Numbered from the stretch's first letter, positions 1-61,843 are shown. The stretch: 61,843 bases of DNA from a virus (IMGVR_UViG_3300042360_000496:1-61843), one strand, 5' to 3'. Program-made: numbers and translations. Notes: generated from the letters alone by a model not told the origin.

Positions 1-226
1 ACCCTAAATACCTAATATATTAGGTTAATTATAATTAATAAATATTAGTAGTAAAAATAACTTAAATAGGGTATAATACCCGCTTTAAAATTAATACGTA
101 TTAATTTTAAAGCGGGTATTATACCCTAAATACCTAATATATTAGGTTAATTATAATTAATAAATATTAGTAGTAAAAATAACTTAAATAGGGTATAATT
201 ACCCGCTTTAAAATTAATACGTATTA
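1..226. repeat. Direct repeat of ~104 bp (1-104 and 123-226, one 1-nt indel)
   Basis: accctaaatacctaatatattagg...cccgctttaaaattaatacgtattaa recurs with a 122-nt offset; may partly reflect contig-end assembly. Confidence 0.9.
67..128. repeat. Perfect 62-bp palindrome centred on TACGTA
   Basis: Checked base by base; symmetry axis between 97 and 98. Confidence 0.95.
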
Positions 227-267
227 ACTAACCTAAGTTATATTAAATATATTTTATTTAAAAACCC

Positions 268-296
268 TTTACTAAGCTAATAGCTTAGGGTATACT
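268..296 (+). promoter_or_regulatory. Sigma70-like promoter TTTACT-N17-TATACT with CTAA-N4-TTAG palindrome in the spacer
   Basis: -35 at 268-273, -10 at 291-296, palindrome at 277-288, upstream of ORF 375. Confidence 0.75.
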
Positions 297-374
297 TTAT
301 ATATAAAGGTTAAGGCGGTAACTAAAGCCCCCGTAACTTTTTAAAATAATAACTAAGAAATGGAGAAATACGTA

Positions 375-548
375 ATGTCAAATGAACTAAACGCTAGACG
401 CGCAGATATGACCGATGATACTACTTTACTTATTGAAAAGCTAGAAAAGCGTAAATTTGAACTACTAGCCCAAATAAACGCGGCTGAGCTTGAAATAGGG
501 AGTATTAACGGAGTAATAAGAACCCTTAAGACAAGTTTATTATTATAA
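375..548 (+). CDS. Small coiled-coil early protein
   Basis: ORF track 360..548; the 360 ATG lies inside the GAAATGGAGAA Shine-Dalgarno motif, so 375 is preferred. Confidence 0.7.
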   Translation: MSNELNARRADMTDDTTLLIEKLEKRKFELLAQINAAELEIGSINGVIRTLKTSLLL

Positions 549-556
549 TCCTGAGT

Positions 557-596
557 AAAATACGGTAGCTACTAATACGTTAGCTACCGTATTTTT
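557..596 (+). terminator. Intrinsic terminator, 15-bp stem, possibly bidirectional
   Basis: aaaatacggtagcta / tagctaccgtatttt followed by T-rich sequence, just after the ORF stop. Confidence 0.8.
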
Positions 597-1332
597 TATT
601 ATTTTAATAGCGATTTACCTATTTAATTAAAAATTAAAGGGTTTAAGTACAACCCGAGTCGTTTTTGAGTCAATTGTTAAGACGACTATAGTCGGTTTTA
701 AACGATTTACGGAGTAAATACATGATTATGACTCAAAAACTTGGGTTGTTTTAGAAAAATCGCTGTGCAGCTGTGTGTGCATGGGTATATTTAATATAAA
801 CTACTAATTAAATATATATATTTTATTTAATATTTACTAGTTTACTATTCTAAGAAGGTAATAGGTCCCGAGTGAGGGGTCTTAACCTTGGGCTTAAAAA
901 CGACTCTGCGGACGACGGCTGGACGCTTATAAAATCGGCTTAGTATACTATGTTAATGCGTAAAGCGTATTTACGTATTAACAAAACGTTAATCTAAAAT
1001 GGGTCTATAAAAGTTACTATAAGCTGCACCTATGTATTTCGCTTTAGTCCAATAACCTAAACATAATATTAATCATATTTAATAATCCGTTTATTAAGTT
1101 AAAGTTAAGGAAAACCGCTATATTTTCTTTAACTATACCTTAATAAAAGCCCCCTTTTAAGCCTAAAATTCACTATATACGTATTAACGTTGTGCTAATA
1201 TTAAGATAACTCGTATATAGCTATACGTATACACTCACCTTTAAGGTTAGGTTAACGAGACTATACGTATTACTCAGTAAATACTAATAATAAATACGTA
1301 AAGCCCTTTACTAAATAAGGTATATACTAGTT

Positions 1333-1730
1333 CGGTATACGGTATACGCTATACGGTATACCGTATACCGTATAGGCTAACTAGTATATACTAATAACCT
1401 ATACCGTATTACGTATATAGGTATACTATACCGTATTACGTATATAGGTATACTATACCGTATTACGTATATAGGTATACTATACCGTATATACGCTATA
1501 CGGTATACTATAACGTATATACGCTATACGGTATACTATAACGTATATACTAGTATACTATAACGTATATACGCTATACGGTATACTATAACGTATATAC
1601 TAGTATACTATAACGTATATACGCTATACGGTATACTATAACGTATATACGCTATACGGTATAGGTTAACTAGTATATACGGGAGGTAATAGGTATATAC
1701 GCTATACGGTATAGGTTAATAGGTATATAC
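1333..1730. repeat. Tandem array of TATACG/GTATAC-rich units (3 x 27 bp at 1399-1479, then interleaved 28- and 22-bp units)
   Basis: ctataccgtattacgtatataggtata x3; repeated cgtatatacgctatacggtatactataa and cgtatatactagtatactataa. Confidence 0.9.
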
Positions 1731-2019
1731 CTCCTACCCCTTAAAATGCGTATTTACTGAGGGGCTCACGTACAAACTCACCCTCTCCATACTTTTTTCT
1801 CGAAACATTCCGTAAATACGTCTTTTATTTTTATGTCTTACCAGAACAAAAATCCCCTCAAAACAAACGAATATTTTCGAAAGACCTCAAAAACAAATCC
1901 ACCCGAAAACCCATATTCCCTGCAAAAATTTCCAGCAAAAATCCCGAAAACCTCAGTATTTACGTAATACTTCCCTCATTAATTAGGTATATTTAATGTA
2001 AACAACGCACTTTCCCTTT

Positions 2020-2793
2020 ATGGATATAGACACCTCTCCAATACCTATAATCGAAGCCTCAAACACCTCTTCTTACGAGCAATACTCATCAATCTCACCT
2101 CTGGAGGAAGATCAAGAAGATTCTTCGTCTTCTTGGACTAATGAGTCTGAAGATAATAGTGGAAACCTCGATAATAGTGGAAACGTCATATACAACAATT
2201 CTACACTTATACCCATCCGACAACTTTCGAAGACCAACAGCGGTCTGCTAGTTGACCTTGCTACAAAAACTGTTACAAATACCTTAAATGGGTTCGTCAT
2301 AGATTATTCCGATTGGGACTTTACGTCCTTATGGGCAAAGAAAGCTGCTTTACAGAGAAATCCTAGAGCGTTCAAGAAAATAGAGCCATTGAAAATTGCC
2401 AAGATCATCGCTCTGATTAGCAATACTGGGCTTCAACACTTCGCTGCTTCGATGTTGAATGAGAATTGGCCATACATCGACAAGAATTATATTCAGACGA
2501 TGCCGAAGCTTGAAGAATGGCTCAATTTCGCACAAGATTGCTTCTCTGATACTTTAGAGGGGGAAGTTATCAGAAGAGCTTTTGTTGGGGTGAAGGTTCC
2601 TGTGTTTTTCCAGGGAATACAATGTGGAGAAGAAACAAGATATTCGGATTCTCTTGCACTTGCCGTCCTGAAGAAGAGGAGACAGGAATATCGCGAAGGG
2701 AAGACCGAAGGAGCTGCCAAGGAATCTGGTGGAGTTCTAGTTGTCAATCAAACATCGAATTCGAATGATGAATGGGAGAGGTTGACGGAATGA
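2020..2793 (+). CDS. terS: Terminase small subunit with acidic low-complexity N-terminal extension
   Basis: Immediately upstream of TerL; C-terminal LEGEVIRRAFVG..PVFFQG..G...YSDSL pattern typical of this TerS type. Confidence 0.75.
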   Translation: MDIDTSPIPIIEASNTSSYEQYSSISPLEEDQEDSSSSWTNESEDNSGNLDNSGNVIYNNSTLIPIRQLSKTNSGLLVDLATKTVTNTLNGFVIDYSDWDFTSLWAKKAALQRNPRAFKKIEPLKIAKIIALISNTGLQHFAASMLNENWPYIDKNYIQTMPKLEEWLNFAQDCFSDTLEGEVIRRAFVGVKVPVFFQGIQCGEETRYSDSLALAVLKKRRQEYREGKTEGAAKESGGVLVVNQTSNSNDEWERLTE

Positions 2794-4340
2794 ACATGAC
2801 GTCAACCTCTAGCATATCCCCTCCCGTCAACAAAATCCGATGGGAAAGTCGAGACGATACTCTCAAGGCAGTTTACACGAATCCTGAGGATGCTAACGAA
2901 GTTGAAGCAACATGGGCTCCTCAAGATGGATCTCAAGATTTGTTTCTCAGATGTCCTGTGTTTGAAGTTTTATTCACGGGAACTCGTGGACCTGGAAAAA
3001 CAGATGCTCTTCTTATGGACTTCGCGAAGAACGTGGGAAAAGGTTACAAAGAAGAATGGCGTGGGATTCTTTTTCGGAGGACTTATCCGGAACTTTCAGA
3101 TGTTATAGATAAATCAAAGAAATGGTTCAGTAAGATTTTCCCACGAGCTAAGTTCAATGAGTCGAAGAATTTCTGGTTGTTTCCTGATGGAGAGAAGCTT
3201 TTCTTCCGACATTTTGAACGTCCTGCTGATTATTACAGTTATCACGGACATGCGTATCCTTGGATAGCTTGGGAAGAGTTGACAACGTGGCCAGATGATA
3301 AATGCTACAAGTCTATGATGTCTTGTGCGAGATCGACTATTGTTGGTGTACCCATCACTGTCAGAGCAACAACGAATCCTTATGGTATTGGGCACAACTG
3401 GGTGAAGTCAAGATTTAGGCTTCCTGTTCCTCCGAATAAGAAAGTTGGGAAGATAATATATGATTCTGTCGATCAAGATGACAAACCAGAACCACCAAGA
3501 GTTGCTATCCATGGAGATTTGAATGAAAACAAGATTCTCCTACACTCCAATCCAGACTACATAGACCGAATTAGAGCTTCTGCTAGAAATAACTCAGAAC
3601 TTCAAGCTTGGTTGTATGGATCGTGGGATATTGTCGCTGGAGGGATGTTCGATGATATTTGGTGCGACTATAGAGATAAGATAATTGTTCCACGATTTGA
3701 AATCCCAAAAACATGGAGAATCGACAGATCTTTTGACTGGGGGAGCTCAAAACCTTTCTCTGTTGGTTGGTGGGCTGTCAGTGATGGTGGTGATGTTCTT
3801 CTGCCCAATAATAAGGTGATGTCCACGATGAAAGGTGACCTCTTCCGTATAAATGAATGGTATGGGTGGTCTGGGACTCCGAATGAGGGGACTAAAATGT
3901 TGGTAGATGAAATTGCTAAGGGGATATTGAAAAGAGAGAAATCGTGGGGCATGGATAAAGGTAGAGTCGTTGCTGGACCTGCAGATAGTTCAATATTTGA
4001 CGAAGAGAATGGAAATTGTATTGCTACAGATTTTCAAAATCTTGGAATATATTGGGAGAAAGCTGACAAGAAGCCAGGATCCAGGAAACAAGGTTGGGAA
4101 CAAGTTAGGAAAAGACTTAAAGCCACATATAACAATGGAGCTCCTAGAGAAGAAGCAGGACTGTTTATCTTTGATCATTGCACTCAATGGACGAGAACAG
4201 TTCCTTGTCTACCGAGAGACGACAAAGATATTGATGATGTTGATACAGAAGCTGAAGATCACATCGGTGATGACACGAGATATAGGGTTAGATTCGAATC
4301 CAGAGAGATAATCCAAAGCAAGTCGATAGGGATGTTCTAA
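2790..4340 (+). CDS. terL: Terminase large subunit
   Basis: Walker A GTRGPGKT, Walker B WEELT, coupling motif ATTNP, RNase H-like FDWGSSKP and EDHIGD; ATGA overlap with terS (track start 2772). Confidence 0.95.
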   Translation: MNMTSTSSISPPVNKIRWESRDDTLKAVYTNPEDANEVEATWAPQDGSQDLFLRCPVFEVLFTGTRGPGKTDALLMDFAKNVGKGYKEEWRGILFRRTYPELSDVIDKSKKWFSKIFPRAKFNESKNFWLFPDGEKLFFRHFERPADYYSYHGHAYPWIAWEELTTWPDDKCYKSMMSCARSTIVGVPITVRATTNPYGIGHNWVKSRFRLPVPPNKKVGKIIYDSVDQDDKPEPPRVAIHGDLNENKILLHSNPDYIDRIRASARNNSELQAWLYGSWDIVAGGMFDDIWCDYRDKIIVPRFEIPKTWRIDRSFDWGSSKPFSVGWWAVSDGGDVLLPNNKVMSTMKGDLFRINEWYGWSGTPNEGTKMLVDEIAKGILKREKSWGMDKGRVVAGPADSSIFDEENGNCIATDFQNLGIYWEKADKKPGSRKQGWEQVRKRLKATYNNGAPREEAGLFIFDHCTQWTRTVPCLPRDDKDIDDVDTEAEDHIGDDTRYRVRFESREIIQSKSIGMF

Positions 4341-4436
4341 ACAAAGTATTTAAAAATACGTCGTTTGGCTTAGTTATAAACAACGAAATTAAACCGATAA
4401 CTAATTTGTGAAAACTAACTAAAAAGGAAAATTAAA

Positions 4437-4706
4437 ATGGAAACTTTAACTGTAGATCAAAAAATCCAAGAAACAAAAGAAGTTTACGTGGCTCTTTCTC
4501 AACTTAGAGAAGCATATCTCCAAGTCGAAGAAAGCATGACTGTTACTTACACAAAATTATTAGAATTAATAGAGTTAAGATCAAAAGCTGGAGATTTGGA
4601 TGAATTGTTCCTTAAACCCGATAAAAAGATTGTTTCTCGCAATATATCAGTGGTACGAAAGAAAAAAGCACGAACCACAAACAGTAACAGACAAGCAACT
4701 AATTAA
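4437..4706 (+). CDS. Hypothetical protein
   Basis: ORF with AAGGA RBS. Confidence 0.65.
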   Translation: METLTVDQKIQETKEVYVALSQLREAYLQVEESMTVTYTKLLELIELRSKAGDLDELFLKPDKKIVSRNISVVRKKKARTTNSNRQATN

Positions 4707-4866
4707 GGAAATATTTAAGTTCTTAGCCTCGAAAGACGAGGGTAGTATAGAACTGTCTTTAAGGGCATATGATCATTGTAAAAAAGAAACAGAAAAGGAG
4801 AAATCTCATGCCGCTTTATCAGATCATGGTGGTTCTCTATTCGTTGATCCTCACCTTGGGCACTAA
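4600..4866 (+). CDS. Hypothetical protein
   Basis: ORF overlapping the previous one; fills the gap before portal. Confidence 0.45.
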   Translation: MNCSLNPIKRLFLAIYQWYERKKHEPQTVTDKQLIKEIFKFLASKDEGSIELSLRAYDHCKKETEKEKSHAALSDHGGSLFVDPHLGH

Positions 4867-4918
4867 AATAATGTGGATGTCCAATTAAATAATTGTAACA
4901 GCCAGTTATAATTATTTC

Positions 4919-6271
4919 ATGGCAGTTTCAACCACACATCCACAGTACGGCTTAAAATTAAACGATTGGCTTCAAATGCAACACACTTATGAAGGTGAGC
5001 AAGAAGTCAAACGTCAAAGAACTTTATATCTCCCAGCGACATCTGGTATGATCGCTGATGGGATGGCCAGTAGCTCAGAATTAGGGTATAAAGCATATTC
5101 TTCCTACCTAACTAGAGCTGTATTTCCAGACATGGTTAAACAAGCCGTGGACGCGATGGTTGGTTTGATGCACAAAAAACCACCATTGATAAAACTCCCA
5201 GACAAATTGAAACCTCTATTAAAATCTTGTACTCTTCAGGGAGAATCTCTTCCAATGCTTCTTAGAAGGATAAATGAGGGACAACTTATTTATGGAAGGT
5301 ATGGTCTTTTGGTTGAAGTCCCAGATGGAAGTGGACCAAATGTTCTTCCGTATCTCGCTCCTTATGATGCCCAATCAATGACGAATTGGGATGATTATGG
5401 TAAGTTTGTAATATTGAGAGAAAAGAAGAATGAACCTGCAGCAGACTTCTCCTGGAAAGAAGAAATAAAGTACAGAGTTTGTGTCTTTAGAGATAACATC
5501 TACATGGTTCAGACTGTTGGAGGAGATGGAGTAAATGAAACTGTATTCGATGACAAATTAGCTCTTAAACCAGCAATCGCAGGAAACGAATTTAAACAAC
5601 TTCCATTTGTTTTTATAAATACAAACGATCTCGTTCCAGACGTAGATGACATTCCTTTGCTTGGAGTCAGCAATCTTTCATTGACGATCTATCGTTTGCA
5701 AGCTGATTATAGACAAACTTTGTTCCAACAAGGACAAGAAACTTTGGTCATTATAGGAGCTTCACAAGAAGCTGGAAAAGAAAGAAGAATTGGTGCTAAT
5801 GCTGTAATAGAGCTTCCAAAAGATTGTGATGCTAAATACGTTGGTGTTTCTGCCCAAGCATTGGGTGAAATGAGAGAAGCTCTCAAAGAGGATATGCAAA
5901 GAGCTGCAGAAATGGGTGCGAAGATAATTGATACAACTTCAACCCAACAATCTGGAGAAGCTCTTAGAATAAGGATGGCCAGTAAGACGGCAACTTTAAC
6001 AAGTATTGCTAAGACTGCTGCAGAAGGTCTACAACAAGCTTTAAGATATTGTGCCGAGATAGTTGGTGCTAATCCTGAAGAAGTAGTCGTCGAAGCTGAC
6101 ACAGACTTCGCTGAACAACCAGTAACAGGTCAAGAGTTGCTCCTGTTCACTAATGCCAAACTTGCTGGTGCTCCTATCTCTTGGGAGTCTATTCATAGAA
6201 TACTCAAACAGAGAGACCTAACAGAATACAGCTATGAAGAAGAAAAGGCACTAATTGACGCAGAAATTTAA
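4919..6271 (+). CDS. Portal protein (DUF4055-type)
   Basis: Position after TerL; HPQY, YLP, Y..YLTRA, SGEALRIR motifs. Confidence 0.9.
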   Translation: MAVSTTHPQYGLKLNDWLQMQHTYEGEQEVKRQRTLYLPATSGMIADGMASSSELGYKAYSSYLTRAVFPDMVKQAVDAMVGLMHKKPPLIKLPDKLKPLLKSCTLQGESLPMLLRRINEGQLIYGRYGLLVEVPDGSGPNVLPYLAPYDAQSMTNWDDYGKFVILREKKNEPAADFSWKEEIKYRVCVFRDNIYMVQTVGGDGVNETVFDDKLALKPAIAGNEFKQLPFVFINTNDLVPDVDDIPLLGVSNLSLTIYRLQADYRQTLFQQGQETLVIIGASQEAGKERRIGANAVIELPKDCDAKYVGVSAQALGEMREALKEDMQRAAEMGAKIIDTTSTQQSGEALRIRMASKTATLTSIAKTAAEGLQQALRYCAEIVGANPEEVVVEADTDFAEQPVTGQELLLFTNAKLAGAPISWESIHRILKQRDLTEYSYEEEKALIDAEI

Positions 6272-6273
6272 TC

Positions 6274-7437
6274 ATGGGAACAACCAATGAAGATATAAGA
6301 AACTTTCTACTCCTCAGACAATTAGATTTACTTAGATACAGTAAGTCTGTGCAGAAGAAGATAATAAAGTTGCTAGAAGAAAGTCAGTCTTACGTTACTG
6401 AATCGATAGAGAAGAAGATTTCTACTCTTGTAGGAAAAGATATCATTTCAACTTACACTCTTGATAGACTTAAAGCTCTGGATAAAGCAATTAAGGATAT
6501 AAGATTCGGCAGTTTTCTTTCAATCGGTAAAGAATTGAAATCTTCTCTTTATGAATTAGCGAAGGAAGAACTCAAACATAGCTTGGATCTTGTTAACGGA
6601 AGTGTTCCTGTTGTTCTGGACTTAGTTAACCCAGACTTTGCTAGACTGAGAGCATTGGTCACAGATAACCCTATCCAAGGAAAAGTCTTAAAGGATTGGA
6701 TTCTTAAACTTTCCAGGGATGATTATGGCAGGTTAACAAGCTCTGTTAGACTTGGATTGTCGACTGGACAAACAAATAAAGAAATCCTAAACAATGTAGA
6801 ACTTCTCCTAGAGCTTACCAAGAAGCAAGTAAGTACAATAGTTAGAACTGCGATAATGGACGTTGCTGCCTCTGTGAGAGAGCAACTCTACAATGAAAAT
6901 CAAGAAGTGTTTGAAAAAGAAATATACGTGGCAACTCTAGACGCCAGAACAACAGCGATCTGCAGAGCAAATGACGGTAAAATATTTGAGAAAGGCAAAG
7001 GTCTTATGCCACCAGCTCATTTCAATTGTCGCTCTATAAGAGTTCCCCTACTTACTGAAAAATTAATAGGAGATAGACCTTTCAATCCAACAACTCAAAA
7101 GCAGTTGCTTGCAGAGTATGCTAAACAAAATAATTTAGGTAAAATTACAAACAGGGACGATTTGCCACGTGGTACAAAAAAAGATTTTGATACTTTTGCA
7201 AGGAAACGAGCAAGAGAGTTGATCGGAACTGTACCAGCGTCTACAACCTATGAAGATTTTATAAAAGCTCAGTCTGTTGAGTTTCAAAATGAAGTCCTTG
7301 GGAAGACTAAGGCACAATTATTTAGAAATGGAGGGCTTAAATTGGATCAGTTTGTAGACACTAATGGTAATGAGTTGACCATCTTAGAGCTTTCTGAAAG
7401 GTATAAGGAAGCCTTCAGAAAAGCTGGTTTATTGTAG
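6274..7437 (+). CDS. Minor head/morphogenesis protein (SPP1 gp7/Mu F family)
   Basis: YVATLDARTT..C...DG and PPAHFNCRS motifs. Confidence 0.9.
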   Translation: MGTTNEDIRNFLLLRQLDLLRYSKSVQKKIIKLLEESQSYVTESIEKKISTLVGKDIISTYTLDRLKALDKAIKDIRFGSFLSIGKELKSSLYELAKEELKHSLDLVNGSVPVVLDLVNPDFARLRALVTDNPIQGKVLKDWILKLSRDDYGRLTSSVRLGLSTGQTNKEILNNVELLLELTKKQVSTIVRTAIMDVAASVREQLYNENQEVFEKEIYVATLDARTTAICRANDGKIFEKGKGLMPPAHFNCRSIRVPLLTEKLIGDRPFNPTTQKQLLAEYAKQNNLGKITNRDDLPRGTKKDFDTFARKRARELIGTVPASTTYEDFIKAQSVEFQNEVLGKTKAQLFRNGGLKLDQFVDTNGNELTILELSERYKEAFRKAGLL

Positions 7438-7455
7438 TAGTTAAAAAGGAAAATT

Positions 7456-8259
7456 ATGCTCAAACTAAAATATGATTCGTTAGACCAAGTCCCAGCCAAG
7501 TATTTAGATCTTTATGAGATTAAAGATGGAGTTTATCTATTAACTGGTGTAGAGTTACCACCTTCCAAAGAAGCAGACGTTCAGAGACTTCAAACAGCTC
7601 TCACAAAGGAGAGAAGTGACCACTCTTCAACTAAAGAAAAATTAAAACCATTTGAAAACATCGATCCAGCAACTGTTCAAGCAAGTCTTGATGAGCTTGA
7701 AGAATTAAGAATAAAAGTTGACGGATTAAAAGACACCGATGTTGAAGGTAAAGTCCAGAAGCTTGTGGACTCTAAAGTTGAAAGAATTAAAGCAACTTAC
7801 GAAAGAGAAAAACAACAACTTACAACAAAGTTATCAACCTATGAACAACAAGTTGCTGACCTCTCTGGAACAATAACAAAAACAAAAATAAATGGAGCTT
7901 TGATGAAAGCTGCCCAAGAAAATAAAATTGTACCAACTGCTATTGAAGATATTCTTCTTCACTCTTCAATGTTTGAAGTCTCAGAGTCTGGTGACATCAT
8001 TTCAAAAGAATCAAAATTGGACGTCAATGTTTGGTTACAAGATATGAAAGATAAAAGACCGCATTGGTGGCCAGCTTCTGTCGGAGGTGGTGCAAGCGGT
8101 TCCAACTCTAATGGAGGAGGATCTAACAATCCTTGGTCTAAGGCTAGCTGGAACTTGACCGAACAAGGTAGAATATTAAAAGAACAAGGTGCCGACAAGG
8201 CAGGTCAATTAGCTAAACTAGCTGGTGTAGACGTCTATGCAAGTAAACCTGCGTCCTAA
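7456..8259 (+). CDS. Head scaffolding protein
   Basis: Coiled coil, RPHWWPASVGGGA, NPW..WNLTEQG; lies upstream of the capsid gene. Confidence 0.85.
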   Translation: MLKLKYDSLDQVPAKYLDLYEIKDGVYLLTGVELPPSKEADVQRLQTALTKERSDHSSTKEKLKPFENIDPATVQASLDELEELRIKVDGLKDTDVEGKVQKLVDSKVERIKATYEREKQQLTTKLSTYEQQVADLSGTITKTKINGALMKAAQENKIVPTAIEDILLHSSMFEVSESGDIISKESKLDVNVWLQDMKDKRPHWWPASVGGGASGSNSNGGGSNNPWSKASWNLTEQGRILKEQGADKAGQLAKLAGVDVYASKPAS

Positions 8260-8857
8260 GTTTTTATTTATTCTTGGTGGAATTTGTCCCACTCCATATG
8301 CTCTGGATGATGTGGTCAAATCAAAATTTGATCAAAGTATCTACGATAAGATTTTAGAAATCGACTATGAACCCTTCTTAGATGAAAGATACGATTGGAT
8401 TCCTTTCTACAAGAGAATGAAACTAGTCGACAAACATGGAGATTGGTGGCAATTCAATTTCAGACCAAAAGCAAGACAAGCCATCCGAGACTATATAACA
8501 TGGACGATCAACAAATTCAAAGAAGATGAGTTTGAGGTTCACGTCCTAGCACATAGTCTCGGTACTTGGGCTTTGCTAGGCTCAGAAGTCCGCATTGAAA
8601 AAGCTTTTTTGTTTGGTTCTCCAATAGGATCTAGATCTTGGATTGTTAGAAATAGTGTGAACTTCGAATTGAAAAATGCTTTCTCAAAATTCTCTTGTAA
8701 AGAGCTTTTCTATGGTTACAATAAACATGATTTTGTAAGTTCAAGAACACCTAATGTTGGTTTTCTACAGAAGTTTACAAAAAGGCTAATATTAAAAGAA
8801 ATAAGTTCTGGTCATGATCTAAAAAATTACTTAGACAAATACAAAGAAGATGGATAG
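8237..8857 (+). CDS. Alpha/beta-hydrolase fold protein
   Basis: Nucleophile elbow AHSLG, FGSP, candidate Asp (HDFV) and His (SGH). Confidence 0.7.
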   Translation: MQVNLRPKFLFILGGICPTPYALDDVVKSKFDQSIYDKILEIDYEPFLDERYDWIPFYKRMKLVDKHGDWWQFNFRPKARQAIRDYITWTINKFKEDEFEVHVLAHSLGTWALLGSEVRIEKAFLFGSPIGSRSWIVRNSVNFELKNAFSKFSCKELFYGYNKHDFVSSRTPNVGFLQKFTKRLILKEISSGHDLKNYLDKYKEDG

Positions 8858-9185
8858 AAATATATTTTACATAATCCTCATTTTGCTTCTGGTTTTATTA
8901 CCAGTTGTGGCATACTCGGATACAATCTTTACACCAGATTTTGGCTATGATTCAACATCCTACAAAGCTCCAGCTCTCTATGGAAGAAAAGACTACTTTA
9001 ACACAGTTGAAAGCATAAATAGAGACCAACTAAATAATAAATCTCTTACATCTTGTATAAACAAGATTTCAACTTGTCACGACAACACTGCTCTGGTTAA
9101 TAAATTAATTGAGGACAATCACTATTTAAAGCTCCAAAATGAAAAATTAATGAATGAACTAATTTATAATAGAACTATTAAATAA
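8850..9185 (+). CDS. Secreted or membrane-anchored coiled-coil protein
   Basis: Hydrophobic N-terminus ending AYS; C-terminal coiled coil. Confidence 0.65.
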   Translation: MDRNIFYIILILLLVLLPVVAYSDTIFTPDFGYDSTSYKAPALYGRKDYFNTVESINRDQLNNKSLTSCINKISTCHDNTALVNKLIEDNHYLKLQNEKLMNELIYNRTIK

Positions 9186-9236
9186 TGTTGGTTGCATGGG
9201 CAACTAACCAACATGTGTTGGTTGATGAGCGTTATT
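9181..9236 (+). promoter_or_regulatory. Structured 5' leader of the capsid gene (two hairpins within a closing stem)
   Basis: gttgc-atgg-gcaac and aaccaac-atgt-gttggtt, closed by aataatg/cgttatt. Confidence 0.5.
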
Positions 9237-9271
9237 GAAAGATAAATTCCTTATTAACTACAAAAACAAAA

Positions 9272-10324
9272 ATGGCTGTAACAAAAATTGCTGACGTTAT
9301 TGTACCAGAAAGGTTCACCCCTTATGTACAACAACTTACACAAGAAAAATCAGAACTCATCCAATCTGGTGTAATTGGTCTTAGTGCCCAATTAAATGCA
9401 GATCTAAATGGTGGTGGTCTTACCTTTAACCAACCATCTTTCCAAGATCTTACTAACGACGTGGAAAACGTTGCTAGTGATGACGACGCGACTAATAGTT
9501 CTCCAAAGAAAATTGTCACCAGTAAAGAAATCCAAGTTCGTCTAAGCAGAAACCAAAGTTGGTCAAGCATGGATTTAACTTCAGATCTCGCTGGAACAGA
9601 CCCTATGGCTGCTATTGGAAACAGAGTTGGTTATTACTGGTCTAGACGTTTACAAGCTGCTGCAATCGCAACTATCCAAGGGATATTCGCAGATAACGAT
9701 GCTGCTCCTTCAGCTTCTGAGCACGTTCAATATGATTTAACTAACAATGTTTCTGGTGGTGGTTTTGTTGACGGAGTTACAAACTTCACAACTGAAGCTT
9801 TCATCGACACTACTGTCACCATGGGTGATTCTTCAAACAGTTTGGGTGCAATTCTCGTTCACTCGATTGTTTACGCAAGAATGAAAAAGAATAACTTAAT
9901 TGACTATATCCCAGATGCTCGTGGAGAAGTAAACATTCCAACTTTCCAAGGACTTCGTGTTATAGTTGATGATGCTCTTCCTAACCCTGCAGGTGTAGCT
10001 GGTCTTTCACAAACTTCTGCTGGTATCTACCATTCCTGGTTGATGGGTGCAGGAGCCGTTGTGTTTGGTCAAGGACAACCAAAAACACCAACCGAAGTAA
10101 TTCGTGTTCCTTCTGCTGGTAATGGTGCTGGTCAAGAAACTTTGTTTAACAGAGTTGAGTGGGCAATTCACCCAGTTGGACATAAGTACGCTGGAACTCC
10201 TCCTTCAGGTGGTCCAAGCAATGCTGCTACTTCCAACAACTTAGGGGCTGCTGGCTCTTGGCAACGTGTTTTCCCAGAAAGAAAACAAATCAAGATCGCT
10301 CGTCTAATAACAAGAGAGGTTTGA
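9272..10324 (+). CDS. Major capsid protein
   Basis: MAVTKIADVIVPE.F, DL..DLAGTDPM.AI, HP.G, W.RV..RKQI motifs; size and position. Confidence 0.92.
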   Translation: MAVTKIADVIVPERFTPYVQQLTQEKSELIQSGVIGLSAQLNADLNGGGLTFNQPSFQDLTNDVENVASDDDATNSSPKKIVTSKEIQVRLSRNQSWSSMDLTSDLAGTDPMAAIGNRVGYYWSRRLQAAAIATIQGIFADNDAAPSASEHVQYDLTNNVSGGGFVDGVTNFTTEAFIDTTVTMGDSSNSLGAILVHSIVYARMKKNNLIDYIPDARGEVNIPTFQGLRVIVDDALPNPAGVAGLSQTSAGIYHSWLMGAGAVVFGQGQPKTPTEVIRVPSAGNGAGQETLFNRVEWAIHPVGHKYAGTPPSGGPSNAATSNNLGAAGSWQRVFPERKQIKIARLITREV

Positions 10325-10328
10325 TAAC

Positions 10329-10853
10329 ATGACTAAAGGTTCGCCAAGAATAGCTAAAAGAGGAAATCCAGCGAGACAAGAAGTTTTAAAACAAACTTTT
10401 GTTGTCAAGAATGGTGCTTTGACTGTTAATGGTGCAACTGGGGTTGGTTTCGGCTCTGCTGTAATAGGAGACTTCCCTCAGGGGAACATCCTATTTCTTG
10501 GAGCTGTTTCTTACTTTCAGTTCACCACTGCCGATGCAGGTGTTACAGCAACTTTTGATGGTGATTATTCCATCGGAATTGTTGCCACCATCGACACTGA
10601 CGTAGCAGATGCTGGAGAAGCTGACATAGTTCCTTCAACCGCTCTTGGAGCTGCAACTGCTCAAGCTTCACCAACTGTTAGAGGAACTCAATCAAGTGGA
10701 GCTCTTGCTGGAGTTATATTTGACAACACCGATGATAGTTTAGAGATAAACTTGAATCTGTTGATTGACGATGCTAACATCAGTGCAAACGGTGTTGCAT
10801 TCGTAGTAAATGGTCAAGTAACAATTCTATATAGCATACTAGGAGACGATTAA
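10329..10853 (+). CDS. Putative capsid decoration/cement protein
   Basis: Beta-rich Gly/Ala/Thr protein directly after the capsid gene. Confidence 0.6.
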   Translation: MTKGSPRIAKRGNPARQEVLKQTFVVKNGALTVNGATGVGFGSAVIGDFPQGNILFLGAVSYFQFTTADAGVTATFDGDYSIGIVATIDTDVADAGEADIVPSTALGAATAQASPTVRGTQSSGALAGVIFDNTDDSLEINLNLLIDDANISANGVAFVVNGQVTILYSILGDD

Positions 10854-11392
10854 TGCAAATTGAAGAAGCTTTACTACAGTTGGACGTAGCAAATGATGAT
10901 CAGTGGACTCAAGATGGTTTGCCAAGAGTTGATGTCATACAGATATTAACAGAAAACAATACCGTCACCAGAGCTGAAATCACAGCTGTCGATCCAACTT
11001 TCTCAAGATACCCAACTAACAAAGAGGAAATACCAAATGAAAGCGAAACCATCAACCAAGACTCCCCCAAAGCAGAAACCAACAAGCCCAAAAAAGAAGA
11101 AGTAGAAGCAAAAGTTGAAGCTGTTAAAGCTGAACTTGCTGAGCTCGTTTCTGAAAAAGCTTTCTTGGATAAAAAAGTTGAAGACAAACAAAAAGAATTA
11201 GATCTTTTGTTAGATTCTTTAACTGAAGAATTCCCAGCTTTATCTCCTGCACAAGCAATACAAGATTATTTGCAAAAAAGTGCACAAATAAGAGCTGCTA
11301 GAAGTGGATCTGTTGAGGATGTTGTTAAAAGAGCAATCGCTAGCAACACTAAAATAAATTCTCCAAAACCCATTATAACACCAGCACAATGA
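10853..11392 (+). CDS. Head-region protein (LD..ND..WT.DGLP motif, coiled coil)
   Basis: Translationally coupled; motif familiar from related siphoviruses. Confidence 0.6.
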   Translation: MQIEEALLQLDVANDDQWTQDGLPRVDVIQILTENNTVTRAEITAVDPTFSRYPTNKEEIPNESETINQDSPKAETNKPKKEEVEAKVEAVKAELAELVSEKAFLDKKVEDKQKELDLLLDSLTEEFPALSPAQAIQDYLQKSAQIRAARSGSVEDVVKRAIASNTKINSPKPIITPAQ

Positions 11393-11460
11393 GACAAAAA
11401 CAAAGACAAGCAGTTTTATGTTACATTAGAAAAGAGTATAGAGCATTGAGGTCTGTATAA
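11389..11460 (+). CDS. 23-aa micro-ORF MRQKQRQAVLCYIRKEYRALRSV (absent from ORF track)
   Basis: ATGA overlap upstream and TAATG overlap downstream; exactly fills the intergenic gap. Confidence 0.65.
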   Translation: MRQKQRQAVLCYIRKEYRALRSV

Positions 11461-11993
11461 TGGCTTTCATAGTTGAAGATGCAACAGGACTTTCAGCAGC
11501 TAACGCTTATGTGTCGGCTGCTGAAGTCTTGTCCTATTTGACTGAAAGAGGTAGACAAGCAGACTGGTCTGTCCTTTCACAAGCTGAAAAAGAGGCTGCA
11601 ATAATAAAAGCCACCGATTATATTGAAACCAGATTTCACAGATTCTTCATTGGTTCACCACTAACAACAACCCAAGCTCTGTCCTTTCCAAGAGAGTACA
11701 CAGATACTGAACCAGATTATGGACTTGTTCCAACAATTTTAAAAAGAGCGTGTATAGAATACACCGTCCGAGCAGCTACAACAGAGCTCATTCTAGATGA
11801 TTTAGAAGGAGCTGTAAAAAAGAAAAGGGAGAAAGCAGGTCCAGTAGAGCAAGAAATAGTATACACCAATTCATCTCTTCCAATCTCTACAAGCTCACTT
11901 GTTGCGTCTGACTCATTACCTACTTACCCAGTCGCAGATCTATTAATAGAGCCTCTTCTAAAGACTAATGGAGGAACAATAGCAGTACGATGA
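11460..11993 (+). CDS. Head-tail adaptor (DnaT-like family)
   Basis: VEDATG...AN.YVS, ATDYIE, QAL.FPR motifs. Confidence 0.85.
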   Translation: MAFIVEDATGLSAANAYVSAAEVLSYLTERGRQADWSVLSQAEKEAAIIKATDYIETRFHRFFIGSPLTTTQALSFPREYTDTEPDYGLVPTILKRACIEYTVRAATTELILDDLEGAVKKKREKAGPVEQEIVYTNSSLPISTSSLVASDSLPTYPVADLLIEPLLKTNGGTIAVR

Positions 11994-12235
11994 TTAAACA
12001 AATAGAATTCTTAAAAGAAATTGAAGAAGCACTGCTGAACTATGCTCCCAAGCAGAAGATTAGAGGATTTTCTGTTGTTGTAATATTAGAAGATTGTGAT
12101 CTCGTCATGACAGAAGAGGGTGAAGACTGTTATGACAAACTGATTGGAATCCTCGAAGGTGTAAAATTCAACATGATGGCTGACAGGAGAAGAGAAAACG
12201 CCTGCATGTTGGATAGTATTTTAGAGGAGGAATGA
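11990..12235 (+). CDS. Hypothetical protein inserted in the neck module
   Basis: Coupled ORF. Confidence 0.6.
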   Translation: MIKQIEFLKEIEEALLNYAPKQKIRGFSVVVILEDCDLVMTEEGEDCYDKLIGILEGVKFNMMADRRRENACMLDSILEEE

Positions 12236-12642
12236 TGGCAACACTATCTGAGAAAATGGCCAAAGTTACTAAAAAACTTATAGAAAAAGATGGTAGATTA
12301 GTCACCATAATAAAATCTAATAAAACAGATACAGACCCTGTAAAGCCTTGGAGAAAGAATGAGACACCTTGGATAGATGGAACAGAGGTTCAAGTAAAAG
12401 CAATGTTCGTCACACCAAAATCCCCGACAGATTTTGGTCAAGGGTCGGTCACAGCCTTGGGCTTAGTTCCCTTGGATGCTAGATTAAATTGGTTGATATT
12501 CGCAGAGGATAGCTTTCCAGGAGAAAACTATAAAGACTATGAATACATAAAAGACGGAGATGAGATCTGGAAAATAACTGTCCACGAGACTTTAAAGCCA
12601 GGAGAAAAGGCAATTCTACACTTAATGGGGATTGAACAATAA
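12232..12642 (+). CDS. Putative head closure/stopper protein
   Basis: Position; LIEKDGR, DP.KPW, LKPG motifs. Confidence 0.65.
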   Translation: MMATLSEKMAKVTKKLIEKDGRLVTIIKSNKTDTDPVKPWRKNETPWIDGTEVQVKAMFVTPKSPTDFGQGSVTALGLVPLDARLNWLIFAEDSFPGENYKDYEYIKDGDEIWKITVHETLKPGEKAILHLMGIEQ

Positions 12643-13067
12643 TGCTAGAAACAGTCAGAGACGAATTAATATCTTTAGTCTACACGGCTCTGAAAGCTGA
12701 TCCCCTAACCGAAGACATTGAAATTCTCTATGAAGACACAGATATAGATAAACCTAAATCACTAGATGTGAGTTGGTGCAGAATCTCTGTTAAGCACGTT
12801 TCTGGGAAACAAGCAACTTTGGCTAACCAAGTAAATCAGAGAAGATACAGGAGAAATGGTCTCTTGATTGTTCAACTTTTTACACCAATTGGAACTGGTT
12901 TAAGTTTAGCAGATAAATACGCTAAAATAATCCTAGATTCAGTTGAAGGAAAATCAACAACTTCCAATGTTTGGCTAAGAAATTGTCGCACCAACGAAAT
13001 TGGAAGAGAAGGTTCCTGGCAACAGACAAACATATTTGCTGATTTTGAATACGACGAGGAAAAATAA
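12642..13067 (+). CDS. Tail terminator
   Basis: Position; G...VQLFTP.GTG, W.Q.N....F.YDE motifs. Confidence 0.75.
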   Translation: MLETVRDELISLVYTALKADPLTEDIEILYEDTDIDKPKSLDVSWCRISVKHVSGKQATLANQVNQRRYRRNGLLIVQLFTPIGTGLSLADKYAKIILDSVEGKSTTSNVWLRNCRTNEIGREGSWQQTNIFADFEYDEEK

Positions 13068-13069
13068 AA

Positions 13070-14527
13070 ATGCCGAACACCTTAGACTCTAATACAACTG
13101 GACTAAGATACGCCACAGAAGATACAATTGGTGTTTTGCCAGGATCTGGAGTTGTTTGGAAAAGTTTAGAGCCAAACTCTTATGGAGACTTTGGAGCCCA
13201 ATATACTCAGGTTGCTAGAAACCCAATTAAACCTGACAGACAAAGAGTTAAGGGTGTTCTCACTGACAAAGAGTCTTCAGCAAATTTTCAAACAGATTTT
13301 ATCGGCTCACAATTACTAGATCTTTTATCTGGTTTCTTTTTTGCTGCTTGGAGAGATAAAACCTCTTCCTCTCCAACAGCTGTTTCCGGGACTGCCTACA
13401 CTCTTTCTTCTGTCACAGGTTTTGTAAACAATAACTTGATTTTGGCAGAAGGATTCGCGATTGCTGGAAACAATGGTTTCAAGCCAATCACTGTTTCTGG
13501 TTCAACACTTGTCGCTTCTGGTCTTGCAATTGAAACACCACCAACAACTTCTAAAGTTACAAAAGTTGGCCAGAGAGGTGCTTCTGGAGATATTACTTTA
13601 ACAGTTTCTGCTGGAGTTGGAACACTTGGTTCTACAACTTTAAACTTCACAACCCTTGGGCTTATCGCAGGTGAATGGCTCTGGATAGGTGGAGACGCCA
13701 CTGCTAATAAGTTTGCAACAGCAGCAAATAATGGTTTTTACAAAATCAAAACTATCGCAGCAAATGCTATTGTATTTGACAAAATACCAACTGGAGCTAC
13801 AACTGACACTGGTTCAGGAAAACTTATTGATCTCTATTTTGGTTCTATTCTTAAAAATGAGAGTGATACAACCTTAATTGTTAAGAAGAGTTTTCAATTT
13901 GAAAGACAATACACCTCAACTTTGTTTGAGTACATTGAAGGATGCGTTGCCAATAAATTAGACTTTGATATCAAAACAGCAGACAAAGTAGTTTGTGAAA
14001 TGGGTTTTGTTGGGATCGATGCTGAAGATTTAACCTCTGCCAAGGCTGGTACTCACCCAACTTCAACCTTTGGTACAGCTTATAACAGCTCCTCGGACTT
14101 CATGAAGCTTTCACTCTACGATGCTTCTGGAAATAACCTCAGCTCCTATATTACCGATCTTAAAATCTCTATCAGTAATAATGCCACGACATTGAAAGCA
14201 GCTGGTACTCTTGGAGGATTTGACATCAATGTGGGGGACTTTATGGTGTCTGCCTCGTTAACAGCTTACTTCGTCAATAACCTAGCTGTTGATGCAATCA
14301 GAAATAACACTTCTGTTTCTCTAAGCTTCGCTTTGGGTCAACCAAACGATAGTCAAGGATGGATTTTTGATATTCCAAATCTAACTCTTGGTGATGGTAG
14401 AAAAGCTGTTGAAAAAGATAAACCAATTACCCTCCCTTTAACAGCTGAAGCCGCAGCAGACAGCGTCTACAACACAACTATGGCGATCACAAACTTCAAA
14501 TATCTTCCTGCTTTAGCTTATAATTAA
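13070..14527 (+). CDS. Major tail tube protein with internal Thr/Gly-rich insertion domain
   Basis: DSN.TGLRY..E, LEPNSYGDFG, R.R.KG motifs; precedes the chaperones and tape measure. Confidence 0.85.
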   Translation: MPNTLDSNTTGLRYATEDTIGVLPGSGVVWKSLEPNSYGDFGAQYTQVARNPIKPDRQRVKGVLTDKESSANFQTDFIGSQLLDLLSGFFFAAWRDKTSSSPTAVSGTAYTLSSVTGFVNNNLILAEGFAIAGNNGFKPITVSGSTLVASGLAIETPPTTSKVTKVGQRGASGDITLTVSAGVGTLGSTTLNFTTLGLIAGEWLWIGGDATANKFATAANNGFYKIKTIAANAIVFDKIPTGATTDTGSGKLIDLYFGSILKNESDTTLIVKKSFQFERQYTSTLFEYIEGCVANKLDFDIKTADKVVCEMGFVGIDAEDLTSAKAGTHPTSTFGTAYNSSSDFMKLSLYDASGNNLSSYITDLKISISNNATTLKAAGTLGGFDINVGDFMVSASLTAYFVNNLAVDAIRNNTSVSLSFALGQPNDSQGWIFDIPNLTLGDGRKAVEKDKPITLPLTAEAAADSVYNTTMAITNFKYLPALAYN

Positions 14528-14551
14528 AAAGTAAAAAAAGAAAGAAGAGAA

Positions 14552-14980
14552 ATGACATCACCTTATAAATTATTTGAAACAAACAAGGACTTTGAAAAAT
14601 CCGGAATAACACTAGATTATGGTGATTTCTGGATAAAAATTGCAAGAGCTGGTGGAGCAAACAAAAAATATGAAAAAATTTTGCAAGCTAAGCTCAGACC
14701 ATTCCAAGCCCAATTGAGAACAAACACCTTGGATAATGCAGTTGCTGAAAGACTCTATAGAGAAATCTATGCTTCAGCAGTTATTCTCGGATGGGGATCG
14801 AAGGAGTTTGGTGAAGGAAAACTTGTTGGAAAAGATAATGATCCTCTTGAGTTCAATATTGATAATGCTATTGCTTTATTGAGTGATCTCCCAGACTTGT
14901 TCAATGACATAAAAGAACAATCAGAGAAAGTTGCCTTATTTAGAAATGAGGAGCTTAGAGAAGACGCAAAAAACTCGTAG
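14552..14980 (+). CDS. Tail assembly chaperone (gpG-like)
   Basis: IARAGGANK, LGW, LPDLF motifs; ends at a slippery site. Confidence 0.85.
   Translation: MTSPYKLFETNKDFEKSGITLDYGDFWIKIARAGGANKKYEKILQAKLRPFQAQLRTNTLDNAVAERLYREIYASAVILGWGSKEFGEGKLVGKDNDPLEFNIDNAIALLSDLPDLFNDIKEQSEKVALFRNEELREDAKNS
14968..14974 (+). other. -1 programmed frameshift heptamer A AAA AAC
   Basis: The -1 frame is open from 14974 (LVDVLKYQLEHG...) into ORF 15100..15309. Confidence 0.85.
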
Positions 14981-15309
14981 ACGTTCTCAAATACCAATTA
15001 GAACATGGTGAAAGAGAACGACAAATTCTAGAGATAGCTGCCAAAAGCAATGACCCTCTGCCAGATTTCATAGCTAATCAACCTCTCCTTCTTCCGTGGT
15101 TGGTTAGCTACTACGAAGCATTCAAAGATCTGTCTACATGTAGATCCCAAGGAATGTCTACAGGTCCAATTCCATGGACTGCAATAAATCACTATTGTCA
15201 ACGCTATAATATAAAAGGTGAAGACTTTGAAACATTTACTGTTCTCATACGTGCTATGGACGAGGAATTCCTTGTCTACTCAAAAGAATTAAATGACAGA
15301 TGCAAATAA
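14974..15309 (+). CDS. Frameshifted tail chaperone extension (gpT-like)
   Basis: AF.DLSTCR..GM..GPIPWTAI motif; in frame with the -1 slip. Confidence 0.8.
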   Translation, partial: LVDVLKYQLEHGERERQILEIAAKSNDPLPDFIANQPLLLPWLVSYYEAFKDLSTCRSQGMSTGPIPWTAINHYCQRYNIKGEDFETFTVLIRAMDEEFLVYSKELNDRCK

Positions 15310-15697
15310 ATTCCAAAAGAAACTAACTGAAATTTCTTTCAAGTTTAAGACAAACACAACAGAGCTTCTAAAGAAAGCTGCAAAAGTTATAAACCAAACA
15401 GTCATTTTGGCAACTCCTGTAGACACTGGTAGAGCAAGATCCAATTGGTTGGTTTCAATCGATCAACCAAGAAAAGAAACTATAGAAACACTTGGGAAAG
15501 ATCCTTCAGCTGCTATCAGTGAAGGAAATCAAGTTATAAATGGTTACAAAAAAGAAAACAAAGCAATCTACATATCTAATAATCTTCCCTACATTGGCAG
15601 ATTAAACGAAGGCTATTCTGCACAAGCTCCAGCAGCCTTTGTTGAGCAAGCTGTAGCTGCTGCTGTGAACGCCATAGAAGGAGTGCAGATTCTATGA
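15293..15697 (+). CDS. HK97 gp10-like tail completion protein
   Basis: TPVDTGRARSNW, ISNNLPY..RLN.GYS.QAP. Confidence 0.85.
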   Translation: MTDANKFQKKLTEISFKFKTNTTELLKKAAKVINQTVILATPVDTGRARSNWLVSIDQPRKETIETLGKDPSAAISEGNQVINGYKKENKAIYISNNLPYIGRLNEGYSAQAPAAFVEQAVAAAVNAIEGVQIL

Positions 15698-18600
15698 CAA
15701 CAGAAACATTTAATATAGAAATTAGAGAAGACGGCTCCAAGAATGTAGTTAGAGTCTTCGATGAAATAGGTAGATCCAGTAAATCAGCTGCAGACTCTGC
15801 TGAAAGATTAAAAAAGAACTTAAATTTTTCCGATACTGCAAGTCAGCTTGCAAGGATTGAGATCAAGTTAGCTCAAATGAATCAGAGATTTTATGGTCTT
15901 CAAGGAACTACTTCCAAGCTTGTTGAAGTTTTGCGTGGTTTACGGAATACCATGACTCTTCTTATGTACTCGTTTGGACTTAAAGTGTTGGGAGATGTTT
16001 TAGACTCATACACGGGAATTCTAAACAAACTTAGACTTGTAACAGAAGGATCTGAAAACCTAGCAACCGTCAATGAGAGAGTCTTTCAGTCTGCACAAAA
16101 AACAAGGTCGGACTATGAGCAAACTGCAAATCTCTATGGAAGAATCGCCAGATCAACAAAAACTCTTGGAAAATCACAAGAAGAAGTTCTTGGATTTACA
16201 GAAAATGTTAACAAAGCTTTGGTTATAACTGGAGCGAATGGACAAGAAGCAGTTGCAACTTTGATTCAGTTAGGTCAGGCTCTTGGTTCTGGAAGGCTGG
16301 CAGGAGATGAACTTAGAAGTATCTTAGAAAATAACCCAAGATTAGCAAGAGCCATAGCAGATGGTATTGGAGTTAGTTATGGACAACTGAGAAAGTTGGG
16401 AGCTGAGGGAAAACTAACAGCTAGCTCTGTCTTTGAAGCAATACAATCTCAGACTGCTAAATTGGATAAAGAATTTAAAAAGATAGTTCCAACAATTTCT
16501 GGTGGATTCACGGTCTTAAGAAATGCTGCTTTAAAATTCATTGGTGATTTTGACCAAGCAAATAAAATCTCAGAAAACTTCGCGAAGGGATTAATGTTCC
16601 TCGGAAATAACTTTGATACTGTTGCAAGACTAGTAATGGTGCTTGGAGCCAGCTTACTTGTTGCTTTTGGACCTCAAATTCTTGGTTTCATAGGTTTATT
16701 AACAACTGCGTTTTTCGGACTGACAGCAGCGATTGCATCTAACCCCATTGGGCTTATCGCTGTAGGAGTGACTGCAGCAGCAAGTGCTTTATTTCTGTTC
16801 TCCGACAAGATAAAAATAAGTAAAGATGGAGTAATAACACTGAGAGACGTCTTTGATGTTACTTTAAGTTATATTGGAGACGGTCTAAACTCCCTTGGTA
16901 TTAATTGGGGATCAGTTTGGAAACTTACTACAGATTCATTTTCTGCGGCTTGGAAACTTGCTACAAGTTTGTTTTCTTCTAACAGTCAAAAAGCTGCTGA
17001 TGAATCAAGTGATTCTTTTAAATCATTCATTAATGGATTTATTGGGATAAACATCGCAGCCTTCAAATTTGTTATTAAAAACTGGAGTCTATTTCCTGCA
17101 GCTTTTGGAGACTTAATGGCAAAGGCAGCAAACTTAGGGATAGCAGCTTTTGAAGAATTTATAAATTTTTCATCAGCTGGTATAAACAATCTAATTCCAA
17201 CTCTGAATGATACTATTGCCAAACTTCCAGGAGGCAAAAAAGACGCTATTCCTCTTCTAAAAGGTGGTGCGAAACTTGGTAGAATTCCAGAAAGTGGAGC
17301 CAATGCACCTGTTGGAGCAAGTGCCAGAGCTGAATTTGAAAAAGCACTGAGTGTAGATTATGTTGGTGGCTTCATAACAAAAGTAAGAAGAGATCTTAGG
17401 AATAATGCTAAGAACAGACTTGCAAGATCTAGAGTTGGTGATGGAAATCTTTTAGATGGGGATCCAAATGCTACTGGTGGAGATGAAGAAAAGAAAAAGA
17501 AGAAAAAGAAAGGTGTTGACAGAGCTGAAGAACTTAGAAAAGTCAATGCAGAACTCGACCAACAGATAAAACTGCTTGGTGTAGAAAAAGAAAAGAGAGA
17601 AGCTCTACAACAATTCATGCAAATAGAATCTAGTCTGAAAGATAAGAAAATAACTCTAGATAAACAAGAAAGAAAAGCAATTGAAGATAAGATCCAAGCA
17701 ATAGACACCCTTAAAAAGGCAGAAGAGAAAAGAGAAATACTTAAAAACAAAAATGAAGATTTAGACAAAGAAGTCCAATTACTCGGTGTTGTTAAAAAAG
17801 ATAGAGAAGCTCTTGGACAGATCCTACAGATTGAAGCCCAATTAAAGAAGATAACGAAGAACTTAACTGGTGAGGAGATTCTACAAATGGAACAACTCGC
17901 TAGAAGAATAAAAGAAGTCAATCAGCTAAAAATAGATGATGCTGCTAGATTGAAAATAAAAGAAGAAACAGAAGATATAAACAATCAAATACTTTCTCTG
18001 CAAGCTGAGTCAAGAGAAAGAACTATTCTGACTGCTATCTATCAATTCGAAAAAGAACAAAGAAGAGATGGTGTTTCAAACATTGAAGCAGAAGTCTCTT
18101 CTAGACTGAAACTTCTAACTTTTCTAAGAGATGAAGAAGAATTATCTAGAAACAAAGATTCTATCCTACAAAGTCTAGGAATGACTCAAGAAGACTACAA
18201 TAGAAAATTATTTGCTTTGACTAGTCTATTAGTTGAAGGGAAGATAAGCTCTGAGCAATTCAATATTGCTTTGATGTCTTTAAGAACGCAGTTGAATTCA
18301 ACATCAACTTCCTTTTCTGCAGGATTCGAAGAAGGGTTTAAGGGTCTCATAAAAACTTCAAAGGATTTTGGCAGTGAGGTGGCAAGTACAATTGGAAACG
18401 CTTTTCAAGGACTTGAAGATCAGTTTGTAAGTTTTGTTACTACAGGAAAGACAGACTTTAAATCTATGATAAACAGTATGTTGTCAGACCTGTCTAGACT
18501 TCTTATAAGATATTTGATAATTCAACCTCTGTTGAAAGGTCTTGGTGGAGCTTTAAAAATTCCTGGACTTGGTTCTGCAGATGGTAATGTTTTTGAAAAT

Positions 18601-18951
18601 GGAGTCCACGTCTCCCCATACGCAAATGGTGGTGTCATATCTAACCCAACTATCTTCCCAATGGCCAAAGGTGGTGTTGGATTGATGGGTGAAGCAGGTC
18701 CAGAAGCTATTATGCCATTAAAAAGAACACCAAATGGTAGACTTGGAATAAGTGTGATGGGCTCTTCTGGTGGTGGAAACACCTCAGTTTTTGCCCCTGT
18801 TGTTTCTGTTACAGTTGAAGCAGGAAAAGGTGGTCAAGATAAAGACCAAAAAATGGGAGACGAAGTTGCTGCAAAAATAAACTCAGTTTTAGAGATAAAA
18901 ATGGCAGACTTCATACAAAAACAAAAGAGACCAGGAGGAATGCTTAACTAA
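15694..18951 (+). CDS. Tape measure protein
   Basis: 1085 aa; QL.QALGSG.L.GDE.RS domain, hydrophobic stretch, lambda-type C-terminus GEAGPEAIMPL. Confidence 0.95.
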   Translation: MTTETFNIEIREDGSKNVVRVFDEIGRSSKSAADSAERLKKNLNFSDTASQLARIEIKLAQMNQRFYGLQGTTSKLVEVLRGLRNTMTLLMYSFGLKVLGDVLDSYTGILNKLRLVTEGSENLATVNERVFQSAQKTRSDYEQTANLYGRIARSTKTLGKSQEEVLGFTENVNKALVITGANGQEAVATLIQLGQALGSGRLAGDELRSILENNPRLARAIADGIGVSYGQLRKLGAEGKLTASSVFEAIQSQTAKLDKEFKKIVPTISGGFTVLRNAALKFIGDFDQANKISENFAKGLMFLGNNFDTVARLVMVLGASLLVAFGPQILGFIGLLTTAFFGLTAAIASNPIGLIAVGVTAAASALFLFSDKIKISKDGVITLRDVFDVTLSYIGDGLNSLGINWGSVWKLTTDSFSAAWKLATSLFSSNSQKAADESSDSFKSFINGFIGINIAAFKFVIKNWSLFPAAFGDLMAKAANLGIAAFEEFINFSSAGINNLIPTLNDTIAKLPGGKKDAIPLLKGGAKLGRIPESGANAPVGASARAEFEKALSVDYVGGFITKVRRDLRNNAKNRLARSRVGDGNLLDGDPNATGGDEEKKKKKKKGVDRAEELRKVNAELDQQIKLLGVEKEKREALQQFMQIESSLKDKKITLDKQERKAIEDKIQAIDTLKKAEEKREILKNKNEDLDKEVQLLGVVKKDREALGQILQIEAQLKKITKNLTGEEILQMEQLARRIKEVNQLKIDDAARLKIKEETEDINNQILSLQAESRERTILTAIYQFEKEQRRDGVSNIEAEVSSRLKLLTFLRDEEELSRNKDSILQSLGMTQEDYNRKLFALTSLLVEGKISSEQFNIALMSLRTQLNSTSTSFSAGFEEGFKGLIKTSKDFGSEVASTIGNAFQGLEDQFVSFVTTGKTDFKSMINSMLSDLSRLLIRYLIIQPLLKGLGGALKIPGLGSADGNVFENGVHVSPYANGGVISNPTIFPMAKGGVGLMGEAGPEAIMPLKRTPNGRLGISVMGSSGGGNTSVFAPVVSVTVEAGKGGQDKDQKMGDEVAAKINSVLEIKMADFIQKQKRPGGMLN

Positions 18952-19301
18952 TGCCACTAACATTTCCAAACCACCCAGTTCATTATGGTTCTAAGCCAAA
19001 AACAGAGATGAAAGTTCTGGAGGCAGACTTCGGTGATGGCTACACACAAAGAGTTGCAGATGGTTTAAATTCTATAAAAGAAACTTGGACTGTTGACTGG
19101 AAGAACATAGAGAAGGTTGATGCATTTGAAATAGTAAATTTCTTGAAAGCAAGAAAAGGTTTCGAAGCTTTCTATTGGACACCTCCAGGAGAATTAAGTG
19201 CAAGACTTTGGACTTGTAAGACTTTTGATGGTCCAACTCCAACAGAAGGAAACTATCTATACAACGTTGGAGCAACTTTCAGAGAGGAGTTTGATATTTG
19301 A
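18951..19301 (+). CDS. Distal tail protein (lambda gpM-like)
   Basis: FGDGY.QR..DGLN, F.WTPP. Confidence 0.9.
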   Translation: MPLTFPNHPVHYGSKPKTEMKVLEADFGDGYTQRVADGLNSIKETWTVDWKNIEKVDAFEIVNFLKARKGFEAFYWTPPGELSARLWTCKTFDGPTPTEGNYLYNVGATFREEFDI

Positions 19302-20002
19302 CAATAGAAGCAAATGTACAATCACCAAGTCCTGGAGAGATAGTTGAACTCTTTACAATTGATCTTACAGACATGGGTGGGACAATTCTCTATCTTACTC
19401 CTGGAGTGATGGATGGAACAGCTGTTGTATTCGATGGAAACATTTATGTACCAATCCCAATGGAAACCCAAGGATTTACATGGAATTCAAAAGGTTCTCT
19501 TCCAAGACCAACCATAAGGATATCTTCTGTAACAAGCTTAGTAAATGCAGTAATAATAGAGTTCAATGACCTTCTTGGAGCCAGAGTTTACAGAATAAGA
19601 ACATTTGCTGAGTTCTTAGATAATGGTTCAAATCCAGATCCAACTTCAACTTTCCCAATTGATATTTATCAAGTTGAAAGAAAAGTCAATCAAAACAAAG
19701 TCTTTGTGGAGTGGGAACTGAGCACTTATATTGACCAAGAAGGAATACAAATTCCAAAGAGACAAGTCCTCAGAGACACCTGTACCCACACCTACAGATT
19801 CTGGGACTCAACTTTGTTAGAGTTCAAATATGATAATGTAACCTGTCCATATACTGGAACAAATCACTTTGATGTAAATGATGATCCCTGCAATCCTCCA
19901 CAAGACAGATGCAGTAAGAAATTAACAGGATGTAGAAAAAGGTTTGGACAAAATGGTGTCCTCCCAACGAGGGCTTTCCCAGGAGTAGCACGTGTTCGAT
20001 AA
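19298..20002 (+). CDS. Minor tail protein L (Fe-S cysteines)
   Basis: LPRP, C..YR, CPY.G, D.C.K...GC..RF, FPG. Confidence 0.9.
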   Translation: MTIEANVQSPSPGEIVELFTIDLTDMGGTILYLTPGVMDGTAVVFDGNIYVPIPMETQGFTWNSKGSLPRPTIRISSVTSLVNAVIIEFNDLLGARVYRIRTFAEFLDNGSNPDPTSTFPIDIYQVERKVNQNKVFVEWELSTYIDQEGIQIPKRQVLRDTCTHTYRFWDSTLLEFKYDNVTCPYTGTNHFDVNDDPCNPPQDRCSKKLTGCRKRFGQNGVLPTRAFPGVARVR

Positions 20003-20702
20003 CTATAAAACAGAAATTCAGGATTATCTTATTTCTCAATACCCACGAGAAGGTGTAGTCGCCATAACCTCCTTGGGCTTAGAGTTCTTAGAAAATATTG
20101 CAGAGGAGCCAAACGAGCAATTTAGACTCAAAAAAGAAGACACCCTAAGAATATATGAGAATGGATTGTTAGCAATCGTACACAGTCACCCAGATCAGTT
20201 TCATTGTCCTTCTGCCCAAGATATGAAGGGACAATCTGAAAGTGGAGTTCCATGGGGAATTTGTAAGACTGTTGAAGGACAATCAACTGAAATTCTTTGG
20301 TTTGGTGATCAAATAGAAAAGAAACAATTGATCGGTAGACCCTTTGTACACGGTGTTACAGACTGTTATAATTTGATCAAGGATTATTACAAAGAAACAT
20401 ATCAAATAGAGCTAAAGGACTATCCAAGAGACTGGGAGTGGTGGTTAAAACAAAATCTTTATGAAGAATTCTTTGGTGATTGTGGTTTTGAAATAGTTCA
20501 AGACCAACCACAATGTGGGGATGTGTTTTTAGCTAAAATTAAATCAAATGTATTCAACCATGGTGGAATTTATCTGGGAAAGGAATTGATTCTTCATCAC
20601 CTAACATCAACAAAACCAATAGATTTCAGTCGGATAAGTAAGAGAGAACCAATATCTAGATGGAATAATTTTATAAGAGTTTGGCTCAGGTATAAAAAAT
20701 GA
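19992..20702 (+). CDS. Tail assembly protein K (JAB + NlpC/P60)
   Basis: HSHP..PS..D JAB motif; DCY, NH.GIY, HH. Confidence 0.9.
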   Translation: MFDNYKTEIQDYLISQYPREGVVAITSLGLEFLENIAEEPNEQFRLKKEDTLRIYENGLLAIVHSHPDQFHCPSAQDMKGQSESGVPWGICKTVEGQSTEILWFGDQIEKKQLIGRPFVHGVTDCYNLIKDYYKETYQIELKDYPRDWEWWLKQNLYEEFFGDCGFEIVQDQPQCGDVFLAKIKSNVFNHGGIYLGKELILHHLTSTKPIDFSRISKREPISRWNNFIRVWLRYKK

Positions 20703-21481
20703 AAAGAAAAATAGTTCTCCATGGGAGATTAAAAGAAAAGTTTGGTGAGTCTTATGAAATGGAAGTTTCAACTCCAGCAGAAGCTGTGAGATCTCTATGT
20801 TTTCAACTAAAGGGTTTCAGAGATGAATTGAAGACTGGTTCTTACTATGTTATCAGAGGAAAAAAGAAAATCGGAGAAGATAAACTCCATTTTGGATTTG
20901 GTAAAGTAAGAGAGTTCCACCTTGTACCAGTCCTGGAAGGAGCAAAATCTGGTGTTGGAAAAGCAATCGGATTAGCTGTACTTGGGATTGCTCTTATCGC
21001 AGCTGCCGTTGTATTCGCTCCAGCTGCAGGTCTAGGAGCAACCGCTTTCACAGTTCTAGGAACTTCTGTAACCTTTGGGCAGATAGCACTTCTTGGAGGT
21101 GCTTTGGTTTTGGCTGGGGTTGCAACTTTACTTACACCCACACCCAAAGTAAATTCAGCAGACTACAATAGTCGAGAATCTGCGGATCAGAGAAAATCCT
21201 TTCTCTATAATGGAGCAACAAATACAGTTGAACAAGGACAACCTGTTCCACTCGTCTATGGAAGGATGAGAGTTGGGAGTGTTGTGATTTCAACAGGTAT
21301 TGATACTGTTCAACTTAGTGGTGGAGATCCACCTCCAGCTCCACTTGTTTCTTCACCAATAACACAACCTCCTCCAAAACTAAGAATAAACGAATTCTTT
21401 AACAATAACAAAGTTCTCTACAAAAATACAGGATTCGAGGATTCAATCTTTGTCAATCACTTTATCAACAGAGGAAGCTAA
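20699..21481 (+). CDS. Tail assembly protein I (ubiquitin-like N-terminus)
   Basis: L.G.L...FG, PAEA.R.L, QG.PVP.VYG...VGS.VIS. Confidence 0.9.
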   Translation: MKRKIVLHGRLKEKFGESYEMEVSTPAEAVRSLCFQLKGFRDELKTGSYYVIRGKKKIGEDKLHFGFGKVREFHLVPVLEGAKSGVGKAIGLAVLGIALIAAAVVFAPAAGLGATAFTVLGTSVTFGQIALLGGALVLAGVATLLTPTPKVNSADYNSRESADQRKSFLYNGATNTVEQGQPVPLVYGRMRVGSVVISTGIDTVQLSGGDPPPAPLVSSPITQPPPKLRINEFFNNNKVLYKNTGFEDSIFVNHFINRGS

Positions 21482-24400
21482 TTGAAAAGAAGAGAGATAA
21501 AAGGAGAAAAAGGATGTTTTGCTAGAGGCTCTCTAGTGATGATGGCTGACAAGACAGAAGTCAACATTGAATGCTTACAAATTGGAGATAAGTTACTTGG
21601 ATTTGAACCAAATGGAGAACTCTGCGAGACAACAGTCCAAGAGATAAGAAAACATGAGAATGAGAAAGCTTGGGAGTTTAGATTTTGGAATAGTACTGTT
21701 ACATGTACATCAAATCATTGGATTTTAAACCAGTTCAATTCCTTCGTTGAGATAGCTTCTCTAACTTGTGAAGATGCAGCAGTAAATGTGAACGGTCATT
21801 TGGAGCCACTCTACAGAGACCTTTCACTTGGGCTTGACACAGATGTCTTCTCTATAATCACCACAAATCACACCTTAATTGTAAACAAATTAAGATTCCA
21901 CAACGGTGGTTTGGGTTTAGAGCCTCACTTAGCTGGTAAGAAGGGGGGTGGCAAAGGGGACGGTGGAGGACAAGCCAGAACACCAGTTGAAAATCCAAAC
22001 AATCTTCAGAGTAAGAACATTGCCAGAATAATAGATTTGATATCTGAAGGTCCAATCCAAGGTTTGGTTGATGGATTTAAATCAATATACTTAGATGATA
22101 CACCAATACAAAATGATGATGACAGCTACAACTTTCAAGGATTTGAAATAGAAGGAAGACTTGGATACCCAGACCAAGACTTCTTGGCAGGTTTTAAACA
22201 AGCTGAAGCAGAAATATCTGTAGGGACAGAATTATTATTTGGGTCTCCTGTTGTAAGAACTATTAGTGATCCAGATTTAGATGCTTTAATTGTCAAGATA
22301 CAGATTCCAAACCTTTCTACAGTAAATTTAACTACGGGAGACACAACAGGTGGTTCTGTAACAATTAAGATAGAACTGAGAGAAAATGCTGGAGTTTACG
22401 AAACAATAATCCAAGACACAATTTCTGGGAAAACGACTTCTCCTTATGAAAGATCCTACAGAGTCCCACTAAACTACAACACACAACCATGGGATTTGCG
22501 TGTCTCAAGACTTACAGCTGACTCTTTTGTACAAACAACACAAAATAAAACATATTTCTCTTCTTACACCAAAGTCACAGACGTCAAACTTACATATCCA
22601 GACTGTGCTGTTGTAGGAGTTGTAGCAGATGCTGAACAGTTTGGTTCCAGAATCCCCAGTAGATCCTATGAAGTCTATGGATTAATAGTTAATATCCCAT
22701 CAAACTACAACCCGACAACAAGAGTCTACACAGGTATTTGGAACGGAACATTCAAATTAGCTTGGACAGATAATCCTGCTTGGGTCTTCTACGACTTATT
22801 GGTAAATCGCAGGTATGGTCTTGGAGAAGAGGTTAGTGGATATTTCGTTGATAAATGGTCAATCTATGAAATTGGTAAGTATTGTGATGGGCTTGTATCA
22901 GACGGACAAGGAGGATTTGAACCAAGATTCAGATTCAATGGTGTAATAAACAGCCGATCAGAAGCTTACAGAGTTTTAAATACAATAGCCTCTGCATTCC
23001 TCTCAATGATCTATTGGGGAGCAGGTGTTGTAACTCTTGCCCAAGATTCTCCATCGGATCCTGTTAAACTAGTCTCTCCAGCAAATGTAATTGATGGTTT
23101 ATTCAATTATTCTGGATCTTCTCTAAAGTCTAGAAGCACTGTAGCACTTGTTACATGGAATGATCCAGCTGATGCTTACAGAGCTTCTGTAGAGGTTGTT
23201 GAAGACCCTGAAGGAATAAGAAGATATGGTTTCAGACCAACAGATGTTGCTGCATTTGGTTGCACTTCACGTTCCCAAGCCCAAAGATATGGGAAATGGA
23301 TCCTGGATACAAATAAGTTTGCGACGGAAACAGTAAGTTATAAATGTTCCTTTGATCACATGGATCTTCGTCCTGGAGAGATAATAGCGATAGCAGATCC
23401 AGCTTATGCTGGTGCAAGACTAGGTGGAAGAATAAAGACAGCAACCACAACTGTCTTAGAGTTAGATCTAGTTCCAACAGAAACAGCTGGAGAAGCTCAC
23501 TACATTTGGTGTACACTGCCAAATGGAGATGTTGTTCAAAAACAAATTTTGTCTTTTGCTGGGAATACTGTTACATTGGATTCTGCTCTAAGCTCTGCTC
23601 CTTTGGTTGGTTCTATGTGGGTCTTAGGTGCGGCTTCAGTAAATCCAAGACAGTTTAGAGTTGTCTCTGTAACAGAGACAGATAAAAACATCTACGAAGT
23701 CACAGCGATTCAACACGATGAAACAAAATATGACAGAGTTGAATCTAACATCTCCACACCAACAGAAGAATTCTCTATCCTTCCAAGCGGTAAATTAGGA
23801 AAACCTTTAAACATCTCAATCCAAGAGTATCTGTACAAAGTTGGTCTTGGAGCAAAAGCAGCTTTTGACATTTCTGTATCACCAACATCAGATCCAAGAG
23901 CCAAGTTCTATGAAGTACAAATCTTAAGACCTGGAGACACAGATTATAAAACAATCTCATTATCTTCTATCTTCTCTGTTAAGGTGGAAGATACAATTAA
24001 TGGTACTTATGGTGTTAGAGCCAGATCCGTCTCCTCATTTGGGCTTAGAAGCGAATGGCTGCAAAAATCTTTTATTGTTGTTGCTTTATTAGCTCCTCCA
24101 AAAAATGTCACAGAATTAAGAGTCACTGTAAATTCAAATCAGTTGTTTATGGACTGGGATGCAGTTCCAGACTTAGATTTAGCTTTCTATGAAATAAAGT
24201 ACACTCCAGAAAGTAGTGGTGCTGCTTGGGGATCCAGTCAGCTGCTCAGACAAACAACAGGAACTAGCTTAACTGTTCCAGCTGCTAATGGTTCTTATTT
24301 AATAAAAGCTGTTGATACATCTGGTGTCTACAGTTTGATGGAGACTGTATCAGTTGTTGGGGTTGTTGATTTATTAAACAAAAATATTGTTGAAGAAGTG

Positions 24401-25138
24401 TTGGAAAGCCCAACATGGATAGGGACAAAAACAAATGTAGAAGTTAACAGTGTAAATTTGACTCTTTCCTCCACAACGATGCTCTCTGAATGGACAACAA
24501 TCAACAGTATAACAAACATTGGCTATGACTATGATGGAGTTTACCTTACTGGAGAATACATTGCTGCTGAAACGGTCGATATGGGAGAGATCTACACCTG
24601 TACGATATCCAGTGACATAAGAGCATTCGGTAACAACTTGACCACCAAGATAGGTGATTGGCCAATTTTGTCTAATATTCTAGAACTTGGTGAAAGTGTT
24701 GATCCAGCTTCTTGGACTGTAGAATTACAGATAAGAAAAAGCAATGATAACATAACTTGGACTCCTTGGGAGAAGTTCTACATAGGTGAGCACAGTGCAA
24801 GAGCTTTTCAATTTAAGCTTTTATTGACAAGTTTGGACAAAAGAATTACACCTGTCGTGACTAAGTTTCTTGTGACAGTTGATATGCCAGATAGAGTTTA
24901 TTCTGGTCAAGATTTGGTTTGTCCTCCTGGTGGGTTATCTGTTGTGTATTTACCAAGTTTTGCAGCTAAACCAGCTGTTGCTGTAAATGTTCAAGGTGTT
25001 ACTGGAGGAGAATATAACACGATCACTTCAGCGACAGAAACAGGATTTACAATTCAGTTTTTCTCTAACGACACGAACACTGCTGTCACTCGAACTTTTG
25101 ATTATGTTGCTCATGGTTATGGAAGAAAAATAGGCTAA
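21482..25138 (+). CDS. Central tail fibre/tip protein J with N-terminal Hint domain
   Basis: DLISEGPI.GL, WTDNPAW..YD, EPRF, FN3-like repeats. Confidence 0.92.
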   Translation: MKRREIKGEKGCFARGSLVMMADKTEVNIECLQIGDKLLGFEPNGELCETTVQEIRKHENEKAWEFRFWNSTVTCTSNHWILNQFNSFVEIASLTCEDAAVNVNGHLEPLYRDLSLGLDTDVFSIITTNHTLIVNKLRFHNGGLGLEPHLAGKKGGGKGDGGGQARTPVENPNNLQSKNIARIIDLISEGPIQGLVDGFKSIYLDDTPIQNDDDSYNFQGFEIEGRLGYPDQDFLAGFKQAEAEISVGTELLFGSPVVRTISDPDLDALIVKIQIPNLSTVNLTTGDTTGGSVTIKIELRENAGVYETIIQDTISGKTTSPYERSYRVPLNYNTQPWDLRVSRLTADSFVQTTQNKTYFSSYTKVTDVKLTYPDCAVVGVVADAEQFGSRIPSRSYEVYGLIVNIPSNYNPTTRVYTGIWNGTFKLAWTDNPAWVFYDLLVNRRYGLGEEVSGYFVDKWSIYEIGKYCDGLVSDGQGGFEPRFRFNGVINSRSEAYRVLNTIASAFLSMIYWGAGVVTLAQDSPSDPVKLVSPANVIDGLFNYSGSSLKSRSTVALVTWNDPADAYRASVEVVEDPEGIRRYGFRPTDVAAFGCTSRSQAQRYGKWILDTNKFATETVSYKCSFDHMDLRPGEIIAIADPAYAGARLGGRIKTATTTVLELDLVPTETAGEAHYIWCTLPNGDVVQKQILSFAGNTVTLDSALSSAPLVGSMWVLGAASVNPRQFRVVSVTETDKNIYEVTAIQHDETKYDRVESNISTPTEEFSILPSGKLGKPLNISIQEYLYKVGLGAKAAFDISVSPTSDPRAKFYEVQILRPGDTDYKTISLSSIFSVKVEDTINGTYGVRARSVSSFGLRSEWLQKSFIVVALLAPPKNVTELRVTVNSNQLFMDWDAVPDLDLAFYEIKYTPESSGAAWGSSQLLRQTTGTSLTVPAANGSYLIKAVDTSGVYSLMETVSVVGVVDLLNKNIVEEVLESPTWIGTKTNVEVNSVNLTLSSTTMLSEWTTINSITNIGYDYDGVYLTGEYIAAETVDMGEIYTCTISSDIRAFGNNLTTKIGDWPILSNILELGESVDPASWTVELQIRKSNDNITWTPWEKFYIGEHSARAFQFKLLLTSLDKRITPVVTKFLVTVDMPDRVYSGQDLVCPPGGLSVVYLPSFAAKPAVAVNVQGVTGGEYNTITSATETGFTIQFFSNDTNTAVTRTFDYVAHGYGRKIG
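21515..21904 (+). other. Hint (mini-intein/BIL-like) domain, 130 aa
   Basis: Starts CFARGS, block B TSNH, ends FHN followed by Gly; no endonuclease domain. Confidence 0.85.
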
Positions 25139-25147
25139 AATAATTTC

Positions 25148-26449
25148 ATGTCACAATTTGATTTATCAACACTTTCACCATCCGACAGCGGTAACACTCT
25201 TGTTTCCTCGTTGGATTCCTTTTCGGCTGCTTTTCTGTCAAATAACTCTGGTGCTACACGACCATCTTATGCTGTAGAAGGAACTATATGGACTAAAATT
25301 GTCTCAGCAACTTTAAGACAAGTTTATTATTATGATGGGGATACAGACTTTCTTCTTTTCACCTATAATCCTGTTGCAAACACCTTTGTTATAGACTCAG
25401 ACACATTAAATGGTTTTGCTGATTATGCAAGAACCATAGTCAATGCTTCCGATCCAGGTGCTGTTGGGGCTTATAACTATTGGATAGACACAACCACAGG
25501 ATTTGTAAAGCAAAGAAATGCAGCTAATAGTGGGTGGATTATTATTGGAAAAAGTAATGTAGATGGTCTTCTTCTAACTGGTTCTGGCAATCCAAATGGA
25601 GTTGTCACTGGTAACTTTGAAGGACAGCAATATTACGATACAACTAATGATTTACTTTGGATTTATAGTGGCTCATCTACTGTTTGGTACAGTATTGGCG
25701 GGATAAAAAGTGGATCACTTCCAACCAACTATCACGATGTACAAATTGAATTTTTAACAGCTGCAACAATCAGAATTAAAGCTGGCTCTAGATGTAGAAG
25801 TACGGATGATACAAAAGACATTATCTTTACAGCTGATTATACGATTGATATGTCTAATGCTACTCCTACAAGCACAACAGGAGGAAGAAGCGTTGCAGAA
25901 GCAGCAAACACTTGGTATTACCTATATGTTGGCTTAACTTCTACTGGTTTACCTTTAGCTTGGCTTGATACTGCTGATTTAAGTGCTGGTGGTTCTCCGA
26001 CTAATCCAGCCGCTTATGCAAGTGGGAGAAGGCAATTAAAGATCGCTATACGTAATGATGGCAGCAGTGACATCTTGTCTTTTATTTATTCTGGCAATAA
26101 TAAAGTAACTTACAAAACCCTTTACAACATCTTGGCAGCTGGTACAGCGGGATTTTATACAACAGTCAGCGCGTCATCTTTCGTGCCTCCGATTAGCCGA
26201 TTAGCGACCTTGTTTGCATCGATGAGTGCCACGAATACAACAGTGGGGGAACTATTAATTAGGGAGACAGGGCAAACACTGGCCTTGAATACTGTGGTTG
26301 GTGCAATAGGCGCAGGCGGCGCATGGGCGGGGAGGGTGTTCTTCGATGCAACCTTAAATACTTCTCAACAATTGGACTACTCCTGGAGCGTATCCGCTCA
26401 CCAAGCATTTCTAGCTATTCAAGCTTTTGAAGTTACGGAGGTTAAATAA
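25148..26449 (+). CDS. Tail fibre/receptor-binding protein
   Basis: NSG..RPSYA..G.IW shaft motif; beta-rich; GC-richer C-terminus. Confidence 0.75.
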   Translation: MSQFDLSTLSPSDSGNTLVSSLDSFSAAFLSNNSGATRPSYAVEGTIWTKIVSATLRQVYYYDGDTDFLLFTYNPVANTFVIDSDTLNGFADYARTIVNASDPGAVGAYNYWIDTTTGFVKQRNAANSGWIIIGKSNVDGLLLTGSGNPNGVVTGNFEGQQYYDTTNDLLWIYSGSSTVWYSIGGIKSGSLPTNYHDVQIEFLTAATIRIKAGSRCRSTDDTKDIIFTADYTIDMSNATPTSTTGGRSVAEAANTWYYLYVGLTSTGLPLAWLDTADLSAGGSPTNPAAYASGRRQLKIAIRNDGSSDILSFIYSGNNKVTYKTLYNILAAGTAGFYTTVSASSFVPPISRLATLFASMSATNTTVGELLIRETGQTLALNTVVGAIGAGGAWAGRVFFDATLNTSQQLDYSWSVSAHQAFLAIQAFEVTEVK

Positions 26450-26929
26450 ATGTTAGTAATCAGAAAAAAAGATAATCACAAACAAATTAAAGCAAGTGGA
26501 TATGTTGGAAAAGGTGGACTTGGTGAATTTGATTCAAATGTTTTTGAAGAAATCGAAATTGATGAATTACCTGAAGATTGGGAGCAAGCGGTAGAAAAAC
26601 CAATCGCAAAAGGGAAAGACCTACTCAATTATTTAATAAAAGTAGTAAGAGAACAAAGCAATCAAGAAGGGCTTAAACCATCTGGGAAATGTATCAAGTT
26701 GAATAGATTTGAAAACATATTTACTAAGTGGAAATATTTAGATACGGAAACAGGCAATATTTGGAAATATCTAGAAATTGAAGATGAATTTACAAAAGCA
26801 GAATTTGACAATTTTGTGAAAAGTTTGATTGATTCACAGGCTCTCAATAACCAGAACGGAAAGAAAATTATTATTGATTCAGTAATTGGATTAATTCAGC
26901 AATGGTCGAGTACAGTAAGATTCGTTTAA
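26450..26929 (+). CDS. Hypothetical protein, possible fibre chaperone
   Basis: Abuts the fibre gene. Confidence 0.55.
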   Translation: MLVIRKKDNHKQIKASGYVGKGGLGEFDSNVFEEIEIDELPEDWEQAVEKPIAKGKDLLNYLIKVVREQSNQEGLKPSGKCIKLNRFENIFTKWKYLDTETGNIWKYLEIEDEFTKAEFDNFVKSLIDSQALNNQNGKKIIIDSVIGLIQQWSSTVRFV

Positions 26930-26980
26930 ATCTGTTTGAAATAATTAGTTTTTATTAAATATTATAGGTAAGCTTGTTGT

Positions 26981-27481
26981 ATGTCAAAACTAATTACAAC
27001 AGCTTATTACGACAGAAGAGCAGTCCAAAATGTTAATGGTCTGTTCACCATAAAAACTACTCTTGACGATGCAATTGTTGAGGAATTCTCAAAACTACCT
27101 GCTAGGAGCGGTCAAAATGGTTTCCTGGACAGTTGGACAACAGCTAAGTCTCCAATTCCGTTTTCCAATGAATTGATCTCTGATCTATATATTTGGTTAG
27201 ACGGACAAAAACAAATTGGTCAGTGGCCAACTGGTGGGCAAATTGGTGAGTTTTGGAACATATCCACTGATGATGATAGAGTCACCATCAGAGGTAAAAA
27301 TGGAAAAATAAGAAAAGTGATTGGAGCTCACCCAGAAAATGCGTATGCTGGGTCAGCTGGTTGTGTAGTTCTTCTACATGAGACTGAAGAACAAAAACAA
27401 CGAATTTTGGCAGTAAGAGATTATTTGAAACAGTTACATGAAGTCAGAAAAATAGAGAAAATTAGGCTGATTGTATTATGA
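26981..27481 (+). CDS. Candidate endolysin, L,D-transpeptidase/Tlde1-like fold
   Basis: A.SG, PIP and H-x6-GSAGC motif; directly upstream of a holin-like gene. Confidence 0.55.
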   Translation: MSKLITTAYYDRRAVQNVNGLFTIKTTLDDAIVEEFSKLPARSGQNGFLDSWTTAKSPIPFSNELISDLYIWLDGQKQIGQWPTGGQIGEFWNISTDDDRVTIRGKNGKIRKVIGAHPENAYAGSAGCVVLLHETEEQKQRILAVRDYLKQLHEVRKIEKIRLIVL

Positions 27482-27768
27482 ATCCAGGAGATGTAGATAT
27501 TACTCAATTGGCTCCTTACTTGGAGAAAGGTGGGTTTGCAGTTATTTGCCTCTTGTTGATTTGGAATCTTATTCAAGACAAAAGAGCAATGTCCGAAGAG
27601 CAAAAAAGATTAACAGCTGTCATAGAGTCTAACAGCAAGGTCCAAGAAAACATGAATTTGTTGTTGACCCTCATCAACACAAATCTACAGGGTCTTAACA
27701 CAACCATAGCTGTCCACAATCAAAAGATAGAAAACTTTGAAAAAATAGTCTATAGCCATGTCAAATAA
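27478..27768 (+). CDS. Holin-like protein (single TM + coiled coil, BhlA/UviB-like layout)
   Basis: GGFAVICLLLIW TM segment followed by coiled coil. Confidence 0.6.
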   Translation: MNPGDVDITQLAPYLEKGGFAVICLLLIWNLIQDKRAMSEEQKRLTAVIESNSKVQENMNLLLTLINTNLQGLNTTIAVHNQKIENFEKIVYSHVK

Positions 27769-28201
27769 GACCAAAGAAATATATAGATCAAAAAATACAT
27801 CGACTTTTTACAATGTTGATACAAACGTCATTGAATGGTCTGCTTCTAATATTCCAAACCTACCTGAATGGAGAGAGTCTCTCCTATTGGGCATCAAAGC
27901 CCAAATTGAAAATAATTGTCATAAATGGTTGAATGATGGAAGAAAGATGCAAGCTTTTGGTTGCCAAGAACAAATACATTTTGTTAACAAAACAATTAAC
28001 GATTTTTCTGCAGCTTTCTTTAAAAGTGGTAAAAGAAAACAAAAGATTGCTTTTATAAATTCAGAGCACCCAATTGGTAAATTAGCAATACATGCCTATG
28101 TTTGCTGCACAAAAGTGTTGTATCCAGAATTTTGTACTGTGGAAGTCTTTGACACCAGAGAAGAAGCCTATTCTTGGCTCTTGGATGAAAGTTCAGGGTA
28201 A
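27758..28201 (+). CDS. STAS/SEC14 (SpoIIAA-like) domain protein
   Basis: KWL.D.R, KIAFI, F.T.EEA..WL pattern. Confidence 0.55.
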   Translation: MSNKTKEIYRSKNTSTFYNVDTNVIEWSASNIPNLPEWRESLLLGIKAQIENNCHKWLNDGRKMQAFGCQEQIHFVNKTINDFSAAFFKSGKRKQKIAFINSEHPIGKLAIHAYVCCTKVLYPEFCTVEVFDTREEAYSWLLDESSG

Positions 28202-28305
28202 AACTATCTATTTAAGATTTTATGGGTCTAAAATAGGAAGCGGGACAACCCTTTTTGTTGGTTAATAAAAAGAGTTATACTAATTCTATAGAAATGGAGA
28301 AATAA

Positions 28306-29736
28306 ATGAAATTCAAAACACAACCCTATAAACATCAGTTAGAAGAATTCGAAAACAAAAAGGACACACTTGCATATGCATTGTTCTGGGAGCAAGGAAC
28401 TGGAAAGACTAAAGAGATATTGGATCAAGTTCAATATCTTGCAGAAAAAGGAGAGATAGACTCTCTTCTCATAGTCGCACCAAACATGATCCATATAAAC
28501 TGGATCAAGGAGGAGATTCCAACCCACTTGGGCTTAGAGAACTATGTAACTCACTATTATGAGTCTTCAAAAGCTGCCAATAAATCACACATAGCTGCTT
28601 GTGAAGCATTATTGAAGACAAAAGATTTTGCGATATTAGCAATCTCCTATGATGCTTTTATCACAGTTAAGGGAAAAGATTTTGCCAAGAAGTTTCTCAC
28701 AAAAAAGAAATGCATGTACATACTTGATGAGTCGACAAGAATAAAGACTCCTGGAAGTAAGCGTACAAAGACGATAGTTGCTTCTGGTAGATATGCAAAA
28801 TACAAAAGAATCCTCACTGGGACGCCTGTAACCCAAGGTCCATTTGATGTTTATGCACCAATAAAATTTCTTGATGAGACTTTTTGGAAGAGAAATGGAT
28901 TAGCCTCTTACAGTTGCTTTAAAAATTACTTTGGATTGTTCGAGCAGAAGATAAACAGAGGAACAAACAGGTCTTACGAATTATTGTTAGGATATCAAAG
29001 ACTCGACGAGATGAATGAAATCTTGAAGCCCATAACGAGCAGAGTGGTGAAGAGTGAAGTTCTAGATCTACCAGAGAAGACCTACACCAAGAGATTCTTT
29101 GAAATGACCAAAGAACAAATTGCGATGTACAAAGCTATGAGAGACGAGTTCATTGTTTTCATTGGGCAAAACGATGTAATAGAAGCTCCACTGGCTCTGA
29201 CAAGAATTCTAAAACTTCACCAAATAACTTGTGGTTACATTCCCGATGAGAATAACACTTTTCATCAAATCTCAGAAATAAACCAAAGATTAGAAGCTTT
29301 CAAAGAGGTTATCGAAGACATAACAACTCCAACAATTATTTGGTGCAGGTTTAAAAAGGACATAGAACTTATTCAATCTGTGATTGGTGACAGGATGGTT
29401 AGATTTGATGGGTCTGTTGATAACGATCAAAGACAAGAAAATCTAAAATTATTTAAGTCTGGAGAAAAACAATTCTTTGTCTCCACAACGGAAGTTGGAG
29501 GGACAGGGTTGACTCTAAATGAAGCAAAGACAGTTATATACTACACAAATAATTACAAGCTAGAGAACAGGCTCCAATCGGAGGATAGGTGCCACAGAGT
29601 TGGACAGAATGATACTGTTCTCTACATTGATATAATTGCACAAAATACAATTGATGAGCACATAGTTAAAGCTCTCAGAAAAAAGTTAGATATTTCCAGG
29701 ATCATTACTGGAGATGAAGTGAAGGAGTGGTTATGA
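28306..29736 (+). CDS. SNF2-family helicase
   Basis: EQGTGKT, DES, LTGTP, QSEDRCHRVGQ. Confidence 0.93.
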   Translation: MKFKTQPYKHQLEEFENKKDTLAYALFWEQGTGKTKEILDQVQYLAEKGEIDSLLIVAPNMIHINWIKEEIPTHLGLENYVTHYYESSKAANKSHIAACEALLKTKDFAILAISYDAFITVKGKDFAKKFLTKKKCMYILDESTRIKTPGSKRTKTIVASGRYAKYKRILTGTPVTQGPFDVYAPIKFLDETFWKRNGLASYSCFKNYFGLFEQKINRGTNRSYELLLGYQRLDEMNEILKPITSRVVKSEVLDLPEKTYTKRFFEMTKEQIAMYKAMRDEFIVFIGQNDVIEAPLALTRILKLHQITCGYIPDENNTFHQISEINQRLEAFKEVIEDITTPTIIWCRFKKDIELIQSVIGDRMVRFDGSVDNDQRQENLKLFKSGEKQFFVSTTEVGGTGLTLNEAKTVIYYTNNYKLENRLQSEDRCHRVGQNDTVLYIDIIAQNTIDEHIVKALRKKLDISRIITGDEVKEWL

Positions 29737-30107
29737 CAGTTTATATAGTTTCCGATCACAAAGTTCTAGACTTTGAAACAAATAGTTATGTTTCAAAATA
29801 TGACTACACACCAGCAGAAAAGTTTGGAGAATTAGAATTTCTTCTCTCTCCAACAGCTAATCCATTTAAAAATATGGATGTGATAATCCAAGAGCTTCAT
29901 TCAAAGCTCCAAAACTCGACAATGGATGATTATCTTATTTTAGCTGGGAACCCTGTTCTAATGTCTACAGCAGCTGCGATAATGGCTTCCTATAATGAAG
30001 GATGGGTCAACCTTCTGCAGTGGAATGGATATAAAAAAGAATACAATCCACTAACTTTTCAAATAAATTCATCAAAACGTTGGGAAATACCTATTTTAAA
30101 AAAGTAA
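29733..30107 (+). CDS. Conserved hypothetical phage protein
   Basis: A.KFGEL..L, DYL...GNP, LLQW motifs; AGGAG RBS. Confidence 0.7.
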   Translation: MTVYIVSDHKVLDFETNSYVSKYDYTPAEKFGELEFLLSPTANPFKNMDVIIQELHSKLQNSTMDDYLILAGNPVLMSTAAAIMASYNEGWVNLLQWNGYKKEYNPLTFQINSSKRWEIPILKK

Positions 30108-30145
30108 ACAAGTTTATAATTTATGAGTTAAATCAAAAAGAAGAA

Positions 30146-30700
30146 ATGGAGACAAATAATATTAACGACGAAGAAAAATATTTAGAATTCACTGACTTGT
30201 CAGAAGACGGCATGTCTAGACTCTCTAAACTTACTTCAGAACAACTTTCTTTACAAATTAAGCTAGAAAAGCTAGAGAAAGAAGCAGCTGAAGTCAAAGA
30301 AAAGTTGAGAAATATTTCAGAAACATTGATCCCAGATCTCATGGAATCTTTGAATATGGAAAGTTTCACAACTTCTGCTGGTCTATGTGTTGAAGTTAAA
30401 CAAAAGATTCGTACTTCAATAACAGAAACTAATAGACAAGAAGCAATTAAATGGCTCGTAAACAATGGATTTGCAGCATCTGTAAAAAATGAAGTTAAAG
30501 TTTCATTTTCCAAAGATGAATATGACAAAGCACAAAATCTTGCAGCTGATTTAAGAGACAAGAATTTTCCTGCTCTTGAGAATCAAACTGTTCATCCACA
30601 GACTCTTCAATCAATTGTAACAAATTGTCTCAAAGATGGGGTTAATATCCCACTTGAGTTGTTTTCAGTGTTCAGACAACGTTCAACAAAAATATCCTAA
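30146..30700 (+). CDS. Conserved replication-module protein
   Basis: IPDLM, A..WL..NG, VHPQTL motifs; precedes SSB. Confidence 0.7.
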   Translation: METNNINDEEKYLEFTDLSEDGMSRLSKLTSEQLSLQIKLEKLEKEAAEVKEKLRNISETLIPDLMESLNMESFTTSAGLCVEVKQKIRTSITETNRQEAIKWLVNNGFAASVKNEVKVSFSKDEYDKAQNLAADLRDKNFPALENQTVHPQTLQSIVTNCLKDGVNIPLELFSVFRQRSTKIS

Positions 30701-30722
30701 CATAATAGACTTTAAACAAAAA

Positions 30723-31547
30723 ATGGCAAAAGATAAAACATCAGTTCCCGAAACATCTACAACAGAAGCTGTTGTAGAAACAGGCCCAAAAGAAATAGCA
30801 GTAATGAATTATGGAGACTACGCAAATGCTGGTTTCGACAATCAATCAAAGGATGATGTAAGTCTTCCTTTTCTTGGAATACTTCAAACAACGAGTCCTC
30901 AACTTGATTTGTTACCAAATGCTAAACCTGGACAAATCGTAAACACCGTCACACAAGATCTATATGACGGCAAAACTGGTATCAAATTTGTCCCAGGAAC
31001 AACTCAACATCTTTATGTTGAATGGGTTCCAAGAACTGCTGGAGGTGGTTTTGTAGGAACTCACAAACCAGATAGTGACGTTGTTACCAAAGCCCAAGAG
31101 AAAGCAACCGCTTGGAACGAACTAAAGAATGGAAATAATGACCTTATCGAAACATTTTACATCTTTGGTGTAATGCTGGATGACGAGGACACACCCTTGG
31201 GCATGGCAGTTCTTTCATTCTCCTCAACCAAAATAAAGGTCTACAAGAGAATCAATACAAAGCTTAGAACTTTCCAACTTCCATTAGCAAATGGTAGAAA
31301 AGTTGTTCCACCTCTCTTTGCCCATAGGTTGAAGATTTCAACTGTCAAAGAAAAATCAACCAAAGGAGATTTCTACAACTTTAGTATTGAACCAGCAAAT
31401 GGTGATATAAAGGAATCTCTCCTCCCAGTAGATCATCCTGCATTTTTAGCTGCTAAGACTTGTGGTGAATTAGTTGCTAAGGGTGCTGTTAAAGCTGATG
31501 AAGGTACTAATCCCACCAACAAACCTGATGGAGAAGTTCCATTCTAA
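30723..31547 (+). CDS. Putative single-stranded DNA-binding/annealing protein
   Basis: LP.L..LQ..SPQ, YVEW.PR..GGG; acidic C-terminus ending EVPF. Confidence 0.65.
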   Translation: MAKDKTSVPETSTTEAVVETGPKEIAVMNYGDYANAGFDNQSKDDVSLPFLGILQTTSPQLDLLPNAKPGQIVNTVTQDLYDGKTGIKFVPGTTQHLYVEWVPRTAGGGFVGTHKPDSDVVTKAQEKATAWNELKNGNNDLIETFYIFGVMLDDEDTPLGMAVLSFSSTKIKVYKRINTKLRTFQLPLANGRKVVPPLFAHRLKISTVKEKSTKGDFYNFSIEPANGDIKESLLPVDHPAFLAAKTCGELVAKGAVKADEGTNPTNKPDGEVPF

Positions 31548-31548
31548 T

Positions 31549-32739
31549 ATGTGGAGTCCTCAGCAAGAAAGAGCCTTGTCCGTTGTAGACAAATGGTTCA
31601 AAGAGGAATCCAAAACTAAGAAAATATTTAGATTGTTCGGCTATGCTGGCACGGGAAAAACAACCCTTGCCAAGCATTTCGCCGAAAATATAAATGGAAA
31701 AGTTTTGTATGGGGCTTTCACAGGAAAGGCAGCCCATGTACTCACACAAAAAGGATGTACAGCAAGAACTATTCACAGCCTCATCTACAGACCTCTTCAA
31801 AGATCTCAAAAAGATATTAGAGAATTGAAGGAAAAAATAGATGAGACTCTAGACGCAGTAGAAAAGGAGAAACTAGAATTAAAATTAAAAGAACTTTCCA
31901 AGAAACATGGAAGACCTCTATTCGAGCTTGTAGAAGATAGTGAAGTTAGAGATGCAGCATTAATAATAATTGATGAGTGCTCTATGGTTGGTAAACAGAT
32001 GGGTCAAGACTTATGTTCGTTTGGTGTACCAATCCTTGTTCTTGGGGATCCAGGACAATTACCACCTATTGGAGATGCTGGATTCTTTACAGCTCAAACA
32101 CCAGATATCCTTCTGACAGAGGTTCATCGTCAAGCCCAAGATAATCCCATCCTCAAACTGGCAACTTTTGCTAGAAATAGTGAGGAAATACCTTGTGGAG
32201 ACTACGGTGGAGGAGTAATTGTAAAAAGAAAAAATCAAGTGACAGCTGATGAAATAATGGCTGCCGATCAAGTCTTGATTGGTAGAAATGAAACCAGAAG
32301 AGCCTGGAACAACAGAATTAGACAAATAAAATACAACAAGGATTATGTTGACCCACAGCTTGGAGATAAGGTTATTTGTCTAAAGAACAACAATAAATCT
32401 GGCTTGATGAATGGAAGTTTGTGGGAATTATCGGATTATGTTAATGTACAATCGGATACTGTATTTACTGTTATAAACTCTTTGGATCAAGACTATAATT
32501 GTATGCAAGTGAAAATGTATGTTGATATATTTCGTGGCAAAGAAATTGATTTCTTTAACAGAATGGAGGGTGTCGAGGATTTCGATTATGGTTATGCAGT
32601 AACCGTCCACAAATCACAAGGATCACAGTGGGACAAAGTTATATTATTAGACGAAAGTCATTCTTTTCGCTCTACAAAAGATAAATGGCTCTATACAGGA
32701 ATTACACGTGCAGCTAAGGAGTTAACTATTTTGGTATGA
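31549..32739 (+). CDS. RecD/Dda-like SF1B helicase
   Basis: GYAGTGKT, DECSM, GD..QLPP, YA.TVHKSQGS, YT.ITRA. Confidence 0.92.
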   Translation: MWSPQQERALSVVDKWFKEESKTKKIFRLFGYAGTGKTTLAKHFAENINGKVLYGAFTGKAAHVLTQKGCTARTIHSLIYRPLQRSQKDIRELKEKIDETLDAVEKEKLELKLKELSKKHGRPLFELVEDSEVRDAALIIIDECSMVGKQMGQDLCSFGVPILVLGDPGQLPPIGDAGFFTAQTPDILLTEVHRQAQDNPILKLATFARNSEEIPCGDYGGGVIVKRKNQVTADEIMAADQVLIGRNETRRAWNNRIRQIKYNKDYVDPQLGDKVICLKNNNKSGLMNGSLWELSDYVNVQSDTVFTVINSLDQDYNCMQVKMYVDIFRGKEIDFFNRMEGVEDFDYGYAVTVHKSQGSQWDKVILLDESHSFRSTKDKWLYTGITRAAKELTILV

Positions 32740-34532
32740 AACAAAGAGAATTGACAAACTTTTCGATCGAGACTCTCAAAGACAGATACATGATCGAAGG
32801 TGAAACACCAGAAGACATGTTCAGGAGAGTTTCAAAAGCTTTCTCAGACGACGATAAACATGCTGAAAGACTTTACAATTACATGTCAAGTTTGTGGTTT
32901 CTCCCTGCTTCTCCTGTTCTAATGAACGGTGGAACAGATAGAGGTTTACCCATATCTTGTTATTTAAACTCCGTGGAGGACTCCAGAGAGGGTATCTTCA
33001 AGACTTGGATAGAATCTTGCTGGTTAGGATCTGAAGGTGGTGGAGTTGGAACAAATTGGTCTAATCTCCGTGCAATTGGTGAGATGGTTCATGGAAAGGG
33101 AACCTCTTCGGGCATCATACCTTTCATGAAAGTTCAGGACAGTATGACATTGGCAATAAACCAAGGCTCTCTCAGAAGAGGGGCAGCTGCTGTTTATCTA
33201 CATATTTCTCATCCCGAGATTGAAGAATTTATCTCAATAAGAAAGCCTACTGGAGGAGATAAAAATAGAAAATGTTTAAAGCTTCACACTGGAGTTATCA
33301 TTCCAGATGAGTTTATGGAAGCTGCAATGTTGGGAAAGGAATATGTTCTAAAGGATCCTCATTCAAAGAAGCCAAAAAAAGTTGTAAAGGCCGAAGAACT
33401 TTACCAAAAGATCCTGGAAATGAGAATAGAAACAGGAGAATCCTACATAGTTTATGAAGATAATGCACAAAAAGGATTTTCTAGTCACCAGAAACAGCTT
33501 GGAATGAAGGTTTCCCAAAGTAACCTTTGCTCTGAAATCATGTTACATACTGGTCTTGATCACCTTGGAAAGAATCGAACAGCTGTTTGTTGTCTTTCAA
33601 GTTTGAATGTAGAATATTACGACGAATGGTGCAGGAACGAGCTATTCATCGAAGACGTAATAAGGTTCCTGGACAATGTTCTTCAGTCCTTTATTGACAA
33701 AGCTAAGGATTATCCTGGTTTTGAAGATGCGGTCTATTCTGCGACTCGAGAACGATCTATTGGGCTTGGAGTCATGGGTCTTCAAAGTTGGTATCAAAAG
33801 AACAATTTAGCTTTTGAAAGTTTTCTGGCAAAAACTTGGAATCTAAATATCTTCAAAGATGTAAGAGAAAAAGCAGATAAAGCAAACTATAAATTAGCAT
33901 TAGAGAAAGGCTCTTGTCCTGATGCCCAAGAGGTTGGAGCAGTAGCAAGATGCAGCCATCTCCTGGCAGTGGCTCCTACAGCGTCAATTTCTATAATAGC
34001 AAATACATCACCATGTATAGAGCCTTGGAATGCTAATATCTTCACTCAGAAGACTCTATCAGGCTTCTTCACAGTTAAAAATAAATATTTGGATACGCTC
34101 TTCCACAAAAAAGCTTTAGAAAAAGTTGTTCCAGATAGTTCATTTGTAAGTGACAACAGTTTAGAAATTGTGAAACAAGTTCAAGAAATTGTTACAAATT
34201 GGTGGGATAAAGTTCTAGAAGCTGGTGGATCAGTTCAAGATTTTGATGAAGAAGTATTATCTGCTGAGGACAAAATGGTCTTCAGAACAGCTTTCGAAGT
34301 TGATCAAAGAGCCATAGTTAATCAAGCTGGTGACAGAACTCCTTTCATCGACCAAGGACAATCTTTGAATCTATTTTTACCAAGTGATATAGATAAAAGA
34401 GATCTACTTGCCTTACACGTCTCAGCTTGGAAAAAAGGAGTGAAATCTCTTTATTATTGTAGAAGTAAATCTTTACAAAGAGCTGGAACAGCGGGCAACC
34501 TAGACTATGAGGAATGTCTCAGTTGCCAATAA
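32736..34532 (+). CDS. nrdA: Ribonucleotide reductase class Ia alpha subunit
   Basis: PISC, SNLCSEI, APTAS, YYCRS, C-terminal CLSC. Confidence 0.96.
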   Translation: MKQRELTNFSIETLKDRYMIEGETPEDMFRRVSKAFSDDDKHAERLYNYMSSLWFLPASPVLMNGGTDRGLPISCYLNSVEDSREGIFKTWIESCWLGSEGGGVGTNWSNLRAIGEMVHGKGTSSGIIPFMKVQDSMTLAINQGSLRRGAAAVYLHISHPEIEEFISIRKPTGGDKNRKCLKLHTGVIIPDEFMEAAMLGKEYVLKDPHSKKPKKVVKAEELYQKILEMRIETGESYIVYEDNAQKGFSSHQKQLGMKVSQSNLCSEIMLHTGLDHLGKNRTAVCCLSSLNVEYYDEWCRNELFIEDVIRFLDNVLQSFIDKAKDYPGFEDAVYSATRERSIGLGVMGLQSWYQKNNLAFESFLAKTWNLNIFKDVREKADKANYKLALEKGSCPDAQEVGAVARCSHLLAVAPTASISIIANTSPCIEPWNANIFTQKTLSGFFTVKNKYLDTLFHKKALEKVVPDSSFVSDNSLEIVKQVQEIVTNWWDKVLEAGGSVQDFDEEVLSAEDKMVFRTAFEVDQRAIVNQAGDRTPFIDQGQSLNLFLPSDIDKRDLLALHVSAWKKGVKSLYYCRSKSLQRAGTAGNLDYEECLSCQ

Positions 34533-35173
34533 TCCCTTACCAAATAAATAAATATATGTTAGACGTTCATCAAAGAAGAGCATGCAATATAAAAGATTTT
34601 TACAAAAAGCTTAAGTTTTATTACAACCTTCTCGGAGATGGTTCATTGATTGAGTTCGAAAAACTTACAATCGACCGTGTCAGAGAACTTGTTAGACTCT
34701 CTGACTTAATACAAAAAAGACCAAAAATTGGTGTTGAGGAATATCAAAAAATTACTTCCAACTCTTTAAAAAGAGAGGGATGGAGTTTTGGTGAACATTT
34801 AAACTTAGAAAAAAGAGAACACCCTCTTGCAGGAGAGTTTTCCGAATTATCAAGTCTAGACAAAATAAAACAATCTGTCTTATTGGCAATCGCGAAGCAT
34901 CACTTTCTGCCAAGTAGCAAAGCTAACGTTAAGTGGAACAAAGAAGATCAATGCTTTGTCGCAACTACAAAAAATAGTGACTTAATTGGTTGTGGAGACT
35001 CAGCAATAGAGGCTGTTCAACATTTAAAAAATCATCTCAAGGATGAGGATGAAACACCCCACAAAAAAGCTGTAAAACAAGACATAGAATTGCACGAAGA
35101 AAACATTGGAGTATCAACAGGAGGAAATTTAACAGAAACAGATGAACCTACAAACACAGAAGACAGCATTTAA
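34514..35173 (+). CDS. RyR-domain plus HicB-like domain protein
   Basis: GWSFGE...EKREHPL..EFSEL (RyR repeat-like); W..EDQ.FVA....L.G.GDS..EA (HicB-like). Confidence 0.5.
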   Translation: MSQLPIIPYQINKYMLDVHQRRACNIKDFYKKLKFYYNLLGDGSLIEFEKLTIDRVRELVRLSDLIQKRPKIGVEEYQKITSNSLKREGWSFGEHLNLEKREHPLAGEFSELSSLDKIKQSVLLAIAKHHFLPSSKANVKWNKEDQCFVATTKNSDLIGCGDSAIEAVQHLKNHLKDEDETPHKKAVKQDIELHEENIGVSTGGNLTETDEPTNTEDSI

Positions 35174-36107
35174 ACCATTTTACTATCCTTGGGCTTATGA
35201 GTGTTGGAAGAAACAACAACAAATACATTGGATTGTGGATGAAGTTGATCTTGGGCAAGACGTCCAGGACTGGGAAAATACCTTAAGCCCAAGTGAAAAA
35301 GAATTCCTAACACAAATCTTTAGATTCTTCACGCAAGCCGATATAGATGTTAACAACAACTATATGGAGAACTACAGTAGAATCTTTAAACCAACAGAAA
35401 TAAAGATGATGTTGTCTGCATTTTCCAATATGGAAACTGTTCACATTGATGCTTATGCCTTGTTGATAGAGACTGTTGGGATGCCAGAATCTGAGTATGA
35501 AGCTTTCTTAAATTACAAAGAAATGAGAGAAAAGCATGAGTATTTATCAAACTTCAACATGTCAAGCCCAAGGGAAATACTAAAGACTTTGGCTGCTTTT
35601 GGAGCTTTCACTGAAGGATTGCAACTATATGCTAGTTTTGCGATGCTACTAAATTTCCCTCGTTTTGGCAAAATGAAAGGAATGGGTCAGGTTGTAACAT
35701 GGTCTGTGAGAGATGAAAGTCTTCACTGTATTGGAATTATAAATCTCTTCCACACTTATGCAACTGAGACTGGAGCTTTAGATGATTCCCTTAAAAAAGA
35801 AATTGTTGAAATAGCAAAGCGAGTTGTTGAGTTAGAGGACAATTTCATCGACTTAGCATTCAAAGTTGGTGGAATCCGAGGGATGGAAGCTGATGATATC
35901 AAAGCATACATCAGATACGTTGCAGATTGGCGTTTGGAGCAGTTAAAAATGGAACCTATATATAATATAAAGCAACATCCGATACCATGGTTAAAGGAGA
36001 TTCTAAATGGCGTGGAGCATGCTAATTTCTTTGAAGTCACTGCAACGGAGTATTCCAAAGCAGCAACAAAAGGAGATTGGAAATCAGCTTGGGATAGTAT
36101 TAACTAA
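35142..36107 (+). CDS. nrdB: Ribonucleotide reductase beta subunit
   Basis: FFTQAD, E.VH..AY, EG..L..SF, RDESLH, NFFE. Confidence 0.96.
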   Translation: MNLQTQKTAFKPFYYPWAYECWKKQQQIHWIVDEVDLGQDVQDWENTLSPSEKEFLTQIFRFFTQADIDVNNNYMENYSRIFKPTEIKMMLSAFSNMETVHIDAYALLIETVGMPESEYEAFLNYKEMREKHEYLSNFNMSSPREILKTLAAFGAFTEGLQLYASFAMLLNFPRFGKMKGMGQVVTWSVRDESLHCIGIINLFHTYATETGALDDSLKKEIVEIAKRVVELEDNFIDLAFKVGGIRGMEADDIKAYIRYVADWRLEQLKMEPIYNIKQHPIPWLKEILNGVEHANFFEVTATEYSKAATKGDWKSAWDSIN

Positions 36108-36870
36108 CCCAACTTGGGTTGCTCGCACAAGCAACAACTGTCTTGACATCTGTATTCTCTGAGGTATAGACCCAGCTATCTAACTTTCTGTAGTAGCTGG
36201 GTTTTTTACCACTCATGTGAGCAAAGTCAGTTATCTTGTCTTTCCAAGCTCTTTTCCCAGCTTTTGTTTTATAACTAGCTAACTTAGCATTCTCTATGGA
36301 CGATACATTCTTTATCTTTGTCTTGCTGACTCTCTTCTTAATTGAGGCAAAATCTTTATCCATGTTAGGATTCCAACCACGACAAACTTTGTCAATGAGT
36401 TCATTAATAGAAGCTTTTGGATAAGTCTTATTCATCTTCATAAGTCTTCTTGTATAGGCTGCTAAGACAACCTCTTGATCAGCTAAATTACCATTTGCTA
36501 TTTCATATCTAAGAATTGTTTCTGCTGATCTATCGAGTGCCACCCTAACCTTCCATGGAATCTTGTACGGTGTTATCATTGGGCTGAACGAAGCAACTAT
36601 TGTCGGAGGCTCTTTAATTGGTGAAGGTTCTTGAGGGTCTTCTTGCTCCTGAACTATTTTGCCAGAGACAATATTAGTTTGTAACATTTCACCAATTGTC
36701 TCACCATCCTTAGCAGATATTTTTGGTGTTATCTTGAAAAAATTGAATACTAAAGACACAATTAGTATTACAAAAAGTATCTTTAAAATTCTGTGGTATT
36801 TTCTTTTTTGTTTATCCTCTATCTCTTGGACAATAGAACGCACGAGAAACTTTGTTTGATAATAATCCAT
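36100..36870 (-). CDS. Membrane-anchored hypothetical protein (moron, opposite strand)
   Basis: One TM helix near the N-terminus; followed on its 5' side by an AT-rich intergenic region. Confidence 0.7.
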   Translation of the reverse strand: MDYYQTKFLVRSIVQEIEDKQKRKYHRILKILFVILIVSLVFNFFKITPKISAKDGETIGEMLQTNIVSGKIVQEQEDPQEPSPIKEPPTIVASFSPMITPYKIPWKVRVALDRSAETILRYEIANGNLADQEVVLAAYTRRLMKMNKTYPKASINELIDKVCRGWNPNMDKDFASIKKRVSKTKIKNVSSIENAKLASYKTKAGKRAWKDKITDFAHMSGKKPSYYRKLDSWVYTSENTDVKTVVACASNPSWVS

Positions 36871-37024
36871 ATTTTTCTACATTTCTTTTTTATAGATAGT
36901 ACATGCCCTAAGACGATAAGTTAAAACTTTAAGTTCCTTAATTAAATTTAATAAAAAGACCAAGCCTTTTTCTCGAGAAAGAGAATAAAATTTTATTTGA
37001 ATCTAAGTAGAAATGGAGAAAAAG

Positions 37025-37369
37025 ATGAAACCATTGATGCTTCTTACCCAGAAGTACAACCGTCTCTGCAGGTTTTTCAACAAAAATTATATGCCTTCTT
37101 TTATCAAAGAAGAGCATGCAATTAAAAAGATTTTAGAACTGCAGGAATTAGTATCAGATCAACCACATATACAAGATCTATTTTTGTTAATTGTTGAGGG
37201 TGCTACAATGCCGATGCTGGTTGAACACTGGTTGAAAGTTAAACCAGAGGACAAAGATATCAAAGAAGAGAGTGTCAGAAAAAAGATAAATAATATCTTG
37301 GCTGACATTGCTTCGCGATTAAATCTAAGAATCGAAACTGGTATAATAATTCTAGAGGTAAAAGCATGA
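37025..37369 (+). CDS. Hypothetical protein leading the modification operon
   Basis: GAAATGGAGAA RBS; track start 37013 lies within the RBS. Confidence 0.65.
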   Translation: MKPLMLLTQKYNRLCRFFNKNYMPSFIKEEHAIKKILELQELVSDQPHIQDLFLLIVEGATMPMLVEHWLKVKPEDKDIKEESVRKKINNILADIASRLNLRIETGIIILEVKA

Positions 37370-38304
37370 CAGAATCAGTAACAGAAGCTACAAAACAACC
37401 TAGAAAAGTCAGAGAACCAAGACTTGATTTAGGACAAAAAATTAAAATGGATTTGTCTGGCTTTTGGAAATACTCTATAGATAGAGAAACCATAAGAATC
37501 AAAAAAGATGTCCTTAAACTACCAAAACCATTGACAGAGGATGAAGTATTTCTAAAAAATAAATTCTGTAATATTTTTAGAGAACATGACAGAACAACTA
37601 AATGGTTTAGAGAAAATATCAGAGATCCTTTAAAAGATAGTCCTGGAGTCTTATTCGCAACTGTTGCGTTTAGATGGTTTAACAGATGGCAGACTGGAGA
37701 GATTATCCAAGATCTACTTCTTGAACCACCAACAAGTTGGGAAACCTTTGAAACTACTATAAGATCAAGATTGATAGGTGTTAAACCAATTATCACTGGT
37801 TCTTATATGATCAAGACTCCGACTGGGCTTAACAAATCGGACGGTGTAATATCCAATATAAAAAACTTTTGGGGTGTAACAACTGAACCAAAGAGTCTAA
37901 AAGATATGCATACTTTCATAAAAGGGAAACCATTTATGGGCTCTTTTATGGCTTATGAAGTAGTTACAGATCTCCGTCATACATATCTCTGTAGAGAAGC
38001 AGAAGATATTAATACTTGGGCAGCAGCAGGCCCAGGAGCAGCTAGAGGATTAGCAAGAATTATTGGTAAACCTCTAGATTATTTTTCTCACTACTCACAT
38101 TTAGACCAAATAACAATGTGCTCATTGATGGAACAAATCTTACAGGATTCCATAACAAGCTGGCCAACAGAATGGTCTGATTGGGAAATGAGAGACGTGG
38201 AACACACTTTATGTGAATATGACAAATATTTAAGATGCCAATCTGGTCAAGGAAAAACAAAACAAAAATATGAGGGAGGGGTTTGTGAAGAAAATAATAG
38301 TTGA
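37366..38304 (+). CDS. 5-hydroxymethyluracil DNA kinase (aGPT-Pplase1/5-HMUDK family)
   Basis: KFCN.FRE.DRTT, FR.FN, G.F.AYEVV.DL, GPGA.RGL, R.VEH.LCE.DKY.R. Confidence 0.85.
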   Translation: MTESVTEATKQPRKVREPRLDLGQKIKMDLSGFWKYSIDRETIRIKKDVLKLPKPLTEDEVFLKNKFCNIFREHDRTTKWFRENIRDPLKDSPGVLFATVAFRWFNRWQTGEIIQDLLLEPPTSWETFETTIRSRLIGVKPIITGSYMIKTPTGLNKSDGVISNIKNFWGVTTEPKSLKDMHTFIKGKPFMGSFMAYEVVTDLRHTYLCREAEDINTWAAAGPGAARGLARIIGKPLDYFSHYSHLDQITMCSLMEQILQDSITSWPTEWSDWEMRDVEHTLCEYDKYLRCQSGQGKTKQKYEGGVCEENNS

Positions 38305-39283
38305 CTTGGATGACACAATTTGTTCAACCTTCAACAGAGATTTTGAAAATTCTGTTCCCAATCTAAGGTTAATAAATAAAATAAACAACCTTTTTTATCA
38401 AGACTGGGAAATAGTTATTCTAACAGCAAGAGGAAACTTATCCTGTAAAAATTTGGAAGAAAGGGAACAGAAATACAGAAAACAAATCGAAGTTTGGTTA
38501 AAGAAAAATGGTGTAAAATACACAAGACTATCTTTCGAGAAAGAGCTTGCTGTACACTACATTGACGATAAGTCTATTAGACCAGATGAATTTTGTGAGT
38601 TAGAAATTGAAAATTTAATTGGTTGGTCTGGTGCAACTATAGAAAAACATGGAGAAAAGGTTCTAAAAACTCACGAGAAGATACATTCCGAAGTTTCTTG
38701 GTACCAATTAGCAAAGAATTTTGATTTTAATGTTCCAAAAATATCTTCTGTTGTTGGAAAAACTCTAGAGATGGAGTATATCCATGGAAAAACTGGAGAT
38801 GTTTCTTCTAAAGAGTTGTTCGAAATTTGTGAAAAGTTTAAACTTATAAAACATTCTTCTCCAGACTTCGAAACATACTTGGAATATATCTCCAAACACT
38901 GTACACTAGATGTATTCACAGAGTTTGTTGAAAAATTGAAAAAGGATAGCCACACTTTTTTTAATTCCCAAAAGTCTTTTTGTCATGGTGATCTTTCGCT
39001 GGAAAACATAATAAAGTCAGAGATAAATTATAAGTTGTATCTTATTGACCCAATATATCTTCCAGCTGTCTATTCGTCTTGGCTTCTTGACATAAGTAAG
39101 AGTCTTTATTCATTAAAATTTCTTGGACAAGCAGAAAAATATGAAGAACTATTGGAACTTTCACCAAACAAATTGGATGTTTTAAAACTTGAGGCTACCC
39201 ACTGGATGAGAGTTTATAAGTATGCACCAACAGAAACAAAGCCCAGAATTTTGGAGGAGTTTAGACAATGTTTGACCAAATAG
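38285..39283 (+). CDS. HAD phosphatase fused to APH/choline-kinase-fold kinase
   Basis: N-terminal DLDDT, TARG, YIDDK; C-terminal HGDL..EN and LIDP; GTG start with GGAGG (track start 38270). Confidence 0.85.
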   Translation: MKKIIVDLDDTICSTFNRDFENSVPNLRLINKINNLFYQDWEIVILTARGNLSCKNLEEREQKYRKQIEVWLKKNGVKYTRLSFEKELAVHYIDDKSIRPDEFCELEIENLIGWSGATIEKHGEKVLKTHEKIHSEVSWYQLAKNFDFNVPKISSVVGKTLEMEYIHGKTGDVSSKELFEICEKFKLIKHSSPDFETYLEYISKHCTLDVFTEFVEKLKKDSHTFFNSQKSFCHGDLSLENIIKSEINYKLYLIDPIYLPAVYSSWLLDISKSLYSLKFLGQAEKYEELLELSPNKLDVLKLEATHWMRVYKYAPTETKPRILEEFRQCLTK

Positions 39284-39705
39284 AAAAGGCAAAAACTAAA
39301 GGTCTGAAAATTGGATTTACAGCTTCAACTTTTGATCTTCTTCATCCTGGACATATAGCTATGTTGGCAGAAGCAAAAGCCAATTGTCAATTCTTGGTTG
39401 TTGGATTGCTTACAGATCCAACTATCAGTCGTCCAGAAAAGGAAAAGCCTGTCCAAACTATGCTTGAAAGATATATACAAATTCAAGCTGTTAGATTTGT
39501 TGACATGGTTGTTCCATTCGAGACAGAAGAGGAATTGGAACAATTACTTCTGACAATAATGCCAGACATCCGATTTATAGGTGAAGAATATAAAAACACA
39601 AACCACACTGGCAGAGAAATAGAAGGAATAACAAATTATTACAATAAAAGAAAACACAAATTTAGTTCTACCGATTTAAGAGACAGACTGAGGAAAACAA
39701 AATGA
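39268..39705 (+). CDS. HxGH nucleotidyltransferase (TagD/RfaE-II cytidylyltransferase superfamily)
   Basis: STFDLLHPGH, ER...L/I.A...VD.V, R.H.FSST.LR. Confidence 0.9.
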   Translation: MFDQIEKAKTKGLKIGFTASTFDLLHPGHIAMLAEAKANCQFLVVGLLTDPTISRPEKEKPVQTMLERYIQIQAVRFVDMVVPFETEEELEQLLLTIMPDIRFIGEEYKNTNHTGREIEGITNYYNKRKHKFSSTDLRDRLRKTK

Positions 39706-41126
39706 AAACTTGCAAAAAAGACAAAATGAAAATTGCTTATGTATGTCACAAAGGAGACACATATGGTGGATTTGTTTCTCACACAGAGCATGCAATCCAT
39801 GGCTTGAAAAAAAGAGGGCACGATGTAGACTTCTTTTTTCTCTCCTATTCTGGTCCAAATGAAATGTTTGTTAGAAAAAAGATTGATACTCTTCACAAGG
39901 AAGGTGTAACAATAGAAGGTAAACATTTCAGAACGTTGGACAGAGGTATAGGGACAGGGTTGTATAATCATATACAACTTGGTTGGATCACACCAGTGAC
40001 TCCTTATAAAACTCTTCAGCAGAAGAAAATTCTAAAGGAAAAGCTTGAAACTTATGATGTTGTGATCTGGCATACACCATTTTGGTTTAAACAGAAACCA
40101 GTACTTTGCGACACAGATTGGCCAATGCTTCTTGATTTACAAAATCCTGTTAATGTTGCTTTTCATCATGATGCCAATATTAGAGACAATTCAGCTTGGA
40201 TGTTTTTTATCGACAAATATTTTGATAGATTAATAAATGTCCATCAAGCCAGCTACAACAGCTCAAGCGTCTTCGAAACACCAAGAACTTTGATTTTCAA
40301 TCCACAAATCATAAATAAGGTCGAAAAAGATTTTAATGGTGACAAAAAAGTTAAATTCTTTTCTCTCCAATACTGGAAAGGATCTAAACATGTTGACGAC
40401 TTGATTCGTGCAATTCCACATCTAAAGGAAGATATCTTGATAAGAGTTGCAGGAAATGGTCTAGATTATAGATATCTAAAATCGATTGATAAATGCCCAG
40501 AGGATTTTATTGGCAGCCCCAAAAGGGATCCTGATATTCTTGAGTCTAATATAGGTAGACCCATCTTCAATCTTGCCTTGGAAACAGGAAAATTAGAGGA
40601 CTTGAATTGGGTGACTGAACAAGAGAGGAATTCGATATTTGAAGATACAGATTTTTTTGTAGACACTGCGTGGTACAAAGTAAGTACCGAACTTGGAGAA
40701 CATTTCAGCAGAACTTTGGTGGAAGCTATGATACGTGGAATCGTTCCAATAGCTAGGAATCTTGGGCTTAGCAACAATCTGGAAGGGAATGGAGAAGTGT
40801 TTAAAGCTGGAGAAAACTATATTATGATTCCATATGATGCTACTCCAAAAGAATTTGCTGAAATACTTGATGGTGCTTCAAAAATTAGCTCGGGAGAATA
40901 CAAGAGAATACAAAATAATAATTTTGAACTTTTGAAACATTTTGACTTGGACTATGTTGTAGAACAATATGAGAAGGTCTTTAAAGGGGAGCCTTGTGGC
41001 TTCTATGGAAAATACGAAACTGGTGGTACAGAAATTCCAGATAAATTTTTGCAAAAAGCAGAAAAACAATGGTTTGGAACAGGTGATCACAGAACATTTA
41101 AATTTAAAAAGGAGAAAAATGACTAA
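39702..41126 (+). CDS. GT-B glycosyltransferase (GT4-like), candidate DNA glycosyltransferase
   Basis: MKIA..., GG...H.E....GL..RGHDV, K....LIRA, EHFSR..VEAM..G..P. Confidence 0.8.
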   Translation: MKTCKKDKMKIAYVCHKGDTYGGFVSHTEHAIHGLKKRGHDVDFFFLSYSGPNEMFVRKKIDTLHKEGVTIEGKHFRTLDRGIGTGLYNHIQLGWITPVTPYKTLQQKKILKEKLETYDVVIWHTPFWFKQKPVLCDTDWPMLLDLQNPVNVAFHHDANIRDNSAWMFFIDKYFDRLINVHQASYNSSSVFETPRTLIFNPQIINKVEKDFNGDKKVKFFSLQYWKGSKHVDDLIRAIPHLKEDILIRVAGNGLDYRYLKSIDKCPEDFIGSPKRDPDILESNIGRPIFNLALETGKLEDLNWVTEQERNSIFEDTDFFVDTAWYKVSTELGEHFSRTLVEAMIRGIVPIARNLGLSNNLEGNGEVFKAGENYIMIPYDATPKEFAEILDGASKISSGEYKRIQNNNFELLKHFDLDYVVEQYEKVFKGEPCGFYGKYETGGTEIPDKFLQKAEKQWFGTGDHRTFKFKKEKND

Positions 41127-41643
41127 ACCAACAATTACACAGATTCTAAAGCTTCTAGACAAACCAGCACTTGTCAAGTGGGCAAATAAGCTTGGGCTTG
41201 AAGGAACCTCTCTAGACTCTTTCTACGAAAAGAAAAGAGAAGAAGGAATATCTCTCCATGCCCAAATAGAACGATATGTGAAGAGTGGTGTTAGAATGAA
41301 GGATCCAGCTCATCAAGAAAGGATTGAGAAATTCTTTCAGACGAGAAGAGTGGTTGCTACCGAAAGAGAAATAGAGACGGAATGGTTCACTGGAAGAACT
41401 GACGTTGTATTTTACCAAGATGATGATCAATATGTTGGGGACTTCAAGTCTTCAGATGGGCTTTACTTTGAAAATAAGCTACAACTAGCTGCATATCAGC
41501 TTGCTTATCCTCAAGCAAAGATCTGCGTCATACATATACCACTGTTCGTTGTAGACACTATAAAGGAGGATCTAAGACCTTATCAGGACATTGTTAAGTT
41601 GCTTTCTAAAGTCTGGCAAATAAAGGAGGGGATAATTAAATGA
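41119..41643 (+). CDS. PD-(D/E)xK nuclease-like protein
   Basis: T.IL..LDKPAL..WA, G...H, GR.D, DFK, Q..AY. Confidence 0.7.
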   Translation: MTKPTITQILKLLDKPALVKWANKLGLEGTSLDSFYEKKREEGISLHAQIERYVKSGVRMKDPAHQERIEKFFQTRRVVATEREIETEWFTGRTDVVFYQDDDQYVGDFKSSDGLYFENKLQLAAYQLAYPQAKICVIHIPLFVVDTIKEDLRPYQDIVKLLSKVWQIKEGIIK

Positions 41644-41933
41644 AACTTGAAAGTCTAGCAAAGGCAAATCTACTTAGCAGCAAATTACAGATAGCTGAAG
41701 AAGAATTAAAAAATCTTGAAAAATTCTTAAAAACCTATGAACCATTAGCACCTGAAGAAAAGGAAAATGTCCGGATGAAACTCTTCCAATCTACGTCAGG
41801 AAAAGACGTGATGCTGCTGGCCTTCAGTCTTAGATTAGAAGACCCAGAGATAGTTCTTCAGTTATTACAAATTATTAAATCAAGAAAAGAATCACAAATA
41901 GCACAGTTTAAATTGGAGATTGAAAGTCTATGA
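41640..41933 (+). CDS. Hypothetical protein
   Basis: Coupled ORF. Confidence 0.6.
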   Translation: MKLESLAKANLLSSKLQIAEEELKNLEKFLKTYEPLAPEEKENVRMKLFQSTSGKDVMLLAFSLRLEDPEIVLQLLQIIKSRKESQIAQFKLEIESL

Positions 41934-42949
41934 AAGTTATAAAAGTTAGAAACGTCAATGACGCATTCATTATGGGTCTGAACTACCTCCAGAGAGAAGG
42001 TGTAGAAAGAGATTCAAGAAATGGAAAAGTTCTGGTTGCACCAGAACCTGTTTGCACAGTCTATCTACAGCCCAAAGAGAGGGTATTATTTAACATTGTT
42101 AGAGATGCTAATCCATTTTTCCACCTCTATGAAAGTATATGGATGCTAGCTGGTAGACGTGATGTACAAAGTTTAACAAACTTTGTTGCAAGAATGGAAG
42201 AGTTTTCAGATGATGGGACAACCTTTCATGCTGCCTATGGTTACAGATGGAGGAATCAATTTAAAATACAGGACAACTCTCTAGCAGATTTTGTAGATGA
42301 TACTTCTTTAGATACAAGTGATCAAATTTCTAAAATTATTGATATTCTAAAGAACAATAAAGATGATCGTAGAGCTGTCCTGCAGATATGGGATGCTCAT
42401 CTGGATCTTGGAAAACAATCAAAAGATATTCCCTGCAATTTAACTGTCCACTTTCAAGTTACAGCAGAAAATAAACTTGACATGACTGTCTTTAATCGAT
42501 CAAATGATATTATCTGGGGATGTTATGGAGCCAATGCTGTCCATTTCAGCTTTCTGCAAGAGTATGTAGCATATAAAACTTCTTACGAAATTGGCAGATA
42601 TTATCAGATCTCTGACAACTATCATGCCTATCTTAAGACTCTAGAGAAGGTTAAAGACGAAAAAACAATTTCAGATCCTTATTCTGGACCATCTGCTCCA
42701 AGAGTAGTTGGTGTTGATTTTTCAACTGATGAATGTTTAAAGTTCATCAGAGAGGTGAGACCAGAAAGTATGTATTCAAACTTCAATTTCAATTCTGTGT
42801 TTCTTAGAGAAGTAGCTCTTCCAATGACACTCAGCTATTATCACTATAAAAAAGGAGACAAAAGATTGGCTCAAGACACTCTTTTGAAGATGATAGCTGG
42901 TGTTGACTGGAAAATAGCTGCTCTAGAATGGTTAGGGAGGAGAAAATAA
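41930..42949 (+). CDS. Thymidylate synthase homologue, probable dUMP hydroxymethylase
   Basis: RDANPFFHL.E, catalytic DIPCN, RSND..WG..GAN (Asn indicates dUMP specificity), H.Y; co-occurs with a 5-hmU DNA kinase. Confidence 0.8.
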   Translation: MKVIKVRNVNDAFIMGLNYLQREGVERDSRNGKVLVAPEPVCTVYLQPKERVLFNIVRDANPFFHLYESIWMLAGRRDVQSLTNFVARMEEFSDDGTTFHAAYGYRWRNQFKIQDNSLADFVDDTSLDTSDQISKIIDILKNNKDDRRAVLQIWDAHLDLGKQSKDIPCNLTVHFQVTAENKLDMTVFNRSNDIIWGCYGANAVHFSFLQEYVAYKTSYEIGRYYQISDNYHAYLKTLEKVKDEKTISDPYSGPSAPRVVGVDFSTDECLKFIREVRPESMYSNFNFNSVFLREVALPMTLSYYHYKKGDKRLAQDTLLKMIAGVDWKIAALEWLGRRK

Positions 42950-42973
42950 AATAAAATTAATAAGGTTATTTTG

Positions 42974-42992
42974 CTAAGATATTAGTTATGAT
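42974..42992 (+). promoter_or_regulatory. CTAA-N4-TTAG palindrome plus -10 box (TATGAT)
   Basis: ctaagatattag-t-tatgat upstream of ORF 43033. Confidence 0.55.
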
Positions 42993-43032
42993 TCTTATAG
43001 GTGACTAAAACCTATAAGAAATGGAGAATAAA

Positions 43033-43581
43033 ATGCAAACAGCACAATTAGTAGATCTAGAGCAGTTTAGAGGAAATATTTCTCTGAATGTTACTCAAAT
43101 GAACAGTCAAGTTCGTCACATGAAGAACAGAGAAATGGATTGGGAGGTGTTTCTACCAACCAAAGGAAAGAATTTACAAAGAGGGTTTGTTTGGACTGTT
43201 GGTCAAAAAAGAGAACTGATAGAATCAATTCTTCTTGGGAGGCAGATTCCAAACTTCTATTTCATAAATTCTTTTGACACTGTAAAAAACAAAGACATAT
43301 TGATCGTCATAGACGGAAAACAAAGGCTCTCAACAATCTTTGACTTTTTGGACGATAAATTCACAATGTCATTTACAGGTTGGTTGGATGATTATGAATT
43401 TCTCTTCTCCGAGCTTCCACTAGAATATCAAAGAGCAATAACTGGTTTTTGGCTGAACTATCACATTGTCAATGAAGACATGGATAAGAGAATAACAGAT
43501 AAAGAAAAGATACAATGGTTCAAGTTTATAAATTTCGCAGGTACACAACAAGATAAAACACATATGGAGGAATTAAATTGA
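43033..43581 (+). CDS. DUF262 (ParB/Srx-like) domain protein
   Basis: QR..VW, LIESIL.G..IP, IDGKQRL. Confidence 0.85.
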   Translation: MQTAQLVDLEQFRGNISLNVTQMNSQVRHMKNREMDWEVFLPTKGKNLQRGFVWTVGQKRELIESILLGRQIPNFYFINSFDTVKNKDILIVIDGKQRLSTIFDFLDDKFTMSFTGWLDDYEFLFSELPLEYQRAITGFWLNYHIVNEDMDKRITDKEKIQWFKFINFAGTQQDKTHMEELN

Positions 43582-44027
43582 TTAAACAATTACTAATAAT
43601 CTCACTAATTACATCAAGTTGTTTTGGTGCAGATTTAAAAATGAATGTAGAGACCGATGAATTTACAAATGTGATAAATAAGCACTGTAGATACATAGAA
43701 GTTGACCCAAGAAGGCAATGGACTATGTATGAGATATTAAAATTTACAAAAACAAACTTCTCTTGGGGAGAATCAAACAAGTATCCAGAAAGACAAAACA
43801 CAGAAGATAGAAAGTTGAATCTTCTGTGCGAAGAAACTGGTTACAAATCTGAATTAAAAGAGATAAACTTTAAAAGCAGAGCCTCTAGTAGACACTTTGA
43901 AGAGTCAACATTTGAACTTACAAAAAAGGATCAAGAAGAAATTACAAAATGTCTAAATCTAAAAATTAGATATGGTTATGTTGTTAGAGAATTAGGAAAC
44001 ACAAAGTGCTTGGAGGAATTAAATTGA
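43578..44027 (+). CDS. Secreted hypothetical protein
   Basis: Signal-peptide-like N-terminus; flanked by 17-bp direct repeats. Confidence 0.6.
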   Translation: MIKQLLIISLITSSCFGADLKMNVETDEFTNVINKHCRYIEVDPRRQWTMYEILKFTKTNFSWGESNKYPERQNTEDRKLNLLCEETGYKSELKEINFKSRASSRHFEESTFELTKKDQEEITKCLNLKIRYGYVVRELGNTKCLEELN

Positions 44028-44560
44028 CAACAAATTACCAAATAAAAAGAACAAGAGAAGCAGCTGACGTTAAAAGGTTTCACACCTTTCCATCCATTAA
44101 AGAGCAAACTGTTGGACAGCATTCATTCAATATGTTAACTATGCTGTTCCAATTTGTCAAGGAACCGAGTTTAAATCTGATAAAGGCTATAACTTATCAT
44201 GACTTTGCAGAAAGATGGGTTGGAGACATTCCAGCAACTGCTAAGTGGGGAAATGAAGAGTGGGGAAATCTAACAGAGTCCATTGAAGAATCTGTTAGAT
44301 TAAAACTCGGATTCATTTCTGGTGAATTGACCGAAGATGAAAAGAACATTCTAAGTTTTCTAGACACCTTAGAGCTGTTCTATTGGGCTTTGGAAGAAGC
44401 CGAATTAGGAAACAAAAATGGGTACTTCCTTGCCAAGAAAGTAAACAAGATTGTCTTAGAAAAATATGCAAAAACTAGGTTACAAACTACCATGAGCAGC
44501 TTATTATTTAGAATAGATTTACAACACCAAAGAACAGAAGATGGAGATGCATTCAATTGA
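44024..44560 (+). CDS. HD-domain 5'-deoxynucleotidase-like protein (YfbR family)
   Basis: V.RFH, TV..HS, HD.AE...GDIP, D.LE. Confidence 0.8.
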   Translation: MTTNYQIKRTREAADVKRFHTFPSIKEQTVGQHSFNMLTMLFQFVKEPSLNLIKAITYHDFAERWVGDIPATAKWGNEEWGNLTESIEESVRLKLGFISGELTEDEKNILSFLDTLELFYWALEEAELGNKNGYFLAKKVNKIVLEKYAKTRLQTTMSSLLFRIDLQHQRTEDGDAFN

Positions 44561-45111
44561 ACATATACGACTCATTCGACGCGATGATTGATTTAGAAAC
44601 CTATGGGAAAGCTCCAGGGTGCGGAATCCAGCAGATCGGTTTAGTCTTCTTTAATAGGGATGAACTAATAGATATACAACCTTATGATTGTCACCAATGG
44701 TTCATCGACAGACAGTCTAGTACTGACCTTGGGCTTAAAGAAGATTCAGAAACTTTAAACTGGTGGAAGAAACAAAGTGTTGAAGCCCAAGAAGGGTTCA
44801 ATAGACCTGGAATCTCAATTACAAAGGCTCTGCGAGAGTTTGCTGAACTTGAAGAATGGCAAAATGTTAGGTGTGTTTGGTCTCATGGAGCATCCTTTGA
44901 CATACCTATCATAGGGTGGGCTCTTAGGGAGGCTTTAATAAAGGCTCCTTGGAAATACAGCTCTATAAGAGATACAAGGACAATATTTGAGATAAGCCCC
45001 CCCGACGACATAGAAAATAAACTCAAACACTCAGCTCTACAAGATTCTATAACACAAGTTAAGGAAGTCCAAAACAGTTTTAAAAAACTAAAGGAGAAAT
45101 TAAATGTCTAA
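44557..45111 (+). CDS. DEDDh 3'-5' exonuclease (Rv2179c-like)
   Basis: MIDLET, W..GA.FD, RD.RT, H.AL.D. Confidence 0.85.
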   Translation: MNIYDSFDAMIDLETYGKAPGCGIQQIGLVFFNRDELIDIQPYDCHQWFIDRQSSTDLGLKEDSETLNWWKKQSVEAQEGFNRPGISITKALREFAELEEWQNVRCVWSHGASFDIPIIGWALREALIKAPWKYSSIRDTRTIFEISPPDDIENKLKHSALQDSITQVKEVQNSFKKLKEKLNV

Positions 45112-45619
45112 AACAATTGAAACTATTTTACAAGAAGATATTGATGGATTGAAAGAAGCAAACAAACAATATGGAGGGAGTTGGATTAAGCGTGGAGGGG
45201 TTGGAGCCTTCATGATGCTTGCTCGAAAATGGGATAGAATTGAAGAAAAGATGAACTCTTCAAAATCAAACAGTGTTATAGACATAATTGAACAAGACAC
45301 TCGAGCAGAAGGAATAATAGACGATATTAGGGATTTAAGAAGATATTTAATGCTGGTGGAGGCATACAACATTGGTGGTTCTGACTATCTAAACTGCCTA
45401 GAAAGAATATCTTTGTCAAAAGAATTTTGCTCAAGTCTAATGTTTGACACTCTTCTAGGGATTTGGTACACCATAGAAAGTGAATGTAAAGATTGTGGTT
45501 GGGACATCTTTAAAATTAAAAGTTCTTACAAAACGGAACACTTGAGAAGTCTATTGGTTCAAATAGAACTTCTTTTCTCAGCTCTTGGAATCGACCCAAA
45601 ACATAGGGATAACAAATGA
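45104..45619 (+). CDS. Nucleotide-modification-associated alpha-helical protein, putative dNTP pyrophosphatase
   Basis: YG.SW..RGG.GAFMMLARKWDR.E and D.I.DL..YL..VE pattern, as in hypermodifying phages. Confidence 0.55.
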   Translation: MSKTIETILQEDIDGLKEANKQYGGSWIKRGGVGAFMMLARKWDRIEEKMNSSKSNSVIDIIEQDTRAEGIIDDIRDLRRYLMLVEAYNIGGSDYLNCLERISLSKEFCSSLMFDTLLGIWYTIESECKDCGWDIFKIKSSYKTEHLRSLLVQIELLFSALGIDPKHRDNK

Positions 45620-45969
45620 TTAGAGATTTATTATTTAAAGTGGATCTAGAGGAGTTGGCAAAGAGGGAAGTTTCTGAACTCTGTAAAAGAGGTAGAGATT
45701 GGTTAGATTCTATTCATTACCAAGAATGGAAAGCCCAACAATTGAACCAAATGTCACAGTTCAAATTTAAACACAAAGATGAGTTTAGTTTCGTTGTTGT
45801 TGATCGTGTAACAAACTTTTGTTATTATGCTAAGGACTACAAAGAAGCTCTAGGAGTTTGTGCACAAATAGTAAAGGATTCAAAAACAAATTTAGATGGT
45901 AAGTTAACAATTTCAAGAGTTGTCAACACTCTAAGAAAATACGATGAAAAATATGAGTGGGAGAATTAA
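45616..45969 (+). CDS. Hypothetical protein
   Basis: Coupled ORF. Confidence 0.55.
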   Translation: MIRDLLFKVDLEELAKREVSELCKRGRDWLDSIHYQEWKAQQLNQMSQFKFKHKDEFSFVVVDRVTNFCYYAKDYKEALGVCAQIVKDSKTNLDGKLTISRVVNTLRKYDEKYEWEN

Positions 45970-47849
45970 TGCTTCAACTATCTATATTTGAACCAGATAC
46001 AGAATGGTCACCACCAGATGTTTCTATACTACCTTCTTGGGAAAATTCTTCCTATGTAGGAATAGACATAGAAACACATGACCAAGCCATATCAGATGGT
46101 TTTGGTTCTGGTTGTAAATGGAAGAACAGTTATATTGTAGGAATCTCTTTTTGTCTTGAAAATTACAAACCATTCTATCTCCCAATAAGACATTTCGCAG
46201 GAGGAAACTTAGATAGAGAGAAAGTTTTTGACTATCTAAAAGACCAAGCTAAAAAATTTAAAGGAGAGTTGATTGGAGCAAATCTACAATACGATCTTGG
46301 ATACCTACTTGACGAGGGAGTTTGGTTTAGAAATGTTAAATTCTTTAGAGATATACAAATAGCAGATCCTCTCATATATGAGCTACACGATTCATATTCT
46401 CTCCAGTCAATAGCCAAACGATATGGTCTTGGAGGTAAGGATGAAGGGGTTCTTTCTAGCTTTGCTAAAATGCATAAATTAGATCCTAAAAGAGATCTAT
46501 GGAAAATGAACAGTAAGTTCGTCGGCAAATATGCCGAACAGGATGCTCTACTCCCCATGCAGATCTATGAAAAGCAAAGAGTTCATATAGTCAAGAACGA
46601 ACTTCAGGAAGTCTTTAAATTGGAGAGTAGAGTCCTCCCAGTTCTAATTAAAATGAGGGATCGTGGTGTAAGAATAGATACTGACAAATTAAAATACATA
46701 GAAAAATGGTCGATAGAACAGGAGAAGAATTGTCTTTCTGAGATCCACATGCGTACAGGAATCTCCTTGGGCTTGGGGGACATAAATAAAAAACCTCCGC
46801 TTGTTAAAGTCTTAGAAACAATAGGAATAAAGGTTGAGAAGACTCCATCAGGTCAACCAAAGATAGATAAAAATACACTTAAAGATATTAATCACCCTGT
46901 TGCAGAAGCTCTAGCAAGGGCAAAGAAAGTAAACCATCTTAGAACAAGTTTTGTTAAATCCATCCAAGACAGGCTTATAGAGGGAAGAATACATTGTACA
47001 TTCAATCAATTAGCAAGAGAGAATGATACAAAAGATGGTATTGCTGGTGCTAGGTGGGGAAGGATGTCCAGTGAACAACCAAACCTTCAACAACAACCTT
47101 CTAGAGATGATTTTGCTTCAATGTGGAGGTCTATCTATCTTCCTGATGAGGGTCTACAATGGGGAAGTTTAGACTATTCGCAACAAGAGCCAAGAATGTT
47201 AGTCCACTTTGCTGCTCTCTTGCGACTACCCAAAGCCCAGGAAGCATTGGAGAAGTATAAATCAGACCCAAATATGGACAACCATCAGATGATGGCTGAC
47301 ATGACAGGCTTGCCAAGAAAGAATGCAAAAGATATTTTCCTTGGTAAGTGCTATGGGATGGGTGGAGCAAAGTTTTGTAAATCTGTTGGGCTTCCTACAA
47401 GTTTCATGACAAACGAAAAAGGAATCGTCATAGAGATAGCAGGAGACGAGGGTCAGGAGATGTTAAATCAGTTTGATGATAGGCTCCCTTTTGTTAAAGG
47501 TATGGCTAGAAAAGCCCAAGATGCGGCTGCAAGAAGAGGATACATCAAAACCATATCTGGAAGGAGATGTCACTTTCCAACAGAATTAGATGGTAGATTT
47601 GGATGGACACATAAAGCTCTTAATAGGCTCATCCAAGGAAGTAGTGCAGATCAGACTAAGATGGCCATGGTTGCTCTAGAAGCAGCAGGATACCCTCTAC
47701 AGTTACAAGTACACGATGAAGTTACAGCTTCGATTCCAAATAAGGAGGTGGGAGAAGCTATGGCAGATATTATGTCAAACTGTGCTAATCTTACTCTGCC
47801 GTTTAAGGTAGATTTAGAAATCGGTGATAGTTGGGGAGGTGTTAAATAG
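45969..47849 (+). CDS. polA: Family A DNA polymerase with 3'-5' exonuclease
   Basis: DIET exo I, GR.SS..PNLQQ, DYSQQE.R, K...LG..YG, QVHDE. Confidence 0.95.
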   Translation: MLQLSIFEPDTEWSPPDVSILPSWENSSYVGIDIETHDQAISDGFGSGCKWKNSYIVGISFCLENYKPFYLPIRHFAGGNLDREKVFDYLKDQAKKFKGELIGANLQYDLGYLLDEGVWFRNVKFFRDIQIADPLIYELHDSYSLQSIAKRYGLGGKDEGVLSSFAKMHKLDPKRDLWKMNSKFVGKYAEQDALLPMQIYEKQRVHIVKNELQEVFKLESRVLPVLIKMRDRGVRIDTDKLKYIEKWSIEQEKNCLSEIHMRTGISLGLGDINKKPPLVKVLETIGIKVEKTPSGQPKIDKNTLKDINHPVAEALARAKKVNHLRTSFVKSIQDRLIEGRIHCTFNQLARENDTKDGIAGARWGRMSSEQPNLQQQPSRDDFASMWRSIYLPDEGLQWGSLDYSQQEPRMLVHFAALLRLPKAQEALEKYKSDPNMDNHQMMADMTGLPRKNAKDIFLGKCYGMGGAKFCKSVGLPTSFMTNEKGIVIEIAGDEGQEMLNQFDDRLPFVKGMARKAQDAAARRGYIKTISGRRCHFPTELDGRFGWTHKALNRLIQGSSADQTKMAMVALEAAGYPLQLQVHDEVTASIPNKEVGEAMADIMSNCANLTLPFKVDLEIGDSWGGVK

Positions 47850-47878
47850 TTTACTTTTTAAAAATAAGAGGGTATACT
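47850..47878 (+). promoter_or_regulatory. Sigma70-like promoter TTTACT-N17-TATACT
   Basis: Same hexamers and spacing as the 268-296 promoter. Confidence 0.7.
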
Positions 47879-47919
47879 GAATTTGTTAATTAAATATAAA
47901 GAAATGGAGAAACTAAATA

Positions 47920-49077
47920 ATGCTATTGTTTGAAAATATTGGTGTCATGGAAATGGAATTCCTAAGGACTTTTGGAGCTTCTGTTAAGAATACTGAAAAT
48001 CCGATAGGCTTCTTTGGGACAGGTCTTAAGTATGCTATCGCTGTTATTTTAAGGAATAAAGGATCGATAAAAATCTTTTCTGGACTCGACGAATACAACT
48101 TCAGTCTAGAAAAGAAAATTCTAAGAGATCAACCATTCGACATTGTCACAATGAACGGCTTCTCCTTGGGCTTCACAAGCGAATTGGGAAAGACTTGGGA
48201 ACCATGGATGGCTTATAGAGAGCTTTACTGTAACCTCCTAGACGAAAAAGGAAGTTTGATGCATTCTCTCGCAGGTCTAGAAAATGGAGAAGAAAATAAA
48301 ACTAAGATTTATGTAGATGGGTTGGATCAGATTTACTACGATCACAATAAATACTTTTTAGACGGAACGCACGATGCTCTCTCAGAGGGAGTAGAGATAT
48401 CCAATAGACCAAATAAGTATCAATACTATAGGAATGTGCGTGTGTGGACTGAACCATCTGCTCTGACTTACAACTTCATAAAAGAAATTGCTCTCACAGA
48501 AGACAGAACTATTAAGTACACCTCATCGTTAGAGAATATTGCAGGATCTATTGTTAGATTAAAAGACAAAAAACTGTTGAAAGCCGCTTTATCAGCTGGG
48601 GAAGGAAAATTAGAAAATAAATTCAACTATAAATATTTTTCTGGGCACACTGAAGAATTTTATGAGGTCACAAAATCTCTTGGTTCTGACGCAAACTTCT
48701 CTGCCCAAGCTGTTCTTGCTGCTAAGACATCATACAGTGATGTTTCTTGTGAAGGCCTCACTCCAAGAGAACAAGAAATATTTAATAAAGCTGTGAGGAC
48801 AATTGATTCTCTGAACCTTGGCTTTACAAAAGACCCAGACTATTTATTCGTTCATTGTTTTCCTGGGGACAATAGCAAACTTGCTGAAGTTGTTGATGAC
48901 AGAATTATAATATCTAAAGAAGCTTTCAATTCTGACTTTACAGCAACTCTGCTGGAAGAGTTAGTACATCTAAACAAAGGTTATTACGATTGCACCAGAA
49001 ACTTGCAGACCTATCTATTCCAGATGGTTGTAAAGTTAGCTGAAGAGAATTTAATCAAACTAAGAGGAACCATATAA
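47920..49077 (+). CDS. GHKL-type ATPase domain protein
   Basis: G.S.K, IG.FGTGLKYA.A, REL..N..DE; C-terminal LLEELVH. Confidence 0.7.
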   Translation: MLLFENIGVMEMEFLRTFGASVKNTENPIGFFGTGLKYAIAVILRNKGSIKIFSGLDEYNFSLEKKILRDQPFDIVTMNGFSLGFTSELGKTWEPWMAYRELYCNLLDEKGSLMHSLAGLENGEENKTKIYVDGLDQIYYDHNKYFLDGTHDALSEGVEISNRPNKYQYYRNVRVWTEPSALTYNFIKEIALTEDRTIKYTSSLENIAGSIVRLKDKKLLKAALSAGEGKLENKFNYKYFSGHTEEFYEVTKSLGSDANFSAQAVLAAKTSYSDVSCEGLTPREQEIFNKAVRTIDSLNLGFTKDPDYLFVHCFPGDNSKLAEVVDDRIIISKEAFNSDFTATLLEELVHLNKGYYDCTRNLQTYLFQMVVKLAEENLIKLRGTI

Positions 49078-49080
49078 CAT

Positions 49081-49509
49081 ATGATAAACACACTAGAAAA
49101 AGTTAGAGAATTTGCCCAAGCTTTCACACCAAATCAGTGTGGATTCATAACCTACAATTCGCCAACCAAACAGATCGTTGCTCTTCGTTTACAACTACTA
49201 ATTGAAGAAGTCGGGGAATTAGCCCATGGTCTAGCAAAAGATGATCCAATGGAGATCCTGGATGCTTTATCGGATATTCAGTATGTTCTCGATGGGACTT
49301 ACCTAGCTCTTGGACTTGACAGATTTAAAGAGGCAGCTTTTATGGAGGTCCATAGATCTAACATGAGTAAGTTGGGGAGTGATGGTAAGCCCATAATAAA
49401 CGGAGCTGGAAGAGTGGTGAAGAGCGAAAATTATCGGGAGCCAAATTTACCAAAAGTTGTTAATGATATTCTATTAAATGGCTTAACAGGAGAAACAATA
49501 AATGGATGA
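49081..49509 (+). CDS. MazG-like NTP pyrophosphohydrolase (dUTPase-like)
   Basis: L..EE..EL, DAL.D..YV..G, EVH.SNMSK, G.V.K. Confidence 0.88.
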   Translation: MINTLEKVREFAQAFTPNQCGFITYNSPTKQIVALRLQLLIEEVGELAHGLAKDDPMEILDALSDIQYVLDGTYLALGLDRFKEAAFMEVHRSNMSKLGSDGKPIINGAGRVVKSENYREPNLPKVVNDILLNGLTGETING

Positions 49510-49855
49510 AACATACAAAAAGCTGCTTGAGCTTATACTAAGAAATTCCAAGGTTCCAGTCAAGTTTGTGGTTAACCAATCTTTGTTTGATTTTCACTTA
49601 GAATATAACACTGCTCTAGCAAAAAGTTGGACTGTTTCTATAGAAACAATATACGAACCTTATCTTGACGATATTTTCTTCACTGAAAGAGAAAAAATGT
49701 TGAAATACGTCTATGACAGATATTTTCCAATTTACGACTCCATTGGAGATGTACCATTAGGACTGTTGGATTCACTTGTAGAAGAGAAAATAAAGACAAC
49801 AGAATGTGTTCTAGTAAAAATAAAGCAGGGAGAAAAGTATGGAAATATTTTGTAA
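49502..49855 (+). CDS. Hypothetical protein
   Basis: Coupled ORF. Confidence 0.55.
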   Translation: MDETYKKLLELILRNSKVPVKFVVNQSLFDFHLEYNTALAKSWTVSIETIYEPYLDDIFFTEREKMLKYVYDRYFPIYDSIGDVPLGLLDSLVEEKIKTTECVLVKIKQGEKYGNIL

Positions 49856-50183
49856 AGAAATAGACTCCATAATAAAAGAAAAAATTGACTATCTAGAGTG
49901 GAGACTTTCTCTTTTATCAAAAGAGAAAGTACAGCTAGAAAAAAGAATACAAAACTTAAAAGGAGAAAATCAAATGAGCTTAAGAAAAGTAAAATATGCG
50001 ACTAATGGTGAAATGGCAAGCGAAAAAGTCTTCACTGAGAGTGGACTTTTCCATCAATGGGGAGTTGAATCCTCTTGTGGACCAGATGAAAATGGCGTTA
50101 TGGATTCTGTTGCTATCGTTGAACTGCCAGATGGAACAATAAAATTGATATTAGCACATCTTATTAAGTTTGAAGGAGAATAA
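49839..50183 (+). CDS. Hypothetical protein
   Basis: G.FHQWG...AIVE..DG motif; an internal AAGGAG RBS suggests a second start near 49975. Confidence 0.6.
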   Translation: MEIFCKEIDSIIKEKIDYLEWRLSLLSKEKVQLEKRIQNLKGENQMSLRKVKYATNGEMASEKVFTESGLFHQWGVESSCGPDENGVMDSVAIVELPDGTIKLILAHLIKFEGE

Positions 50184-50379
50184 AATGACCATACAATTTT
50201 TAATTAAAAAAGGAACAGCAAGTGTTATTAATAAATACTGCAACAACAAAACTGGTTTTATTGCTAACATGGAGATTGCTCCTAACTTGTGGAGAATTGT
50301 GTATGATGATGGAAAGGGAGAGGATTTTGAGGAACAATTAAAAAAGATTAGAGAAAAGAAAAGGAGAACAAATGACTGA
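50170..50379 (+). CDS. Hypothetical protein
   Basis: ORF; likely starts at the internal Met after AAGGAG. Confidence 0.55.
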   Translation: MKENKMTIQFLIKKGTASVINKYCNNKTGFIANMEIAPNLWRIVYDDGKGEDFEEQLKKIREKKRRTND

Positions 50380-50620
50380 GCTAGAACTTTATAAATTAAT
50401 TGAAAAATATGCCTCCAGTCACCATTGGAACAATGAAGGTACAGATGTTATAGTCCTTGTTAACAATTGTGATATTGAAGAGTTTGTAGAAAAGTTACCA
50501 AAATTTGAGAATGGTCTAAAGATCACTCTAATGGACGGATACATAGCTTTTGAAATGTCTGAGATCTGTGATAAATGTGATATCGAAATGACTAATGTCT
50601 TTCCAAAGGAGGAGGAATGA
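50372..50620 (+). CDS. Hypothetical protein
   Basis: AAGGAG RBS; MTELELYK. Confidence 0.65.
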   Translation: MTELELYKLIEKYASSHHWNNEGTDVIVLVNNCDIEEFVEKLPKFENGLKITLMDGYIAFEMSEICDKCDIEMTNVFPKEEE

Positions 50621-50907
50621 AAACTGACTTAGAAAAAACAACAGATAAACTAAGACTTGCCCATAGATTATCGGAGCTTCTTGGGATGAAGGAAGACTAC
50701 ATAACTGTCACTGAGCTTGTTGCTGTCGCAAAAGAAATTCATACTTCTTATGGCCAAGAAACTTGGAGGGTAGAATGTTATTGTCCTGGGATGTCTGTAG
50801 ATTATTATTTACAATGTGTGGTGCAGCACTTATTTCAAACTTATGGTGAAGGTTGGGTCTCAGCGAATCTAGAGGCTCTTCTGAATCAATATGAAAGGAG
50901 TTTATGA
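50617..50907 (+). CDS. Hypothetical protein
   Basis: GGAGG RBS, ATGA coupling. Confidence 0.6.
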   Translation: MKTDLEKTTDKLRLAHRLSELLGMKEDYITVTELVAVAKEIHTSYGQETWRVECYCPGMSVDYYLQCVVQHLFQTYGEGWVSANLEALLNQYERSL

Positions 50908-51800
50908 AAATCCCATCCTTCAGAACTTTTTTTAAACGACATGGTTTTGATGGAGTGGTTTCAACTTTTGCTCCTTTAGTTCTGGCACCGATAGCTCTCA
51001 CTGGAATGCTTTCTAACAGCCCAACATACCCCTTAGTTATGATGGGTCTCTGGAGCAATTCCCTCTTCCAAGGAGTGAAGCAAGCCTCACCCAGCAGAAT
51101 CTTTTCCTATTCCCTTGCCCTTCTATTTGGGCTTAACTGGTGTAGAGAGAAACTCCAAAATTTTTTGCCAAAAATTCCATTAAGAAATAATAAAGAATCC
51201 AATAGAAAAGCTGGAGAAAAGAAGTCTGAGAGAAAGATTGGAGATTTTGAAAAGCTTTTCGGCAAACTTATTTATCCAGCTTTAATGATGATAACTTATC
51301 TGGCATCTGGATCTTACATGAATAAAAGTGCTAAGCCCATAGAGGGGAGCTTGACCAAGTTTGATTGGTCAAAGTATAAGAATTATTTGTCACACAATTT
51401 TAAAGCTGAGACTCAATGGTTAAAAAATCCATTTAAAAGTCTTCCTCTTGGACTCAACTTCTGTCAGATGATTCTGAGAGGATCCTCAAGTGCCTTATTT
51501 GGGTTGGCATTTATTCAATCGGGACTTAACTTTGATGAGAATTCCATCAGTCGTATTGCGGACAAGATACTCTGGGCAGGAGACTTTCTTGGTGGTGCAA
51601 CAGATATTGCTACAGGTTGCAATCGCGAATTGATTAAAAAATATGGAGTGTTGGCTGCTTGTCTAGAGTCTGGAGGAGGTGGAGCTGATATTTACGCAGG
51701 AATAATGAGGGATTCAAATGTTGGAATCACCTCTAGATTCGCTGCCACTGCTCTCAGTCAGATGGCAGGTGGATTGAAAGGGTTAACTAAGTCCTATTGA
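50904..51800 (+). CDS. Multi-pass membrane hypothetical protein
   Basis: AAGGAG RBS; several hydrophobic and Gly/Ala-rich helices. Confidence 0.65.
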   Translation: MKIPSFRTFFKRHGFDGVVSTFAPLVLAPIALTGMLSNSPTYPLVMMGLWSNSLFQGVKQASPSRIFSYSLALLFGLNWCREKLQNFLPKIPLRNNKESNRKAGEKKSERKIGDFEKLFGKLIYPALMMITYLASGSYMNKSAKPIEGSLTKFDWSKYKNYLSHNFKAETQWLKNPFKSLPLGLNFCQMILRGSSSALFGLAFIQSGLNFDENSISRIADKILWAGDFLGGATDIATGCNRELIKKYGVLAACLESGGGGADIYAGIMRDSNVGITSRFAATALSQMAGGLKGLTKSY

Positions 51801-52169
51801 CACTGTAAACCATCCCCCCGCCTCCATTTCTGCTTCTGTTTTTATATTACTCACTAAGCTTGCAGGTATATGTTCAATCGGCTTGATGCTCTGACTATTT
51901 GCGATCAAGTTTTCTAACTCAGTTGCTTCACTGGCTGTAATTGTAGCTTTAATTGTGTCTACCAATAAAATAGGATTTGCTTCTGGTGAGATTGGCAGTA
52001 AATCGTTTTCTGGGAATACTAATGCCACTTCGTTATTTTCGGGATGTTCAATCCAACCGCAATAATATTGAGTTGTTTCATTAAAAGCGGGAACGCTCAT
52101 CCCATAGATAAAACGGCTAATTGCTTGAGCGTATGCGGTTGATGGTGTTTTTAAAATTAAATATTTCAT
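51783..52169 (-). CDS. Hypothetical protein, partner of the lectin-like gene
   Basis: AAGGA RBS; same strand and adjacent to 52178..53086. Confidence 0.7.
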   Translation of the reverse strand: MKYLILKTPSTAYAQAISRFIYGMSVPAFNETTQYYCGWIEHPENNEVALVFPENDLLPISPEANPILLVDTIKATITASEATELENLIANSQSIKPIEHIPASLVSNIKTEAEMEAGGWFTVSIGLS

Positions 52170-52177
52170 GATTTTCC

Positions 52178-53086
52178 TTATGCAACGGTGATGCCGTAGT
52201 ATTGCCCTTGGTTACGCTCAAGCGTTTGACGGTCGGTGGTGGAGAATGCCGATGGGAATACGATAGTTTCTGAGTTATACCCATCGTAATACCACTGACT
52301 GTCACCGCGTTGACCAATAAAAAGTTGGTTCAGGGTGATCCTTCCACCCGTTCCATTATTGCCACCGTTTGTCCGAATGTTTGATTCTGTCGCAGTCGTG
52401 GTTAAGCTCACAACATAAGACTGTCCTATTGTTGGCAAAAAGCCTGTCTGCACTACTGGAACCCCTGCGTCTGGAATGTATCCCAATGAGGCATTTGGGG
52501 TTGGCGGAAAGAATCCAGTAAAGCTGCTGAATATTCCCCTTGGTACGGAACCGCTGCCAGTCCCAATAGAATAGCGAACAGTTGGTGCTTGTGTTACGTC
52601 ATTTAGCACAGATGACAAGGTAAGCTGAGAAAGTGGCAGGGATACACCACTGAAAGACGTATTTGACCCGTTAAACCTGATAGCGGGTTTGCCGTTGGCA
52701 ATATTAATCACCCCTGCATTCACAATGTGCGGCTGCGATCCTGCCGTGGTCTGCGTGGCATTGCGCCCGTTGCCAGATTGGTCATACCAAGTGGTAACAA
52801 AGCCGTTGCCAGCACCACAATGAGCAAGCAAAGCAACAGTGTCTAAGTCACCACTTGTAGTAAAGCCAATATCAGCCTCAGCATTATCACTCGAACGTCT
52901 AACCCTGATAGCATTGCCAGTGTATGCATTTCTTAGTTTCCGCAATGAGTAAGCAGCCGATGAGCTAACACTTAAGCGGTCTAGAATGCCTATAAAGATT
53001 GGTGAATTTAGAGAATTTAGAGAATTTCTTCTCTTCTTCCTGATGTAATAGAGGACAGCACGCCAAGTTTTATTATTTTTAAACAA
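52178..53086 (-). CDS. Concanavalin A/LamG-like (arabinofuranosidase-B catalytic-like) fibre protein
   Basis: AAYSLRKL..AY.G.AIRVRR.SD..E.DIGF, V..WYDQSGNG...Q, LE.NQ..YY. Confidence 0.75.
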   Translation of the reverse strand: MFKNNKTWRAVLYYIRKKRRNSLNSLNSPIFIGILDRLSVSSSAAYSLRKLRNAYTGNAIRVRRSSDNAEADIGFTTSGDLDTVALLAHCGAGNGFVTTWYDQSGNGRNATQTTAGSQPHIVNAGVINIANGKPAIRFNGSNTSFSGVSLPLSQLTLSSVLNDVTQAPTVRYSIGTGSGSVPRGIFSSFTGFFPPTPNASLGYIPDAGVPVVQTGFLPTIGQSYVVSLTTTATESNIRTNGGNNGTGGRITLNQLFIGQRGDSQWYYDGYNSETIVFPSAFSTTDRQTLERNQGQYYGITVA

Positions 53087-53154
53087 TCACCAATACCACA
53101 CCAAGTAGACAATTAATTAATTAAATTATAAATTATTAATCCTATTTAAATTTG

Positions 53155-53218
53155 CTAATAAGTTAGGTATAATTCTAATAAGATGCTAAATCCACTAATT
53201 TAGCATCTTATTAGAATT
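53155..53218 (+). promoter_or_regulatory. CTAA-N4-TTAG, TATAAT and a 21-bp-arm inverted repeat
   Basis: ctaataagttag-g-tataat; aattctaataagatgctaaat / atttagcatcttattagaatt. Confidence 0.65.
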
Positions 53219-53236
53219 CACAGAAAAGGAGACAAA

Positions 53237-53911
53237 ATGTCACATTTTACAGTATTAGTAGTAGGAAATGACCCAGAAAAAGAATTAGAACCATTCAACG
53301 AGAACACAAGACTGCCGAGATATGTTAAATACACAAAAGAGCAATTAATCGCAAAAGAAAGAGAGAAAATAGAAAAATATAAAAACAGCACTTACGCAGA
53401 ATTTCTTGCAGATCCCGAGAAATATAAAGCTAAGTGTAGTCCTTTTCTGATTAATTATCTGGAAAACGAATTTCCAACAAAACTAAAGTTGGACGATGAA
53501 GGGTTACATAAATTAGCAATCGAAGATCATGAGCCAGAAGAAGTTGGACCAGACGGAGAAGTCTACTCAACTTACAATCCTAAATCAAAATGGGATCGGT
53601 ACCAACTCGGTGGGAGATGGAGCGGGATGATTAAACTCAAAGAAGGAAAAGAAGGAGTAATTGGTTCACCTGGACTTGGTGTTCATGAAGTTGGGATTGA
53701 TCAAGCCAAGAAAGGTGACATTGCCAATTTTGACGAAATAAACACCTTTGCTGTCCTTAAAGATGGTGAATGGTATGAAAGAGGAAAGATGGGCTGGTGG
53801 GCAATGGTGAGCGATGAGAAAGATGAAGAAGCTTGGGATTCGGAATTCAAAAAGCTGATTGAAGGTCTACCAGACGACACACTTATCTCTATCTATGATT
53901 GTCACATATAA
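53237..53911 (+). CDS. Conserved hypothetical phage protein
   Basis: MSHF.VLV, NP.SKWD...GGRW.G, DG.W.E.G.MGW, D.H. Confidence 0.8.
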   Translation: MSHFTVLVVGNDPEKELEPFNENTRLPRYVKYTKEQLIAKEREKIEKYKNSTYAEFLADPEKYKAKCSPFLINYLENEFPTKLKLDDEGLHKLAIEDHEPEEVGPDGEVYSTYNPKSKWDRYQLGGRWSGMIKLKEGKEGVIGSPGLGVHEVGIDQAKKGDIANFDEINTFAVLKDGEWYERGKMGWWAMVSDEKDEEAWDSEFKKLIEGLPDDTLISIYDCHI

Positions 53912-53931
53912 ACTAACGAAAAGGAGACAAA

Positions 53932-54123
53932 ATGATTGAAATTAAAAACCTAACTGAATCGCACGTCAACAGACTAGTGATTTACACACCTTTTGAAGGA
54001 TGTGAAAGCTCTGAGAAACAAACAGGTCGTATCACAAGTTGGAATGATAAGTTCATTTTCGTGGATTATGACAACACTGGGAGAGGTCAAGCTACAAACT
54101 GCAGTGATCTGAATTTTGAATAA
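53932..54123 (+). CDS. Small SH3-like hypothetical protein
   Basis: G.ITS.ND..IFV.Y; AAGGAG RBS. Confidence 0.65.
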   Translation: MIEIKNLTESHVNRLVIYTPFEGCESSEKQTGRITSWNDKFIFVDYDNTGRGQATNCSDLNFE

Positions 54124-54150
54124 ATAAAACTAACAAAAAGGAAAATTAAA

Positions 54151-54336
54151 ATGTCAAAAATACAAAATCTTTATGATTCTCTTACAGAAGCGGAGAAAAA
54201 AGAACTTCACCACATAGTTTTCGTTGAGAATGGGAGGAAGGCAGGATCCAAGAAATCCGAAATTAAAGCTGCAACCTCAGCTAAGAACGGGATCCTGGGT
54301 GGACGTCCTAAATCACTTCATCGTCAAAGTAAATAA
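54151..54336 (+). CDS. Small basic protein with NG..GGRPK motif, possibly DNA-binding
   Basis: G.K.G..KS..KA.....NG..GGRPK. Confidence 0.65.
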   Translation: MSKIQNLYDSLTEAEKKELHHIVFVENGRKAGSKKSEIKAATSAKNGILGGRPKSLHRQSK

Positions 54337-56623
54337 CATTCCATGGGATATTTGTATGAAACAAATCATCCCATGCTTGTCTACAAAAATCCAACTCTGG
54401 GAGAGAAATATAATATTTTCTCTCCCTTATTAGCATTCCCTGATCGTTTGTAGACTCAAACATTCTTTGATAGCTAACAATCTGTCCTTTTGTAACTTTA
54501 CTGATAAATTTACCGAAGCTGGTCATTGAACAACGTCTTTGAATCCCCAATTTTTTGAGATATTCTACATATTCGTAAAATAACACGTCCTTACAAATAT
54601 CTTTCTTCCAAATTCCTTCTTGCAATCTGTTAAACCACCACTCTTCATCAGCATTAAGTGAAAATATCTTTTGCTCAGTTAATGCCTCTGTTTTGGGTAC
54701 AGAGCGAACGTTAAAGTTAGTTAAATCCACTTGCAGCAAATAATAAAGAAGATGATTGTATCCTTTTCCCTCGGACAAATCTGTGTGGATCCTTTTGAAA
54801 TAATGACTATTCTGCATCTGGCACACACCAACATCCAAAACAAAGAATCTTCTTTCATCAGTTCCTGCGGGGACAACCCAGGAATTGTTACTTGCTAAAA
54901 TAACGTGTGTACAATTCAAAGAACTCTCCACGTCAATTCCTTTAGACTCTATTGATATTGACTCTTCAGTGATTAAAGTTTTTAAAACACTTTCATGCTT
55001 CTTGTCACCCGCATAGAAAGCCTCATCTCCAAATAAAATGACGCAATCTCTAAGGTGAGCATTAAAAGATCCAACAAGATGTTTAGGATCGCTGACTTGC
55101 ATGTAGTGACGCCCAAAGAGATAACCAAATTGATTGGCGAAGAAAGATTTTCCTGTACCTTGTCTCCCACGGAGAACAATAGCAGTTTGACCAGGAGAAT
55201 CAGGTTTCTGTATAGCTCTTGCCATCCATCCGATAAGATAATTATAATGTTCTTCATCGTCTTTACAGACGTTGTTTCGGAGGTGCAGGAGAAAGCTTTC
55301 ATGATTCTTGCCAGGAAGAGGTTCAACAGCAAATCCTTTCCACAAATTATAAGAATTTCTAACTTCCTTTCCTGGAGAGAACACAACCGTGTCGAACTGT
55401 CTCCTTTTTGGATTTTTTAACCACCATTCCCCCACCTGCATCAACTTGGGCTTGCCATTCTTGTCCGCACCAAATTCTACATATTGATGGAGATACCTAT
55501 TGCGAAAGTCTGCAAAAGATTGAAAGCTAAGTTTTAATCTGTTAAGACCATAGTCCATCGTCTCTTCCACAATTTTGCATTTTCCTCCAATATTAGAGAT
55601 GACTGCGAATTGATCGTTGAGCTTCCTTAACCAAGGATCTACAGCTTCTTCTACAGCTCTTTGTATTTGTCTTAACGCATATCTTTCCGAGGATCCTCTC
55701 TTCTCCAGGACGCTCTCAGAGATTAAGAAGTCCTGATCTGTTATGACGGAATACATAACTTCTTCAGGCACACTACAGCGTACCATCGCACAGAGTGCAT
55801 CAAATAACCAAGCTGATCGGCTGTTATCTCCCTTTTTTACCTCATCAGGATGATGACCATTTACAATTATGACTTTTGTTCTGGGAGGAACATCCCATTC
55901 GTCCAGATCATCTATGGAACACAATCTTTTTATGTTCCCAGATATTTCTATCTCAAGCCCAAAGGACATGCCTGTTGTTTGCAGAAGAGGGGCAGCCGAA
56001 AATTTATTTAACTCGTAGATATTATTCGGGTCAAACTCAACAACCTCCGACCAGATCGGGACTCGACCTTTCTTCCTCTTTAATTCATTGGGAATATTAA
56101 GCGTTCCAGGGAGTCTACAGAGTCGGTCTATATTGTGACAATGATCTGCCTTAAAAGTTATTTCAAGCTGCATGTTATATCTAGCAGCTTGTTCCGCTCT
56201 TTCCAGGTTTCCATCAATTTCTATCGGATATCGCAATTTCCAGAAAACTTGGTATCCACCTCCAGAAGAGACAATGATCGTAGGTGGAGGGATTTCCTTG
56301 GGCATTCTATATAAAGATTGCAACAAAGCTTGTCTCTCTTCGCTAGAACCAGAAAATGTATCAATGTCGACGTGTAGATAGTCAACTTGTTTTATTTCGC
56401 TTCTATCTGCTTTCTTGAATACAGGCTTTGCTACAGGATTAACATGCCAATAAATATTACGGACTTCATTGTAAGATTCTATCCAATTGAAACATTCCTC
56501 CTCTTGGGCAGGATAAAAAGTTTTTGTTTCAATATTTTTCTGTTCTACATCTATCGCTGTTAGAGCCCATGGACCATCCGGATGAACTTTTTGTAGGAAG
56601 TCTATCGAATCTCTAGTAGGCAT
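54308..56623 (-). CDS. Primase-helicase (RepB-like primase + SF3/NrS-1-like helicase)
   Basis: HVDID, SSGGG.Q..W, R..RLPG..N; Walker A GRQGTGKS, DEA, ASN, ERRF. Confidence 0.9.
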   Translation of the reverse strand: MPTRDSIDFLQKVHPDGPWALTAIDVEQKNIETKTFYPAQEEECFNWIESYNEVRNIYWHVNPVAKPVFKKADRSEIKQVDYLHVDIDTFSGSSEERQALLQSLYRMPKEIPPPTIIVSSGGGYQVFWKLRYPIEIDGNLERAEQAARYNMQLEITFKADHCHNIDRLCRLPGTLNIPNELKRKKGRVPIWSEVVEFDPNNIYELNKFSAAPLLQTTGMSFGLEIEISGNIKRLCSIDDLDEWDVPPRTKVIIVNGHHPDEVKKGDNSRSAWLFDALCAMVRCSVPEEVMYSVITDQDFLISESVLEKRGSSERYALRQIQRAVEEAVDPWLRKLNDQFAVISNIGGKCKIVEETMDYGLNRLKLSFQSFADFRNRYLHQYVEFGADKNGKPKLMQVGEWWLKNPKRRQFDTVVFSPGKEVRNSYNLWKGFAVEPLPGKNHESFLLHLRNNVCKDDEEHYNYLIGWMARAIQKPDSPGQTAIVLRGRQGTGKSFFANQFGYLFGRHYMQVSDPKHLVGSFNAHLRDCVILFGDEAFYAGDKKHESVLKTLITEESISIESKGIDVESSLNCTHVILASNNSWVVPAGTDERRFFVLDVGVCQMQNSHYFKRIHTDLSEGKGYNHLLYYLLQVDLTNFNVRSVPKTEALTEQKIFSLNADEEWWFNRLQEGIWKKDICKDVLFYEYVEYLKKLGIQRRCSMTSFGKFISKVTKGQIVSYQRMFESTNDQGMLIRERKYYISLPELDFCRQAWDDLFHTNIPWNVIYFDDEVI

Positions 56624-56945
56624 TCCAGAACCTCCTTAAGAGAAATGTATTCACTAGTCCTTTCTCCATTTTATTAACCCAAAGTCTCGTGCAACCTACT
56701 TCCTCAGCTAATTGTTCTTGTGTAAAACCATGTCTTTTTCTTAAAATTGTTAATTCCTCCGCTTCAGTGAGATCTTTTATAATCGGTGTTAAAATATGTT
56801 TGTAATTTTTATTATATTGTTCCTTTTCCAACGAGGTGTAGCCAGAAGTTGTAATTCCAGCCAATTTAGCAATTTGTTTTCTTTTCAAATTTTGTCGCTT
56901 ACGATTAATAATAAATGCTTCATATCTTTCCAGCTTTAATTGCAT
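56613..56945 (-). CDS. Tandem XRE-family HTH regulator
   Basis: Two HTH units, e.g. LRKRHGFTQEQLAEEVGCTR.WV..ME.G. Confidence 0.8.
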   Translation of the reverse strand: MQLKLERYEAFIINRKRQNLKRKQIAKLAGITTSGYTSLEKEQYNKNYKHILTPIIKDLTEAEELTILRKRHGFTQEQLAEEVGCTRLWVNKMEKGLVNTFLLRRFWNAY

Positions 56946-57330
56946 TTATAAATCCTCCATTCAAACCAGTGTTAGACCACCATGTAGAGATATCTTTCAG
57001 TTCTTGAGCAGTTATTTTGCCCAAGAAGTTGAAAGCAGTGAGACCGTCGAGAAGATGCCAATCCCCTCCAATGCAGATCATCACCCAAACATTCCCACCT
57101 TTCCTTGCTCTACGATGAATCCAAGCTTTTTGTTGTGGGGTGTAGTGGTCTATTATGATCGGTGTATCCTCTTTCTTAGGATAATTCTTCACCCATTTAC
57201 ACTCAATCCATCCTTCACAAAAATTTATATCTGGCGTTCCGGGATAAGCTGAGTTTTCTATTGATATAGGATCCAGATCGAATCTTTTCATATACAAATT
57301 AATGACTTGCCTCATTTTCTGTTCGCTCAT
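56920..57330 (-). CDS. PD-(D/E)xK Holliday junction resolvase/VRR-NUC-like nuclease
   Basis: IEN....GTPD, WIECK, TPQQ..W. Confidence 0.8.
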   Translation of the reverse strand: MSEQKMRQVINLYMKRFDLDPISIENSAYPGTPDINFCEGWIECKWVKNYPKKEDTPIIIDHYTPQQKAWIHRRARKGGNVWVMICIGGDWHLLDGLTAFNFLGKITAQELKDISTWWSNTGLNGGFINAIKAGKI

Positions 57331-57521
57331 CTTCTTGCTAAAATCTCCTTTTCCATTTTCTCTAGTAATATTATGTCAGTACTAATCCTGTTCTGTTCTT
57401 GTTTGAACGGAAACGGTTTTGAATTTTCGATTTCCAATTTTTTAAAAAGTTTGGATTTAACTTCTCTCAACATTTTTAAGATGTCTATTTTTTCGGCAAC
57501 ATTTGGAGCTGTCTTAGCCAC
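57327..57521 (-). CDS. Hypothetical protein
   Basis: GGAG RBS; coupled ORF. Confidence 0.55.
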   Translation of the reverse strand: MAKTAPNVAEKIDILKMLREVKSKLFKKLEIENSKPFPFKQEQNRISTDIILLEKMEKEILARR

Positions 57522-58098
57522 ATCTCCTCCTTATGTCGGCCTTGATAGAGTCAATAACGTTGTTATTGACTCTACTCAGTTCCAAGCTATTACAGATGAT
57601 TTCCGATTGCACCCCTTGGGCTTCAGGCCAGACTGCAACAACGTCTTCGTAGTATTTAGAGTCTTCGATTAAAATATAATAGTTTTTTCTGATTCTGTCA
57701 TAGTTCTGACTGAGAGATTTATCAAGTCTTTCGTGATTTTTTAAAAGTTCCAAGATTTCTTCTGGAACTTCCCACCCTACCCAATTCAAAGCTTTATGCG
57801 TTGTAGGGAAAGTTAATACATTTTCTGTTGTGAAAGTGATAACAGCGTCTTTAAATTCAAATTCTATTTTAGAATTCTTGATTTTAGGGTTACAAGAAGA
57901 CTTAAGACAGTGATGTTTTTCCAGGACTTCAGAATCTTTTTTCGGTAATTCTTTGTCTAGGAGCTTTTTGAGAGCTTTTTCGATTTTTTCTTTTCTTTCA
58001 CTAGAAAGTTTATTTTCTTCTTCTGTTTCTTTTATTAATCCCTTTACAAGATTCTTTAGGATGTATCGGTGATTTTTTGTTAACTTAGTTTTTGCCAT
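57514..58098 (-). CDS. Putative Nmad5-like (nucleotide-modification-associated) protein
   Basis: N-terminal .KLT...R..I and C-terminal V...WPEA pattern; GAAATGGAGAA RBS. Confidence 0.5.
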   Translation of the reverse strand: MAKTKLTKNHRYILKNLVKGLIKETEEENKLSSERKEKIEKALKKLLDKELPKKDSEVLEKHHCLKSSCNPKIKNSKIEFEFKDAVITFTTENVLTFPTTHKALNWVGWEVPEEILELLKNHERLDKSLSQNYDRIRKNYYILIEDSKYYEDVVAVWPEAQGVQSEIICNSLELSRVNNNVIDSIKADIRRRCG

Positions 58099-58206
58099 TT
58101 ATTTCTCCATTTCTAAAGTTTACTTTTTTAGTTTATTTTAAAAAAGTAAATAAAAAAATGGATTTACTTAATAATTTAGAAATTTCTTTTCTAAATTATT
58201 AAGGAA

Positions 58207-58668
58207 TTATACCTGACTATAAATCAACACTAAAGGTTCCAGCATCGTATAAACACCAGTTACAAAGAATTCTCTGACTGAGTCTCCATTTTTTAGAATT
58301 AGTTTTATGACTCCTTTGTCTTGTTTTTGATATGTAAGACCGATGGATTCGTCGAGATATCCATCATTACTGTCTTTGATGATAGTCATGAAGGATTCTG
58401 CTTTCCCGACGTATTTTGGCTCTTCAAGGGACATTAGTTTAGTATCATATCTTGAGAAAAAAGATTTAGTTTCCGGATTTAGATATTTTATTCTGTTTAT
58501 GTCAAAGCTGAAATTCAAGATTGAGACGGTGATTTGATTTTCAGTTTCTTTAATTTTGAAATCTTTGGGAGTTAAGCCCAAGGAAAGGAGATAGTCTCTG
58601 GGAGATTGAGGTTTGAGATTTAGAGGGAAGAATTTTTTGGATTTTCTTTTTGGTTTTTGAGTTTTCAT
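58207..58668 (-). CDS. Hypothetical early protein
   Basis: ORF with basic N-terminus. Confidence 0.6.
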   Translation of the reverse strand: MKTQKPKRKSKKFFPLNLKPQSPRDYLLSLGLTPKDFKIKETENQITVSILNFSFDINRIKYLNPETKSFFSRYDTKLMSLEEPKYVGKAESFMTIIKDSNDGYLDESIGLTYQKQDKGVIKLILKNGDSVREFFVTGVYTMLEPLVLIYSQV

Positions 58669-58683
58669 TTTTATTTTGTCAAT

Positions 58684-59004
58684 TTAGACTGTCATTAAAT
58701 GGGATCTGGCTTCTGCTGAGTTTTTGAAATTGGTTATTTCTAAATTTTCATTTGTTGCAAAATAATTTGATTCTGTATTTCCTCCTCTGCAGTCCTTTTG
58801 ACCATAGGCATAGACTTTATTTGCTTCTAACTTTATAACTAATTCACCCTCTCCATTTCCTCCTTGGTGTTCTCCAGCGTAAGATCCACTTATGAAAAAT
58901 AAATTCAACTTAATACCGTCCAGGACGACTTCTGCTGCCCAAGGACGGCTGTATCTTCTGGCATTGTAGGAATAGGATTTTTTGAAATAATTTTGATTTG
59001 ACAT
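58684..59004 (-). CDS. Hypothetical early protein (YN.RRYS.PW.A...GQKD.RG)
   Basis: GAAATGGAGAA RBS; own -10 box at 59040-59045 and palindrome at 59048-59059. Confidence 0.7.
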   Translation of the reverse strand: MSNQNYFKKSYSYNARRYSRPWAAEVVLDGIKLNLFFISGSYAGEHQGGNGEGELVIKLEANKVYAYGQKDCRGGNTESNYFATNENLEITNFKNSAEARSHLMTV

Positions 59005-59078
59005 TTGATTTCTCCATTTCTGATTTTATTTACAAAGAAATTATATCCTAAGTTGTTAGGATATTTCATTAATTTTAT

Positions 59079-59339
59079 TTAATAATCTAAGATCTTAACA
59101 TTACCTCTATGATGTTTATAATCATCCAAGGCTCTGTTGGCATCTTCACAAGTTTGACTTTTTAGTTTTCTTTTTTGGCAAATATTTGTGTAGAAGCTTG
59201 CAGTGCCGAAGTCCCAGTCCGTGATTTTCTTTTCTTCGTCTATATTTTGAATTGCTTTTTGTTCTTCAAAATAAACAGCTGTGGGAGCTACGGAAGCTGC
59301 AGTTAGAATTAAGATTAGAGAGATTATGGTGTTTTTCAT
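59079..59339 (-). CDS. Secreted or membrane small protein
   Basis: MKNTIISLILILTAA after an AAGGA RBS (track start 59399). Confidence 0.6.
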   Translation of the reverse strand: MKNTIISLILILTAASVAPTAVYFEEQKAIQNIDEEKKITDWDFGTASFYTNICQKRKLKSQTCEDANRALDDYKHHRGNVKILDY

Positions 59340-59343
59340 TTGT

Positions 59344-59577
59344 TTAATCCTTTCTGAATTGGAAACGGTCTTTGAAAGGGAAGATTTGGTGGATTTCATT
59401 TATCTCTTCAAGTCTTTTTGTTTCCACTTTTGGATTTTCTAATTTTAGAGTTTCTGGATTTATTTTGTAATTTGTTGAGTAAAAATATCTGTTTATTTGA
59501 TTTTCTAGTCTTTCTAGGGTGGGTGAAGTTCCTAGGAGATTCGGTTTTGGTTGGATTTTCTTTGATTGGGATTTCAT
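59344..59577 (-). CDS. Hypothetical early protein
   Basis: ORF preceded by 20-bp repeats. Confidence 0.6.
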   Translation of the reverse strand: MKSQSKKIQPKPNLLGTSPTLERLENQINRYFYSTNYKINPETLKLENPKVETKRLEEINEIHQIFPFKDRFQFRKD

Positions 59578-59612
59578 GATTTAATTTGTGGATTTGGGAT
59601 TTAATTTGTGGA
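59578..59612. repeat. Two copies (one partial) of the 20-bp unit gatttaatttgtggatttgr
   Basis: Read directly; abuts the start codon at 59577. Confidence 0.8.
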
Positions 59613-59652
59613 CATTAGGGTTGATAGTCGCATTTTGAAATTTTGAGAAATT

Positions 59653-59970
59653 TCAAAATGGGTCTTCCTCCAATCGGAGAGTCTTCTCTAGGATCATTTG
59701 ATTTAGTTTATCTGCGTAGTAACCACCATTTAGAGACTGAAATATATCTTCTGTGTTTAGAGCTCGGCAGTTATTTTGATCGATGTTTATAAAATCTCCT
59801 TTTTTGTCATAATTTATAGAGAAAGTGACAATTACTTTAGTTTTATTTATTGAGTTTATATGGTGATCCAGAATTATTGACCAATAAGGAGTTTGAGGTG
59901 CATTCCTGTGAAAATGGATTTGGTTTATTTCTAGAAGAGGATAATTTAATTTTGAGATTTGAGATTTCAT
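59653..59970 (-). CDS. Hypothetical early protein
   Basis: ORF preceded by 20-bp repeats. Confidence 0.6.
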   Translation of the reverse strand: MKSQISKLNYPLLEINQIHFHRNAPQTPYWSIILDHHINSINKTKVIVTFSINYDKKGDFINIDQNNCRALNTEDIFQSLNGGYYADKLNQMILEKTLRLEEDPF

Positions 59971-60040
59971 GATTTAATTTGTGGATTTGAGATTTAATTT
60001 GTGGATTTGAGATTTAATTTGTGGATTTGAGATTTAATTT
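59971..60040. repeat. 3.5 x 20-bp tandem repeat gatttaatttgtggatttga
   Basis: Read directly; abuts the start codon at 59970. Confidence 0.95.
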
Positions 60041-60054
60041 ATATATTCGGGATT

Positions 60055-60255
60055 TCAACTTTCGATTAATTTAATTTCGCTCATAGCTCTACTAGGAGGA
60101 GCGTAGCTAAGCCCAGCGATTGTGACTGTCACCACGTTCTTTACTAATTTAACTTTAAGGTCATAACCACATAGATTAGCTAATCTTTTGAGGTAATTTT
60201 CTCTTATATAAGAGCGAACTAGGGAGGCATTTTGGGTGTTAGTTAGGTTTATCAT
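60055..60255 (-). CDS. Hypothetical early protein
   Basis: GAAATGGAGAA RBS. Confidence 0.65.
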   Translation of the reverse strand: MINLTNTQNASLVRSYIRENYLKRLANLCGYDLKVKLVKNVVTVTIAGLSYAPPSRAMSEIKLIES

Positions 60256-60285
60256 GATTTATTCTCCATTTCGTTTAATTTGGGT

Positions 60286-60489
60286 TTATGAGTATATTCC
60301 GCTTATTACTGCTAAATTCTTTTTAGTTAAGGATTTAACTACAGGGGCAGAAACCCAAGTTAGGAATTTATTTCTGTAAGTTAGAGCCCAGTAACCTTGT
60401 CCATTGTTGCAAAATTTTAATTTAGCTTTTCCTCTTTTATTTTTTAGCTTATGAATTGCCCATTGATATTGTTTTGTCAGAGTTGTCAT
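60286..60489 (-). CDS. Hypothetical basic early protein
   Basis: AAGGA RBS. Confidence 0.65.
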   Translation of the reverse strand: MTTLTKQYQWAIHKLKNKRGKAKLKFCNNGQGYWALTYRNKFLTWVSAPVVKSLTKKNLAVISGIYS

Positions 60490-60515
60490 TTTGATTTTCC
60501 TTAATTTAATTTGGG

Positions 60516-60570
60516 TTTAGAGCAATTAAGCTCTCTAGAGCGGGAGTTACCGCTGAAGAGAATTTAATTT
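60516..60570 (-). repeat. Twin-hairpin intergenic element, copy 1
   Basis: tttagagcaattaagctctctagagcgggagttaccgctgaagagaatttaattt. Confidence 0.9.
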
Positions 60571-60805
60571 ATATTTCGGTATAATCAAACCTTGCTGAAC
60601 CGAAATATCTTTTTCTAAAACCAAATTTCTTGGTTTCTTTGTTATAGTAATAAGATTTTTGAGTTATTTCGTTTTCTCTATCATTCCCAGATAGAGGGTA
60701 TAGAAAAAGCTTGCCTTGTGATTTAATTTTTCTTTCGTCTAAATTTATTATTACGGTTTTTAGTAATTCTATAAATTTAATTTTGGATTGTAGATTAGTG
60801 TTCAT
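60569..60805 (-). CDS. Hypothetical early protein
   Basis: Start corrected from 60817, which lies inside the RBS motif. Confidence 0.65.
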   Translation of the reverse strand: MNTNLQSKIKFIELLKTVIINLDERKIKSQGKLFLYPLSGNDRENEITQKSYYYNKETKKFGFRKRYFGSARFDYTEI

Positions 60806-60832
60806 AGGTTTCTCCATTTCGTTTAATTTGGG

Positions 60833-60887
60833 TTTAGAGCGGTTAAGCTCTCTAGAGCGGGAGTTCCCGCTGAAGAGAATTTAATTT
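60833..60887 (-). repeat. Twin-hairpin intergenic element, copy 2
   Basis: tttagagcggttaagctctctagagcgggagttcccgctgaagagaatttaattt. Confidence 0.9.
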
Positions 60888-60893
60888 ATATAT

Positions 60894-61184
60894 CTAGGAT
60901 TCTATTTTCCAATTGTGCCAGCGGATTTTACCTTGGCTGTTATGATAGTATTGTTCACGTTTCAATTTGGTGGTACCGATTTTGACGGTCACAGAGAAGA
61001 AATAACCGTCGTAGAAAACAGAAATGTTTGGTTTAATTTCAATTTCTTTGCCTTCAGTTAGGTTATTTTCATCTTCTTCATAAGATTTTCCTAGTTCTAA
61101 AGCTAACTTTTCGCTTTTTTCAATAAAAGCTAAAGCTAATTTAAAAGCGTCGGCTTTAATTTTCTTTTCGTTAGAGGTTTTCAT
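60894..61184 (-). CDS. Hypothetical early protein
   Basis: Start corrected from 61196; -10 box at 61212-61217 and palindrome at 61220-61231. Confidence 0.65.
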   Translation of the reverse strand: MKTSNEKKIKADAFKLALAFIEKSEKLALELGKSYEEDENNLTEGKEIEIKPNISVFYDGYFFSVTVKIGTTKLKREQYYHNSQGKIRWHNWKIES

Positions 61185-61234
61185 AGGTTTCTCCATTTCT
61201 GATTTATTAGAATTATACTCTAACTAGTTAGGTT

Positions 61235-61387
61235 TTAACTTAGCTCGTCATTTACAATTATTTCTATGGAAACTTCATCAGTTTCTTGCTCTATTAAAAA
61301 TTTAAAGGTTTCGGCTACCTCTTGTGGGGAGTAATTAGCTTTAAGTTTAGTTATTACTTTTTCTAATTCGTCCATTGGGTTTGTCAT
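61235..61387 (-). CDS. 50-aa acidic protein MTNPMDELEKVITKLK... (below ORF-track cutoff)
   Basis: Open frame read by hand; fills the gap in the early gene string. Confidence 0.55.
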   Translation of the reverse strand: MTNPMDELEKVITKLKANYSPQEVAETFKFLIEQETDEVSIEIIVNDELS

Positions 61388-61414
61388 AATTTAATTTGTA
61401 TATATGAAGGGGGA

Positions 61415-61471
61415 TTTAGAGCGGTTAAGCTCTCTAGAGCGGGAGTTTACCCGCTGAAGAGAATTTAATTT
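61415..61471 (-). repeat. Twin-hairpin intergenic element, copy 3
   Basis: tttagagcggttaagctctctagagcgggagtttacccgctgaagagaatttaattt. Confidence 0.9.
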
Positions 61472-61516
61472 GTATATACAGAGTTCGATAAATTTAGGTT
61501 AAGCCCAAGGGTGGGC

Positions 61517-61741
61517 TTAGTTAATAGGTATTTCCCCTTTATAAACCGTATTATCACTAAAATAAACATATTTAGTTAAAGCTAAACTAGGGTCTTTAAA
61601 ATCATCAGCGGGAAAGTAACATTTTATATTTTCTATATGAGTTAAGGCATTTGTTTTAGTTTTAAAAACTGTAGTTTCTAGCCCGCTTTCCGTATATTGG
61701 GTAATTACATAATCTTTTCTTAGTATAGTAGGTTTTGACAT
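61517..61741 (-). CDS. First leftward early protein
   Basis: Start corrected from 61756; followed by the hairpin aagccca-aggg-tgggctt at 61501-61518. Confidence 0.65.
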   Translation of the reverse strand: MSKPTILRKDYVITQYTESGLETTVFKTKTNALTHIENIKCYFPADDFKDPSLALTKYVYFSDNTVYKGEIPIN

Positions 61742-61843
61742 TACGTATTTCTCCATTTCATTTAATTTGTATATTCGGGTAAATATAATTTAATTTATAT
61801 TTACCGAAACCTGTATATAATTTAATTTAGGTATAGCTAAATG

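Follow-up and report, generated by a model that had tools for sequence, protein, structure and literature searches.

Two overlapping plus-strand genes in the phage genome analyzed here (the window, i.e., the whole stretch of 61,843 nt, 99% complete) most probably supply the activated sugar in a pathway by which the phage glycosylates its DNA. The first codes for a HAD phosphatase domain fused to a small-molecule kinase domain of the APH/choline-kinase fold, and the second for an HxGH nucleotidyltransferase. The initial annotation, which had packed these three activities into two genes, is borne out by domain, fold and motif evidence. The following scheme, whose step order, sugar, nucleotide and acceptor we infer rather than observe, draws throughout on the homologous arabinose pathway of other phages. 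The APH-fold kinase domain would take a host sugar with a terminal phosphate and phosphorylate it at the anomeric hydroxyl, upon which the fused HAD domain would strip the terminal phosphate off the bisphosphate. The HxGH enzyme would then join the sugar-1-phosphate to an NTP to yield an NDP-sugar, from which the GT-B glycosyltransferase encoded next might move the sugar onto a hydroxymethyl pyrimidine in the phage DNA. A dUMP-type thymidylate-synthase homologue could make the acceptor, 5-hydroxymethyl-dU, prior to replication, with the outcome being a base-J-like glycosylated replacement of thymidine.

The phosphatase–kinase fusion and its partner nucleotidyltransferase

What we observe is which domains are present, that their catalytic motifs are intact, that the two genes are obligately paired, and that they occur in genomes together with DNA-modification genes. 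The sugar-activation genes are embedded in a replication and nucleotide-metabolism operon, where they overlap the neighboring genes, and the region comprises the following features:

37013..37369, plus strand: 118-aa ORF, first gene of a tightly overlapping string (no Pfam or PHROG match)
37366..38304, plus strand: aGPT-Pplase-like helical protein (Pfam HMUDK_hel), homologue of PaMx11 gp50 (PF18723, E 7.4e-40; phrog_2396)
38270..38617, plus strand: HAD phosphatase domain of the fusion, residues 1-116 (TIGR01689; phrog_1238)
38618..39283, plus strand: small-molecule kinase domain of the fusion with the APH/choline-kinase fold, residues 117-337 (PF01633; Foldseek)
39268..39705, plus strand: HxGH (HPGH) nucleotidyltransferase, 145 aa (PF01467; phrog_7878, E 5.2e-37)
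39702..41126, plus strand: GT-B (GT4-like) glycosyltransferase, putative DNA glycosyltransferase (PF00534, E 5.8e-8)
40969..41643, plus strand: Cas4/PD-(D/E)xK-like exonuclease (phrog_298 exonuclease, E 4.6e-10; Cas4 matches weak), the true start of which is probably the ATG near 41119
41930..42949, plus strand: thymidylate-synthase homologue, dUMP type (PF00303, E 1.4e-24)
43021..43581, plus strand: GmrSD_N (DUF262, ParB-like) domain protein (PF03235, E 1.2e-15)
44006..44560, plus strand: HD-domain phosphohydrolase, homologue of PaMx11 gp52 (PF12917, E 1.8e-7)

The ORFs for the fusion (38270-39283, 337 aa) and the transferase (39268-39705, 145 aa) overlap by 16 nt, just as the 118-aa ORF shares 4 nt with the ORF that follows it. 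A GTG at 38285 is an alternative start of the fusion and may be the true one, with an AGGGAGG Shine–Dalgarno-like run ending five bases upstream; at 39268 the ATG of the transferase is preceded at nine bases by GGAGGA. Compared at the nucleotide level with 50,697 phage records, the region gave no match, and protein-level searches alone were informative for it.

Within the fusion, residues 6-116 match the capsule biosynthesis phosphatase model TIGR01689 (E 1e-14; 54.5 bits, short of its 162-bit cut-off) and phrog_1238 (E 1.4e-18); the matches listed at E<=0.01 in the curated HMM search include no GmhB-named model. The remainder, about residues 117-337, matches PF01633 at E 4.7e-5 (23.3 bits, under the 29-bit cut-off). 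In Foldseek searches with the AlphaFold model (pLDDT 93.1), the predicted kinase domain recovered, each with a probability of 1.00, ethanolamine/choline kinases, fructosamine-3-kinase, APH(2''), methylthioribose kinase and maltokinase, in agreement with the initial annotation, which had assigned it the APH/choline-kinase rather than the ribokinase fold. An alignment of 33 homologues reveals invariant residues in both halves, namely D12, D14, K91, D99 and D100 in the HAD domain, and G118, S120, K133, H239-G240-D241, N246 and D260 in the kinase, which we take to be the catalytic residues of the HAD and APH motifs.

We searched a database of about 1,150 proteins with HMMs of the two halves, in which the best unrelated protein scored 7.8e-4 and the next 0.15. 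The HAD half recovered the AfhF-like protein of phage LC53 (E 1.3e-24), whose status as an AfhF orthologue is drawn from its annotation, synteny and the list of arabinose phages in PMC13326640, as well as gp10 of S-CBWM1 (E 2.8e-22); it is 37-39% identical to its homologues in T4-like phages. The kinase half recovered S-CBWM1 gp12 (E 4.7e-30) and, weakly, residues 218-430 in the C-terminal domain of the LC53 AfhE-like protein (E 2.4e-7, 26.5 bits; pairwise BLAST E 0.093). Thus, both halves appear to be homologous to the corresponding proteins of LC53, an arabinose-type phage, with the kinase match being the weak one. Stand-alone cellular homologues of the HAD domain (Salinicola, Acinetobacter, Pedobacter, Cytophaga) sit in polysaccharide loci along with two conserved unknown proteins; these loci have neither a kinase nor a transferase and offer no clue to the sugar.

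The second ORF matches PF01467 (CTP_transf_like) above the cut-off (E 2.9e-11), with the HxGH motif being H26-P-G-H29. Its best curated model is rfaE_dom_II (TIGR02199; 82.4 bits against a cut-off of 181.5), compared with TagD (TIGR01518) at 50.1 bits against 165.4; both stay below the equivalog threshold. By sequence, the closest solved relative is ethanolamine-phosphate cytidylyltransferase (E 4.7e-16) and then TagD. The best 120 of its 734 homologues all belong to the phage family and bear only automatic names, such as glycerol-3-phosphate cytidylyltransferase. Neither the sugar nor the nucleotide is readable from the sequence of this enzyme.

Precedents for the proposed donor pathway

The idea of a three-step activation is not new, since earlier work on other phages describes this gene set. 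One precedent is the metagenomic phage contig 53 reported by Pyle, Lund, O'Toole and Saleh (bioRxiv 10.1101/2023.12.21.572611; also Cell Rep 2024, per the reference list of PMC13229309), which codes for a HAD/APH bifunctional enzyme, a cytidylyltransferase and a GT-B glycosyltransferase. As described in the preprint, this cassette gave rise to mono- and di-heptosyl-5hmC in E. coli, with all three enzymes being essential; the heptose was assigned by mass, in E. coli, and on 5hmC rather than 5-hmdU. Compared by architecture, the window has the same arrangement of the HAD and APH domains in one polypeptide, an adjacent HxGH enzyme and an adjacent GT-B. Further, the structural neighbors given for the contig 53 glycosyltransferase include BshA and MshA, which are also those of the window enzyme, and the preprint reports its similarity to the T4 beta-GT. 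The two settings differ in the acceptor: in contig 53 it is 5hmC, described as arising post-replicatively through a C5-methyltransferase and a TET-like dioxygenase, whereas the window phage has no methylase or TET, and instead encodes the dUMP-type thymidylate-synthase homologue and the aGPT-Pplase-like protein. What differs is the setting, with a published donor module occurring in a thymidine-type context as against the cytosine-type context of the published case.

The other precedent is the AfhE/AfhF pathway of the T4-like phages HY126, RB69, DLP3 and LC53 (PMC13326640, citing He et al. 2026). Per that account, an APH-like kinase turns Araf-5-P into Araf-1,5-bisphosphate, a HAD phosphatase next takes off the 5-phosphate, and a pyrophosphorylase then generates UDP-Araf. 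The scheme proposed for the window follows this same order, from kinase through HAD phosphatase to nucleotidyltransferase, and likewise begins with a sugar bearing a terminal phosphate. The Afh product feeds GT4-like DNA glycosyltransferases, as it would in the window. However, the packaging is different: AfhE combines its kinase with a MurU/GlmU-like transferase in one protein and the HAD phosphatase is separate, whereas the window joins kinase and HAD domain and has a stand-alone transferase of the unrelated HxGH fold. Two further enzymes of the arabinose phages, an arabinose-5-P isomerase and a 5-hydroxy-dCMP synthase (D169N), are missing from the window phage.

These two phage systems lend support, by analogy, to the view in the initial annotation that the kinase, phosphatase and nucleotidyltransferase make an NDP-sugar for the neighboring glycosyltransferase, and that the starting material would be a sugar phosphate of the host as opposed to UDP-glucose. 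Among the donor sources that it had entertained, heptose-7-P and pentose-5-P gain from being the exact substrates of the precedents, while a polyol finds no support. It had also pointed out the lack of an isomerase, and a scan of the 99%-complete record indeed recovered no SIS/SIS_2 match at E<=1. The bacterial ADP-heptose pathway (HldE kinase domain, GmhB, and HldE/RfaE domain II) has chemical steps equal to the three that we propose. Its kinase is nevertheless of the ribokinase fold as opposed to the APH fold; the window transferase fits rfaE_dom_II best, yet under the equivalog cut-off; GmhA is absent in the window phage; and the best curated match of the window HAD domain is TIGR01689, with no GmhB-named model among the matches listed at E<=0.01. 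The MupP/AmgK/MurU route of MurNAc recycling likewise arrives at an NDP-sugar by way of a HAD phosphatase, an anomeric sugar kinase of the APH fold and a nucleotidyltransferase; unlike in the window proposal, its first step is that of the phosphatase, at the 6-phosphate, and its transferase belongs to the MurU type. On the strength of precedent, the most likely substrate would be D-glycero-D-manno-heptose-7-P, with arabinose-5-P or ribose-5-P as the next option.

The likely acceptor base and the glycosyltransferase

The window shows synteny with the PaMx11/M6 thymidine hypermodification cluster (Lee et al. 2021, PMC8989533) in a Dda-like helicase, ribonucleotide reductase, a gp50-like protein, the dUMP-type thymidylate-synthase homologue, the HD protein and DNA polymerase, with identities to PaMx11 of 43.6% for the aGPT-Pplase-like protein (gp50), 46.3% for the thymidylate-synthase homologue (gp51) and 43.4% for the HD protein (gp52). 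The kinase/AADT/FAD/acetyltransferase cassette of PaMx11 (gp46-49) is absent in the window, and the sugar-activation module and the glycosyltransferase stand in its place. In particular, tblastn with gp49, the P-loop 5-hmdU DNA kinase, gives no match with E<1 in the window, and gp46, the amino-acid:DNA transferase (clade-2 aGPT-Pplase), has no homologue there (best tblastn match E 0.41). A homologue of the aGPT-Pplase-like helical protein from Stenotrophomonas phage Sonora is annotated as an alpha-glutamyl/putrescinyl thymine pyrophosphorylase.

Alignment to solved thymidylate synthases indicates that the window homologue retains Cys146, Asp169 and Asn177 (E. coli numbering). The aspartate equivalent to 169 is kept in the sequence RSND, without the D169N signature of 5-hydroxy-dCMP synthases. 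Position 177 is asparagine in each of the seven distinct homologues whose loci contain a window-type GT-B or an aGPT-like protein; aspartate is found there in 18 homologues, all from other contexts. We interpret the window protein as probably being a dUMP hydroxymethylase. A whole-genome scan recovered no cytosine C5-methylase (PF00145) or TET (PF12851) match at E<=1. Given the dUMP-type Asn177 homologue, the lack of a cytosine methylase, TET and 5-hmdU DNA kinase, and the presence upstream of an aGPT-Pplase-like protein that is fused to a glycosyltransferase in one relative, the most likely acceptor in the window phage is 5-hydroxymethyl-dU.

The model of the GT-B glycosyltransferase (pLDDT 81.7) has BshA, MshA and PimA among its Foldseek matches, and is predicted to resemble the DNA-bound T4 alpha-glucosyltransferase (1y6f; E 4.7e-11, rank 32), with the T4 beta-GT being absent from the matches listed. 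In one related locus (L010), a domain homologous to the aGPT-Pplase-like protein is fused to the C-terminus of a glycosyltransferase, and this natural fusion suggests that the former might be the DNA-handling partner of the latter. The predicted complex of the two window proteins scored 0.00 in both runs, which counts neither for nor against binding. A joint reading, which we put forward tentatively and would not yet favor, is that this lineage replaces thymidine with glycosylated 5-hydroxymethyl-dU, a viral counterpart of base J, with heptose or another unusual sugar being activated by phage enzymes and the aGPT-Pplase-like protein acting as the DNA-handling partner of the glycosyltransferase. 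Were this true, the 'pyrophosphorylase' family would be able to function without a phosphorylated base. The fusion provides a testable lead to the role of this widespread family. We found no natural phage DNA with glycosylated 5-hmdU in the literature searched, including the text of PMC13229309 as far as it covers such bases, which does not imply its absence from print. If the acceptor is 5-hmdU, the phage would carry a new glycosylated thymidine derivative, relevant to how well its DNA withstands restriction, CRISPR and type IV systems as well as to the enzymatic labelling of 5hmU.

Related viral loci and competing explanations

We found 284 relatives of the module in IMG/VR and examined 80 of their loci. 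The HxGH transferase adjoins the fusion in 78 of the 80, and the two without it (L011, L029) stop at the fusion or within 150 nt of it; the pairing is obligate. Natural fusions join all three activities pairwise: HAD with kinase in the window, transferase with HAD in P0068 (in which the HAD domain is 58% and the transferase 31% identical to those of the window), and transferase with kinase in the LC53 AfhE-like protein. In 53/80 loci there is, within 6 kb, a thymidylate-synthase homologue, a C5-methylase, TET/JBP or a dCMP deaminase. Some contexts of the fusion–transferase pair are of the cytosine type, marked by a C5-methylase, TET/JBP or Asp177-type thymidylate-synthase homologues, and lack an aGPT-like gene. 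Among glycosyltransferases, the window-type GT-B is present in 11/80 loci and TAGT in 10/80, and 13 of the 80 have no candidate within 6 kb. In eight loci a GalE-like NDP-sugar epimerase follows the transferase. As a pointer to heptose this epimerase is not diagnostic of the sugar, with its scores against the GalE (148 bits) and heptose 6-epimerase (99.9 bits) models both falling under the cut-offs.

These data bear on several alternatives. The same three-step chemistry could operate on a pentofuranose, arabinose or ribose, drawn from host arabinose-5-P or ribose-5-P and resulting in a pentosylated base. The clear homology of the HAD half to the arabinose-phage phosphatases (LC53 and T4-like), the weaker match of the kinase half to the AfhE-like kinase domain, the presence of methylthioribose kinase, an anomeric pentose kinase, among the fold matches, and the published account of Afh biochemistry (PMC13326640) are all in keeping with it. 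We nevertheless consider it unlikely: the arabinose phages bring their own arabinose-5-P isomerase, of which the window genome has none; their transferase is MurU/GlmU-like, whereas that of the window is an HxGH enzyme whose best curated model is a heptose-1-P adenylyltransferase domain; and the sole published test of the HAD/APH, cytidylyltransferase and GT-B architecture, as the preprint describes it, gave heptose (bioRxiv 10.1101/2023.12.21.572611). Far less probable still is a Kennedy-type route, wherein the kinase would act on ethanolamine, choline or glycerol and the HxGH enzyme would make a CDP-alcohol for transfer to DNA or a surface polymer. Such a route would need no phosphatase, and yet the kinase carries a fused HAD domain whose catalytic residues are invariant; the neighboring transferase is a sugar transferase of the GT4 type; the TagD score is far under its cut-off; an NDP-sugar epimerase accompanies the module in the eight loci noted above; and the cassette of like architecture is reported to have added heptose (bioRxiv 10.1101/2023.12.21.572611). 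These outweigh the ethanolamine and choline kinases at the top of the fold matches of the kinase, the ethanolamine-phosphate cytidylyltransferase and then TagD as the top solved relatives of the transferase, and the glycerol-3-phosphate cytidylyltransferase name borne by its family among the best 120 of 734 homologues.

The synteny with PaMx11 raises a further alternative, namely that the APH-fold kinase stands in, non-orthologously, for the P-loop 5-hmdU DNA kinase and would phosphorylate 5-hmdU in DNA, with the aGPT-Pplase-like protein then substituting the phosphate. While the homologues of gp50, gp51 and gp52 are kept, gp49 is missing and the kinase stands directly after the gp50 homologue, we give this very little credence, as it leaves the HAD domain and the transferase unexplained, the fold neighbors of the kinase are all small-molecule enzymes, the gp46 homologue is absent, and the module recurs in the cytosine-type contexts devoid of an aGPT-like gene. 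Equally improbable, in our estimate, is that the module is an auxiliary set that alters host surface polysaccharide or LPS, for instance in superinfection exclusion, rather than phage DNA. The naming of the HAD subfamily after capsule biosynthesis, the polysaccharide loci of its stand-alone cellular homologues and the resemblance of the transferase to an LPS heptose enzyme would fit such a function. Against it stand the placement of the genes inside a replication/nucleotide-metabolism operon with overlapping neighbors, the base-modification genes near the module in two-thirds of the related loci (53/80), the L010 glycosyltransferase with its fused DNA-modification-associated domain, and the modification of DNA by the contig 53 cassette as described in the preprint (bioRxiv 10.1101/2023.12.21.572611).

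Returning to the reading as a donor module for DNA glycosylation, the fusion and the transferase form a portable two-gene unit, which the 80 loci join to several acceptor-generating systems and glycosyltransferase families. The commonest neighbor of this unit, in 46/80 loci, is a 414-aa protein family (c2) with no Pfam or NCBIfam match. A comparison of this family with that of the window glycosyltransferase by hhalign gave a probability of 1.8% and an E of 0.028, confined to the C-terminal region, and in a profile search against the PDB it recovered a fucosyltransferase only (E 0.055).

The probable sugar-activation module and its published counterparts

The module consists of a fused HAD phosphatase–kinase and an HxGH nucleotidyltransferase, and it lies in a run of genes from 37013 to 42949 that mutually overlap by 4 to 35 nt. 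The module and its neighbors are:

37366-38304, +: aGPT-like protein, upstream of the module; 312 aa; Pfam HMUDK_hel, E 7.4e-40
38270-39283, +: HAD–kinase fusion; 337 aa; 16 nt overlap with the transferase ORF
39268-39705, +: HxGH transferase; 145 aa; CTP_transf_like
39702-41126, +: GT-B glycosyltransferase, downstream of the module; domain match; model pLDDT 81.7
Between the GT-B and the next gene: Cas4-like nuclease, then a 97-aa ORF
41930-42949, +: thymidylate-synthase (TS) homologue; 46.3% identity to PaMx11 gp51
43021-43581, +: GmrSD_N (DUF262, ParB-like) protein just after the TS homologue; 186 aa
Thereafter: HD phosphohydrolase; 43.4% identity to PaMx11 gp52

The initial annotation had described three activities packed into two genes, and the ORFs, domain matches and motifs uphold this observation at all points. 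Residues 6-116 of the fusion constitute the HAD phosphatase (TIGR01689, E 1e-14; phrog_1238, whose label ‘phosphoheptose isomerase’ is at odds with the HAD fold), and residues ~117-337 give a weak match, under the cut-off, to PF01633 (choline/ethanolamine kinase; E 4.7e-5). A structure model built on 33 homologues (pLDDT 93.1) resembles ethanolamine and choline kinases, fructosamine-3-kinase, APH(2''), methylthioribose kinase and maltokinase, all of which are small-molecule kinases. Across the 33-sequence alignment, D12, D14, K91, D99 and D100 of the HAD part and K133, H239-G-D241, N246 and D260 of the kinase part are invariant. A Shine-Dalgarno-like AGGGAGG directly follows the annotated ATG (38270-38290), with a GTG five bases beyond it at 38285; this GTG may be the real translation start, with the fusion protein being accordingly shorter. 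The transferase (PF01467, E 2.9e-11; HPGH motif at residues 26-29) has as its best curated model RfaE domain II with 82.4 bits, as against 50.1 bits for TagD, each under its cut-off; the solved structures nearest in sequence are ethanolamine-phosphate cytidylyltransferase and TagD.

From this layout, a three-step NDP-sugar activation dispensing with an isomerase had been proposed. In keeping with this, a search of the whole genome (99% complete) found no SIS-type isomerase, and the mechanism itself has published precedents. Contig 53, a metagenomic phage DNA-heptosylation cassette, combines a bifunctional enzyme with HAD-like and APH-like parts, a cytidylyltransferase and a DNA glycosyltransferase of the GT-B type, and all three enzymes are described as essential in E. 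coli for forming 5hmC with one heptosyl group (449 u) or two (641 u) (Pyle et al., bioRxiv 10.1101/2023.12.21.572611; also cited as Cell Rep 2024 in the references of PMC13229309). Likewise, as summarized in PMC13326640, in phage HY126 the kinase domain of AfhE turns Araf-5-P into Araf-1,5-bisphosphate, the HAD enzyme AfhF takes off the 5-phosphate and the AfhE N-terminal domain produces UDP-Araf. Local HMMs made from the two halves of the fusion alignment recovered two proteins of the arabinose-type phage LC53: the AfhF-like protein (E 1.3e-24) and, at its kinase end, the AfhE-like protein (E 2.4e-7; only E 0.093 for the kinase by pairwise BLAST). Hence, given the homology to the LC53 proteins and the published precedents, the proposed mechanism is supported and already known from phage systems, and the window module belongs to this published kind. 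With respect to the sugar, heptose is a candidate by analogy with contig 53, and pentose is a candidate because the HAD and kinase parts are homologous to the arabinose-pathway proteins.

Relatives of the module and their genomic neighborhoods

Relatives of the fusion form 71 clusters in the protein collection, and 284 were confirmed in IMG/VR. Among 185,579 prokaryotic species, both domains were spanned in only 6 of the 44 matching loci, all six being contigs of metagenome-assembled genomes; thus, the HAD–kinase fusion is essentially viral. Pairwise fusions connect all three activities: HAD to kinase in the window, transferase to kinase in T4-like phages such as LC53, and transferase to HAD in the 249-aa relative P0068, whose N-terminal HxGH transferase and HAD are respectively 31% and 58% identical to those of the window. 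In Synechococcus phage S-CBWM1, the three activities are on separate genes beside a TET-associated glycosyltransferase (TAGT), with the kinase matching that of the window at E 1e-16. Agathobaculum phage AB434P2 has the order fusion, HxGH transferase, 328-aa ORF and a gene annotated as deoxyuridylate hydroxymethyltransferase.

The best 80 of the 284 IMG/VR relatives were surveyed by clustering their neighboring ORFs and scanning one representative from each of 36 clusters. The transferase adjoins the fusion in 78 loci; the remaining two end at the fusion or at most 150 nt after it.

Recurrent neighbors of the fusion in the 80 loci

414-aa family c2, no assigned function: 46
C5-cytosine methylase: 34
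TS homologues: 31
dCMP deaminase: 18
TET/JBP dioxygenase: 10
TAGT: 10
NDP-sugar epimerase/dehydratase directly after the transferase (best NCBIfam model GalE): 8

The window-type GT-B was found in 11 of these loci and at least one base-modification gene in 53; no candidate glycosyltransferase lay within 6 kb in 13. The conserved family c2 (e.g., L067:1967-3211 and L006:7453-8808) has no Pfam or NCBIfam match, and its one GT-B-like feature is a faint motif near the C-terminus; the family may represent a DNA glycosyltransferase not described before.

The fusion and transferase genes are separated by GIY-YIG homing-endonuclease genes in four loci (L031, L034, L049, L051) and by a 305-316-aa ORF with no assigned function in 12 (e.g., L083:3405-4331). 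Stand-alone cellular HAD homologues (bacterial genomes L091, L094, L098, L103) sit in polysaccharide loci, each flanked by a conserved pair of ~520-aa and ~240-aa proteins with no Pfam match.

The uracil-type context of the window

The diagnostic positions described for TS homologues are Cys146, residue 177 (Asn for uracil versus Asp for cytosine) and D169N, which marks 5-hydroxy-dCMP synthases (PMC13326640). The window homologue carries the Cys, Asp169 and Asn177. Among 26 distinct homologues from related loci (L006-L085), Asn occupies position 177 in all seven whose loci contain the window-type GT-B or the aGPT-like protein. Asp is found in 18, none of them from such loci; 15 of these 18 are in family c2 loci, usually with a C5-methylase too. 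One further Asn-type homologue (L040) has a ThyA-like PF-N motif. Neither a C5-methylase nor a TET/JBP was found across the window genome. This absence and the residue split indicate that the sugar-donor module serves both cytosine-type and uracil-type systems, with the window assigned by its sequence to the latter. Its product is likely to be glycosylated 5-hydroxymethyl-dU.

The gene order is syntenic with the thymidine-hypermodification cluster of PaMx11, the aGPT-like protein being 43.6% identical to gp50, but the cassette gp46-49 is missing, with no match in the window reaching E 0.05. PMC8989533 describes these as an amino-acid:DNA transferase, a flavin lyase, an acetyltransferase and a P-loop 5-hmdU DNA kinase. 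ParB-like proteins are described as partners of some phage T-dioxygenases (PMC13229309); despite its ParB-like gene at 43021-43581, the window genome has no dioxygenase.

The GT-B and the aGPT-like protein

Beyond this uracil-type context, the link between the GT-B and the aGPT-like protein is the other part worth following. The GT-B model resembles BshA, MshA and PimA, with T4 alpha-glucosyltransferase bound to DNA at rank 32. Another phage's homologue of the aGPT-like protein is annotated as alpha-glutamyl/putrescinyl thymine pyrophosphorylase, and M6 gp55, also a homologue, is reported as dispensable for the reaction published in PMC8989533. The aGPT-like gene occurs in 8 of the 80 loci; seven of these (L008, L010, L027, L055, L057, L058, L061) fall within the eight loci whose GT is closest to that of the window (E 1e-138 or lower), and it is absent from the three with more distant GTs (L038, L081, L084). 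In the window, the two genes flank the module (39702-41126 and 37366-38304), whereas L010:7438-9951 is a single 837-aa ORF uniting a window-type GT-B (residues 3-471) with an aGPT-Pplase-like/HMUDK_hel domain (residues 542-801). This fusion suggests that the two proteins act jointly on DNA.

The window spans an entire viral record (61,843 bases, with a completeness rating of 99%) and encodes siphovirus structural genes and a large replication and nucleotide-metabolism block. The major capsid protein shares 68% identity with its counterpart in Roseobacter phage RDJL3 and 66% with the ones in Pseudomonas phages NP1 and PaMx25; hence, the host is likely a Gram-negative proteobacterium. Three successive ORFs at 29727-31547 match the Pfam families Pam3 gp32, gp33 and gp34 (cyanophage Pam3-like, no assigned function).
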